45,060 bases of DNA from positions 1 to 45,060 of IMG/VR virus record IMGVR_UViG_3300017909_001370. One strand, written 5' to 3'. The translations under genes were made by a program, and so were the position numbers. Below the pieces are notes generated by a model that was not told the DNA's origin, made no database searches, and saw only the letters and a program-made list of their open reading frames with translations. Shown one piece after another: positions 1-45,060 of the stretch. Position 1 is the first letter of the stretch. Each line of letters opens with the position of its first letter. The stretch comes from a virus (lineage: Duplodnaviria; Caudoviricetes).

Positions 1-1354
1 CACCTGCCTTGCGTAATACTTTTTCTAGTTCTTTGTTTTTCCTAATGAACGTACCCTTCGCGCTTTGTTCAGTGAAAACATTAGCGGCCCAAGGCTCAAT
101 GCCAGGACTAACATTACCGGCAAGCTTACTATTAGACACAGTAGGAGCAACAGCCCTAAGATGAGTGTTACGAAAGCCAGTGCCACGACACCAAAGAGGT
201 TCGCCATAAACCTCAGCAAGAGCTCTTGACGCGCGTTCACTCTCAATTTTAATCTGTGAAAATATACGTCTTGTTTGGAATTGAGCTTGTAGTCCCTCAA
301 AGGGTATGCCGTTTTGTTGAAGATACGTATGCCAACCAAGGACTCCCAGGCCGAGTGCACGCCCTTTTTCTGCAGAACGTACAGCGTTTGAGAAACCTTT
401 GAGACCTTTAGCTTTTTGTAAAAACTCTTCAAGAACTCCGTCAAGGAACCAAATAGCATCATGTATAATGTTTGTATTTTTCCATTCTTCATATTTAGCT
501 AAATTTAATGATGATAAGCAACACACAAAACTGTGTGACTCGTCTGTATGCAATGTTATTTCACTGCATATATTTGTCATATGCACTTTTAGTGCGTTAT
601 CTTTGTAAGCTGCTGGATTCGCTTTGTTAGTATTTCCTTTAAACAATACATACGGCTCTCCAGTTGCTTTTCGCTTTCTAAGTAGTTTACTCCATCTATC
701 TCTAGCGTCCTTATCTCCTTGTTCAAGCTTACGCATAAACTTGTCACCAACAACTGCGCATTGATGTAAGTTAAGCGATTGTCTGTTAACATCGCCTTTA
801 GGCTCTCTGATTTCAAGCCATTCTTCAAAATCATCGTGGTCAATGTTGATGTTAACGCTTGCAGCTCCTCGCCTAACTGATCCTTGATTAGTCGCAAGGA
901 TTGTTGAATCGTAGATTTTGCAAAAAGGTACAACTCCGTCTGATGTTCCATTTCCTGTTATTGTCGCGCCGGCGGGTCTAATCATATTAATACCGATACC
1001 AACTCCACCGCCGTGCTTTGCGAGTAGCATCATTTCTAAATTCTTTTGACCTATGTCCAAGATACTATCAGCAACATCAATCCCAAAGCAGCTAATAGGC
1101 AAACCCCTATCAGTACCTGTATTAGATAGTACTGGGCTAGCGAGGCATAGCCAACCATTCCAGATGTATTCGAAGAAAGTTTCCGCCATTTCCGGCTTAT
1201 ATAATCTGCGAGCAACTGCCGTAGCAACCCGCATGTAAGCTTCTCTCGGCGACTCTCCTGCGAGTAAATATCCCCCGGATATAGTCTTCTTGTATACGTC
1301 GTTATTACCCCACGCAGGGTAATCCTCACCTTTTTTCCAGTTTTCATTCCACAT
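1..1354 (-). CDS. nrdA: Class I ribonucleotide reductase alpha subunit (runs off the left edge; absent from the ORF track)
   Basis: Manual translation from ATG at 1354: MWNENWKKGEDYPAWG...ASPVLSN...LPISCF...GGGVG...TNICSEI...CCLSSLN...LGLGVLG...AVAPTVSNS...GIEP. Open to base 1; no N-terminal ATP cone evident. Confidence 0.95.
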   Translation of the reverse strand, partial: MWNENWKKGEDYPAWGNNDVYKKTISGGYLLAGESPREAYMRVATAVARRLYKPEMAETFFEYIWNGWLCLASPVLSNTGTDRGLPISCFGIDVADSILDIGQKNLEMMLLAKHGGGVGIGINMIRPAGATITGNGTSDGVVPFCKIYDSTILATNQGSVRRGAASVNINIDHDDFEEWLEIREPKGDVNRQSLNLHQCAVVGDKFMRKLEQGDKDARDRWSKLLRKRKATGEPYVLFKGNTNKANPAAYKDNALKVHMTNICSEITLHTDESHSFVCCLSSLNLAKYEEWKNTNIIHDAIWFLDGVLEEFLQKAKGLKGFSNAVRSAEKGRALGLGVLGWHTYLQQNGIPFEGLQAQFQTRRIFSQIKIESERASRALAEVYGEPLWCRGTGFRNTHLRAVAPTVSNSKLAGNVSPGIEPWAANVFTEQSAKGTFIRKNKELEKVLRKAG

Positions 1355-1626
1355 TATGTAAAGTATAATATTGTGTAGGCAATTGCTACGTTTAAATTAA
1401 CCGCTACTAAGTTCCATTGTTTTGCAACAAATACTTGCGGTATTGAAATTACTCCTGCAATAATATAAGTTATTATACCTATATCATCCGGCAGTAGATG
1501 AGGACTAGTCATCATAAAACCAGTCCCCATATATCCTAATCTATTAGCCAATCTTTCTTCTGGCTTTAATCTTCGTTGTCTTACTAAATATTTTAATAGA
1601 CTACGTTTTGCTATAGAGCGTTTCAT
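1354..1626 (-). CDS. Small membrane protein (about 3 TM) between nrdB and nrdA
   Basis: Three hydrophobic segments; its stop codon overlaps the nrdA start (TAATG). Confidence 0.7.
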   Translation of the reverse strand: MKRSIAKRSLLKYLVRQRRLKPEERLANRLGYMGTGFMMTSPHLLPDDIGIITYIIAGVISIPQVFVAKQWNLVAVNLNVAIAYTILYFT

Positions 1627-1649
1627 ATATTTCTTTCTCTGTTATTAGA

Positions 1650-2618
1650 TTACCAAATGTCTTCGAAGTCTTCCCCTTCGTTAGCTTTAGAATAATCTGT
1701 TGACCGAATTGAGAAAAAATCAGTATGAGTAACCCCGCCGGTAAGATGATAGAACCAATCAAGATTAGCTGCTGCTTTCTTGTCAAACGCAAAATGCGAT
1801 GCCAGGTCTGTGTAACCAAGTTCAACCAGTTTTTCATTTGCTCTCTTTTTAATAAAATGTGTTAAGTCATGTGCACTTATACCTTCAACATCCCCCATTT
1901 CAAACATCTTGTCTATATATTTAGTTTCAAGATTTACCATTGTTTCAGCGGCTTTTATTATATCTTCTCGACATAAATGCAGTAATTGATTGTTTTCTTT
2001 GCACATATCACGAAATAACTTACAGCCCATTTTGCTGTGAAGAGATTCATCTCTAACACTCCACTTCATTTGTTGCCCTATACCTTTTAATAAGTTTCTT
2101 AATTGAAAAGAATAGAGAACAGCAAAAGCAGAATATAAACTAACCCCTTCAGCAAAAGCGCTAAACACAGCAAGAGACTTGCCAATACCAACAGAGCTTG
2201 TCCCGCCATAACTAACCAGGTTGTCAAACCTTTCAGCAGTTGCAGGCTCATGTAAAAAGGCTTCATAATCTTCAAGACCAAGTGTTTCATTTAAATAACT
2301 ATAAGCTACAGCATGTATTGTTTCTTGTGAGCCGAACATCATAGCCATTTGCTGTATCTCATGTTTAGGAAACCATGATACGACTTTTTGTGTCCAATAA
2401 TCTGACACTGCGCACTCTGTTTGTGCGAAACCTAATAGTATGTTACCTACCAGGTTTTTCTCTTCGGGTGTTAATTTTTCTTTCCAATCTTTTATATCAC
2501 CCTGCATGGGTATTTCGGTATGAAGCCAAAATGCCTGTGCTTGCTTAAGCCACCCCTCTGTGTAATACTCCGGATATTCGAATGGCTTATACGGTATACG
2601 TTTATCAAACAATCCCAT
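1650..2618 (-). CDS. nrdB: Class I ribonucleotide reductase beta subunit
   Basis: FW..TEI, AQTE, ETIHAVAY, EGVSLYSAF, RDESLH and C-terminal DFF..R..DY ferritin-like R2 motifs. Confidence 0.95.
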   Translation of the reverse strand: MGLFDKRIPYKPFEYPEYYTEGWLKQAQAFWLHTEIPMQGDIKDWKEKLTPEEKNLVGNILLGFAQTECAVSDYWTQKVVSWFPKHEIQQMAMMFGSQETIHAVAYSYLNETLGLEDYEAFLHEPATAERFDNLVSYGGTSSVGIGKSLAVFSAFAEGVSLYSAFAVLYSFQLRNLLKGIGQQMKWSVRDESLHSKMGCKLFRDMCKENNQLLHLCREDIIKAAETMVNLETKYIDKMFEMGDVEGISAHDLTHFIKKRANEKLVELGYTDLASHFAFDKKAAANLDWFYHLTGGVTHTDFFSIRSTDYSKANEGEDFEDIW

Positions 2619-2776
2619 TACTTATACGTTTCTATTGCTAAGTCTAGAAATGGCACATAAAAAACGTGTGCTGTTTGATTTTCTTCTACGTATGATCTCA
2701 TACCAAATAGTATACCTGGATAAAATCCGAATGATATGGACCACCTAACGTCCTTGCCCCCTATATTTTTTGACAT
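2618..2776 (-). CDS. Hypothetical protein, 52 aa (MSKNIGGKDVRWSISFGFYPGILFG...)
   Basis: Manual ORF below the track cutoff; stop overlaps the nrdB start. Confidence 0.6.
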   Translation of the reverse strand: MSKNIGGKDVRWSISFGFYPGILFGMRSYVEENQTAHVFYVPFLDLAIETYK

Positions 2777-2879
2777 AATTTTTACTTTGTTTATTGTTAC
2801 TGTGTTTTGTTTTCGCTTTAACGCCTGGGCGTTTCTTTTTGGGTTTTTCTATATAATTACCTATAACTAATCTAGCCAT
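2745..2879 (-). CDS. Small very basic protein, 44 aa, ending KKYRGQGR
   Basis: Manual ORF packed within the operon. Confidence 0.6.
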   Translation of the reverse strand: MARLVIGNYIEKPKKKRPGVKAKTKHSNNKQSKNYVKKYRGQGR

Positions 2880-3045
2880 AACATTTTATTCCGTATTTGT
2901 TTTGATATTCAATTAATTCTGTGTATAGCACTTTTCCGCGTACTTCCCAACTCCATTTAACAAACTTATCAATTTGCCTTTCTGCGTACTTTTGTCTGGC
3001 TATTCTTTTTGCTTGTTTAGTATTAGCTGTACTGTTCTGTCGCAT
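2872..3045 (-). CDS. Hypothetical protein, 57 aa (MRQNSTANTKQAKRIARQKYAERQIDKFVKWSW...)
   Basis: Manual ORF filling the gap, overlapping both neighbours. Confidence 0.5.
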   Translation of the reverse strand: MRQNSTANTKQAKRIARQKYAERQIDKFVKWSWEVRGKVLYTELIEYQNKYGIKCYG

Positions 3046-3464
3046 TCTGCTTGATTTTGTGGTTTGTATAAAGTTATATTAGGAAATTGTTCGGTGACTA
3101 ATTTTTTAAATAACTTCCAACGCATTGGAAAAGACTCATTAGCTCTGCCTTTACATTCAATAATAAAGTCGTCGCCAATAAAGTCTGGAGTGTATTTAAT
3201 TGGTAATATACGTTTAGCACCTCTGTTTTTGTATTCTCCTTTTCCATTTGCTTGTCTTGCGTAACATTCGTTTTCAAAATGAAAACCGTTTAATAAAACA
3301 AACGTCTCTCCTTCATATTTAGCTTTAATATTATTTTTCTTTAAAGCCATATACATGTAGCGTTCAAGACCGGACGCGAAGTTAATACCATCGTATGTTA
3401 CTTTCTTCGCAACAACCGGCCCACGCTTTTTTCTTTTATAAGGTTTCCTCTTCATGTACTTCAA
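3000..3464 (-). CDS. T7 endonuclease I-like PD-(D/E)xK nuclease (putative resolvase)
   Basis: FASGLE, YE, YTPDF, IECKG motifs. Confidence 0.8.
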   Translation of the reverse strand: MKYMKRKPYKRKKRGPVVAKKVTYDGINFASGLERYMYMALKKNNIKAKYEGETFVLLNGFHFENECYARQANGKGEYKNRGAKRILPIKYTPDFIGDDFIIECKGRANESFPMRWKLFKKLVTEQFPNITLYKPQNQAECDRTVQLILNKQKE

Positions 3465-3699
3465 TGCTTCTTAATAATGCCTCTTGCATTTCTTCTGTAG
3501 TTGTTTCTTTTAACTTTTGAAGATACAATACAGCATCCATTAGTTCTTCTTGCAAATGATTAATCCATTGAAATATATTAGATTTGTCATCTTCAAGTGT
3601 TACTTTGTATTTTGCATAGCCTACATCAGAGCGATCAACGAACTTATCAACTACACGTTCAACTACAGGGTCTCTAAATTTTATTTCTTTTTTATTCAT
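3436..3699 (-). CDS. Small all-alpha NTP-pyrophosphohydrolase-like protein
   Basis: G.AKY and WINHLQEELMDAVLY (EExxD) pattern. Confidence 0.55.
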   Translation of the reverse strand: MNKKEIKFRDPVVERVVDKFVDRSDVGYAKYKVTLEDDKSNIFQWINHLQEELMDAVLYLQKLKETTTEEMQEALLRSIEVHEEETL

Positions 3700-4459
3700 C
3701 TTTTACAAATGTTCCGTTAATCATTTTACCTGTTCTTGCTGCTATTTCTTGATAAGCCGAGTCAATACAATCTTCTATTTCAGTTCCGTGTAAATGTGCT
3801 AAGTTTGTAAGCACAACAACCATGTCGCCAATAGCATCATTTATTTCATCATGGTCATCATTAAGCAATGCTTTAGCTAACTCGCCTGCTTCTTCCATAA
3901 GTTTTGTATATTGCACAATAGTATTACCTTCGTCATATATACCACGAACAGCAGCCCAGTCACGTATTAGATCAAACCTGTTGTCTTCTAAGTTGGTTGG
4001 CTTTGGATTATGCTCTGGATTAAAAAAGGCTTCATAAAAAGCCTTATTATAAATATAGCTTCGATCATCATTAAACATCGAGGTTTTAGCATTTTGCATT
4101 ATCCAAGGTACATGCTCCTTAGCTAATTTAAATTTGTACTCAGGTGTTTCCCATTCTAATCCTATATTATCCATAAGATTGCCTTTAAGTTTATTTAAAG
4201 GAACAGGAAACGTACTTGTTTGTTCTGTTGGGTTTATTTTCATATTTGATTTAAATAAATTTTTATATAATGTTCTGTCTTTTTTATAGCCATAAGACTG
4301 TTGAAGTTCTAACTCTTTCATTGATATATAGTCTATATCAGTACTAGTAAGTAGAACTTCATATTCATCTGGTGCATAACCTTGCTGCTCCGTAACCCTG
4401 TTATTAAGATTACGTGTAACTCCGATTTTTTTACCAGGAATGTGATATAAATAATACAT
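3692..4459 (-). CDS. Fusion of an N-terminal GIY-YIG-like domain and a C-terminal MazG-like NTP pyrophosphohydrolase
   Basis: N-term YLY-x5-KIGVT-x5-R...E; C-term KLMEEAGELA...DAIGDMVVVL...AY.EI..R.GKM.NGTFVK. Confidence 0.75.
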   Translation of the reverse strand: MYYLYHIPGKKIGVTRNLNNRVTEQQGYAPDEYEVLLTSTDIDYISMKELELQQSYGYKKDRTLYKNLFKSNMKINPTEQTSTFPVPLNKLKGNLMDNIGLEWETPEYKFKLAKEHVPWIMQNAKTSMFNDDRSYIYNKAFYEAFFNPEHNPKPTNLEDNRFDLIRDWAAVRGIYDEGNTIVQYTKLMEEAGELAKALLNDDHDEINDAIGDMVVVLTNLAHLHGTEIEDCIDSAYQEIAARTGKMINGTFVKDE

Positions 4460-4463
4460 ATTT

Positions 4464-5273
4464 TTAAACAGCTACTGGCGCGGTAATTACTTTGCCGGGT
4501 TTGTAATTGTTTAAAGTTAACACGCCATTATGAAAAGCATAAGTTGGCGCGCCTTCAAACTCTTCGTTTAAATATTCATCTACAGCTTGTTGCTGGTTTT
4601 TATATATGTGTGCATCAATAAACTTTACATTTAAGCGTTTAGCATTATAACCCGTTTTCTCTGCAATATACAGTAGTATTTGAGCAAACAAAGCCATATC
4701 GTAAGGAACACCTAAAAATATATCTGCACTTCTTTGCAGAGCAAACATATGAATGTCGTTGCCTTCAACAAAAAACTGAAAGTAAAGATAGCAAGGAGGC
4801 AAAGCCATTTCTTCAAGCTGTGCTGGATTCCATAAACTTATTATATGACGTCTGCTATCAGGCTTATCGTTTATATTCTTTATTACGGCCTCTAATTGAT
4901 CAAATCCTTGGCTATTAAAGTTTCTAAGCTGATGACCGTATACAGGCCCTAAGTCGCCATTTTCATCTGCCCATTCGTTCCATATTTTATTATTTGCTTC
5001 TTGCAAAGACTTTATATTTGTTTCGCCGTTAATAAACCATTTAAATTCTGATTTAAAAATATGAGGAAACATTTTACGACCGCTTAATATAGGAAAATGC
5101 TTTGATATATCTATGTCAATATCTAAAGAAAATCTTGAAGCACAGCCAACACCTGTTCTTTCGTTATCACGAATAACATGGTTTTCCATAACATCAAAAA
5201 GCAAATCTCTATATTGCAATTCGTAATCCGCCTCTGCGTACTCAGGCTCTAGGTTATTTATTGTATTTCTCAT
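4464..5273 (-). CDS. thyA: Thymidylate synthase family protein, atypical (possible dCMP methylase/hydroxymethylase)
   Basis: RTG.G, IWNEW, LGPVYG.Q.R, SRRHI, LPPC, QRSAD.FLG.P, DAHIY and C-terminal APVAV. Has PCY instead of PCH and PYD instead of PFN. Confidence 0.9.
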   Translation of the reverse strand: MRNTINNLEPEYAEADYELQYRDLLFDVMENHVIRDNERTGVGCASRFSLDIDIDISKHFPILSGRKMFPHIFKSEFKWFINGETNIKSLQEANNKIWNEWADENGDLGPVYGHQLRNFNSQGFDQLEAVIKNINDKPDSRRHIISLWNPAQLEEMALPPCYLYFQFFVEGNDIHMFALQRSADIFLGVPYDMALFAQILLYIAEKTGYNAKRLNVKFIDAHIYKNQQQAVDEYLNEEFEGAPTYAFHNGVLTLNNYKPGKVITAPVAV

Positions 5274-5529
5274 AATAGTATTTACACATTTTGTAATATT
5301 CTGGCCAAATTGTTTTTCTACAATACTTGCTTGGCGACAAGTGTGGTTTCTCCCATTTTTTGTATGGACCTAAACTAATGGCTATATGCCAATGATCTGG
5401 GTCATTTAATATACCATAAGGTGAAATTCTTATATTGTTTTTTACACAGTACCTATACCATTTAAATTCTTCTTCGCTTCTTGTGTAAGCCGGCATTGGC
5501 TTTGCTCTTTTACCATATAAGCTTTTCAT
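5254..5529 (-). CDS. Hypothetical protein
   Basis: ORF track; overlaps both neighbours. Confidence 0.65.
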   Translation of the reverse strand: MKSLYGKRAKPMPAYTRSEEEFKWYRYCVKNNIRISPYGILNDPDHWHIAISLGPYKKWEKPHLSPSKYCRKTIWPEYYKMCKYYYEKYNK

Positions 5530-7238
5530 TATTCCCAGGGCATTGGCTCAGCCGTTAAATTTAATTGTTCGTGTGGTATAAAGCATCCTGACTTTGGTTC
5601 CCATTTAAAATGAGCTTCAGCACCATTCTCGCCTAGGTTTTGAAATTTAACTTTAAGTATTTTAGCTTTAACAGTTTTTTCTTCATAATTTCTATGCACT
5701 AATATACCATGGTAGCTAGCATCATACCATTCACCTCCACCTTTAATGTTATACATAGTCGGCTCTTCAATTTGCCCGTCTGCACCTTTATACATTTTAG
5801 TCGGGTGTGCTACAATAAACACAAGCACATCATACTTCTTACAAAACATTTCAATCTTCTGTAAGTAATCCATAGTATAACGGTTAACATCATCTGAAAC
5901 TGCATCTACATCGCGTATTTTATTAAACGGGTCTATAACCAAACATTTAATACCCTTACGCTTAACAAGCTCAGCTCCTTTCTTTAAAACAGATTCAAGC
6001 GTATATCGCTCCATATCTATAAAGAAATAATTATCATTTACGTGCTCAGCTACTTGGTTCCATTTATCTGTACCAATATCTGATTTACGCGGCATATCTT
6101 GCCACGTTTTACGCATTAACTTATGAGCATGTAAATATGTCGGCGCATTTTCTGGACTAGCGAATGCTGTTTTCCAACCGTAATTAGCGTTATACCCAAC
6201 AACCATTTGGTCGACAAAGTCACTCTTGCCGGAAGAAGGGATCCCAGTGACAGTAATAAATTGACCAGTGTAAGTTGAAAATATGTCATCAAAATTTTGT
6301 AAGCCAATTTGAAATCCTGGCTTAAAGCCATTAGTAACAAAATCGGTAACTTCGTTTTCAATATCCCTGAATGTCGTAACATTCTCAAGCGGTACTGGTC
6401 GTGCCCTTGAAATACGCTCTGCCAATTTTTCTGGTCCATGTTCTAATAAATATTCGTTAGCGTCTTTGCAGCCGTTAAAATCAACTAAGTAGCAAACTTC
6501 AGCACCAAGCCTACGTATAAGTTCTTGTTGTAATGCTTGCCCAGCTTCGTCTGAATCTACGGCCAATATAACTTTCTCTTTGTCCTCGAAATAATCTATA
6601 CAATTGTCTAAGTAATCTAAGTTGTTAGTATTAAGTGTTGCGCCATTAGGAACTGATATTGCATTTTCAATACCAGCTTCGTGTAGTGCAAGCACATCCA
6701 TTTCGCCTTCAACTATAATACAATATTCCCAACCAACTATGCTGTCTATATTGTAAAATACCTTCTCGGCTCCTTTATATAATTTAAAGTTCTTTCTTCC
6801 ATCGCGGTATTTAATATTAATTAAATCGCCACCCATAAAATAATTGAACTTTATTGTATTCTCGGTCTTACCGGTTTGCGGCATATACTCAGGACCCTCC
6901 GAGACTTTTAAATCTTGAAGGGTCTGAGCAGATATTCCGCGAGTCTTAAACCATTCCTCAACTTTCGTTTCGGGTTTGCTATACACAATCGGCTCGGGTC
7001 TTTCGTAAACTTTTTCAGCTTTACCTTTGCGTTGATATGTATGCAACTGGAATGATTTGTTACAATTATGACAAGTACCGAGACCCCGTTCCCAATCGTA
7101 CGAAGCACATTGTTTATTGTGATTCTTGGGTTTCCTACACTTTTTAGAATCAGGACAAACGCCCTGAGACTTTCCTTCTGGTAGGCCATGTACATTGAAC
7201 TGGTCAATGACAAATCCATTGATCTCTGTTGTCTGCAT
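5529..7238 (-). CDS. Primase-helicase (T7 gp4/Twinkle-like)
   Basis: N-terminal Cys zinc-binding domain, TOPRIM (VEGEMD, AVDSDEAG, KDANE), Walker A GIPSSGKS, LVIDP, VAHP. Confidence 0.93.
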   Translation of the reverse strand: MQTTEINGFVIDQFNVHGLPEGKSQGVCPDSKKCRKPKNHNKQCASYDWERGLGTCHNCNKSFQLHTYQRKGKAEKVYERPEPIVYSKPETKVEEWFKTRGISAQTLQDLKVSEGPEYMPQTGKTENTIKFNYFMGGDLINIKYRDGRKNFKLYKGAEKVFYNIDSIVGWEYCIIVEGEMDVLALHEAGIENAISVPNGATLNTNNLDYLDNCIDYFEDKEKVILAVDSDEAGQALQQELIRRLGAEVCYLVDFNGCKDANEYLLEHGPEKLAERISRARPVPLENVTTFRDIENEVTDFVTNGFKPGFQIGLQNFDDIFSTYTGQFITVTGIPSSGKSDFVDQMVVGYNANYGWKTAFASPENAPTYLHAHKLMRKTWQDMPRKSDIGTDKWNQVAEHVNDNYFFIDMERYTLESVLKKGAELVKRKGIKCLVIDPFNKIRDVDAVSDDVNRYTMDYLQKIEMFCKKYDVLVFIVAHPTKMYKGADGQIEEPTMYNIKGGGEWYDASYHGILVHRNYEEKTVKAKILKVKFQNLGENGAEAHFKWEPKSGCFIPHEQLNLTAEPMPWE

Positions 7239-7255
7239 TTAATTTAATTTAATTA

Positions 7256-7366
7256 TTAGTTCTCATCTCTACAATCTGGGCATATATCACAAAAGTCATA
7301 TTCCTCTTGAGACATACCCGCGTGGCATATTTGACACGCTAACTCACCATTATTCTTGTAGTGCAT
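7256..7366 (-). CDS. 36-aa zinc-finger peptide (CQIC...CDICPDC)
   Basis: Manual ORF; start overlaps the stop of the upstream gene. Confidence 0.55.
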   Translation of the reverse strand: MHYKNNGELACQICHAGMSQEEYDFCDICPDCRDEN

Positions 7367-7677
7367 TAGAACGGTAAATCATCCGCTGGTGCAGGAGCTG
7401 CAACTGCTGGAGCTGCTTGCTCATCTTGTCTAGGTGCCGTAGGCACATTTTCGCCGTTAGTCCAAACAACTTGAACATTACCTAAATAGGTTTTGTTCTG
7501 CTTGGCCTCACGCTCTTCTTTGGTTTGAGCTACAACAATCGGCCCTTGGTTACCAAACTGGTCAACTTCATCGTTTAGCGTAATTGTGATAGGTAAGTAT
7601 TTACCTTTCTTGCCAACAATAACTTTGTCCTTTGGTATCTCAGACAGATTTAAACTCGCTTTAATTATACTTGCCAT
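7366..7677 (-). CDS. Probable single-stranded DNA-binding protein
   Basis: Beta-rich core, Ala/Pro linker and acidic DDLPF C-terminal tip; recombination context. Confidence 0.7.
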   Translation of the reverse strand: MASIIKASLNLSEIPKDKVIVGKKGKYLPITITLNDEVDQFGNQGPIVVAQTKEEREAKQNKTYLGNVQVVWTNGENVPTAPRQDEQAAPAVAAPAPADDLPF

Positions 7678-7856
7678 TATACGTAAGCATTTAACTGATT
7701 AAACATTCTTTGCAACTGATCTTTAGTTGCGCCAGTAGTACGTCTTAAATTGTCTACTGCTTTTACATGGTTTTGGTTATTGTAGAAGTTATCTACACTC
7801 GTTTCCATTCCTGTAACTGTACATACTCTTGTTTTGGGTTTTCTGGTTCTTGCCAT
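7677..7856 (-). CDS. Hypothetical protein, 59 aa (MARTRKPKTRVCTVTG...)
   Basis: Manual ORF; stop overlaps the SSB start. Confidence 0.6.
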   Translation of the reverse strand: MARTRKPKTRVCTVTGMETSVDNFYNNQNHVKAVDNLRRTTGATKDQLQRMFNQLNAYV

Positions 7857-7859
7857 TGT

Positions 7860-8591
7860 TTAAAGGGTTTTATTAATAAAATAATTACTAGGATCAAAAT
7901 CCTCGTTCTGATAGAACAATTTGTATTGTTCTGCTGCTTGTTGGACTTTGTCTGCGCCACGCTGATAAAACTCAGGTGAACAGTCAAATATTCCTATTTG
8001 GTGTGTAGTCTTGTCTATAACTATAAAGACCATTTCATAACCAAATAATTTACTATAAATATAAGCTTGCGAGTCATAATTATATCGCCATGCAGAACTA
8101 CGAAATTTATTTACATCAGCTGTTGTTTTCAAATCAATTACCAATCCTTCTTCGTGGTTAACAATATCAGCTTTACCTTTCCATTGTAATTCTTCAAGCT
8201 TTGTAATTCCAGGTTTTTCGTATTCTACTTGTTGACCTTTTATTAGTCCACGACAAACATTGTTTTCCATTATTTTGTCTGTCATTAAATCTATTTGATC
8301 AACCTCATGTTGTAGAAGACAAAGCTCGCCACCTGAAATCTCTTTATACGCTTTGGTATTCCGCGTAGTGCTTTCAATCACTTTATACTTTTTCAGTTTA
8401 TCTGGTTCAAGTATTGCAGTGTGAAAGTAACCGCCAACTAAAAATGCAGCTGACGGTTTTGATGGTTCACCGAGCGCTAAAGGGTTTGTTAATAGAGTTG
8501 ATATATCACTGTTTGATAAGTATTGTTTACCGAACTCACCGTAATAGTGATCGTCATCTCTTAACTTCTCTATAGCCTCTTCTTTACTCAT
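7860..8591 (-). CDS. RecE/exonuclease VIII-like PD-(D/E)xK exonuclease
   Basis: LSNS, G..FH.AILEP, KGKAD, IDLKTT, Y..QA..Y motifs. Confidence 0.85.
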   Translation of the reverse strand: MSKEEAIEKLRDDDHYYGEFGKQYLSNSDISTLLTNPLALGEPSKPSAAFLVGGYFHTAILEPDKLKKYKVIESTTRNTKAYKEISGGELCLLQHEVDQIDLMTDKIMENNVCRGLIKGQQVEYEKPGITKLEELQWKGKADIVNHEEGLVIDLKTTADVNKFRSSAWRYNYDSQAYIYSKLFGYEMVFIVIDKTTHQIGIFDCSPEFYQRGADKVQQAAEQYKLFYQNEDFDPSNYFINKTL

Positions 8592-9139
8592 TATAGTGTT
8601 GTTAGTGCGTCTTCAACTTCTGCACTTAATTTATATTTCTTTTTGATAGCTTCAAGCTTTCCACCTGATTTAACATAATCCTTTGCTTTAGCAAATGCAG
8701 GATCTTTTGTTGATGTTAGTGTAGCTGTCGCACCCTTACCGTGGTTATTTGTGGCATCGCTATCTTGAGTGTCATCTATTAGGAATAAATTACCTAACGC
8801 ATATTTCTTCCCATAACTCGACGCACTACCAAACTGCTGTGGAGTTTGCATACCTTTTTGATTAAGATCAACACCAACAATGGCTGTAGCGTGTATAGCA
8901 TTTTCGCCATCAGATATAGTAGCTGTTGATTCAATCATAGGTGGTAACTTATCGGAGCCGAACGAGTCGACAACTTTTTCATTTATTGTTACTGTTATAC
9001 CTAACTCCTTTAAAAAGGGTTTTGTAGCTTCGAGAATGTCTTCGGCTGATCGGAAGTAGTATTTGCCGAATGAATTAAATCTACTTTTTTTCGATTTAAA
9101 TTTTGTCTGGATTGTAGCCAGTTTCTGATTTATGGTCAT
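8591..9139 (-). CDS. ERF-family single-strand annealing protein
   Basis: N.FGKY.FRS.EDI and Q..GSASSY.KKYAL..LF.IDD..D.D signature. Confidence 0.88.
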   Translation of the reverse strand: MTINQKLATIQTKFKSKKSRFNSFGKYYFRSAEDILEATKPFLKELGITVTINEKVVDSFGSDKLPPMIESTATISDGENAIHATAIVGVDLNQKGMQTPQQFGSASSYGKKYALGNLFLIDDTQDSDATNNHGKGATATLTSTKDPAFAKAKDYVKSGGKLEAIKKKYKLSAEVEDALTTL

Positions 9140-9201
9140 AAGGTTTATTGTGGTTTACTATTATATAATTACACATTTTATTTACTATTTAAGCTCGTAA
9201 C

Positions 9202-9954
9202 TTACAGATAATCAATCACTTGATTCGCGTCAGTGTTAGCGATTAGCTTATCAATAGCCTCTCTTTTTATTTGCGAAACACGCACATTTGCAGTGTTGAC
9301 ACTTATGTTTAATTTATCAGCTATATAGCTAGCCGAGTGTTTATCACAATCTAGTCCGTAAGATAATCTAAGTACTTCATATTCAATATGCGTTAAATGC
9401 TGCTTCATTAAACTTAATAGGTAAGCATTTAGTATTGCTATATTGTATGGTTCAGAATCATCGGGTATTTGATACAATGGGTTTTCCTCCTCATTATTAT
9501 AGTTAGCATCGATAGATGAAAATATAGAATTGAAAAACATTGTAACAATTTTTTCGTCTTTGGGGTTTTTACGTATTTCATTTAGCTTATGCTCTGGTAT
9601 ACGTATATCGCCCCGGTTAATATCAATCGCGCGTCTTATGGCACCTTTAATCCTTTTACTAAAGAAACTTTTTAAAGTTTTTTCAATATCATCGGATTCG
9701 GTTAGCTTATCCCATTCTAATTTGTCTACTGCTAAAGTTAAACCTTTGTTGCCTTCTTGTATTAAATCGTTTATACTTAATACACCTGAAGCTTGATCGC
9801 TGGTAGAAAACTTTCTTGCTAGGTTTTCGACAAGTGGCATAAACTTTACTATTAGTTCATCGCGGGTATATTCATCATAAAATTTATCGTCAGGCATAGA
9901 TCGTTTCAAGTCTTCCTTATACCTTATATAGTTTTGTACATTGTACTTTTTCAT
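9202..9954 (-). CDS. Phage sigma70-family RNA polymerase sigma factor
   Basis: Region 2 (LV..LARKF, DLIQEG..GL..AVDK), IRIP, and region 4 HTH (VL.L.YGL, IA..L.IS, RVSQIK..AI.KL). Confidence 0.9.
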   Translation of the reverse strand: MKKYNVQNYIRYKEDLKRSMPDDKFYDEYTRDELIVKFMPLVENLARKFSTSDQASGVLSINDLIQEGNKGLTLAVDKLEWDKLTESDDIEKTLKSFFSKRIKGAIRRAIDINRGDIRIPEHKLNEIRKNPKDEKIVTMFFNSIFSSIDANYNNEEENPLYQIPDDSEPYNIAILNAYLLSLMKQHLTHIEYEVLRLSYGLDCDKHSASYIADKLNISVNTANVRVSQIKREAIDKLIANTDANQVIDYL

Positions 9955-10571
9955 AGTTGTTGATTCAGTAATTCTTTTTCTTTTTTAAGTTCGTTACTCA
10001 TGTTTCGGTATATGGTTCTTGTTGAACATTTTAACGCGTCCGCTAATTTTGCAACAGTTACTTTTATTTTACTGTCGTTAATTAATAGCATTGCGTCATA
10101 TATTTCATTTTCGGATATTTTAGATCTACCAACCAGCTTACCAACTATAGATAGCTTTTGTCGCATATCTAAACCGCTAAAGTCTTTGAATATAACTTTA
10201 CGTAATTTATTTGGTGGTGGCTTTTCTAAATCCATAAGAGACACGTCGTATAACATACTTTCTCTTAATTGGTCGGACACGTTAAACGTAACAAACCCTG
10301 TACGCTTATTACATATGTATTTAACAAGCCCTCCGAAAGCTTCTTGGTCTAGTTGTGGGTTAAGATACCATAATACATACAAATGCCATTTAAGGCTTTT
10401 ATATGTGTTTATTTTAGCTCGCGAGCCGAACAGTGTATAGCATTGATGTGTGCCAGTCTCGTAATACCAACCCCACTCGTGAGTTTCAGTTGGCTTATCT
10501 GACCATGGAAAACACCTATATATTATACGATGCTCGTTGAGGTATCTCATATTTCGGTCGTAGTATGACAT
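9951..10571 (-). CDS. Putative DNA-binding protein with C-terminal HTH
   Basis: TVAKLADALKCSTRTIYR helix-turn-helix. Confidence 0.75.
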   Translation of the reverse strand: MSYYDRNMRYLNEHRIIYRCFPWSDKPTETHEWGWYYETGTHQCYTLFGSRAKINTYKSLKWHLYVLWYLNPQLDQEAFGGLVKYICNKRTGFVTFNVSDQLRESMLYDVSLMDLEKPPPNKLRKVIFKDFSGLDMRQKLSIVGKLVGRSKISENEIYDAMLLINDSKIKVTVAKLADALKCSTRTIYRNMSNELKKEKELLNQQL

Positions 10572-10610
10572 TAGCTTCTTACTATTTATTATATATTAGC
10601 TATCGTCGCA
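10564..10610 (-). promoter_or_regulatory. Inverted-repeat element copy 1 (overlaps the HTH gene start)
   Basis: TATGACATTAGC-N23-GCTATCGTCGCA; similar to the copies at 17913 and 19075. Confidence 0.65.
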
Positions 10611-10794
10611 TAAACGTTAATAGCCTGTATCTTCTCTGGTATTTGTGAAACAAATTAATTTTTGATTCGTTTAGTTGCATGCTTAGTGCATCGTTTAGTA
10701 TTTCATACTTAAGAGTGTACAGTGTCTTTTGTATGTACCTTAGATGCCTTCTTTTTCTTTTTAAGCATTTGTATCTTTGTATTAATGTTCGCAT
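10600..10794 (-). CDS. Hypothetical basic protein
   Basis: ORF track; fills the gap in the operon. Confidence 0.45.
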   Translation of the reverse strand: MRTLIQRYKCLKRKRRHLRYIQKTLYTLKYEILNDALSMQLNESKINLFHKYQRRYRLLTFMRR

Positions 10795-11276
10795 AGTTCG
10801 TTGATATAATGTGGTCGTATAATTTTTTGCTCATTTTTGTTTCTTACTAAATGTTTTTCTTGTTCATAATAATTCCAGTATGCAGCTAAAGAGTTACCTT
10901 CAACTTTAAATTCATCAGGCATACACTGAGGTGGATCGCTCCAGTGGTCCATTGTAATGTTATACGGTATAAAGCTAAGACAATCCCTGCATTTGTCAAT
11001 TGTCTTATGATACTTATTATACCGTTTAGTATATTCTTTACCCAGCGCAAGCATATGCTCATATAGCCACATGTAGTGTAGTTTACTTTCACGTACCCAT
11101 ATAGTTGACGGATGATTTTTGTGTGCCGGTTTATAAGGCACATCAGCAGGGTTACCATACACATGATGCGCAGTACATAACATTTGCGCTGACTCAAGAA
11201 TCATTTTTACTTTATGTTTGTCGTAAAAGAAACTTGCGGCTTTAGCTGGGTCTGGGTGTAAATAAAATATATTCAT
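10782..11276 (-). CDS. Pyrimidine-dimer DNA glycosylase (DenV)-like protein
   Basis: MNIFYL, DKH.VKMILESAQML.T, H.NHP.T.W, EY..RY.K.H, PPQCMP motifs. Confidence 0.75.
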   Translation of the reverse strand: MNIFYLHPDPAKAASFFYDKHKVKMILESAQMLCTAHHVYGNPADVPYKPAHKNHPSTIWVRESKLHYMWLYEHMLALGKEYTKRYNKYHKTIDKCRDCLSFIPYNITMDHWSDPPQCMPDEFKVEGNSLAAYWNYYEQEKHLVRNKNEQKIIRPHYINELCEH

Positions 11277-11536
11277 ATTTCTTTATACATTTCATGATAC
11301 TCTATTTCAAAGTCATGTCGTATTTGGCGACCATGTGCAGTATTGAAACCGTAGCTGTGTGTACCTGTTAAAGGTTCTTGCTCAATCATGAAATGAAAGA
11401 TTTGTTTAGGTGTATACCCATACAACTTTGCTACAATTCTGCATGCTTTAGCCATACGCTTTACATCATGGCGCAGCTCACCGTAGTGTTCTGTTATATA
11501 ATCTCTTATATACTTTTGTGATATTGTTTTACTCAT
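11273..11536 (-). CDS. Hypothetical protein (likely start MSKTISQ)
   Basis: Track ORF trimmed to the ATG overlapping the ligase end. Confidence 0.6.
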   Translation of the reverse strand: MSKTISQKYIRDYITEHYGELRHDVKRMAKACRIVAKLYGYTPKQIFHFMIEQEPLTGTHSYGFNTAHGRQIRHDFEIEYHEMYKEI

Positions 11537-12371
11537 AGTTACGTAGTGTTTTATACAGAGGATGACGATAGCTACCAGCTTTTGTACGCTCAAAGTATGT
11601 AAACGTAGCACGCTGGCCGATATAGTCGTGAATGTTTTCAAGTATTTCACGGCGATCGCTAAAGTTATAGCCTTTGCCGATAGGACAGCCAAACTCAACG
11701 CCATCGTCATCTTGCATAATGAATTTACCGATTAGACCGGTAAACTTACCTTTGCCCGCTTCGTAGCCAATAATAGTAGCTTCAGTGTCGTGAAAGTCTT
11801 TAAACTTTTGTAGGTTATACGAACGTTTGCATTCGTAAGGACGGTCAAGACGAAGTATAGAGCCTTCGTAACCGTTTGCTAAAAACCCATCAACATGCAA
11901 ATTCAAAGCTTCTTCATATTTATTAACCTCGTATGTGTTAACAAACTTAACGCAATAGCTTACTGGCAATTCTGCTTCAAGCCAAACAATACGGCTAGAA
12001 AATTTTGCCTGACGTAAAGCAGGACCTGGAATGTAATCGTAACAGTGAAATTGTACGTAACCGGCAGACTCAACACGATCACCTTCTTTAGGTTTCGTTT
12101 TGCGAACAAGTGAGATAATTTTTTCGAAATCATCTTTTAGTTCGTGGTTGTACAATTCGCCGTCGAGTACCACATCTGGGTATTTTTCGAAGAACGGTTC
12201 AAGATTAGCATTTATGTGGTGAATGTTCAGCCACTCTTTGCCTGTTCGTGAATAAGCACCGTCTTTCGATATTACACAGCGTACGCCGTCTAGCTTTGGT
12301 TGCATAAAGACTCTCTCGGACCAGTCGACTTCTTTCTTGCCTACTTTGTATGCGAGCATTGGTTGTATCAT
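11529..12371 (-). CDS. ATP-dependent DNA ligase
   Basis: KLDGVR, LDGELY, YEG.ILR, KRS..L.K.K motifs and C-terminal OB domain (R.P). Confidence 0.93.
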   Translation of the reverse strand: MIQPMLAYKVGKKEVDWSERVFMQPKLDGVRCVISKDGAYSRTGKEWLNIHHINANLEPFFEKYPDVVLDGELYNHELKDDFEKIISLVRKTKPKEGDRVESAGYVQFHCYDYIPGPALRQAKFSSRIVWLEAELPVSYCVKFVNTYEVNKYEEALNLHVDGFLANGYEGSILRLDRPYECKRSYNLQKFKDFHDTEATIIGYEAGKGKFTGLIGKFIMQDDDGVEFGCPIGKGYNFSDRREILENIHDYIGQRATFTYFERTKAGSYRHPLYKTLRNYE

Positions 12372-12652
12372 AATTTACTTAATTTATTTTGTATTCGTTG
12401 TATTTTGTTTTGTACTATTGCAGCTTTTTCATATTGTTCTCTTTCTTCGTACTGCGACAATAGCGTCATAAGTCTAGCTAGCTCAGCTAATAGTAATTGC
12501 TCTTCATCTTGCATTACGTCATAGCCAGCGCCAAACATTTTTTCTACATCTGAGGTAAACTGCTGATCCCATTCTTGTTGCTTTTTAATTAAGCCTTCAA
12601 GTACTAGATCAGCAATTTTTTCCGCCAGATAGTCTAATTCATCGTGCGTCAT
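12368..12652 (-). CDS. Small protein with C-terminal UVR (UvrB/C-type) coiled-coil motif
   Basis: EREQYEKAAIVQNKI. Confidence 0.6.
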   Translation of the reverse strand: MTHDELDYLAEKIADLVLEGLIKKQQEWDQQFTSDVEKMFGAGYDVMQDEEQLLLAELARLMTLLSQYEEREQYEKAAIVQNKIQRIQNKLSKL

Positions 12653-12876
12653 TAACTTACTTTATTATATTGCCATTGGCCAATAATGTGGTTGTTAATA
12701 AACTTACCTTTAGAATTAGCGTTAAACAATCCGTGCCAGTAAAATGCAGGCACTTTATTATATTCGTATACACCGCCGTTTTTATATGTTAATACTAAAC
12801 GCCTAAGTTGTGTGGCATACGTTGCATCTTCAATGCACTCTGAGTCTACTACGACTCTTTCAATTAAATTGCTCAT
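12652..12876 (-). CDS. KTSC domain protein
   Basis: V.S..I....Y, L...Y.NG.VY.Y..VP, A.S.GKF.N..I pattern. Confidence 0.85.
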   Translation of the reverse strand: MSNLIERVVVDSECIEDATYATQLRRLVLTYKNGGVYEYNKVPAFYWHGLFNANSKGKFINNHIIGQWQYNKVS

Positions 12877-12890
12877 AGTTTTAAATTTAT

Positions 12891-12925
12891 TATATTATCG
12901 ATTTTACTTCGTGTTAACTTTGTAA
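12891..12925 (-). promoter_or_regulatory. Early promoter motif copy 1 (TTACA-N8-ACGAA-N7-CGATAATATA)
   Basis: One of nine copies with identical spacing; 14 nt upstream of the ATG. Confidence 0.8.
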
Positions 12926-12929
12926 ATTT

Positions 12930-13544
12930 TTAATGGAATACTAATCCCACTCTGTGGTTTTTACTGAACCACTTTGTCGCCATTAGATCAATGTTAGAAG
13001 CATCCACATAGTTGTTAGATACAAGATCGCTATGACTAGAAAAAATTCTCGTGTGTCTATGTTTCCTTTCATTTATCATATGTTTTTGTTTACCAGAATC
13101 ACTGAATATAATATCGTAATTGCTTGGTAATGAGGTTTTTAGTATTAAATCTACCATATTGGTGTAACTGTAAAACCGAACGCTTGGGTTGTGTATAGCA
13201 ATTTGCATCCACTTTTTTAGATATGCGCCGGAATAGTAATCACCGCTATCATGGACACGCACGTAATCGGGTTTCTTACGCTTAATCTCTGCGTTCATTG
13301 CATCAATAAAATCGTCGGTCTTGGTTAGCTCGTAACGTTTTTCAAACGCCGGTTTTACATTACTCCAAATGTAGGCTCCCTTCTTGGCATAGCAGAACTT
13401 TACGCAAGCATCTGCCATGGGGCACGTCAATTTTCCACTCGCGCTTTTATACGCTGGTATACCGAAGTTAAATACCCTAAGCCCTAATTCTTTACTGGTC
13501 TTTTTTAATTTACTATTCTGTGTCAGAAGATTCATAGTAGTCAA
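12930..13544 (-). CDS. Gp88-like (radical-SAM-related) protein
   Basis: N.KL.K, CPMADACVKFCYA (Cx5Cx3C), R.HDSGD, FYSYT; true start probably MNLLTQ. Confidence 0.7.
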   Translation of the reverse strand: MTTMNLLTQNSKLKKTSKELGLRVFNFGIPAYKSASGKLTCPMADACVKFCYAKKGAYIWSNVKPAFEKRYELTKTDDFIDAMNAEIKRKKPDYVRVHDSGDYYSGAYLKKWMQIAIHNPSVRFYSYTNMVDLILKTSLPSNYDIIFSDSGKQKHMINERKHRHTRIFSSHSDLVSNNYVDASNIDLMATKWFSKNHRVGLVFH

Positions 13545-13722
13545 TTATTTTTTCAATGTCGTCTTCCATATCTACAATCTCCCGTGCGAGGTCTAACACT
13601 CGCTTAAATCCGTGCAGCTCGTAGTTGCTAAATTCATATACGTCACGCTCTTCGATCGCGTAAACGCAGTCTTGCATATCTTTTGCCGTATTTTCAAAGC
13701 GGCAATAACTCATATTTGGCAT
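13513..13722 (-). CDS. Hypothetical early protein (NMSYCRFENT..D..DC)
   Basis: ORF track; operon packing. Confidence 0.7.
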   Translation of the reverse strand: MPNMSYCRFENTAKDMQDCVYAIEERDVYEFSNYELHGFKRVLDLAREIVDMEDDIEKIIDYYESSDTE

Positions 13723-13732
13723 AATTTTAGTA

Positions 13733-14005
13733 TTAGTCTAGCAATACCATATAGGCTTCACTGTTATTTTTTTGAAACCAGCGTAGTGCTTTGTGAAATT
13801 CATTTATTTGTTTTTGTGTTACTGTTTTAGGTGCAACTTCCATTACATACTGGCTACCCATAATAAAATCGTACATTGATAACTCAACACCGTTTAGATC
13901 GTATGTCTCGCCACTGAATGGGTTTGTTACAGTTTCACCTTTTTCGTATATTACACCTTGGAACCATTTAGGCACCGACTGGCTCGTCTTCGTTTTCGTA
14001 CTCAT
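13733..14005 (-). CDS. Hypothetical early protein
   Basis: ORF track; start taken at MSTKTK. Confidence 0.65.
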   Translation of the reverse strand: MSTKTKTSQSVPKWFQGVIYEKGETVTNPFSGETYDLNGVELSMYDFIMGSQYVMEVAPKTVTQKQINEFHKALRWFQKNNSEAYMVLLD

Positions 14006-14435
14006 AACCTTCTTCAATTAGTTTGTTTTCAATTTCTTCTTTTTTGTCGTTATAGTATTCTTCATACACCTCGTCAATTACTTCTTGAAACGAATAGTTT
14101 TCTGCGTCGTCATCATATTCGTCAAAGTATATATTCATACCGTCTGTCATAGCGTCAGGCATTTTTTCTAGCCAGTCATTATCGTAATAGTATACGTCTT
14201 CGTTAATTGAAGGGTTTCGATCGTTATCAGTAGCTATCCAAACTTCGTAACCGTCAGATGTTGTTTCGGTATAAAACATCATATCAGGGTTGCGCCAATC
14301 GGTAGATATTGAAAAATCAAAGTGGTCTTTAATAGTGGCTAGCTTTTCATCGTAGTCTATGTCTTCAGCAGGAATTACTCCGTTTTCTGCTAATTTTTCT
14401 AAGATTAAGTCGTCGGTTAGTATTTTTTTACTCAT
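13968..14435 (-). CDS. Highly acidic hypothetical protein
   Basis: ORF track; very D/E-rich. Confidence 0.7.
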   Translation of the reverse strand: MSKKILTDDLILEKLAENGVIPAEDIDYDEKLATIKDHFDFSISTDWRNPDMMFYTETTSDGYEVWIATDNDRNPSINEDVYYYDNDWLEKMPDAMTDGMNIYFDEYDDDAENYSFQEVIDEVYEEYYNDKKEEIENKLIEEGYEYENEDEPVGA

Positions 14436-14667
14436 CGTCTTTAATTAAAATGTTATCACCCCATCTAAAATCAAACAGTGATACTCTATTAGGGTCTATG
14501 TCAGCAAACATATATAGCGACCTAATGTCGCCTATCGTTAGGTCACTATAAAACTTAGTGCTTTCTAGTGTAAATATAATTTGTTTAACGGAACCAGAAT
14601 ATCTTGGCTCGTTATTTTCAAGCGCTAGCTTTACTTCAGGCTTGAGTCTTTGATATAAATTTTTCAT
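14428..14667 (-). CDS. Hypothetical early protein
   Basis: ORF track; directly downstream of promoter copy 2. Confidence 0.7.
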   Translation of the reverse strand: MKNLYQRLKPEVKLALENNEPRYSGSVKQIIFTLESTKFYSDLTIGDIRSLYMFADIDPNRVSLFDFRWGDNILIKDDE

Positions 14668-14681
14668 TTAATTTAATTTAT

Positions 14682-14716
14682 TATATTATCGATTTGCATT
14701 CGTATTACATTTGTAA
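14682..14716 (-). promoter_or_regulatory. Early promoter motif copy 2
   Basis: Plus strand TATATTATCG ATTTGCA TTCGT ATTACATT TGTAA. Confidence 0.8.
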
Positions 14717-14719
14717 TAG

Positions 14720-14804
14720 TGGACGTGGCAGGAATCGAACCTGCGTTTGCGCGTCAAACATCCTTTCTGCTAAGTGGGAAACACGCTCTAACCATTTCAC
14801 GCCC
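14720..14804 (-). ncRNA. tmRNA-like tRNA-like domain without mRNA domain (mini-tmRNA, Ala identity)
   Basis: Acceptor stem GGGCGUG/CACGUCC with G3.U70 and A73; stemless D-loop AAAUGGUUAGA; T-arm GCAGG-UUCGAUU-CCUGC; no anticodon arm. Confidence 0.75.
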
Positions 14805-14996
14805 ATTTGAGAGGCGGACGGGACTGGAATGTTAGGAATGCACGTCATTTACTAGTATGCCCTGACTTATATCCTTTTCTCTGTTTATCCCGTCTTTCTT
14901 GCTTCATCGAGCCGAATCAAGTTCGCCTTTAATCTGCCTTCCAACCTTAAACCTCTCATTAGTATGTCAAACATCCTTTCTGCTAAGTGGGAAACA
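14753..14996. repeat. Exact 31-bp direct repeat (14753-14783 and 14966-14996)
   Basis: GTCAAACATCCTTTCTGCTAAGTGGGAAACA present twice. Confidence 0.95.
14808..14958 (-). ncRNA. Putative 151-nt structured RNA
   Basis: Closing stem UGAGAGG/CCUCUCA and inner stem GACGGGA/UCCCGUC; GC-richer than its surroundings; flanked by two other structured elements. Confidence 0.45.
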
Positions 14997-15038
14997 TACT
15001 ATTTATGTAGTTAATAGTGTACTTTCGAACTTTGTTAA

Positions 15039-15227
15039 CTACTTGCGCCGCCAAGCTCTGTGCACGGATGCACTTACTTCTTGACTAACGATTTGTATTG
15101 TATTACCGGTTTTATGCTCAATAATTGGTACATAGCTGTACGTTTGGGTTGTTGAGCAATTAACACAGGTTTTGTAGCCCATATCTAATCGCAACCGTGG
15201 TATATTTGTTCCGCATCTACAATACAT
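15039..15227 (-). CDS. DksA/TraR-like C4 zinc-finger protein
   Basis: CRCG..IP..RL......CVNC. Confidence 0.6.
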   Translation of the reverse strand: MYCRCGTNIPRLRLDMGYKTCVNCSTTQTYSYVPIIEHKTGNTIQIVSQEVSASVHRAWRRK

Positions 15228-15250
15228 AATTTTATTTTTTTTGTTACATT

Positions 15251-15285
15251 TATATTATCGATTTACGTTCGTGTTATATCTGTAA
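15251..15285 (-). promoter_or_regulatory. Early promoter motif copy 3
   Basis: TATATTATCG ATTTACG TTCGT GTTATATC TGTAA. Confidence 0.8.
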
Positions 15286-15348
15286 AAGTATTCACGCTCG
15301 ATTGCCTCTATTTGCACTCTAGTGAGTGGTTTGTGGCTAAATTTTCGT

Positions 15349-15534
15349 TTATTTGTTCGTTTCTTCATACATTTTAGCGATTGCGACGCGCATGACGTGG
15401 CTGTGTATAGCATTGTAGTCATCACCGTCTTGTTCAAAATCTGATAGTTGCCAATCGATGCTATCATACATCAATTCCATTGTGACGTCAGCGACACCTT
15501 GTGCGATTTCGTCAAGTTCTTTCATTTTACTCAT
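15349..15534 (-). CDS. Hypothetical early protein
   Basis: ORF track. Confidence 0.65.
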   Translation of the reverse strand: MSKMKELDEIAQGVADVTMELMYDSIDWQLSDFEQDGDDYNAIHSHVMRVAIAKMYEETNK

Positions 15535-15667
15535 AGATATATTCTTCCATTGCGTTAATAAAATCGTCTTTGTCTATAGTTCCTTCTTCATAACAATTTA
15601 AGTTAAACAAGAAGGCTGCATAAAGCCTGTCATCCCTGACTTCCGTTAGTTGTTTATTAGTTGCCAT
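15527..15667 (-). CDS. Hypothetical early protein, 46 aa (MATNKQLTEVRDDRLY...)
   Basis: Manual ORF overlapping both neighbours. Confidence 0.55.
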   Translation of the reverse strand: MATNKQLTEVRDDRLYAAFLFNLNCYEEGTIDKDDFINAMEEYIYE

Positions 15668-15938
15668 ATTCTACCTCACATTCGTTAGTATTCATCCACT
15701 CTACATTATTTAGTTTATGACCCGCGCCGATTATAAAGGACTCAAGGTCGTTTACACCGTTTGGCACTTTATATGAATATACTTTGCCATCAGTGAAGTC
15801 AAGCACCCAAATATAATCTTGGTGTTGAGTTTTGTAAATTTCATACTGGTCTTGTATTTCTTTGTTAAATTGTTCAGCATTTTCAGCAAGTTTACGTTCT
15901 TCTTCCATTTCGTGCCATTTAGTAATTGTATCACTCAT
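15657..15938 (-). CDS. Hypothetical early protein
   Basis: ORF track. Confidence 0.7.
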   Translation of the reverse strand: MSDTITKWHEMEEERKLAENAEQFNKEIQDQYEIYKTQHQDYIWVLDFTDGKVYSYKVPNGVNDLESFIIGAGHKLNNVEWMNTNECEVEYGN

Positions 15939-15940
15939 AG

Positions 15941-16234
15941 TTAATCACCTGTATAGTTGTCACCAGTTGCTTGTTTTTCAGCATAGTATGCCGCGGCGCC
16001 CTCATGGTGTAGTCGGGTAAGCTCTTTGTGATGCTCCGTATTATCGAGGTAGTCATCAATTCGTTTGTGCATTTCATCTTCGGTGATAGTACCAAAGCTT
16101 ATTACATTTACATATTGTAATAATGTTTCGTCGTTGCAATTAAAACCTTTTGCTGGTTTGCCGTTCCACGTCACCCACTCTTGATATGTGTAGGGTGTAT
16201 CTCGGTATGTTATTATATCACCTGATTTATACAT
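15941..16234 (-). CDS. Hypothetical early protein
   Basis: ORF track. Confidence 0.7.
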   Translation of the reverse strand: MYKSGDIITYRDTPYTYQEWVTWNGKPAKGFNCNDETLLQYVNVISFGTITEDEMHKRIDDYLDNTEHHKELTRLHHEGAAAYYAEKQATGDNYTGD

Positions 16235-16240
16235 AGTTAT

Positions 16241-16444
16241 TTATTTTAATAAGTTAAAAAAGTCATCTCTATCTTCTACATAAGTTAAGCCTTTGTAGTT
16301 AAACCATTTATATATACCGTCTTTGTCAGTGTCTTCATTGTATTTGAAGCCGAATGATGGCGGTAGGTTGCCGACTAAATAAGGTTTATATTTAGTGGAG
16401 TTTAATTTAATTTTTTGGTTAGGTAAGAATTTTATAGTATTCAT
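16241..16444 (-). CDS. Hypothetical early protein
   Basis: ORF track; follows promoter copy 4. Confidence 0.7.
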   Translation of the reverse strand: MNTIKFLPNQKIKLNSTKYKPYLVGNLPPSFGFKYNEDTDKDGIYKWFNYKGLTYVEDRDDFFNLLK

Positions 16445-16458
16445 ATTTATTATTTGTA

Positions 16459-16493
16459 TATATTATCGACAATAGTTCGTATTTATTTTGTAA
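16459..16493 (-). promoter_or_regulatory. Early promoter motif copy 4
   Basis: TATATTATCG ACAATAG TTCGT ATTTATTT TGTAA. Confidence 0.8.
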
Positions 16494-16734
16494 AAGTGCC
16501 GTCGTGATACATAGTGTGTATATTATTTGAATACTTTTGCGATTCCCATAATTTCGTATGCGAGAACGATCGACCTTTACTACCGGCTTTTTTCATCGGT
16601 ATTCTTACTCTATTGTATTCTTTATCGGTAAGACCACTGCATAATCCGTCAGATTTGAATTTATTACGGTGTTCTTTAGCTCTCGCTATTCTTGAGTTTT
16701 TAACGTACTCACACGCTTCTTTCATTGTCATCAT
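16483..16734 (-). CDS. Hypothetical basic early protein
   Basis: ORF track; stop codon lies inside promoter copy 4. Confidence 0.6.
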   Translation of the reverse strand: MMTMKEACEYVKNSRIARAKEHRNKFKSDGLCSGLTDKEYNRVRIPMKKAGSKGRSFSHTKLWESQKYSNNIHTMYHDGTFTK

Positions 16735-16868
16735 ACTTTAAATTTACTTGCTACGTGGTATATTTCTTCTTTTTCGTACTGTTCAAGTCCCGGTGTTTGT
16801 TGGGCATACATTCTTAGTACGTAGTGAACAAAGATTGCGTCGGTTTCAGTTAGTTTAATAGTTTTCAT
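16731..16868 (-). CDS. Hypothetical early protein, 45 aa (MKTIKLTETDAIFVHYVLRMY...)
   Basis: Manual ORF after promoter copy 5; ATGA overlap with the next gene. Confidence 0.6.
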   Translation of the reverse strand: MKTIKLTETDAIFVHYVLRMYAQQTPGLEQYEKEEIYHVASKFKV

Positions 16869-16875
16869 ATTCAAA

Positions 16876-16910
16876 TGTATTATCGTTATTAGTTCGTTTT
16901 TATTTTGTAA
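16876..16910 (-). promoter_or_regulatory. Early promoter motif copy 5
   Basis: TGTATTATCG TTATTAG TTCGT TTTTATTT TGTAA. Confidence 0.7.
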
Positions 16911-17230
16911 ATACCATAAGTATTTTCCTTATAAGACTCTAATTGCTTTAGTCTTCGAGTTATAGTATAAGGTATATCCTTTACATTTCGGTTTACCCAG
17001 TCAACTATATATTGAAATCTTTCTTGAGGACACGGTATAAGTATTCTTTCGTACATTTCAAAGTGATTACCTTTAGTATTTGGTGGTACTTTACGCACTC
17101 TATTTATTTGGTATAATCTATCGTGGTTACCGTCTATTCGTACATAGCCAGAAGTATAGGAGTATATAAATCTACCGTCTTTTAGTTGGAATTTTTGAGT
17201 TCCGTTTTTGTTTACGTTTATTAAGTTCAT
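16889..17230 (-). CDS. Hypothetical early protein
   Basis: ORF track. Confidence 0.7.
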   Translation of the reverse strand: MNLINVNKNGTQKFQLKDGRFIYSYTSGYVRIDGNHDRLYQINRVRKVPPNTKGNHFEMYERILIPCPQERFQYIVDWVNRNVKDIPYTITRRLKQLESYKENTYGIYKIKTN

Positions 17231-17231
17231 A

Positions 17232-17417
17232 TTAGTTATATATTTGGTTTAATAAGTCTTCAACTAGCATTTCTTCAGTTTCACCATCTTCAAGGTCACA
17301 ATCTCTATTTACAAAGATTTCAACTTGTTCTTTAATAGTATTAAAGTCATCACCGAGTTTTATACATTCTCTGAATAGGTACAAAGTTTCTTCGTCCCAA
17401 TAAAATCTATTTTCCAT
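17232..17417 (-). CDS. Hypothetical acidic early protein (start MENRFYW)
   Basis: Track ORF trimmed to the ATG. Confidence 0.6.
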   Translation of the reverse strand: MENRFYWDEETLYLFRECIKLGDDFNTIKEQVEIFVNRDCDLEDGETEEMLVEDLLNQIYN

Positions 17418-17418
17418 A

Positions 17419-17556
17419 TTATTTGGTATTAGTAGTTTGATAAAATTCAATTCTTTCTTCAACTTCTTTACGAGTTATTTCACCTTTCATTTGACGTAAA
17501 ATATCATTACTCATATCGATTTGTTTTCCGTTTTGACAAGTGAGTATAAATTGCAT
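17419..17556 (-). CDS. Hypothetical early protein, 45 aa (MQFILTCQNGKQIDMS...)
   Basis: Manual ORF. Confidence 0.6.
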   Translation of the reverse strand: MQFILTCQNGKQIDMSNDILRQMKGEITRKEVEERIEFYQTTNTK

Positions 17557-17567
17557 AGTTAATAATT

Positions 17568-17765
17568 TTAGAGTATAGAGTAATAAATTTCGTCTATATT
17601 ATATTTAGTTTCGTTTAGTTTATTCACTAATAATTCTTGTTCAAATAGTTCAGTGAAATTTTCATTTTCGTCGTCTAAGTTAATAGAGTTGTTAATGTGA
17701 ATTATATCTAATTTTTTGTCGGTGTCTTGACAATATAATTGGACAGAGTAATTATTTGAAGTCAT
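17568..17765 (-). CDS. Hypothetical early protein
   Basis: ORF track; follows promoter copy 6. Confidence 0.6.
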   Translation of the reverse strand: MTSNNYSVQLYCQDTDKKLDIIHINNSINLDDENENFTELFEQELLVNKLNETKYNIDEIYYSIL

Positions 17766-17789
17766 ATTAGTATTTATTTTTTATTCAAT

Positions 17790-17824
17790 TATATTATCGA
17801 TTTCACTTCGTATTTATATTGTAA
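17790..17824 (-). promoter_or_regulatory. Early promoter motif copy 6
   Basis: TATATTATCG ATTTCAC TTCGT ATTTATAT TGTAA. Confidence 0.8.
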
Positions 17825-17912
17825 AAAAGTATATACTTTGTTTGTAGGTAAAAAAGTTATTACAGTTATTATACTATATCTCCAAGTATGAAAAAATAAT
17901 TTATTCAAAAAC

Positions 17913-17960
17913 TGTGACATTAGGTAGTTATATTAAATATAATAAGAAGCTATCGTCGCA
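17913..17960 (+). promoter_or_regulatory. Inverted-repeat element copy 2
   Basis: TGTGACATTAGG-N24-GCTATCGTCGCA. Confidence 0.65.
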
Positions 17961-18091
17961 TACCGAACAATTAAATTAGGTATAGGTGGTTGCTATACAC
18001 ATCAGTTACGATGCATATTGCAGATCTGTTCAACGTTATTTATACTGGTGATGATACACATCTCAACGCGCCAGTTGGCAGAGGAACTAGA

Positions 18092-18406
18092 TTACTTTAC
18101 TTCATCTAGTTCAACTCTTTCGATTACAATATCTCTGACATTAGAAGGCATGTCGGTAGATTGAGACCAGTAGCCTCTTTTAATCCAGCAAGGCATAATG
18201 CTTAGCTTAGGTAACATAACTTTGAGAACTTCATCATGATTGTAAGTAATCTTTTGATTTTTGTTATTGACAAAGGTTATGATTTGATTTCGACCGAGCC
18301 AAGACTTTCGGACAACAAAGTTTTTACGCTCGATTGGTGGAAAGATTTCAGATAGCTCTGCTTTAGACAATTTAGATATTGCGGATTGTAATTTAGAATT
18401 TGACAT
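18092..18406 (-). CDS. Hypothetical early protein
   Basis: ORF track; follows promoter copy 7. Confidence 0.75.
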   Translation of the reverse strand: MSNSKLQSAISKLSKAELSEIFPPIERKNFVVRKSWLGRNQIITFVNNKNQKITYNHDEVLKVMLPKLSIMPCWIKRGYWSQSTDMPSNVRDIVIERVELDEVK

Positions 18407-18430
18407 ATTTATTTAATTATTTATTTCATT

Positions 18431-18465
18431 TATATTATCGTTTACCGTTCGTATAGAGTTTGTAA
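18431..18465 (-). promoter_or_regulatory. Early promoter motif copy 7
   Basis: TATATTATCG TTTACCG TTCGT ATAGAGTT TGTAA. Confidence 0.8.
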
Positions 18466-18466
18466 A

Positions 18467-18601
18467 TTATACTCTAAATGTTGGTTCAGTTATTAGAAGG
18501 AATATTGAGTATAAGATTCCAGCGATTGCTAGAGTGCCAATTCCAGCTACAGTTACATTCGTGATGAAGGCGATTACTTTGTGGGTAAATTTTCTGTTCA
18601 T
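18467..18601 (-). CDS. 44-aa single-pass membrane peptide
   Basis: Manual ORF MNRKFTHKVIAFITNVTVAGIGTLAIAGILYSIFLLITEPTFRV, between promoter copies 8 and 7. Confidence 0.65.
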   Translation of the reverse strand: MNRKFTHKVIAFITNVTVAGIGTLAIAGILYSIFLLITEPTFRV

Positions 18602-18620
18602 GATTATTATTTTATTCGTT

Positions 18621-18655
18621 TATATTATCGTTTAAGGTTCGTATTAGTTTTGTGA
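18621..18655 (-). promoter_or_regulatory. Early promoter motif copy 8
   Basis: TATATTATCG TTTAAGG TTCGT ATTAGTTT TGTGA. Confidence 0.8.
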
Positions 18656-18656
18656 G

Positions 18657-18797
18657 TTAGCTACGGTACTCTTCTTCGCGTAGCCGCTCAAGGTCATTGA
18701 TCTCGCGCATAGTTGATCGGTACTGGACCCAGTAGCCACAGTCTTCAAACCAGTCTGCTTTGCGATACAAATCCTGAAGTTTAGTAGTAATGTTCAT
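18657..18797 (-). CDS. Hypothetical early protein, 46 aa (MNITTKLQDLYRKADWFEDCGYW...)
   Basis: Manual ORF between promoter copies 9 and 8. Confidence 0.65.
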   Translation of the reverse strand: MNITTKLQDLYRKADWFEDCGYWVQYRSTMREINDLERLREEEYRS

Positions 18798-18821
18798 AAG
18801 ACTATTATTATTTTATTCACT

Positions 18822-18856
18822 TATATTATCGAAATAACATCGTACTAATACTGTAA
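18822..18856 (-). promoter_or_regulatory. Early promoter motif copy 9
   Basis: TATATTATCG AAATAAC ATCGT ACTAATAC TGTAA. Confidence 0.75.
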
Positions 18857-18857
18857 A

Positions 18858-18980
18858 TGCTATACACGTATATCCTGTACACGGGATCCTGTGCTGTAGC
18901 AAACGTAAACATGATGCATGATCCTGCGCTAATGCTATACATGATCCTGGTCTGGGATCCTGGCATAAACGTGTAAACGA
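18858..18980. repeat. Cluster of short repeats at the divergence point
   Basis: (G)ATCCTG x5 (18872, 18885, 18920, 18943, 18956), TGCTATACAY x2, RTAAAC x3. Confidence 0.75.
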
Positions 18981-19074
18981 TACGGGGGCTGGTGAAAACA
19001 AACGCGTTTTCCTAATACGTATGCTATCGGTATAAGCAGTAGCAACCCATTACTTCTCTATAACTAACTATTTT

Positions 19075-19120
19075 TGTGACGTTAGGTAATTATATATAAT
19101 AGTAACACGCAATTGTCACA
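19075..19120 (+). promoter_or_regulatory. Inverted-repeat element copy 3
   Basis: TGTGACGTTAGG-N22-GCAATTGTCACA. Confidence 0.6.
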
Positions 19121-19155
19121 TTAAGAACTCCGAAAACAGCGTAATCATACAAAGT

Positions 19156-19392
19156 ATGACACAAAATCTATCTCCGGCAGCACGTAGAGCAAAGGCTGCG
19201 CGGGACAAAGCATATGCAATGACCCCAGCAAGGAGACGAAAGAAAGCAGAAAACCAAAGAAGACGTCGTGCAGCTGGTTCAGAGGCCAATAATAAGGATT
19301 GGGACCACAAAGATCAAAGATGGGAAACACCAGAACAAAATAGAGGTAACGACGGGGAAGGTACTAAGAAAGAATCAGGCGCTAATTACTAG
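19156..19392 (+). CDS. Small basic protein with a degenerate HNH-like motif
   Basis: KDWDHKD...NRG after a basic helix; first gene of the rightward arm. Confidence 0.6.
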   Translation: MTQNLSPAARRAKAARDKAYAMTPARRRKKAENQRRRRAAGSEANNKDWDHKDQRWETPEQNRGNDGEGTKKESGANY

Positions 19393-19409
19393 CGTAAAAC
19401 ACAAAATAG

Positions 19410-22256
19410 ATGGCTAGACTAAGGCAATATACTAAAGGTAACGTATCTTTACTGGATAAAGTAGTAGGTACAGACGTAGAAAACCAATATAATACGATAA
19501 ATATATCTTTAGCAAGCATCGTAGACTTAGCGGTGCAGTATTTTTCTACAAATGGTGGCGGCGATGCGATAAATCAGAGCCTTTTTAGCCTTACAGAAAG
19601 CATAGAAAACAATTCTATAGCAATTGCAAGCTATAATCAGTCAATTTCCACCAATACTTCCAACATTGCAGCTATAACAACACGTACAGAGGACCTAGAG
19701 TCAGTGTTTTCAACAGATGTTGACGGCAATTTAACCATTTCTGCTGCAAATATTAGCAATTTAGCTGAAACAGTGGCTGCAGAGGGGTTTGCAAGCGCAA
19801 CACAAGTCAATGCAGTCGACTCTAAAGTAGATAATATAGTAGATGGTAGCACAGTTTTAAGCACATATGCCACAAATACCCAATTACAGGCAACAGAATC
19901 AACATTAGAAGGATCAATTGCTACAACTGAGAACAATTTAACCGCAGCTTACGAAGCGTATACAGATGGTGAGCTAACAAACTACTCGACAACAACCGCT
20001 ACGCAGAGCTTAATAACGAATGCAACAGCCGATATGGCAAGCGCAAGTTTTGTAACAAACTTAGCGTCCTCACTGGGTACAACAGACAGCAGTGGTAATC
20101 TAACAGTGAGCGAGGCTTTTGCGAATAGCGTGCTAAATACTGAAACAACTTCAGATTTTGCAAGCGCACAGTCGGTTACGGATTTAACAACTACCGTAGG
20201 AGGCAATACTACTTCAATATCTACTAATGCAACCTCAATAACAGACATCGAAGGCAATGTTTCAGGCTCTTATGGCGTAACGGTAGATGCTAACGGGTCT
20301 ATTGCGGGATTACAGCTATTAAGCGATGGTACTACTTCAAGTATGAAGTTTGCAGCCGACCAGTTTAAGTTTACAAATGGGAGTGGCACATTAACACCAT
20401 TCTCAATAGATACTGTAAATAATAAAATTAATTTAACCGGTGATGTTGTATTTAGCTCCGGTGGAGGAAACTATGGCGATTCAGATGTTCAAAGCTATAT
20501 TGATAGTGTAGGTGAAATATTTACAAGCACTACAACAATAAGCGGTGGGCAAATAACAACAGGGCTTATAAAAAACAGTACATACCCACATTCAGCAGGT
20601 CACTCAGGATTTTCAACCGCTGGTATGGCAATTGATCTAGATAATGGTTCAATACATGCAAAAGAGTTTTTTGTAGATTCAGATGGAAGCTCGTCATTTG
20701 GTGGCTCGCATACAGCTGGTAACTTAGGAAATTGGGTTGTAACAAACAATGCTTTAAAATCAGGACAATCAAATCCATCTATAGTATTTGACCCTACCGG
20801 TAATTATGCCGAAACAGGTAGTGAAAAAGTGGTGGTATCTGCAGTTAATTTACCTACAATCTCTCCTTCTGCAGGTGTAAACTTAGATTTTGAACGGAAT
20901 CAATATAGTGGTGGTACAATTATATCCTCTGCTTATTCTATTTCGGCGAGCACAACCATTCCCTCAATCGTGCCAACTCATAATTTAACTGGAACTAATG
21001 GATATATTACTACGTCTAATAATATAACCGTAGTGCAAGACGCTTTTGGCGAAAGCAACAATATAGGATATGAGCATCCTGGGGGTAACTTAGAATTCTC
21101 AATGCCTTACGCGGCGGGAGTAGACCAATGTACTTTTGACGCCCAAGTTCAAGAACGATTTTTGCAAGAATGGGGCGCTAACTTTACCACTAATGAATTC
21201 GAAGACCCTAGCACAAGGATCAGAACAAATGCCTCGGTTAATAAGATAGGTATAGTAGAATTTGATTATAGTGTAAAACTTGTAACTAAAATGTACAGGG
21301 GTAGTAGCAGCGACACGGCGACTACTGTTCAAAACGCGACTTTAGAACAAACTTTTACTGAAACTCTGGATAGCGGAACAAAGCTTATTAATTTAAATGA
21401 TTTTATTCAAATAACAAACCAAACCACAGATAACACTTATCCGTATTCAAATATGAATACAGCTGACGCCAACAATGATTTTCTTGTTGATACAATTTAC
21501 TACTCCGCACAACTTGATTTTGGCAATTGGAATGGCGGCACTCAAACGCAGGGCGCAGCTCCTATAAATGTTAGTGCCGGCAAGCTATTTTTAATACCTA
21601 GTATTGAATACAAAATAGAAGATATACGCTTTTGGAAATCAACCGACTACAGCGATTCAGGGTATGCTAGCGGCGCAAGATTTAATGCCTCCCTGCATGA
21701 CTTTGGAGGGTGGTATAGTAGCGGCGGCGGGCATAATGCTTCAGCAACAGCCCTAACACAAGCTTTATTTAAAGGAGGCGACCCCAAAATAAACATAGGA
21801 TTAAACGGTACACAAGTAAGAGGGCAGGAGGGCTATGTGGCTTTAGGCGATATTACTTCAACCGACTCTATCGCACAATTTTGGGGAGATACGGAGGTCA
21901 TAGGTACAATTACGACAAACTCTACTGCTACATTTTCAGATGAAAGATTAAAGCAAAATATTGCGCCTATAAAAAATTCAATAGAGACAATTAAATTATT
22001 AAACCCGGTTACATATAAATGGAATAGAAATAAACTTAACGTATCAGGCACTAAGCACGGGTTTATCGCACAAGAAGTAAGAGATATTATACCATCAACC
22101 GTGTTGGGTGGCAAAAAAATTGCAGATATTGATGATACACTTGCTGTAGAATATAATAACTTTATAGCACTTAACACATCCGCGATTAAAGAACTAATAG
22201 AAAAAATAGAAGCTTTAGAAGCTGAAATAGAAACATTAAAACAAACAAATGGCTAG
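19410..22256 (+). CDS. Tail fibre/spike with C-terminal intramolecular chaperone (peptidase S74)
   Basis: Ser/Thr-rich coiled shaft; SDERLKQNI...LNPVTYKW...GFIAQEV...V.Y...AIKEL C-terminus; GL.L......S...F.ADQF segment reminiscent of gpJ-type tips. Confidence 0.85.
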   Translation: MARLRQYTKGNVSLLDKVVGTDVENQYNTINISLASIVDLAVQYFSTNGGGDAINQSLFSLTESIENNSIAIASYNQSISTNTSNIAAITTRTEDLESVFSTDVDGNLTISAANISNLAETVAAEGFASATQVNAVDSKVDNIVDGSTVLSTYATNTQLQATESTLEGSIATTENNLTAAYEAYTDGELTNYSTTTATQSLITNATADMASASFVTNLASSLGTTDSSGNLTVSEAFANSVLNTETTSDFASAQSVTDLTTTVGGNTTSISTNATSITDIEGNVSGSYGVTVDANGSIAGLQLLSDGTTSSMKFAADQFKFTNGSGTLTPFSIDTVNNKINLTGDVVFSSGGGNYGDSDVQSYIDSVGEIFTSTTTISGGQITTGLIKNSTYPHSAGHSGFSTAGMAIDLDNGSIHAKEFFVDSDGSSSFGGSHTAGNLGNWVVTNNALKSGQSNPSIVFDPTGNYAETGSEKVVVSAVNLPTISPSAGVNLDFERNQYSGGTIISSAYSISASTTIPSIVPTHNLTGTNGYITTSNNITVVQDAFGESNNIGYEHPGGNLEFSMPYAAGVDQCTFDAQVQERFLQEWGANFTTNEFEDPSTRIRTNASVNKIGIVEFDYSVKLVTKMYRGSSSDTATTVQNATLEQTFTETLDSGTKLINLNDFIQITNQTTDNTYPYSNMNTADANNDFLVDTIYYSAQLDFGNWNGGTQTQGAAPINVSAGKLFLIPSIEYKIEDIRFWKSTDYSDSGYASGARFNASLHDFGGWYSSGGGHNASATALTQALFKGGDPKINIGLNGTQVRGQEGYVALGDITSTDSIAQFWGDTEVIGTITTNSTATFSDERLKQNIAPIKNSIETIKLLNPVTYKWNRNKLNVSGTKHGFIAQEVRDIIPSTVLGGKKIADIDDTLAVEYNNFIALNTSAIKELIEKIEALEAEIETLKQTNG

Positions 22257-24024
22257 AATACCTACTTATCAAAAAGACGCCAATATATCTGATAATGATT
22301 TTATATTAGGATCAGACGGTGATAACAATGAGCTTGCGACTAAAAATTTTTATTTAGGTGCTATAGCTGAGTTTACTATTGACAAGCTTATTGACCCTGA
22401 CGCTACGCAGGCATATATACCTGTATTTAGAAACACCCTTAATACACAGGGAGCAAACGCAACAAGAATAACTAATTCTATAATGACCCAGGACACATAT
22501 CCAACGGGTACAAAAATATCAATAACAGGGGATTTATATGTGTCTAACAACGGCGAAATAGATGATGATCTTGTGATCGGCAACGATTTATCGGTTGGTG
22601 GCGACGGAACTATAACAAGCAATTTAGCAGTACAAGGCCAAATAGAAGGCGGAACATTAGATATTTATGAATTTGGAAGCATAGGTACTGATCTTTCTAT
22701 AGGTAACAATTTAACTGTACAGGGTAAAACAACAACAAATACGCTTCAGGTTGACAGTACAGCTTTTATAGGTGGTGTGTTAACAATGGAAGATAATATT
22801 AGTATGACACGAAATGGTCGTATTACAGATCTTGAAGATCCCATTGACGCACAAGACGCGGCAACTAAAGCTTATGTTGATGCTTCTGGTGTAAATGGAA
22901 CCGGCACAACTAATACACTTCCATTATGGTCAGATGGGCCGGCGAGCGTTTTAGGTGATTCTATTGTATCTCAATCCGGATCAGTAATAACTGCATTAGG
23001 CGCAGTAAAAATAGGTGCAGGTCATACAGCAATTGGTAATTATAATTTAACTTCAGGTGAAAACAATAGTGTTTCAGGTAATCTTTCTGTAGCTTTTGGT
23101 TTTAACAATACTGTAACAGGAAATAGAGCTGGTGGATTAGGCGCAAATAACACTGTTGCAGGTGGTCAAGTTTGGGCAACAGGTGATGGGAACGATGTAG
23201 GTCTTAACGTTTTAAACGTAGGTGGAAATATCATTACTGCTGGTTTTGACAATACTGTTAAGTCAGGCAACTCTTGTGTAATAGGATCTAATAATGATTT
23301 AACTAATACGTCGGGACTTCAATCTGTAAAAACAAACTTTGCTTTAGGCTCTGCAAATACTATAAACGATGTATCTGACGGAATAGCTATTGGTTTTAAT
23401 AATACTATAAACAATAGTGAAAGTTGCACCTTAGGTGAAAGTAATACTACAAACGCAAGTGATACTTATGCTGTAGGTAAAAATAATGAGCTTGGAAGTA
23501 AAGATGATTACGTTTTTGGACTTAATAATACAATTGGTGGTAGTGCAGTTAATTCAACAATTGTTGGTGATAGCAATACTATAAGTGGACCTAACTCCTA
23601 TGCTATAGGTGAAAGTAATAGCCTTAGCAGTCAAAAAGATTATGCTTTTGGATTTAACAATACAATTGGAGGAAGTGCAAACTTAGCGATGGCTCTTGGT
23701 CAAAATAACAATTTAACAGGTAGTCAATCTTATGCTTTTGGTAGAAACCTGCAAGATGGAGGTGAAGATAATACTATTATAATTGGGCGTTATAATGTAA
23801 CACCTACTGCTACCGGTAGAATTGTGTTTGGTACTGGATTTTCTGATACCGGCAGAAGAAATTCAATAGAAATACAAGCAGGTAATAACACACAATCTGG
23901 TTTACTTTTTAAAGCTCTTCAAGCTTCAAATAGTTACGCAGATGACGCAGCGGCTGCAGCTGGAGGGGTAGAGCTTGGGGAATTGTATAGAAATGGAAAT
24001 GTAGTACATATTAGAATTACATAA
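22249..24024 (+). CDS. Tail fibre/adhesin with YadA-head-like 14-residue G..N repeats
   Basis: Repeated S.A.G..N.. units; DP...QDAATK.YVD motif. Confidence 0.8.
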   Translation: MARIPTYQKDANISDNDFILGSDGDNNELATKNFYLGAIAEFTIDKLIDPDATQAYIPVFRNTLNTQGANATRITNSIMTQDTYPTGTKISITGDLYVSNNGEIDDDLVIGNDLSVGGDGTITSNLAVQGQIEGGTLDIYEFGSIGTDLSIGNNLTVQGKTTTNTLQVDSTAFIGGVLTMEDNISMTRNGRITDLEDPIDAQDAATKAYVDASGVNGTGTTNTLPLWSDGPASVLGDSIVSQSGSVITALGAVKIGAGHTAIGNYNLTSGENNSVSGNLSVAFGFNNTVTGNRAGGLGANNTVAGGQVWATGDGNDVGLNVLNVGGNIITAGFDNTVKSGNSCVIGSNNDLTNTSGLQSVKTNFALGSANTINDVSDGIAIGFNNTINNSESCTLGESNTTNASDTYAVGKNNELGSKDDYVFGLNNTIGGSAVNSTIVGDSNTISGPNSYAIGESNSLSSQKDYAFGFNNTIGGSANLAMALGQNNNLTGSQSYAFGRNLQDGGEDNTIIIGRYNVTPTATGRIVFGTGFSDTGRRNSIEIQAGNNTQSGLLFKALQASNSYADDAAAAAGGVELGELYRNGNVVHIRIT

Positions 24025-24059
24025 GTGGATTAACGCCTGAATAAAGCACATTAATAACT

Positions 24060-24776
24060 ATGGCTAGAATAAGCACATACGCATTAGACGCTAAACCAGA
24101 TTTAGCAGACAAGGTATTAGGAACAAATACGTCTCCTGGAGCGCAATCGCAAACTAAAAATTATTCTTTAAGAAACATGGTAGAAATGTTTAATGAAGAA
24201 AATGCTGTTGCTATCGCTGGTCAATCTATATTTAAGTTTCAATCCGATAAATTATTAGAAGGTAGAGATAGTGGTACTATTAGCTTTAGAGCTGGGGAAG
24301 GCGACAGAACACCGTTTTTAAATATAGGTGAATTATTTATAAGCATTAAGAATAGTGGTAATAAAAGAATTATAGAGTTATTACAAACTATGGTTAAGTC
24401 TCGTATTATATTATGTCAAACAGACGATATAAATAATTTTGGTGTATATTATTTAGATAAGCTAAAACAAGATACATTAGAAACAGATTTTTACGTTGCA
24501 ACACTGGCACCTGACCCCGATATGGTAAATGGTGCTATAACAGAAAAAAAATATTATGCAATAGCCGAATACTTTAAACAAGATGCTTTTGAGGTATGGG
24601 AACAGTCAGCAGCATCTAATATTTGGACTATAACACATACACTCGACAAAAAGCCGTCTATTACGGTTGTAGACTCAGGTGATAATAAAGTATATGGCAA
24701 AATAGATTATATAGACAACAATACATTAACAATAACATTTAACGCCGCATTTTCCGGCAAGGCATATTTAAACTAA
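24060..24776 (+). CDS. Virion structural protein (fibre-associated)
   Basis: Shares the MARI.TY...D.VLGT...TKN N-terminus; C-terminal W.I.H.L...PS.TVVD...F...FSGKAYLN domain. Confidence 0.7.
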   Translation: MARISTYALDAKPDLADKVLGTNTSPGAQSQTKNYSLRNMVEMFNEENAVAIAGQSIFKFQSDKLLEGRDSGTISFRAGEGDRTPFLNIGELFISIKNSGNKRIIELLQTMVKSRIILCQTDDINNFGVYYLDKLKQDTLETDFYVATLAPDPDMVNGAITEKKYYAIAEYFKQDAFEVWEQSAASNIWTITHTLDKKPSITVVDSGDNKVYGKIDYIDNNTLTITFNAAFSGKAYLN

Positions 24777-24782
24777 CAAATC

Positions 24783-26255
24783 ATGGCAGACATTAAATTT
24801 TTAGCCGGTCTTGATATAGACGGCAACATTAACTTAAACAAAGGACAGCTGCAATCAGCAGTAATTCACCCTTTAGCATCAAACCCTTCTACACCGTCAG
24901 TAGGGCAATTGTATTATAATACTGGAGACGACGAATTAAAAGTATATACTAGTGGCGGCTGGATTGCTGTTGGGGCAGATACAGATAATTATGTAAACGG
25001 CGGATCAATTAGTGGCAATACATTAACATTAACAAGAACAGGTTCTCTTGGTAATGTTACTATTACAGGCTTGCTACAACTAGGCACAACATCAACAACT
25101 GCTTTAGCCGGCGACACAAGAATTATTACTTCTGGTGAAATTACAAAATTAGGTCATATAACAGTTACACAAGCAGTTGACCTAGATACCATGGAAAGCA
25201 ATATATCGGATAACAACGATAAAATATCTTTCCCAGGTTTTGGAACAACCGCAGGAACAGCGTTAGAAGGTGACACAGTAATACCTGCTGCTGCAAATAA
25301 CGGTACATTAACAATAGCAACTGCTGGTATTGCAAGTGGAAGCGGTACGTTTAGCGCTGACCAGTCTAGTAATAACACGATTACTATTACAGCAACAGAA
25401 GCAGATACTTTACAAAGTGTAACAGATAGAGGCGCAACTACTAGTAATGATGTAACTTTTCAAGGTGATGTCTCTATACAAGGCACGCTTGGCATGGATA
25501 ATAATCCTATAGAAAATCTGGCTGACCCTTCCCAAGCTCAGGAAGCTGCTACTAAAAACTATGTTGATAGTGCAGTAACAGGTCAGTTAATATATCAAGG
25601 TGGATATAATGCTTCAGTAGCACCACCAACTGGATCAAGCATACTAAAAGGTTTCACTTATACGGTAACAACTGCCGGTGATGGTAACGGGTTTTTTACA
25701 ACTGAATTAGAGATTGGTGACCTTATTATTGCTGAATCGGATAATCCAACAACAGAAGCTGATTGGACAGAAGTTAACAAGAATGTTGATTTAGCAACTA
25801 CAACAACTGTTGGTGTTGCATCATTTAGTTCAGATAACTTTGCGGTAGATGCAAATGGTGAAGTTACTGTTAAAAATGATGGTATTACTCTTGGAGCAGA
25901 AACAACGGGTAATTATGTAGCTACTGTAAGTGGTGGTACAAATGTAAGCGTTTCAGGCGGAACAGGCGAAGGATCAACGCCTTCTATTAGCGTATCAAAT
26001 AGTTCAATTGACGCCAGAATTACAAACAGACAATATGCTGGATTAATTGGCGGCAGTACGGCCCCTACAGTGCCCGCTTCAACTCACGGGTTAGGTTCTG
26101 ACTCCTCTCAATTTATGATTCAGCTTGTAGAGGTGTCAAATGGTGAAACAGTGCATGCAGAAGTAGAAAGAGGCGCAAGCGGCTTAGTAACAGTTAGATT
26201 TACAACTGCTCCCGCTTTAAACTCTATTAGAATTTTAATTAATAAAATAGGGTAA
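24783..26255 (+). CDS. Tail fibre-like structural protein
   Basis: P...GQLYYNT, DTLQSVTDRG and ADP...QEAATKNYVD fibre motifs; Thr/Gly-rich. Confidence 0.75.
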   Translation: MADIKFLAGLDIDGNINLNKGQLQSAVIHPLASNPSTPSVGQLYYNTGDDELKVYTSGGWIAVGADTDNYVNGGSISGNTLTLTRTGSLGNVTITGLLQLGTTSTTALAGDTRIITSGEITKLGHITVTQAVDLDTMESNISDNNDKISFPGFGTTAGTALEGDTVIPAAANNGTLTIATAGIASGSGTFSADQSSNNTITITATEADTLQSVTDRGATTSNDVTFQGDVSIQGTLGMDNNPIENLADPSQAQEAATKNYVDSAVTGQLIYQGGYNASVAPPTGSSILKGFTYTVTTAGDGNGFFTTELEIGDLIIAESDNPTTEADWTEVNKNVDLATTTTVGVASFSSDNFAVDANGEVTVKNDGITLGAETTGNYVATVSGGTNVSVSGGTGEGSTPSISVSNSSIDARITNRQYAGLIGGSTAPTVPASTHGLGSDSSQFMIQLVEVSNGETVHAEVERGASGLVTVRFTTAPALNSIRILINKIG

Positions 26256-26277
26256 TTTATAAATTTAAATTAAATAT

Positions 26278-27966
26278 ATGTCTACTAGGTTTTTAAACAA
26301 TATAAATATAAACGATAGCTATACCCTGCCGGCAGCAGACGGTACGGCTGATCAGGTAATTTCAACCGATGGAGCGGGACAGCTTAGTTTTATAGATCAG
26401 ACTACGCTGTCCGCAGAATCGGCGGAAGTGGTGAAAGTGCCGGTTAAAAACTTGCAAGGCTCAGCGTTAACGAAGGGTGACCCCGTGTATATTTCCGGTT
26501 CTGTCGGAACATCTGGTAGATTAGAAGTTAAATTAGCGGACGCGGGAGATACTACAAAAATGCCTGCCTTAGGTTTGTTACAGCAAGATTTAGTAATTAA
26601 CGGGGAGGGTTATGTAGTTGTAACAGGTAAATTAAGAAACCTAGTTACATCTCCTATTGATGGCGCAACACCGTCTGAAGGCGACGTTGTTTACGTTAAA
26701 TCAGGTGGCACCACAGGAGCCGCTCTCACGACTACCAAACCGGTTGGTGTCAATCTTATACAAAACATGGGTAAGGTCGGTAGAGTAAGCACTGCTAATG
26801 ATGGGACGTTTGTTGTTTCTTCTATATTAAGATCAAATGATGTGCCAACTCCATTATATATAGACCATGCTAATCAAAGACTTGGGATTGGGACGGCTAA
26901 CCCTAATTTTGCACTAGATGTAAACGGGACAATTAGAACGACAGGCAGTTTACTAGTAGGCCCCCCCAATAATACTATTACTGGCTTTAACGGTTTAACT
27001 TCAGGTGAAAACAATAATATCTCAGGGGAACTTTCTGTAGCTTTTGGTTTTAACAATATTGTAACAGGAAATAGATGTGGAGGATTAGGTGCAAATAACA
27101 TTGTTGCTGGTGGCCAAGTTTGGGCAACAGGTGATGGAAACGATGTAGGTATTGACAAGTTAAACGTAGGTGGTAATATTGTTACAGCAGGTTTTAACAA
27201 CACTGTTAAGTCAGGTAACTCTTGCGTAGTGGGATCTGGCAATAATTTAACCAACACACAAGAACTGCAGACAAGAAGTACAAATTTTGTTTTAGGGTCT
27301 AAAAACGATATAAACGATGGAGCAAGAGTATTTATGCTTGGAAGTAGCAACACGTCCTCAACAGGTTCTAATGATGTTGTTATAGTAGGAAGAAGCAATA
27401 CAGCGTCAAACGGTAGGGCTTATGCTTTTGGGGACACGAACGTGGCTGCTGCATTTAGAGCATTCGCTATAGGTGCCGCAAATACAACTGCCTCGCAGAG
27501 TAGTCTTTTGATAGGTGCAAACAACGCATCAGGCGGGGGTAGAAATCAGTATGTGTTAGGTAGGAATAATAACATTATAGACAACCCATCCAACCCTGGC
27601 ATATTTCCATCAAACGTAGTTTTAGCTGGGGTCGGCAATAATACTGGTTATAATAATTCGTACCATTTTGGCAGAGGGATGAGTTCAGGTACTAACACCC
27701 AAGTACTAATAGGACATTTTGCAGAAACATCAACTAAAAGTGCAAGCTATGTAGGTATAGGTGTTGGAAGTAGCGGCGCTAATCGGCTTACGGCCATGTC
27801 TTTTAAAAGATCATCTGGAACAGCAAGTACCGCTGACGCCCAAATTTTTGCAGAGGCATTATACAACGCTGCATCCTATGCTGATGATGCAGCTGCGGCG
27901 GCTGGGGGCGTTGAATTGGGACAATTATATAGAGCTGGAAGTACAGTTAAAATAAGAATGACATAA
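26278..27966 (+). CDS. Tail fibre/adhesin with YadA-head-like repeats, paralogous to 22249..24024
   Basis: LPAADG..QV..TDG.G.LSF, RLGIGT.NP...LDVNG and G..N repeats; shared C-terminal YADDAAAAAGGVELG.LYR. Confidence 0.8.
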   Translation: MSTRFLNNININDSYTLPAADGTADQVISTDGAGQLSFIDQTTLSAESAEVVKVPVKNLQGSALTKGDPVYISGSVGTSGRLEVKLADAGDTTKMPALGLLQQDLVINGEGYVVVTGKLRNLVTSPIDGATPSEGDVVYVKSGGTTGAALTTTKPVGVNLIQNMGKVGRVSTANDGTFVVSSILRSNDVPTPLYIDHANQRLGIGTANPNFALDVNGTIRTTGSLLVGPPNNTITGFNGLTSGENNNISGELSVAFGFNNIVTGNRCGGLGANNIVAGGQVWATGDGNDVGIDKLNVGGNIVTAGFNNTVKSGNSCVVGSGNNLTNTQELQTRSTNFVLGSKNDINDGARVFMLGSSNTSSTGSNDVVIVGRSNTASNGRAYAFGDTNVAAAFRAFAIGAANTTASQSSLLIGANNASGGGRNQYVLGRNNNIIDNPSNPGIFPSNVVLAGVGNNTGYNNSYHFGRGMSSGTNTQVLIGHFAETSTKSASYVGIGVGSSGANRLTAMSFKRSSGTASTADAQIFAEALYNAASYADDAAAAAGGVELGQLYRAGSTVKIRMT

Positions 27967-27976
27967 AACAAAACAA

Positions 27977-28291
27977 ATGGCAAATTGGATAGTATTAGAT
28001 ATGAATCATAGAACCTCTGACGGGTATGTAATAGAGGTTACAAGCGCATGTGAAAAAACAGACGCCCCCGGTTATGCTCGTAAAGTATTTTCAAATGAAT
28101 TTGAAGGAACACCGGGAACCGGTTATATCCCTTATGAAAATCTTACTGAAGAAGTGGTTCTTGGCTGGGTTAAAGATAGCCTTGAGCCTGAAGTTGTTTC
28201 ACAAACAGAAACAAGTGTAGACGCACAAGCCTTGGCTAATAAACAAGCTATTGAAAACCCTCCGGTAGAAAGCGGCAAACCTTGGGAGTAA
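27977..28291 (+). CDS. Small fibre-associated protein
   Basis: IPY..LTEE.V.GWVK...P....G.PW pattern; follows the fibre gene. Confidence 0.6.
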   Translation: MANWIVLDMNHRTSDGYVIEVTSACEKTDAPGYARKVFSNEFEGTPGTGYIPYENLTEEVVLGWVKDSLEPEVVSQTETSVDAQALANKQAIENPPVESGKPWE

Positions 28292-28370
28292 AAATCACTA
28301 AAAATACGTAATACATATAATATACCTGCTCGGCTTAGAGCAAACCAATAATAATTTAAAACCAAAACCA

Positions 28371-28664
28371 ATGACACTATTTTATTCGACTAATACGTGG
28401 ACTAGTCAGCCACAACCAGATGAAAAAACCGTGGAGACCTGGAAACATGCATCTACTAAATCTAACTGGCGTATTGTGCAGTTACCAAATGGATTCTACC
28501 AAACAGAAATTAAAGTACCAGACGAAGATTCTTGGAAAGATATTACAAGAAGAGAAACTATCGAGGGTGCAGAAGCAGCAATTGACGGATCTATACAATA
28601 TTATCAAAAGAAACTTGATTTTGTAAAAGGGCCTAAAGTTGTAAAAACTTTTGAAAAAGAGTAA
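28371..28664 (+). CDS. Hypothetical protein
   Basis: ORF track. Confidence 0.7.
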   Translation: MTLFYSTNTWTSQPQPDEKTVETWKHASTKSNWRIVQLPNGFYQTEIKVPDEDSWKDITRRETIEGAEAAIDGSIQYYQKKLDFVKGPKVVKTFEKE

Positions 28665-28684
28665 ATAATTTAAAATTTAATTTA

Positions 28685-30241
28685 ATGGAATTTAATAACC
28701 CAAGTGAGATAGTTAAAACTCTCACGTTTGGCATTGATGCCAAGCAACAAATTATGCAAGGCGTTGAAAAGTTATCAAACGCAGTAAAGAGCACTTTAGG
28801 TGCGTCTGGAAAATGCGTGATCTACGAAGACGCTCTTGGAAAACCGGTGATTACAAAAGATGGTGTAACCGTTGCAGAAAGCGTAGTCTTATTACATCCG
28901 GTTGAAAACATAGGCGCAACCTTAATAAAGGAGGCAGCTAGTAATACAGTAAAAGAAGCCGGGGACGGTACAACAACATCAACCGTCCTTGCGCATTCTT
29001 TATTAAAAACAGTTAGCAAACATTTAGATGAAGAAAAAATTAGAGAACTTAAAAGCGGCATTAGCAGCGGCGCTGAAAAAGTTATGGTTTATCTTGATAA
29101 AACCAGTATTGAAGTTAAAGATGATATGCTTAAGCAAGTTGCTAGTATTTCATGCAACAACGATACAGGGCTTGGAGATAAAATTGGACAAGCTTATAAA
29201 AAAGTTGGAAGAGATGGAGTCGTTCTAATGGAAGAGTCTGATACAAATGAAACTTATGTTGAATTTGTTGACGGCGTGCAATTTGACTCACCATTAAAAT
29301 CATCACATTTAGTAACTGATAAAGACAAGAACACAGCTGTTTTAGATAACCCGTATGTTCTTATTGTGTCTTCGCCTATACCAAATATTAGACGAATACA
29401 AAACGTGTTAGAACACGTAATTAAAAAGAAAAGAAGTTTATTAATAGTTGCTGACGTTGAACAGCAGCCTTATCAAACTTTGCTAGCTAACAAAGTAAAA
29501 GGCAATATAAAAGTTAATATAGTTGACTTGCCTGGCTTTGGACCAACTAAACAAGAAACAATTGAGGATCTAGCGGTAATAACAGGCGCAACTGTTATAA
29601 ATGAAGAGCTTGGCGATGATTTAGAATTTATAACGCCAGATGTTTTAGGGGAAGCTGCAAAAGCAATAACTGATTCTAAAAACACAGTTTTACAAATTGA
29701 TCATATAGTACCAGATCTTCAAGAGCGTATTGAAAAAGTGCGTGAGCTTTTAAAAGAAGAGACAAATGGGTTTTTTAGAAAAAAGCTTGAACAAAGGTTA
29801 TCGATGCTAACCGGTAAGGTTGGCGTAATAAGAGTTGGCGCAGATTCTAAAATAGAATTAAAAGAGAAAAAAGATCGTGTTGAAGATGCGATATATGCGA
29901 CAAAAGCAGCTTATAAAGAAGGTATAGTTCCTGGCGGTGGTGTTGCGCTATTAAATGCAGCTACGTTAATAACAGCTAAAAGCAAAGGCGAAGAGATATT
30001 GTTTGAAGCAATTAAAGCACCTTACCAAACCATACTTGATAATGCAAACCTTAATTCAGATTTGCAATCAAATAGAAAGGGCTGGGGAATTGACGTTACA
30101 ACTGGTAAGCCTGTAAACATGATTAAAGCAGGTATTATAGATCCCGTGCTTGTTACTAAAACAGCTTTAAAAAATGCGGTAAGTGTTGTTAATACAATTA
30201 TATCTGCCGATTGTATAATCAGTAATAAACGATTAGCATGA
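28685..30241 (+). CDS. groEL: Phage-encoded group I chaperonin GroEL
   Basis: AVKSTLG, ITKDGVTVA, AGDGTTT, EKKDRVEDA..AT.AA..EGIVPGGG, GIIDP; no GGM tail. Confidence 0.97.
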   Translation: MEFNNPSEIVKTLTFGIDAKQQIMQGVEKLSNAVKSTLGASGKCVIYEDALGKPVITKDGVTVAESVVLLHPVENIGATLIKEAASNTVKEAGDGTTTSTVLAHSLLKTVSKHLDEEKIRELKSGISSGAEKVMVYLDKTSIEVKDDMLKQVASISCNNDTGLGDKIGQAYKKVGRDGVVLMEESDTNETYVEFVDGVQFDSPLKSSHLVTDKDKNTAVLDNPYVLIVSSPIPNIRRIQNVLEHVIKKKRSLLIVADVEQQPYQTLLANKVKGNIKVNIVDLPGFGPTKQETIEDLAVITGATVINEELGDDLEFITPDVLGEAAKAITDSKNTVLQIDHIVPDLQERIEKVRELLKEETNGFFRKKLEQRLSMLTGKVGVIRVGADSKIELKEKKDRVEDAIYATKAAYKEGIVPGGGVALLNAATLITAKSKGEEILFEAIKAPYQTILDNANLNSDLQSNRKGWGIDVTTGKPVNMIKAGIIDPVLVTKTALKNAVSVVNTIISADCIISNKRLA

Positions 30242-30498
30242 AAGCAATAAACCACTTTGTAATTGTAGATAAGATAAAAGAAGAGCCAGCGAAAGTTGGT
30301 GGTCTTGAACTTACTGAGCAACAAAATAAAGATGTACGTTATTTAAAAGCTAAAGTAATTAGTGTAGGCGATCAAGTTAAAGAGTTAGTGTCAGAAGGCA
30401 ATATTGTAAGATATGATAAGCACGCTGGGCATGGAATTGAATGGAACGACTCTTTATATTATGTTATTAAAATAACAGATATAGTCCTTGTAGAATGA
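30238..30498 (+). CDS. groES: Co-chaperonin GroES
   Basis: GGL.L mobile loop, AKVISVG, V.EG..V.Y.K.AG; ATGA overlap with groEL. Confidence 0.88.
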   Translation: MKAINHFVIVDKIKEEPAKVGGLELTEQQNKDVRYLKAKVISVGDQVKELVSEGNIVRYDKHAGHGIEWNDSLYYVIKITDIVLVE

Positions 30499-30935
30499 GA
30501 TTAAGTGCAAGCGACTTGCAAGATATGAATTTGTTAAAGTATTATAGGCTCATAAGAAAATGGGCCTGTAAAACTTATAACTTAAAAGACGCAGATTTAG
30601 AGCTGCTTATTTACTTAGATTGCAAAAAGCATTTTACACGTAATGATTTTATAGAAGGGGTTTACACCTATAGCTGGGATAAAAACCGGTGGGAAAGACT
30701 TCGTAGAGAAGGTTGGATAGACGTATGGCGTGAGCGTAACAGAACAACAATGAAGTACGCAATATATAAAACGTCATTTAAATGCCAAACTTTAATTAAA
30801 AGAATATATAGAATAATGTTGGCAGAAGAAGATTTGCCGACATCTGAAAGAAGTACATTTTATAAAAATAAAACATATACTGATAAAGTTTTTAATAAAG
30901 CTATTGATGATATGATTAAAGACAGCGAACGATGA
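30495..30935 (+). CDS. Hypothetical protein (possibly winged-helix)
   Basis: ORF track; overlaps both neighbours. Confidence 0.7.
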   Translation: MRLSASDLQDMNLLKYYRLIRKWACKTYNLKDADLELLIYLDCKKHFTRNDFIEGVYTYSWDKNRWERLRREGWIDVWRERNRTTMKYAIYKTSFKCQTLIKRIYRIMLAEEDLPTSERSTFYKNKTYTDKVFNKAIDDMIKDSER

Positions 30936-31306
30936 GTTTTAAACTAAAGTCTAAAGGTGAACTTTTCGGGTACAACGAGGAACTATCTGAGTTTGGTACA
31001 CCAGTATTTGAAAAACCTTTAGGAAAGCATGTTATCGCTGAGGCTAATCGCGACCAAACAATATTTGTAAATGAAAATGCAAGTGAAAAAGAAAAGCGCG
31101 ATTCTATGGCCGAAGAAAAAGAACATCTTAAACAACTAATGACGGGTCGTTTGCAATATACAAACGAAGAAGTTATTTGGAAAAAAGATACAAAGTCACC
31201 GGCTAGAGTATACGAACGTATAGGTGGCAGAATAGTAAATAAAACAACAAATGAGCCAGAAGGCGGAAACCTTGAATGGGAAGCTGAGGCCAAAAAAGCA
31301 GACTAA
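30932..31306 (+). CDS. Hypothetical protein, degenerate zincin-like (EEKEH in place of HExxH; WE.EA)
   Basis: ORF track; motif resemblance only. Confidence 0.6.
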   Translation: MSFKLKSKGELFGYNEELSEFGTPVFEKPLGKHVIAEANRDQTIFVNENASEKEKRDSMAEEKEHLKQLMTGRLQYTNEEVIWKKDTKSPARVYERIGGRIVNKTTNEPEGGNLEWEAEAKKAD

Positions 31307-31308
31307 TT

Positions 31309-32385
31309 ATGGCAAACCCAATTACAGCAATAGCATCTCGCTCATGCGCGAAGAACTCTGCAGCTAAACAAACAACTAAGGACGTAAGAGAAATTGGTTA
31401 TATTGACCCAGAAGGAGGTTCGGGTACACAAACAGACGTAACTACTGTTGAGCAGCAAGGTGAAAAAGGACAAGGCGTTAACGTTGCATACAGTGGCAAG
31501 CTTGCTGATAAAGATAAGTTTAAAGCAGCTATGGAAAAAGACCAACGTTTATATGCAACAAAAGGATATGACGTGGGCGATATGCAATTAGACGATGATA
31601 TTAATTGGAAAAATCGTTTTAACGCGCAACAAGGTAACGAACAATTTCAAGCATCTACAGATGATGGTACAGCATTAAAGCCAGAGGAAATTACAGACGA
31701 TATGGTCAACACCGGCCAAACACCTGATACATTTAAAAATGTTGAAAAAACAACTTCAACTAGAAAAGCAGATACTGAGACTGTCAACCCTTTAACTGGT
31801 TACGGGGAGCGATTAAGCGGGCGTAGAGCTACACAAGCAAGTAGAAAAGTAAATAAATTTCAACGTAAATCTGATAAAGCTGCAAATAGAGCAGCTAAGT
31901 TTTTAGAAAGAAAAGGCGGAAGCGTCGAGGGTCTAAGCGATAAAGATAAAGCCAAGTATGAAAGATTGAGCAAGAAAAGCGAAAACTTGCAAACACAATC
32001 TGATATACAGCAAAGTAGATTAGATTTGTTTAAGAAGCAAGCAGATCAAAATAGAGCAGGAACACAAGATGTAAAGGTTGATAGTCCAAAAACGCAGGGT
32101 GAGATTAATGCACAAAAATACAATGAACAGCAAGAAAGCAAAGGAAGCTCATTGTTTAAAGGCATTGGGACTGTTAAACCTTCAGATCTTAAACTTAATT
32201 TGCCAAGCACAAAAAGCTTTACTGAAAAGTACCTAAACGAAAAAGGGGCTATAACTAGCAAACCCAGTGGCGAAGGATCTTCGATACCAGCAAATCAAAA
32301 TCCTATGGATTTTAATAAGCCAGGCGCTGACACTGCTTTTTTTAAACTGCGTGGTCCAGTTAAGAAAAACTATTTTAAAAAATAA
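31309..32385 (+). CDS. Hypothetical hydrophilic protein (possible internal virion protein)
   Basis: Long ORF, low-complexity and charged. Confidence 0.7.
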   Translation: MANPITAIASRSCAKNSAAKQTTKDVREIGYIDPEGGSGTQTDVTTVEQQGEKGQGVNVAYSGKLADKDKFKAAMEKDQRLYATKGYDVGDMQLDDDINWKNRFNAQQGNEQFQASTDDGTALKPEEITDDMVNTGQTPDTFKNVEKTTSTRKADTETVNPLTGYGERLSGRRATQASRKVNKFQRKSDKAANRAAKFLERKGGSVEGLSDKDKAKYERLSKKSENLQTQSDIQQSRLDLFKKQADQNRAGTQDVKVDSPKTQGEINAQKYNEQQESKGSSLFKGIGTVKPSDLKLNLPSTKSFTEKYLNEKGAITSKPSGEGSSIPANQNPMDFNKPGADTAFFKLRGPVKKNYFKK

Positions 32386-32388
32386 GTT

Positions 32389-32685
32389 ATGCCAGGATAT
32401 ATACAACCCCAAGCAAGCTCTATGGTGCAAAAGCTCCGTAAGACGACAAAAGGAAAAGGCAGACACTTTTTAACTGCCAAAGAAGGCGCTGGTATGACGG
32501 CTGCTGGAAGAAAAGCATACAATAAAGAAACAGGTGGTAATCTTAAGGCTCCACAGCCAGGTGGTGGCAAAAGACGTACATCTTATTGCGCTAGATCAAA
32601 AGGCCAAATGGAAATGCACAATATTAATTGTAAGAAAACACCTAAGAAAAGAATTTGTGCTGCAAGGCGTAGATGGAAATGTTAA
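32389..32685 (+). CDS. Small basic phage protein (RR.SYCARS.GQ...RRRWKC)
   Basis: ORF track. Confidence 0.7.
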   Translation: MPGYIQPQASSMVQKLRKTTKGKGRHFLTAKEGAGMTAAGRKAYNKETGGNLKAPQPGGGKRRTSYCARSKGQMEMHNINCKKTPKKRICAARRRWKC

Positions 32686-32687
32686 TT

Positions 32688-32843
32688 ATGAAATCAAAAG
32701 GTTTAGGTGATACAGTAGAAAAGTTTACTACAGCTACAGGTATTAAGACTGTAGTCGATAAGGTTTCCCAGGGTTTGAACATTCCCTGTGGTTGCAAGCA
32801 TCGTAAAGATAAGTTAAATAAAATGTTCCCTTATAAAAAATAA
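32688..32843 (+). CDS. 51-aa protein (GLGD...CGC..R...LN)
   Basis: Manual ORF MKSKGLGDTVEKFTTATGIK...PCGCKHRKDKLNKMFPYKK. Confidence 0.7.
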   Translation: MKSKGLGDTVEKFTTATGIKTVVDKVSQGLNIPCGCKHRKDKLNKMFPYKK

Positions 32844-32847
32844 AACA

Positions 32848-33288
32848 ATGGGCGATTATAATAAACCAATTACAGCAAGAATACAACATTCCACAAGCAA
32901 AGGAATGAAAATACAAGAGCCTCTATTAGATGTAGGTTCAGTAGCTAAAGCTAACACTGCATTAATTGAAGGTGAAAAAGCAGCGGCTGGCAGAACGCCA
33001 AAAAGTGCAGAAGCTTTTAAAGCAGGAATGGACAGTCAAAAAAGTAGCGATACTGGCACTGCTCCGACAACTCCTGGTCCTACTGAAAACAGCGACAGCG
33101 AAACACCAGAATCTCCTGCTAATTTTAATGCAGCATTAGAGCAAGCTGAAAAAGATGGCAAGTTAAATCCTGGGTTTGCTAAAGTTGTAAGAGAAAACAA
33201 AAAAGAAGAACCAAAGTCAATGGCTACTAAAAGTTATATGCCAAAGGCAATGGCTAAAAATTACAAAAAGGGATATTACGGTAAGTAA
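32848..33288 (+). CDS. Hypothetical protein
   Basis: ORF track; N-terminal KPITA and C-terminal KNY resemble those of 31309..32385. Confidence 0.65.
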   Translation: MGDYNKPITARIQHSTSKGMKIQEPLLDVGSVAKANTALIEGEKAAAGRTPKSAEAFKAGMDSQKSSDTGTAPTTPGPTENSDSETPESPANFNAALEQAEKDGKLNPGFAKVVRENKKEEPKSMATKSYMPKAMAKNYKKGYYGK

Positions 33289-33686
33289 TGAAAAAGCTAC
33301 TTAGTCTATTAACCGGCGGGTTAATTAAAGACGTAGGTAATGTAATCGATAAGCTTACAACTACAGACGAAGAAAGATTAGCGGCTAAGCAAAAAATCCA
33401 AGAGCTACTAGAAAAAGCAGATCAGGATGCCCAAACTCAAATTACTGAGCGCTGGAAACTTGATATGCAATCTGATTCGTTTTTATCAAAAAACATTCGT
33501 CCATTAGTGCTTATATATTTAACAGTTATATTTACAGCATTAGCATTTTTTGATGGTAACATTGGTGGCTTTCAGGTTGATGAAGCATACATACCTATAT
33601 TTCAATCATTATTAATTACAGTCTACGGTGCGTATTTTGTTGGGCGTACTTGGGAAAAATCAAAGAAAACCAACAATAATAATTAA
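33288..33686 (+). CDS. Putative holin (GTA/3TM-holin-like)
   Basis: IDK..T..EER, RW..DM.SDS.LSKN.RP, two TM segments, YF.GR..EK. Confidence 0.7.
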   Translation: MKKLLSLLTGGLIKDVGNVIDKLTTTDEERLAAKQKIQELLEKADQDAQTQITERWKLDMQSDSFLSKNIRPLVLIYLTVIFTALAFFDGNIGGFQVDEAYIPIFQSLLITVYGAYFVGRTWEKSKKTNNNN

Positions 33687-33696
33687 ATTAAATCAA

Positions 33697-33939
33697 ATGG
33701 CAAAAAAAGAAAAACTAACAGCAGAAGAACTAGAAGGTTTAAAAAACGTTATAAACCAGTTGAATAGCGTGCAAGCGCAAATTGGTGGCTTAGAGTTACA
33801 AAAGCACGAATTGCTTCATACGTTTGCGCAAATGAAAACCAAGCTTGATGAGCAGCAAAAAGAGTTGCAAACAAAGTATGGTGACAAGGTTATTGACATT
33901 AATACCGGAGAGCTACGTGAACCTGCTAAGGAAGATTAG
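33697..33939 (+). CDS. Hypothetical coiled-coil protein (start MAKKEK)
   Basis: Track ORF trimmed to the ATG; ends KYG...IDI.TGE. Confidence 0.65.
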   Translation: MAKKEKLTAEELEGLKNVINQLNSVQAQIGGLELQKHELLHTFAQMKTKLDEQQKELQTKYGDKVIDINTGELREPAKED

Positions 33940-34135
33940 TATAGGAAAAGACTATAAAAATGACGCCATGCACTACTCTGTTGGTCAGGAAGTGTATGGT
34001 GGTCATACTATAGTTAATATTATAGAAGAAGAAGAAAAGTATTCTATCTATATTCAAAAAGGCGACGATATTATACCTTGGAAAGATTTTAATAAAAACA
34101 TGGCAATTGCTGTGGAATATAATATCGATTACTAA
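33917..34135 (+). CDS. Hypothetical protein (RKISIG.DYKNDAMHY.VGQ)
   Basis: Track ORF trimmed to a GTG start. Confidence 0.65.
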   Translation: MNLLRKISIGKDYKNDAMHYSVGQEVYGGHTIVNIIEEEEKYSIYIQKGDDIIPWKDFNKNMAIAVEYNIDY

Positions 34136-34734
34136 TGAATGGCATTTTTGATTTTGTAATAATACCAAAAGAAAATCGGTATACAAATACAAAAAAAGTA
34201 GGTGATAAAAAATTAATATTAAATACCGAATTGCAAAACCATAATTTTGTTTCAAGAATTGGTATAGTAATGGTTACGCCTAAAGTAAACAAAACAGGTA
34301 TATGTGAAGGTGATGAAGTTATAGTGCATCACAATGTATTTAGACGTTACCGAGATATAAGAGGTGTAGAAAAAAATAGTAAGTCTTATTACAAAAATAA
34401 TCAGTTTTTTGTATCACCTGATCAAATATTTGCTTACAAGCGAATAGTTAAATGGGTGCCTTTAACAGGTTTTAATTTTGTAAAGCCAATAAAAGAAAAC
34501 AAAATGTTTTCAATAAATTTTGAAAAGCCATTATTAGGTATATTAAAATACAAAGACCCATCATTAACAGAAGTACAAGAAGGCGATTTAGTTGGCTTTA
34601 AGCCAGGTGCTGAATATGAGTTTTTGATTGATAAAGAAAAATTATATCGTGTTCCAACAAATCTAATTACAATTAAATATGAATATCAAGGAAACGAAGA
34701 AGAATATAATCCAGGCTGGGCAGCGAGCAGTTGA
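34135..34734 (+). CDS. Putative tandem GroES-like protein
   Basis: Two segments with the pattern V.P...G.V.....I/V.EGD.V; the second ends E.LIDKEKLY.V....I. Confidence 0.55.
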   Translation: MNGIFDFVIIPKENRYTNTKKVGDKKLILNTELQNHNFVSRIGIVMVTPKVNKTGICEGDEVIVHHNVFRRYRDIRGVEKNSKSYYKNNQFFVSPDQIFAYKRIVKWVPLTGFNFVKPIKENKMFSINFEKPLLGILKYKDPSLTEVQEGDLVGFKPGAEYEFLIDKEKLYRVPTNLITIKYEYQGNEEEYNPGWAASS

Positions 34735-34954
34735 AGAATTAATTAAAGTAGCAAAAGAGCCTATTGTTGATTCTGATGATGATATATCTGCCGACCGTTT
34801 AAAAAATGCGGCAGCCACAAAAAAATTAGCTATATTTGATGCGTTTGAAATATTAACACGCATACAAGAAGAAGAAGCTATACTTGAAAACAAACCTGCA
34901 ACCGAAGAAAAGAAAAAAGCTTTTTCGGGTTTTGCAGAAAGAAGATCTAAGTAA
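34679..34954 (+). CDS. Probable terminase small subunit
   Basis: Small helical protein whose stop overlaps the TerL start. Confidence 0.5.
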   Translation: MNIKETKKNIIQAGQRAVEELIKVAKEPIVDSDDDISADRLKNAAATKKLAIFDAFEILTRIQEEEAILENKPATEEKKKAFSGFAERRSK

Positions 34955-37164
34955 TGTACGAGCAAACTTTATATAGCATAATAACACCCATAAAGCAAAC
35001 CACAATAACCAGGTTAAACAAAAGCAAAAAATGGAGTTACGGTTATAACAAAGAAAATGATATAATTGTTATAAGTAAAACCGGACAAATAGGTGATATA
35101 TACCAAATACAAAATTTAAAAATTGCCTTACCAAAAACTCCAGCTAAAATAGATAAATCAAATGACAAATGGGTTGTTGAGGAGTTGCCAAAAGAATTAA
35201 AACGTATACAAAGTGTTTTTGATTGGCGAGATTATCCTGACGACTTTAAGGAAAAATGGGAACCGTATATAGATGAACAGTTCAGACGCCGCGAAGAAGG
35301 CTATTGGTTCAATAATAAGGGTGTGGGCACTTACATTACTGGCACTCACTTTATGTACTTGCAATGGTCTAAAATTGACGTTGGGCACCCAGAATTTAGG
35401 GAAGCCAACAGATTATTCTTCATCTTTTGGGAAGCTTGCAAAGCAGACCAAAGATGCTATGGTATGTGTTACCTCAAAAATAGACGGTCAGGATTTTCAT
35501 TCATGGCAAGCGGTGAGACCGTTAACATGGCAACAATATCAAGTGATGCACGATTCGGCATATTATCAAAGTCCGGTGCTGACGCTAAAAAAATGTTTAC
35601 CGACAAGGTAGTACCTATATCAGTTAACTATCCTTTTTTCTTTAAACCTATACAAGACGGTATGGACCGTCCAAAAACAGAGCTGGCATATAGAATACCA
35701 GCATCAAGACTTACAAGAAAGTCTATACAAAATAAACAAGACCAAGAGTTGTTAGAAGGATTAGATACAACTATTGACTGGAAAAATACAGGTGATAACA
35801 GTTATGATGGTGAAAAATTAAAACTGTTAGTTCACGACGAAAGTGGTAAATGGGAAAAGCCAGATAATATATTGAACAACTGGCGTGTAACAAAAACTAC
35901 ATTAAGATTAGGTAGTAGAGTTATTGGAAAGTGTATGATGGGTTCAACATCAAATGCCTTAGACAAAGGTGGTGAAAACTTTAAAAAGCTATATAATGAT
36001 TCAGATGTTACAAAACGAAACCGCAATGGACAGACTAAGTCAGGATTATATTCTTTGTTCATACCTATGGAATGGAACTACGAAGGATTCATTGATTCTT
36101 ATGGGATGCCTGTATTCGAAACCCCATCAAAAGATTGCGTTGGCCCACACGGGGACCCTATCGAGGTTGGCGTTATTCAACACTGGGATAATGAGGTAGA
36201 AGGATTAAAAGGTGATCAGGACGCTTTAAACGAGTTTTATAGACAGTTTCCGCGTACAGAAGAACATGCATTTAGAGATGAAACTAAAAATAGTATATTT
36301 AACTTAGTTAAAATATACGAACAAATAGACTATAATGAGGATTTGAAAAGCACGGGAGTTATTACGACTGGCAGCTTTAACTGGGAACACGGTATAAAAG
36401 ATACTAAAGTAATGTTTTCGCCAAATCCAAACGGAAGATTTAAAGTTTCCTGGGTGCCTAAAATTGGTTTGCAAAATAAGCAAATAATTAAAAATGGAAT
36501 TAAATATCCGGGTAATGAACACGTTGGCGCTTTTGGTTGTGACTCATACGATATATCAGGAACAACCGATGGGCAAGGGTCGAAAGGCGCATTGCATGGG
36601 TTAACTACGTTTAGCATGGAAGATGCCCCGGCTAATACATTTTTTTTAGAATATGTAGCTAGGCCACAAACTGCTGAAATGTTTTTTGAAGATGTTCTTA
36701 TGGCATTAGTATTTTATGGTATGCCAATATTAGCAGAAAATAATAAACCGCGATTGCTTTACTATTTAAAAAGACGTGGTTATAGAGGCTACTCAATGAA
36801 TAGACCTGACAAAATATATAACAAACTATCTGTAGCAGAAAAAGAAATAGGTGGTATACCTAATTCAAGTGAAGATATAAAACAAGCTCACGCTGCTGCA
36901 ATTGAAACATACATACAAAACCATGTTGGCATTACATCAGATGGTGAGTATGGTACGATGTATTTTAATCAAACTTTAAACGATTGGGCTAAGTTTGATA
37001 TAAATAGACGAACAAAATTTGATGCGGCTATTAGCTCGGGATTGGCAATAATGGCATGCAATAGGCACTTATACAGACCTAACCCTAAAGTTGAAAAACC
37101 AAAATTAAATTTGCATATCGCTAAGTATAAGAATAGCGGCGCAATATCTGAAATAATAAAATAA
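34954..37164 (+). CDS. Terminase large subunit
   Basis: KNRRSGFS (Walker A), LLVHDESGKW (Walker B), GST, FGCD nuclease Asp, C-terminal FDA.ISSGLA. Confidence 0.9.
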   Translation: MYEQTLYSIITPIKQTTITRLNKSKKWSYGYNKENDIIVISKTGQIGDIYQIQNLKIALPKTPAKIDKSNDKWVVEELPKELKRIQSVFDWRDYPDDFKEKWEPYIDEQFRRREEGYWFNNKGVGTYITGTHFMYLQWSKIDVGHPEFREANRLFFIFWEACKADQRCYGMCYLKNRRSGFSFMASGETVNMATISSDARFGILSKSGADAKKMFTDKVVPISVNYPFFFKPIQDGMDRPKTELAYRIPASRLTRKSIQNKQDQELLEGLDTTIDWKNTGDNSYDGEKLKLLVHDESGKWEKPDNILNNWRVTKTTLRLGSRVIGKCMMGSTSNALDKGGENFKKLYNDSDVTKRNRNGQTKSGLYSLFIPMEWNYEGFIDSYGMPVFETPSKDCVGPHGDPIEVGVIQHWDNEVEGLKGDQDALNEFYRQFPRTEEHAFRDETKNSIFNLVKIYEQIDYNEDLKSTGVITTGSFNWEHGIKDTKVMFSPNPNGRFKVSWVPKIGLQNKQIIKNGIKYPGNEHVGAFGCDSYDISGTTDGQGSKGALHGLTTFSMEDAPANTFFLEYVARPQTAEMFFEDVLMALVFYGMPILAENNKPRLLYYLKRRGYRGYSMNRPDKIYNKLSVAEKEIGGIPNSSEDIKQAHAAAIETYIQNHVGITSDGEYGTMYFNQTLNDWAKFDINRRTKFDAAISSGLAIMACNRHLYRPNPKVEKPKLNLHIAKYKNSGAISEIIK

Positions 37165-37168
37165 ACAT

Positions 37169-39517
37169 ATGGCTGAGTCAGTTATAAATAGTTTTTTTCC
37201 AAGCCAGGTTGCCAGCGACTCTGAGAAAATGTCGCCTGAGTATGGCTTAAGAGTTGGTAGAGCTATTCAAGATGAATGGTTTAAATCAGATTCTGGTACT
37301 AACAGGTATAAAAGTAATCAAAACACATTTCACAGGTTACGCTTATATGCTAGAGGCGAGCAATCAATACAAAAGTATAAAGATGAGTTATCTATTAATG
37401 GTGATTTATCGTATTTAAACATAGATTGGAAACCAGTTCCAATTATACCTAAGTTTGTAGATATAGTTGTAAACGGTATATCAGAAAGAGCTTTTGATAT
37501 TAAAGCATATTCGCAAGACCCATATGGTGTTGCTAAACGTTCTGAATATTTAGAAAGTATAGTTAGAGATATACAAACTAAAGAAATGAACGAGTTTGCT
37601 AAAGAAAACTTTGGTGTAAACTTATTTGAAAATCCACCAGAAACTTTACCAGAAACACAGGAAGAGCTAGATGTCCACATGCAGCTTACTTATAAGCAAG
37701 CGGTTGAAATAGCTGAAGAGCAAGCTATTAACGTTTTATTAGAAGGTAATAATTATGACTTAACTAAAAAGCGTGTTATATATGATTTAACCACAATAGG
37801 TATTGGTGCTGTTAAAAATAGATTTACAAAATCAGAGGGTATAGTTATTGATTATGTAGACCCCGCTAATTTAGTTTGGTCATATACTGATTCACCTTAT
37901 TTTGATGATATTTATTATTGTGGCGAAGTAAAAGATGTGCCAATTAACGAGCTTAAAAAACAATTCCCAGAGTTAACAGAAGAGGATTTAGAGCAAATAT
38001 CAAAACAAGGCTATCAAAATAACGGTTTTTACGATAGGACATTATCTAATTATAACGAAACAGATTCAAACACAGTTCAAGTATTGTATTTTAATTACAA
38101 AACATACATGAACGAAGTATATAAAATTAAAGAAACCGCAACAGGCGCGTCTAAAATTTTATTAAGAGATGACACATTTGATCCTCCAGTCGAGGTGCTA
38201 GAGCAACAATTTGGTAAGTTATCAAGATCTTTAGAAGTGTTGTATGAAGGTGTTTTAATACTGGGTACAGATTATTTACTTAAATGGGAGCTTCAAAAAA
38301 ATATGATGCGACCAAAAAGCGACAGCTCAAAAGTTTTAATGACTTATAGTATTAATGCGCCTAGGATGTATAAAGGCAAAGTAGAGTCTTTAGTTAGTAG
38401 AATAACCGGCTTTGCGGATATGATACAGCTAACGCATTTAAAGTTACAGCAAGTTATGTCTCGTATGGTACCAGACGGTGTTTATCTTGATGCTGATGGT
38501 TTAGCTGAAATTGATTTAGGAAACGGTACAAACTATAATCCGCAAGAAGCATTAAATATGTTTTTCCAAACAGGTTCCGTTATTGGCCGATCGTTTACAC
38601 AAGATGGTGATATGAACCCAGGCAAAGTGCCTATACAGGAAATAACAAGCGGATCAGGTGGTAATAAATTGCAATCATTAATTAGCACATACAATTATTA
38701 TTTACAAATGATAAGAGATGTGACCGGTTTAAATGAGGCAAGAGATGGCAGTATGCCTGACGCCAAGGCACTTGTGGGCGTTCAAAAAATAGCTGCAGCT
38801 AATAGTAATACAGCAACTCGACATATATTGGAAGGTGGATTGTTTATAACAGCACATCTTGCTGAATGTTTATCATTAAGAATATCTGATATTATAGAGT
38901 ATTCGCCAACACGCAATTCATTTATACAAAAGATAGGCGCACATAATGTTGCCACTCTTGACGAAATGCAAGATTTGCATTTATATGACTTTGGCATATT
39001 TATTACACTTATGCCAGACGAGGAAGAAAAGCAGATGTTAGAAAACAATATCCAAACAGCATTGTCAGCAGGGCTAATTGATTTAGATGATGCTATTGAT
39101 ATTCGGGAAGTGCAAAATTTAAAGCTTGCAAATCAGCTGCTAAAAATAAAGCGTAAGAAAAAACAAGAGCGAGATCAAGCAATACAACAACAAAATATTC
39201 AAGCGCAGGCGCAAGCGAACGCGCAAGCCCAACAAGTTGCAGCACAAGCGGAAATTCAAAAGCAACAAGCTATAACCGCTCAAAAAGCAGAATTAGAACA
39301 ATTAAAAGGGCAGCTTGAATTACAAAAACTAGAAGCCGAAGTAGAAGCTAAGAAGCAATTAATGGCTGAAGAGTTTAATTACAATATTCAATTAAAGAAT
39401 ATGGAGGCCGCTAATACAAGCGCGCTAGAAAGCCAAAAACAGGCAGAATCCTTTGAGTCTGGCGGAAACGACATAATTGGAGGAGGATTTGACTTAGGTA
39501 CCTTTGAACCTAAGTAA
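37169..39517 (+). CDS. Portal protein
   Basis: 782 aa directly after TerL; PIIPKFVD, TG.N.ARDG, Gln-rich C-terminal coiled-coil barrel. Confidence 0.85.
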   Translation: MAESVINSFFPSQVASDSEKMSPEYGLRVGRAIQDEWFKSDSGTNRYKSNQNTFHRLRLYARGEQSIQKYKDELSINGDLSYLNIDWKPVPIIPKFVDIVVNGISERAFDIKAYSQDPYGVAKRSEYLESIVRDIQTKEMNEFAKENFGVNLFENPPETLPETQEELDVHMQLTYKQAVEIAEEQAINVLLEGNNYDLTKKRVIYDLTTIGIGAVKNRFTKSEGIVIDYVDPANLVWSYTDSPYFDDIYYCGEVKDVPINELKKQFPELTEEDLEQISKQGYQNNGFYDRTLSNYNETDSNTVQVLYFNYKTYMNEVYKIKETATGASKILLRDDTFDPPVEVLEQQFGKLSRSLEVLYEGVLILGTDYLLKWELQKNMMRPKSDSSKVLMTYSINAPRMYKGKVESLVSRITGFADMIQLTHLKLQQVMSRMVPDGVYLDADGLAEIDLGNGTNYNPQEALNMFFQTGSVIGRSFTQDGDMNPGKVPIQEITSGSGGNKLQSLISTYNYYLQMIRDVTGLNEARDGSMPDAKALVGVQKIAAANSNTATRHILEGGLFITAHLAECLSLRISDIIEYSPTRNSFIQKIGAHNVATLDEMQDLHLYDFGIFITLMPDEEEKQMLENNIQTALSAGLIDLDDAIDIREVQNLKLANQLLKIKRKKKQERDQAIQQQNIQAQAQANAQAQQVAAQAEIQKQQAITAQKAELEQLKGQLELQKLEAEVEAKKQLMAEEFNYNIQLKNMEAANTSALESQKQAESFESGGNDIIGGGFDLGTFEPK

Positions 39518-39550
39518 TAATAGTAATGTATAATTATATAATATTTTATC

Positions 39551-40768
39551 ATGTCAGAAAACCAAGAAGAAGTTCTTGAAGTACAAGAAGATACGCAAGA
39601 ACAAACTACTAATGAAACAGAAGTAGTTGAAGAAAAACCAGATACAGGCGCATCAGTCGCTGAAGATGGTACGATTAAATTAGATTTAGGAAAACTTAAT
39701 AAACCACAAGAAGATGCCGTTCAAGAGCAAAGCACAGATGACAGCGATGTTGCTGTCGGAGAACCCGAAGACAAGACAGACAGCGAAGAAGTGGTTGAAG
39801 AAGTACGGGACACCGAAGAGAAAGAAGAAGTAGTTTTAGAAGAAGTAACAGAAGAAGAGCCAGCGCCTGAACCAACAGTTGAAGAATCAAAAGAAGTTGT
39901 TGAAGAAGTTGTTGAGCAACCAAAGGAAAAAGCTATTGATATTCCTGAAAATATTGAAAAAGTTGTAGAATTTATAAATGAAACAGGTGGCAGCCTTGAA
40001 GACTATGTAAGACTAAACACCGACTATTCTAAACTTAACGAAGCACAGCTAATTAGAGAATATTACGAAACAACAAAACCACATTTAGATGCTGAAGATA
40101 TACAGCTGCTAATGGAAGACTTTTCGTATGACGAAGAATTAGATGAGCCAAAAGATATAAGAAAAGCAAAAATTGCTTTTAAAGAAGAGGCTGCTAAAGC
40201 TAAAAAGCATTTAGAAGGATTAAAGTCTCAATATTATGAAAACATTAAAGCTGGATCTAACTTAACGGCTGATCAGCAAAAAGCGGTTGATTTTTTCAAT
40301 CGTTATAATAAAGATAACGAAGAAGCTAATAAAGTAGCGGAATCGCAAAAGAAAATATTTTTAACTGAAACCGAAAACGTTTTTAATAAGGATTTCAAAG
40401 GTTTTGATTATTCTGTTGGAGACAAAAAGTATAGGTTTAAAATTAAAAATACTGAAGACGTAAAGACGACCCAAAGCAACATTAATAATTTTGTCAAGAA
40501 GTTCTTGAACGATAAAAATGAAATGGCTGATGCTAAGGGTTATCATAAGTCGCTATTTACAGCTATGAACGCTGATGCAATTGCAAACCACTTTTATGAG
40601 CAAGGTAAAGCCGATGCAATGAAAGACAGTATGGCAAGAACCAAAAATGTTGACATGGAACCGAGACGGGGCCATGAAAAAGTAACAACACAAAACGGTT
40701 GGACCATACGAGCGGTACCAAGCGATGCAGCCAGCACTAGTAGTTTTAAAATTAAAAAACGTAATTAA
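39551..40768 (+). CDS. Probable capsid scaffolding protein
   Basis: Very acidic N-half, helical C-half; between portal and capsid genes. Confidence 0.65.
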   Translation: MSENQEEVLEVQEDTQEQTTNETEVVEEKPDTGASVAEDGTIKLDLGKLNKPQEDAVQEQSTDDSDVAVGEPEDKTDSEEVVEEVRDTEEKEEVVLEEVTEEEPAPEPTVEESKEVVEEVVEQPKEKAIDIPENIEKVVEFINETGGSLEDYVRLNTDYSKLNEAQLIREYYETTKPHLDAEDIQLLMEDFSYDEELDEPKDIRKAKIAFKEEAAKAKKHLEGLKSQYYENIKAGSNLTADQQKAVDFFNRYNKDNEEANKVAESQKKIFLTETENVFNKDFKGFDYSVGDKKYRFKIKNTEDVKTTQSNINNFVKKFLNDKNEMADAKGYHKSLFTAMNADAIANHFYEQGKADAMKDSMARTKNVDMEPRRGHEKVTTQNGWTIRAVPSDAASTSSFKIKKRN

Positions 40769-40790
40769 TTAACCATTAAAAATAAATAAA

Positions 40791-42203
40791 ATGGCTGGAT
40801 CTTTTACCGGGAGTCAAACGGCTCTCGCACATTTAACACCACGACCAGTTAAAGGATTGTTTGGAGACAACTACCTTTCTGTCGCGGACCTAGATTTCAC
40901 GCAACAATTTTTGCCTGAGGTCTATGAAAAAGAAGTAGAGCGATATGGTAATCGTACTATTTCTGGTTTCCTACGTATGGTAGGAGCTGAAATGCCTATG
41001 GCGTCTGACGTAATCACTTGGTCAGAGCAAGGTAGACTGCATATTGCATATGACGACGTAGAAGTAGTCGATACCACAACTTTAACTTTCCCAGCTGATC
41101 ACTTGATCGGAAAAGGAATGACTATCGTTGTATCTAAAGGGTTTACTACTCAAAAAGCATATGTACAAGATGTGGTTGGACAAACAGTAACTGTAGATAC
41201 TTATGGCGAAATTGCTGGTCTTACAATAACCGGAGCTGACGTTAAAGTATTTGTATATGGTTCTGAATATGCTAAAGGAACTGAAAAAGCTGGTAATTCA
41301 GTTGACGCTTCTTTCACAACTTTCAACAACAAACCAATTATTCTTAGAGATAAGTATAATGTAAATGGTTCTGATGTTGCTCAAATTGGTTGGGTAGAAG
41401 TAACTACTGAGGCTGGAACTTCTGGTTATCTTTGGTACTTAAAATCTGAGCACGAAGCGCGCATTCGTTTCGAAGATCAACTTGAAATGGCTATGGTTGA
41501 AGCAGAAAAATCTTTGAACATTGATGGTACAGTAAGAAATATTACTGCTGCTGCTGGTTTCGGAGGTGGTTCAAGCGTAACTGGTTCTGAAGGTCTTTTT
41601 GCTGCACTTGAAGATAGAGGTCTTGTATACACTGACGCTGACTTTGGCGCTGCTGGTGGTGCTGGTCTTGATGACTTTGACACTATTTTAGCTGAGCTAG
41701 ATAAGCAAGGTTCAATCGAAGAAAACATGCTTTTCTTGGATAGAGGTACATCTTTAGCTATCGACAATATGCTAGCTGCTCAAAACTCTTATGGGACTGG
41801 CGGTACATCTTACGGTGTATTTGACAATTCTGAAGATATGGCGCTTAACCTTGGTTTCTCAGGATTCCGCAGAGGTTCTTACGATTTCTACAAAACTGAC
41901 TGGAAATATCTAAACGATTCTACAACTCGTGGATTAGTTGCAGATGTTGAAGGTGTGCTAGTTCCTGCTGGTACTTCTACAGTTTATGATCAGCAACTCG
42001 GAAAGAATATCTCTCGACCATTCTTGCACATTCGCTACAGAGCTTCTGAAGCTGATGACCGAAGAATGAAGTCTTGGGTGACTGGATCAGTAGGAGGTAA
42101 CTATACTTCTGACGCTGACGAAATGAACGTACACTTCTTGTCAGAAAGAGCGTTGTGTGTTCAAGCTGCTAACAACTTCGTATTGTTTAAAGCTACAAGC
42201 TAA
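40791..42203 (+). CDS. Major capsid protein
   Basis: 470 aa in canonical position; W.E, G.EGL motifs; strongly biased codon usage; followed by a strong hairpin. Confidence 0.85.
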   Translation: MAGSFTGSQTALAHLTPRPVKGLFGDNYLSVADLDFTQQFLPEVYEKEVERYGNRTISGFLRMVGAEMPMASDVITWSEQGRLHIAYDDVEVVDTTTLTFPADHLIGKGMTIVVSKGFTTQKAYVQDVVGQTVTVDTYGEIAGLTITGADVKVFVYGSEYAKGTEKAGNSVDASFTTFNNKPIILRDKYNVNGSDVAQIGWVEVTTEAGTSGYLWYLKSEHEARIRFEDQLEMAMVEAEKSLNIDGTVRNITAAAGFGGGSSVTGSEGLFAALEDRGLVYTDADFGAAGGAGLDDFDTILAELDKQGSIEENMLFLDRGTSLAIDNMLAAQNSYGTGGTSYGVFDNSEDMALNLGFSGFRRGSYDFYKTDWKYLNDSTTRGLVADVEGVLVPAGTSTVYDQQLGKNISRPFLHIRYRASEADDRRMKSWVTGSVGGNYTSDADEMNVHFLSERALCVQAANNFVLFKATS

Positions 42204-42210
42204 AAACCCT

Positions 42211-42251
42211 GTAGTAATTACCCTCGTCATATCGGCGGGGGTAGTTATTAC
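42211..42251 (+). terminator. 18-bp hairpin after the capsid gene (terminator or 3' stabiliser)
   Basis: GTAGTAATTACCCTCGTC-ATATC-GGCGGGGGTAGTTATTAC, four G.U pairs, T-rich downstream. Confidence 0.7.
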
Positions 42252-42277
42252 TTCTAACATTTTTATTTTATTATATC

Positions 42278-43045
42278 ATGGGAAAAACAAAAGAACCTAC
42301 GGTTGATACATCGTGGGAAATTAAAGACAGATTATATACGCTTAAAAATAACAAGCGTCCATTAGTATTTACGGTACCATCTAAGCATAGTGCGCGTAAA
42401 CCATTACTTTGGTTTGACGAAAAAAAAGGGTACCAAAGAGAACTAAAATATGCAACTAATCAGCCATCACCATTTGTTGATGAACAAAAAGGGCCGGCAA
42501 CATTAGGGCGAATAGTTTTTAGAGATGGTGCATTAAATGTACCTAAAGAAAATCAAGTATTACAAAAACTATTATCATTATATCATCCGATGTCTGAAGA
42601 GGTATGGGAAGAATATAAACCACAGCAACAAGCAGCTAGCCAACTGGATTGGATTGAAGCAGAAATTGAAGCGCTTAACTTAGCTAAATCACTTGATATG
42701 GAGCAATTAGAAGCTATATTAAGAGTTGAATTTGGTTCCAAAGTAAATCAGCTATCAAGCAGCGAATTAAAGCGAGACGGGTTAATATTTGCAAAAAGAA
42801 AACCTGTGTTATTTGTTGAATTAGCAAATGATGATAACGTTCAATTAAGGAACTTTGGTATTAAAGCTACAGAAGCTGGATTAATTAAATTATCTGCCGA
42901 TCAAAGAACATTTACATATGGAGACGGAGATAGAAAGCTTATGACGGTGCCATTTGATGAAAACCCATATTCTGCATTAGCAGCGTGGTTTAAAACTGAC
43001 GAAGGCGTAGAGGTTTATAAGACAATTGAAAAACGACTTAAATAG
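42278..43045 (+). CDS. Hypothetical protein in the head module
   Basis: ORF track. Confidence 0.75.
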   Translation: MGKTKEPTVDTSWEIKDRLYTLKNNKRPLVFTVPSKHSARKPLLWFDEKKGYQRELKYATNQPSPFVDEQKGPATLGRIVFRDGALNVPKENQVLQKLLSLYHPMSEEVWEEYKPQQQAASQLDWIEAEIEALNLAKSLDMEQLEAILRVEFGSKVNQLSSSELKRDGLIFAKRKPVLFVELANDDNVQLRNFGIKATEAGLIKLSADQRTFTYGDGDRKLMTVPFDENPYSALAAWFKTDEGVEVYKTIEKRLK

Positions 43046-43051
43046 TCACTC

Positions 43052-43090
43052 ATAATGGTTAGGCCATCTTATGGGTGGCCTAATTATTAT
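43052..43090 (+). terminator. Intergenic 17-18 bp hairpin
   Basis: ATAATGGTTAGGCCATCT-TAT-GGGTGGCCTAATTATTAT. Confidence 0.6.
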
Positions 43091-43102
43091 AAATAAAAAA
43101 GT

Positions 43103-43888
43103 ATGAGCGTAAGTATAGATACTGTTTATCAAAGAGTGTTAGGTATACTCAATAAAGAACAACGAGGATATGTTACGCCTCAGGAATTTAATTTATTTGC
43201 CAATCAAGCACAGTTAGATTTGTTTGAGCAATATTTTTATGATATAAATCAGTTTGGAAGAATGCCTGGTAATGATACAGAGTATTCTGATATGTTAGAC
43301 TTATTAAATAAAAAAATAGCTGTTTTTGAAAAGCAAAGTGAATTAACTTATGATTTAGCAAACAGTAATTTTCCACTGCCAACAGATATGTATAGGCTAG
43401 GCACGGTTATATATACTAATGTAACTACAAGAGATTTATATCCATCACCTACACAGCCAGCCAACTTTCCAACAAGCGATCCTACAATACACAGACAAAC
43501 TATTAATAGCGATATAGAGGCTGAAAGAATAAATGGTAATGATTTTTTATATATAAATTTATCACCATTAACTAAACCAAAAAATTCTTTGCCAGTATAT
43601 GTGTCTAAAAATGGTACTATAAATGTATACGGAGACACCGAATTAACTTCTGGTGTAAAGTGTAATTATATACGTAAGCCCGCTAAGGTAGAGTGGAAAT
43701 ATCAAATGGTATATGGTGAAGCTTTATATGACGCTACATATTCTGTAGATTTTGAATTAGATCCTTCGGAAGAAACTGAGCTTGTAATTAAAATATTAGA
43801 GCTTGCTGGATTAGTAACAAAAGATTTACAGCTTTATCAAATAGCAGCTGGAGAAGAAGTCAAGAACACACAACAAGAAAAAGCATAA
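43103..43888 (+). CDS. Putative head-tail adaptor/tail tubular protein
   Basis: NK...GY.TP.EFN..A.QAQ, LP.D.Y.L, Y.RKP patterns; position after the capsid genes. Confidence 0.65.
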   Translation: MSVSIDTVYQRVLGILNKEQRGYVTPQEFNLFANQAQLDLFEQYFYDINQFGRMPGNDTEYSDMLDLLNKKIAVFEKQSELTYDLANSNFPLPTDMYRLGTVIYTNVTTRDLYPSPTQPANFPTSDPTIHRQTINSDIEAERINGNDFLYINLSPLTKPKNSLPVYVSKNGTINVYGDTELTSGVKCNYIRKPAKVEWKYQMVYGEALYDATYSVDFELDPSEETELVIKILELAGLVTKDLQLYQIAAGEEVKNTQQEKA

Positions 43889-43891
43889 TAG

Positions 43892-44812
43892 ATGGGTTTA
43901 CTATATCAAAATAACGAACAATACTATTTAGGGCCGGACGGCGTATGGAATAGTTATGATGAAAATTACGGTAGCTACCAGTCTATTTCTATAGGTGATA
44001 TTATAAATAACTTTATTATATCTTATGTGGGTGAAGGTAAGCTTATCAACAAAATAAAAAGAACGGATGTAGCTTTCCATGCTCAGCGTGGTTTAGCCGA
44101 AATGAGTTTTGATATTTTACCATCAGCTAAGTTTATTGAAGTTGAGGTTGGCCCTACATTATATGTACCGCTACCACAAGATTTTGTTGGTTATATAAAA
44201 ATATCAATGACAGATCAAGCTGGTATAGAAAAAATATTATACCCTGCCAGAAAAACAGGTGACCCTGTGCCATATGTTCAAGATAATAATTATGAATATA
44301 TTTTTGACGAGCAAAACAGAGAAATAGTAACTGCCACGCCGTCTGAAACATTTAAAAGATTTAGAAGATCTGAAGGATCTGGCAACTCACCAGAAACGGA
44401 TTTTCAAAACATGGGCAACGCCGATCTTATACAAAACGCTTTAAAAGGTCGCAGATATGGGTTAGACCCTGAGCATGCACAAAGCAACGGCGTGTTTTTT
44501 ATTGATCAAGTAAGAGGTGTTATGCACTTTAGTTCAAATGTAGTTGGGCAAATTATAACTATAAAGTATGTGTCAGATGGTTTAGCCACTGATGAAGATA
44601 GTAAAATACATAAGTTTGCGGAAGAAGCTTTATATAAGTATATAGCTTATGCAATTGTTTCAACACGTCCAACAACACCGGAGTACATCGTACAAAGATA
44701 TAAAAAAGAGGCAAGGGCATCTAAGCGTAACGCTAAACTAAGGTTGTCAAATATTAAGCTAGAAGAATTAACGCAAGTAATGCGTGGTAAGTCTAAGCAA
44801 ATAAAACACTAA
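43892..44812 (+). CDS. Putative tail tubular/adaptor protein
   Basis: LPQDFV.Y, Y.SDG, EEALY.YI patterns; position. Confidence 0.65.
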   Translation: MGLLYQNNEQYYLGPDGVWNSYDENYGSYQSISIGDIINNFIISYVGEGKLINKIKRTDVAFHAQRGLAEMSFDILPSAKFIEVEVGPTLYVPLPQDFVGYIKISMTDQAGIEKILYPARKTGDPVPYVQDNNYEYIFDEQNREIVTATPSETFKRFRRSEGSGNSPETDFQNMGNADLIQNALKGRRYGLDPEHAQSNGVFFIDQVRGVMHFSSNVVGQIITIKYVSDGLATDEDSKIHKFAEEALYKYIAYAIVSTRPTTPEYIVQRYKKEARASKRNAKLRLSNIKLEELTQVMRGKSKQIKH

Positions 44813-44815
44813 AAT

Positions 44816-45060
44816 ATGCCAGAATTATTGCACACGTTCACAAAAGGTAAAATGAACAAAGACCTTGATGAACGTATAATTCCAAATGGCGAGTACCGTG
44901 ACGCATTAAACCTAGAGGTGGCTACGTCAGAGGGCTCAGACGTTGGTACATTGCAAACCCTTGTTGGTAATGAGCAAATGCTTAATCGTACTTTAAATGA
45001 AGTAACAACATTACACACTACATGGGCTCAATCCGGGCTTGCCTATATTCCTGCCGATGC
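44816..45060 (+). CDS. Putative tail stabilisation/nozzle protein, N-terminal part (runs off the right edge)
   Basis: Manual translation MPELLHTFTKGKMNKDLDERIIPNGEYRDALN...GN. Confidence 0.7.
   Translation, partial: MPELLHTFTKGKMNKDLDERIIPNGEYRDALNLEVATSEGSDVGTLQTLVGNEQMLNRTLNEVTTLHTTWAQSGLAYIPAD

Follow-up and report, generated by a model that had tools for sequence, protein, structure and literature searches.

By its sequence and predicted fold, the 85-nt element on the minus strand at positions 14720 to 14804 of IMGVR_UViG_3300017909_001370 is the tRNA-like domain (TLD) of a tmRNA, of alanine type and without a tag frame; comparison with related loci indicates that its loop is an exchangeable module and not a shrunken mRNA domain. 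The window analyzed here is the whole 45,060-nt stretch of this virus record (70% complete). The TLD-only scaffold itself is already known from mycobacteriophage DS6A, mitochondria, and plastids, which corrects a sequence-only reading that had treated the form as unprecedented. The novelty lies in the swappable, nested cargo, an RNA modularity not found in the literature that we searched.

Anatomy and class of the 85-nt element

The predicted parts of the element are listed below, with the evidence for each in parentheses.

14720..14804 (-), TLD-only (tag-less) tmRNA gene, 85 nt to discriminator A73 (Rfam RF00023, fold, and 91 related loci)
14798..14804 (-), acceptor stem 5' strand, with G3 at 14802 (sequence; G3 in 82/83 distinct RNAs)
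14788..14797 (-), stemless D-loop with GG and a G19 equivalent 3 nt after GG (alignment; published SmpB contacts)
14749..14786 (-), helix H2 equivalent plus cargo module M1, with a 26-nt core at 14755-14780 (fold and repeats)
14745..14748 (-), T-arm linker with the A334 equivalent (A in 83/83 distinct RNAs)
14720..14744 (-), T-arm, acceptor 3' strand with U70, and discriminator A73 (sequence, Rfam, and fold)
14717..14719 (-), CTA tail where CCA would stand (normal tRNA/tmRNA gene end in the clade)

The sequence, coordinates, and pairing agree with what the sequence-only reading had proposed for an alanine-identity TLD. The acceptor stem joins 14804-14798 to 14727-14721 (7 bp) and includes G3·U70, with A73 at 14720. 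The inner helix (14786-14781/14754-14749; 6 bp) gains a U·G pair to reach 7 bp around a 24-nt loop in the centroid structure and is followed by an AAAC linker, a 5-bp T-arm with a UUCGAUU loop, and CTA. This helix had been regarded as a replacement for the anticodon arm; the helix is present, but it corresponds to tmRNA H2, which mimics a long variable arm, while SmpB substitutes for the anticodon arm, as described in a part of PMC3968760.

Infernal and ARAGORN had been suggested as checks, with divergent outcomes. Rfam model RF00023 matched both ends of the element (35.1 bits; E, 1.6e-11), below its gathering score of 47 bits, while ARAGORN made no call. This was the sole Rfam match at an E value of ≤1 in the whole window, and the tmRNA model outscored the rest of its Rfam clan on the element. 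In the alignment, 326 model positions are represented by 41 nt, and the standard mRNA-like domain with its tag frame and pseudoknots is absent, in keeping with the earlier description of an 85-nt RNA without a tag frame. The fold z score was -2.12, with 4 of 200 shuffles as stable. The element shares the features of the DS6A type: it is a one-piece TLD with both ends, its H2 is closed without an mRNA domain, and its length lies within 65 to 100 nt. Two other classes were considered and rejected. For tRNA-Ala (RF00005), position 8 is A and not U, the D-stem and the 7-nt anticodon loop are missing, and ARAGORN gave 0 calls; for permuted two-piece tmRNA (RF04321), the RNA is a single piece in standard order and the only tmRNA-like match in the window.

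The CUA noted earlier in place of CCA is confirmed as the tail, though not as a defect. CTA is the clade's convention for the ends of tRNA and tmRNA genes: it follows A73 in 84 of 93 family records, and among the distinct ordinary tRNA genes near family loci (n = 37), 33 end in CTA, 4 in CAA, and 0 in CCA. CTA is likewise the end of the DS6A TLD and of the tmRNAs of Calle_1 (full) and Panino (permuted). Host enzymes would trim the 3' end and then add CCA.

Besides this element, the window encodes GroEL, terminase, portal, and sigma-like proteins (the last, sigma-70-like, at 9202-9954), and a 300-nt repeat, 83% identical between 23046-23345 and 26994-27293, is common to two tail-fibre-like ORFs. 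Its terminase matched 87 phage records, 86 of which were Flavobacterium, Cellulophaga, Tenacibaculum, or Maribacter phages (<60% identity), and we therefore infer a marine member of the Flavobacteriia as the probable host. Neither smpB nor a tyrosine integrase was found in the record (70% complete). BLASTN among 50,697 phage records gave no close cultured homologue of the locus, and an exact search with the 20-nt loop sequence gave 0 matches in a viral contig set that may lack near-identical genomes. A 64-nt promoter-like repeat occurs in nine copies at 12863-18857, heading small minus-strand ORFs. A scan for sigma-70 promoters and terminators returned signals at chance level. The position of the TLD behind one copy of the repeat suggests that it belongs to an early transcription unit.

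Conservation and spread of the scaffold

Searching for the 3'-end pattern gave 91 viral loci (labeled L plus a number; loci of different scans overlap), which together with the window's RNA represent 85 distinct RNAs; dropping L200 (5' end misparsed) and L146 (tRNA-like) left 83. The scaffold stays the same throughout these 91 loci and the insert varies, with RNA lengths of 68 to 185 nt (one misparsed row excluded). The search for homologues and covariation that had been proposed earlier supports the structure: 78 of 83 RNAs have a closing helix H2 of at least 4 bp, a number that averaged 31.3 and never exceeded 42 when the partners were shuffled 500 times, and there are 36 different H2 stems. 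G3 is kept in 82 of the 83, and the linker A (A334 equivalent), a position outside the search pattern, is invariant (83/83).

In Escherichia coli, SmpB contacts A15, U17, A334, C18, and G19 of tmRNA, with A334 in the Trp122 pocket (PMC8363625, in part). A G stands 2 to 4 nt after the D-loop GG in 79 of the 83 RNAs, and the spacing is 3 nt in 52, including the window's RNA, versus 4 nt in the four bacterial tmRNAs checked. With this shorter D-loop spacing, binding of SmpB is plausible, not assured; the difference could weaken it.

Since the 3'-end pattern itself fixes the 3' side, a separate protein-anchored sample was drawn from the best 80 of 381 relatives of the zinc-finger ORF described below, a sample biased to close kin and overlapping the pattern loci. 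Of 69 such loci with at least 900 nt downstream, 54 had an alanine-type TLD, nearly always single, and 15 had none within the fetched flank. The 56 TLDs obtained fall into five acceptor-stem versions whose inner pairs change on both sides while G3·U70 and A73 are kept, with the exceptions of one A3-U70, one U73, and two derived downstream copies. The GGGGGTG acceptor occurs in 12 of the 56, and 11 of these 12 are a near-fixed 77- to 79-nt DS6A-like form. According to the sequence-only reading, relatives revealing a decayed tmRNA or tRNA without conserved structure would speak against its proposal; the relatives instead conserve the scaffold, G3·U70, A73, the A334 equivalent, and the closing helix.

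Other RNAs were seen alongside these. Minimal tRNA-like RNAs of 41 to 42 nt (L372, L380, L384, L387, and L412), located ~1.8 to 2.4 kb from the zinc-finger ORF, consist of an acceptor stem, a D-loop-like GG linker, and a T-arm with a CTA end and no insert. Family TLDs also lie inside bacterial MAGs of unrelated taxa (L238, L240, L259, L274, L275, L309, and L311); the simplest account of these (several in one Aliivibrio bin) is misbinning of phage contigs.

Beyond this clade, a looser pattern applied to 1/64 of IMG/VR gave 121 loci (L001 to L121; ~9,600 stretches estimated in all), comprising 60 tRNAs, 34 loci without structure, and 27 without U8. When 20 of the 27 U8-less candidates were run on Rfam, 16 matched tmRNA at both ends over 75 to 94 nt, 7 of them above threshold. 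Most of the matched TLD-only RNAs, from unrelated phages, have a DS6A-like helix, internal loop, and small hairpin. By rough extrapolation from the 1/64 sample, TLD-only loci in unrelated phages may amount to ~1,300 stored stretches. In the 2025 tmRNA database, 9 of 97,179 sequences are classed as "standard, no CDS," with one phage example in the portion of its description consulted (PMC11915505). The single phage clade studied here adds >80 distinct TLD-only RNAs, and our data suggest ~1,000 TLD-only phage loci, missed by ARAGORN and often by Rfam thresholds. If this is true, interference with or borrowing of trans-translation would be a common phage strategy.

Cargo modules and the flanking array

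The window holds two copies of module M1: 31 nt at 14753-14783, within the TLD, are identical to 14966-14996, located 213 nt upstream, and there were 0 such matches in 100 shuffles. The features around the TLD are as follows.

15223..15286 (-), promoter-like repeat (one of nine) ahead of ORF, array, and TLD (promoter role putative)
15039..15227 (-), 62-aa C4 zinc-finger ORF, preceding array and TLD in most relatives
15008..15043 (-), array hairpin M0, whose inner 24 nt equal the TLD insert of another phage (L134)
14960..15001 (-), second M1 copy, matching the TLD copy over 31 identical nt and enclosed by another stem (9 bp)
14809..14957 (-), multibranch array element with an outer GAGAGG/CCUCUC helix, containing M2 (fold and relatives)
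14904..14934 (-), array module M2, whose 31 nt another phage (L129/L222) carries unchanged as its TLD insert
14654..14717 (-), next promoter-like repeat copy, beginning at the TLD tail

The multibranch element includes a long hairpin (14817-14894) common to relatives. The zinc-finger ORF, with its 381 relatives in viral contigs, usually lies directly upstream of array and TLD. It has a DksA/TraR-like N-terminal motif (atlas lead, 0.88; tblastn, "DnaK suppressor," E of 9e-3) but no Pfam or PDB confirmation, and a DksA/TraR-type protein is thus a weak lead.

Different phages of the family carry unrelated TLD inserts. Stretches of ≥14 nt from 33 of 80 distinct inserts recur in the noncoding DNA flanking family TLDs (reverse-complement control, 0). 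At 20 nt, 30 of 92 inserts match another locus upstream and 14 of 92 do so downstream. Three hairpin modules of the window's 234-nt array serve as TLD inserts, namely, M0 in L134, M2 in L129, and M1 in the window itself. Modules are two-sided and nestable: the halves of M1 enclose 3 nt in the window and a two-hairpin insert in L122, L123, L126, L127, and L208, and those of M2 enclose at least five different inserts. M1 stands inside the TLD in four contigs (the window, L449, L451, and L208 [=L475]) and in the arrays of other phages, and an expanded M1 occurs alone before a terminator-like GC hairpin and U-run in L466 and L472, with no TLD in the 1.4-kb locus. Its core is constant and two pairs of its stem vary in both partners, with 96.9% of cells paired, a count that rests on 4 distinct rows and was as high in 24 of 500 shuffles. 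One module appears in four carriers (L409, L410, L411, and L440), three being alanine-type scaffolds and one an unrelated tRNA-like carrier. Where the loop had been taken for a fixed remnant, it belongs to a set of dozens of nestable modules that move between sites and are also found beyond the TLD; the suggestion of a scaffold presenting the loop gains support because modules swap between carriers. Among the long inserts of the family, there is no credible tag frame, a "tag-like" string in L179 being a chance regular-expression match.

A module duplicated within its own locus was found only in the window (1 of 92 loci), and L451 has two M1 versions. Given that the window's upstream M1 is found in L450 and L452 and its TLD-borne M1 in L449 and L451, the window's pair most simply would have arisen by recombination between relatives, and the M1 versions in L449 to L452 make an assembly artefact unlikely.

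Some carriers depart from the alanine type. L388 and L434 have derived TLD copies, ~1.7 to 2.0 kb downstream of the zinc-finger ORF, which lack G3·U70 and A73, keep the D-loop, and carry modules. A second family of tRNA-like carriers in the array (L375, L393, L396, L400, L402, L427, L438, and L440) has another acceptor stem, keeps the T-arm, and has varying inserts, with one module common to alanine-type TLDs.

We also compared the modules with known RNAs. Rfam had no family for the modules in 20 family loci at an E value of ≤2. Mimicry of rRNA fragments, considered because of apparent resemblances, was rejected, with no excess of shared k-mers with E. coli 16S or 23S rRNA; four Bacteroidota 23S rRNAs (one locus offset) likewise had no excess of k-mers in common with the inserts. 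The same held for five 16S rRNAs, five RNase P RNAs, four SRP RNAs, and three tmRNAs, in a test in which three loci were unoriented and the shuffled null was inflated for redundant references. In oriented exact matching to structural RNAs, 11 inserts had sense matches of at least 11 nt, versus 5 to 19 in shuffles. The references in these comparisons, which concern sequence identity and not shape, came from E. coli and Bacteroidota and may not include the true host. Mimicry of CRISPR repeats was also rejected: 80 inserts and 24 Bacteroidota 36-nt repeats, which may not be those of the phage host, gave 5 duplexes of at least 14 bp, versus a shuffled mean of 4.6, and the modules showed no excess identity with the same 24 repeats. 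The 3' half of M1 pairs over 15 nt with one 36-nt repeat, such duplexes occurring at the chance rate. A search for ToxN (type III antitoxin mimicry) found 0 in 401 genomes, with the search control likewise silent.

RNA-library contigs of relatives (3 of 4 studies) cover 14805-14959 and further module variants, as well as other genes. None spans the TLD insert, and the contigs show no strand, ends, or level.

Possible functions and comparison with known systems

We put at about even the chances that a stable, tag-less TLD decoy ties up host SmpB while the module on H2 is displayed to a second host partner. The zinc-finger ORF, array, and TLD would be cotranscribed early from a phage promoter, and host RNase P and 3' maturation with CCA addition would release the TLD, as for tmRNA (PMC3968760, in part). 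The TLD would then be alanylated and may bind SmpB. Lacking a tag, it would lower tagging by the host, as reported for DS6A-type RNA, and fewer phage products of stalled ribosomes would be degraded. H2 is directed away from SmpB and the ribosome core in the structural account consulted (PMC8363625), and an outward H2 could present a module to a further host factor. In this reading, relatives that infect the same cell would exchange modules by recombination, and every module would be a protein-binding decoy that works regardless of its context.

The SmpB decoy is supported by published work on DS6A, listed as "TLD only": a molecule of this kind, whether or not it can be charged, is a strong inhibitor of tmRNA, an effect observed in E. 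coli and perhaps due to SmpB titration, according to the relevant passages of PMC4131195 and PMC11915505. The conservation of the scaffold, G3·U70/A73, the A334 equivalent, and the closing helix also argues for the decoy. Since the cited inhibition was independent of alanylation, a pure decoy leaves the retention of G3·U70/A73 unexplained. Full or permuted tmRNAs in cultured relatives indicate rescue, not inhibition, as the ancestral use, and the decoy reading is further weakened because the searches run found no module target and because 15 of 69 relatives are without an alanine-type TLD.

The cargo admits a broader and more tentative interpretation. Possibly, though we would not bet on it, the system is a natural tRNA-scaffold display of dozens of nestable, aptamer-like modules, each acting as decoy for a different RNA-binding protein of host defence or quality control; with similar reserve, we suggest that the modules are shuffled by recombination among the tmRNA-derived carrier, other tRNA-like carriers, and the hairpin array. 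If the display reading is true, the locus is an anti-defence hotspot built of RNA and not of protein genes. The natural module variants could be used to find the host proteins targeted by phage RNAs, and the TLD offers a compact natural scaffold for RNA display.

The retention of G3·U70/A73 across five acceptor versions fits tag-less rescue, in which an alanylated TLD, with host SmpB and EF-Tu, would accept the nascent chain on stalled ribosomes and the cargo would be passive; we consider this unlikely, and equally so its corollary, proposed for the CDS-less tmRNAs of mitochondria, that alanine is added but no degradation tag. Peptidyl transfer of TLD-only RNA in vitro (PMC3895274, in part), the co-occurrence of mitochondrial tag-less tmRNA with SmpB (PMC11915505, in part), and the full or permuted tmRNA of the relatives Calle_1 and Panino speak for rescue. 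However, the RNA supplies no stop codon, and release would need another pathway; the sole in vivo test of a TLD-only form in the sources cited shows inhibition; and inserts of unrelated structure are tolerated up to 140 nt.

Alternatively, the TLD may be a carrier only, a natural tRNA scaffold for processing and stability with functional cargo and incidental SmpB binding, a view to which we assign a low probability; it is likewise doubtful that the cargo gains protection from cleavage of the array transcript by RNase P and 3' maturation. The same modules do occur in non-alanine tRNA-like carriers (L388, L434, L440, and L400), M1 stands alone before a terminator-like hairpin, and there are the 41- to 42-nt minis of acceptor, D-loop, and T-arm as well as the shortened D-loop. 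Nevertheless, 12 of 56 TLDs at the site are near-fixed 77- to 79-nt DS6A-like RNAs or close to that form, the TLD is retained at many loci without an array, and alanine identity and the A334 equivalent are conserved.

Fast module turnover among close relatives would fit an arms race, and overlapping with the SmpB decoy is the idea that defence nucleases acting on tmRNA or tRNA, e.g., an SmpB-like OB-fold CoCoNuT, are offered this RNA as a decoy or substitute substrate, which we hold to be decidedly unlikely. CoCoNuTs are predicted to have SmpB-like domains, with tmRNA as a predicted target (PMC10542128, in part). The modules are quite improbable as decoys for other RNA-directed defences, and there was no excess of CRISPR-repeat matches among the 24 Bacteroidota repeats.

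It is scarcely credible that the element is neutral (left over from a decayed tmRNA), an att site, or an artefact of assembly. In favor of this view, the score is under the Rfam gathering threshold, an exact 31-nt repeat can mislead assemblers, and own-genome duplication was seen in 1 of 92 loci. Covariation largely refutes it, with both ends intact and stems compensated; in addition, independent contigs have M1 within TLDs on other paired stems, L451 has two M1 versions, and the record (70% complete) shows no tyrosine integrase.

Turning back to the proposed SmpB decoy with displayed cargo, its closest counterpart is DS6A, whose TLD (JN698994, 28478-28560) scores 43.2 bits with the Rfam tmRNA model and is likewise sub-threshold. 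The primary work on the DS6A-type TLD-only tmRNA is Mao et al. (2009), as cited in PMC4131195 and PMC11915505. Both RNAs are one-piece TLDs of ~80 nt with G3·U70/A73, a stemless D-loop, H2 with a short insert, a T-arm, and CTA, and a DS6A-like 77- to 79-nt form occupies the window's site in the relatives L124, L369, and L374. They differ in that the DS6A-type insert is a short internal loop and small hairpin, whereas that of the window clade is a hypervariable, nested, array-shared module, and the D-loop of the window clade is one nucleotide shorter.

Related to the window by terminase, Cellulophaga phage Calle_1 has a full tmRNA (362 nt; 86.6 bits) and Maribacter phage Panino a permuted one. 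These share the phage group, an alanine-type TLD, and the CTA end with the window RNA, but Calle_1 keeps ~280 nt of internal sequence and Panino is permuted, whereas the window RNA has 40 nt of unrelated cargo. The Rfam matches (L496, 1171-1532; L497, 1487-1695) differ in coordinates from the GenBank tmRNAs (Calle_1, 1223-1582; Panino, 1454-1786). No TLD was found in the examined halves of MW202828 and NC_055854.

Phage RNA anti-CRISPRs and pseudo-ToxI repeats are small noncoding RNAs proposed to occupy host defence proteins. Such decoys copy a host repeat, whereas the window's modules show no excess CRISPR-repeat match and are not tandem repeats.

The CDS-less tmRNAs of jakobid and oomycete mitochondria (RF02544) and of Mallomonadaceae plastids (~65 nt) also consist of a tRNA-like domain without a tag frame (PMC11915505). 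As far as that source was consulted, they are housekeeping RNAs, mostly permuted, with nucleus-encoded SmpB and no cargo described, while the window's RNA is a phage accessory gene.

In the full-text literature searched, which holds few subscription journals, exchangeable nested cargo on an array and tRNA-like carriers was absent. The parts consulted of a survey of 10,006 viral candidate RNAs (PMC10690425) made no mention of exchangeable cargo, and four contig identifiers and two motif spellings were absent from six of its supplementary files; three others may hold modules. The engineered tRNA scaffold for RNA aptamers (PMC3753655, in part) is similar in providing a processed, stable frame with a structured RNA on an inner arm. 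That scaffold is a laboratory tool, whereas the window clade appears to hold a natural, recombining repertoire on a tmRNA-derived frame.
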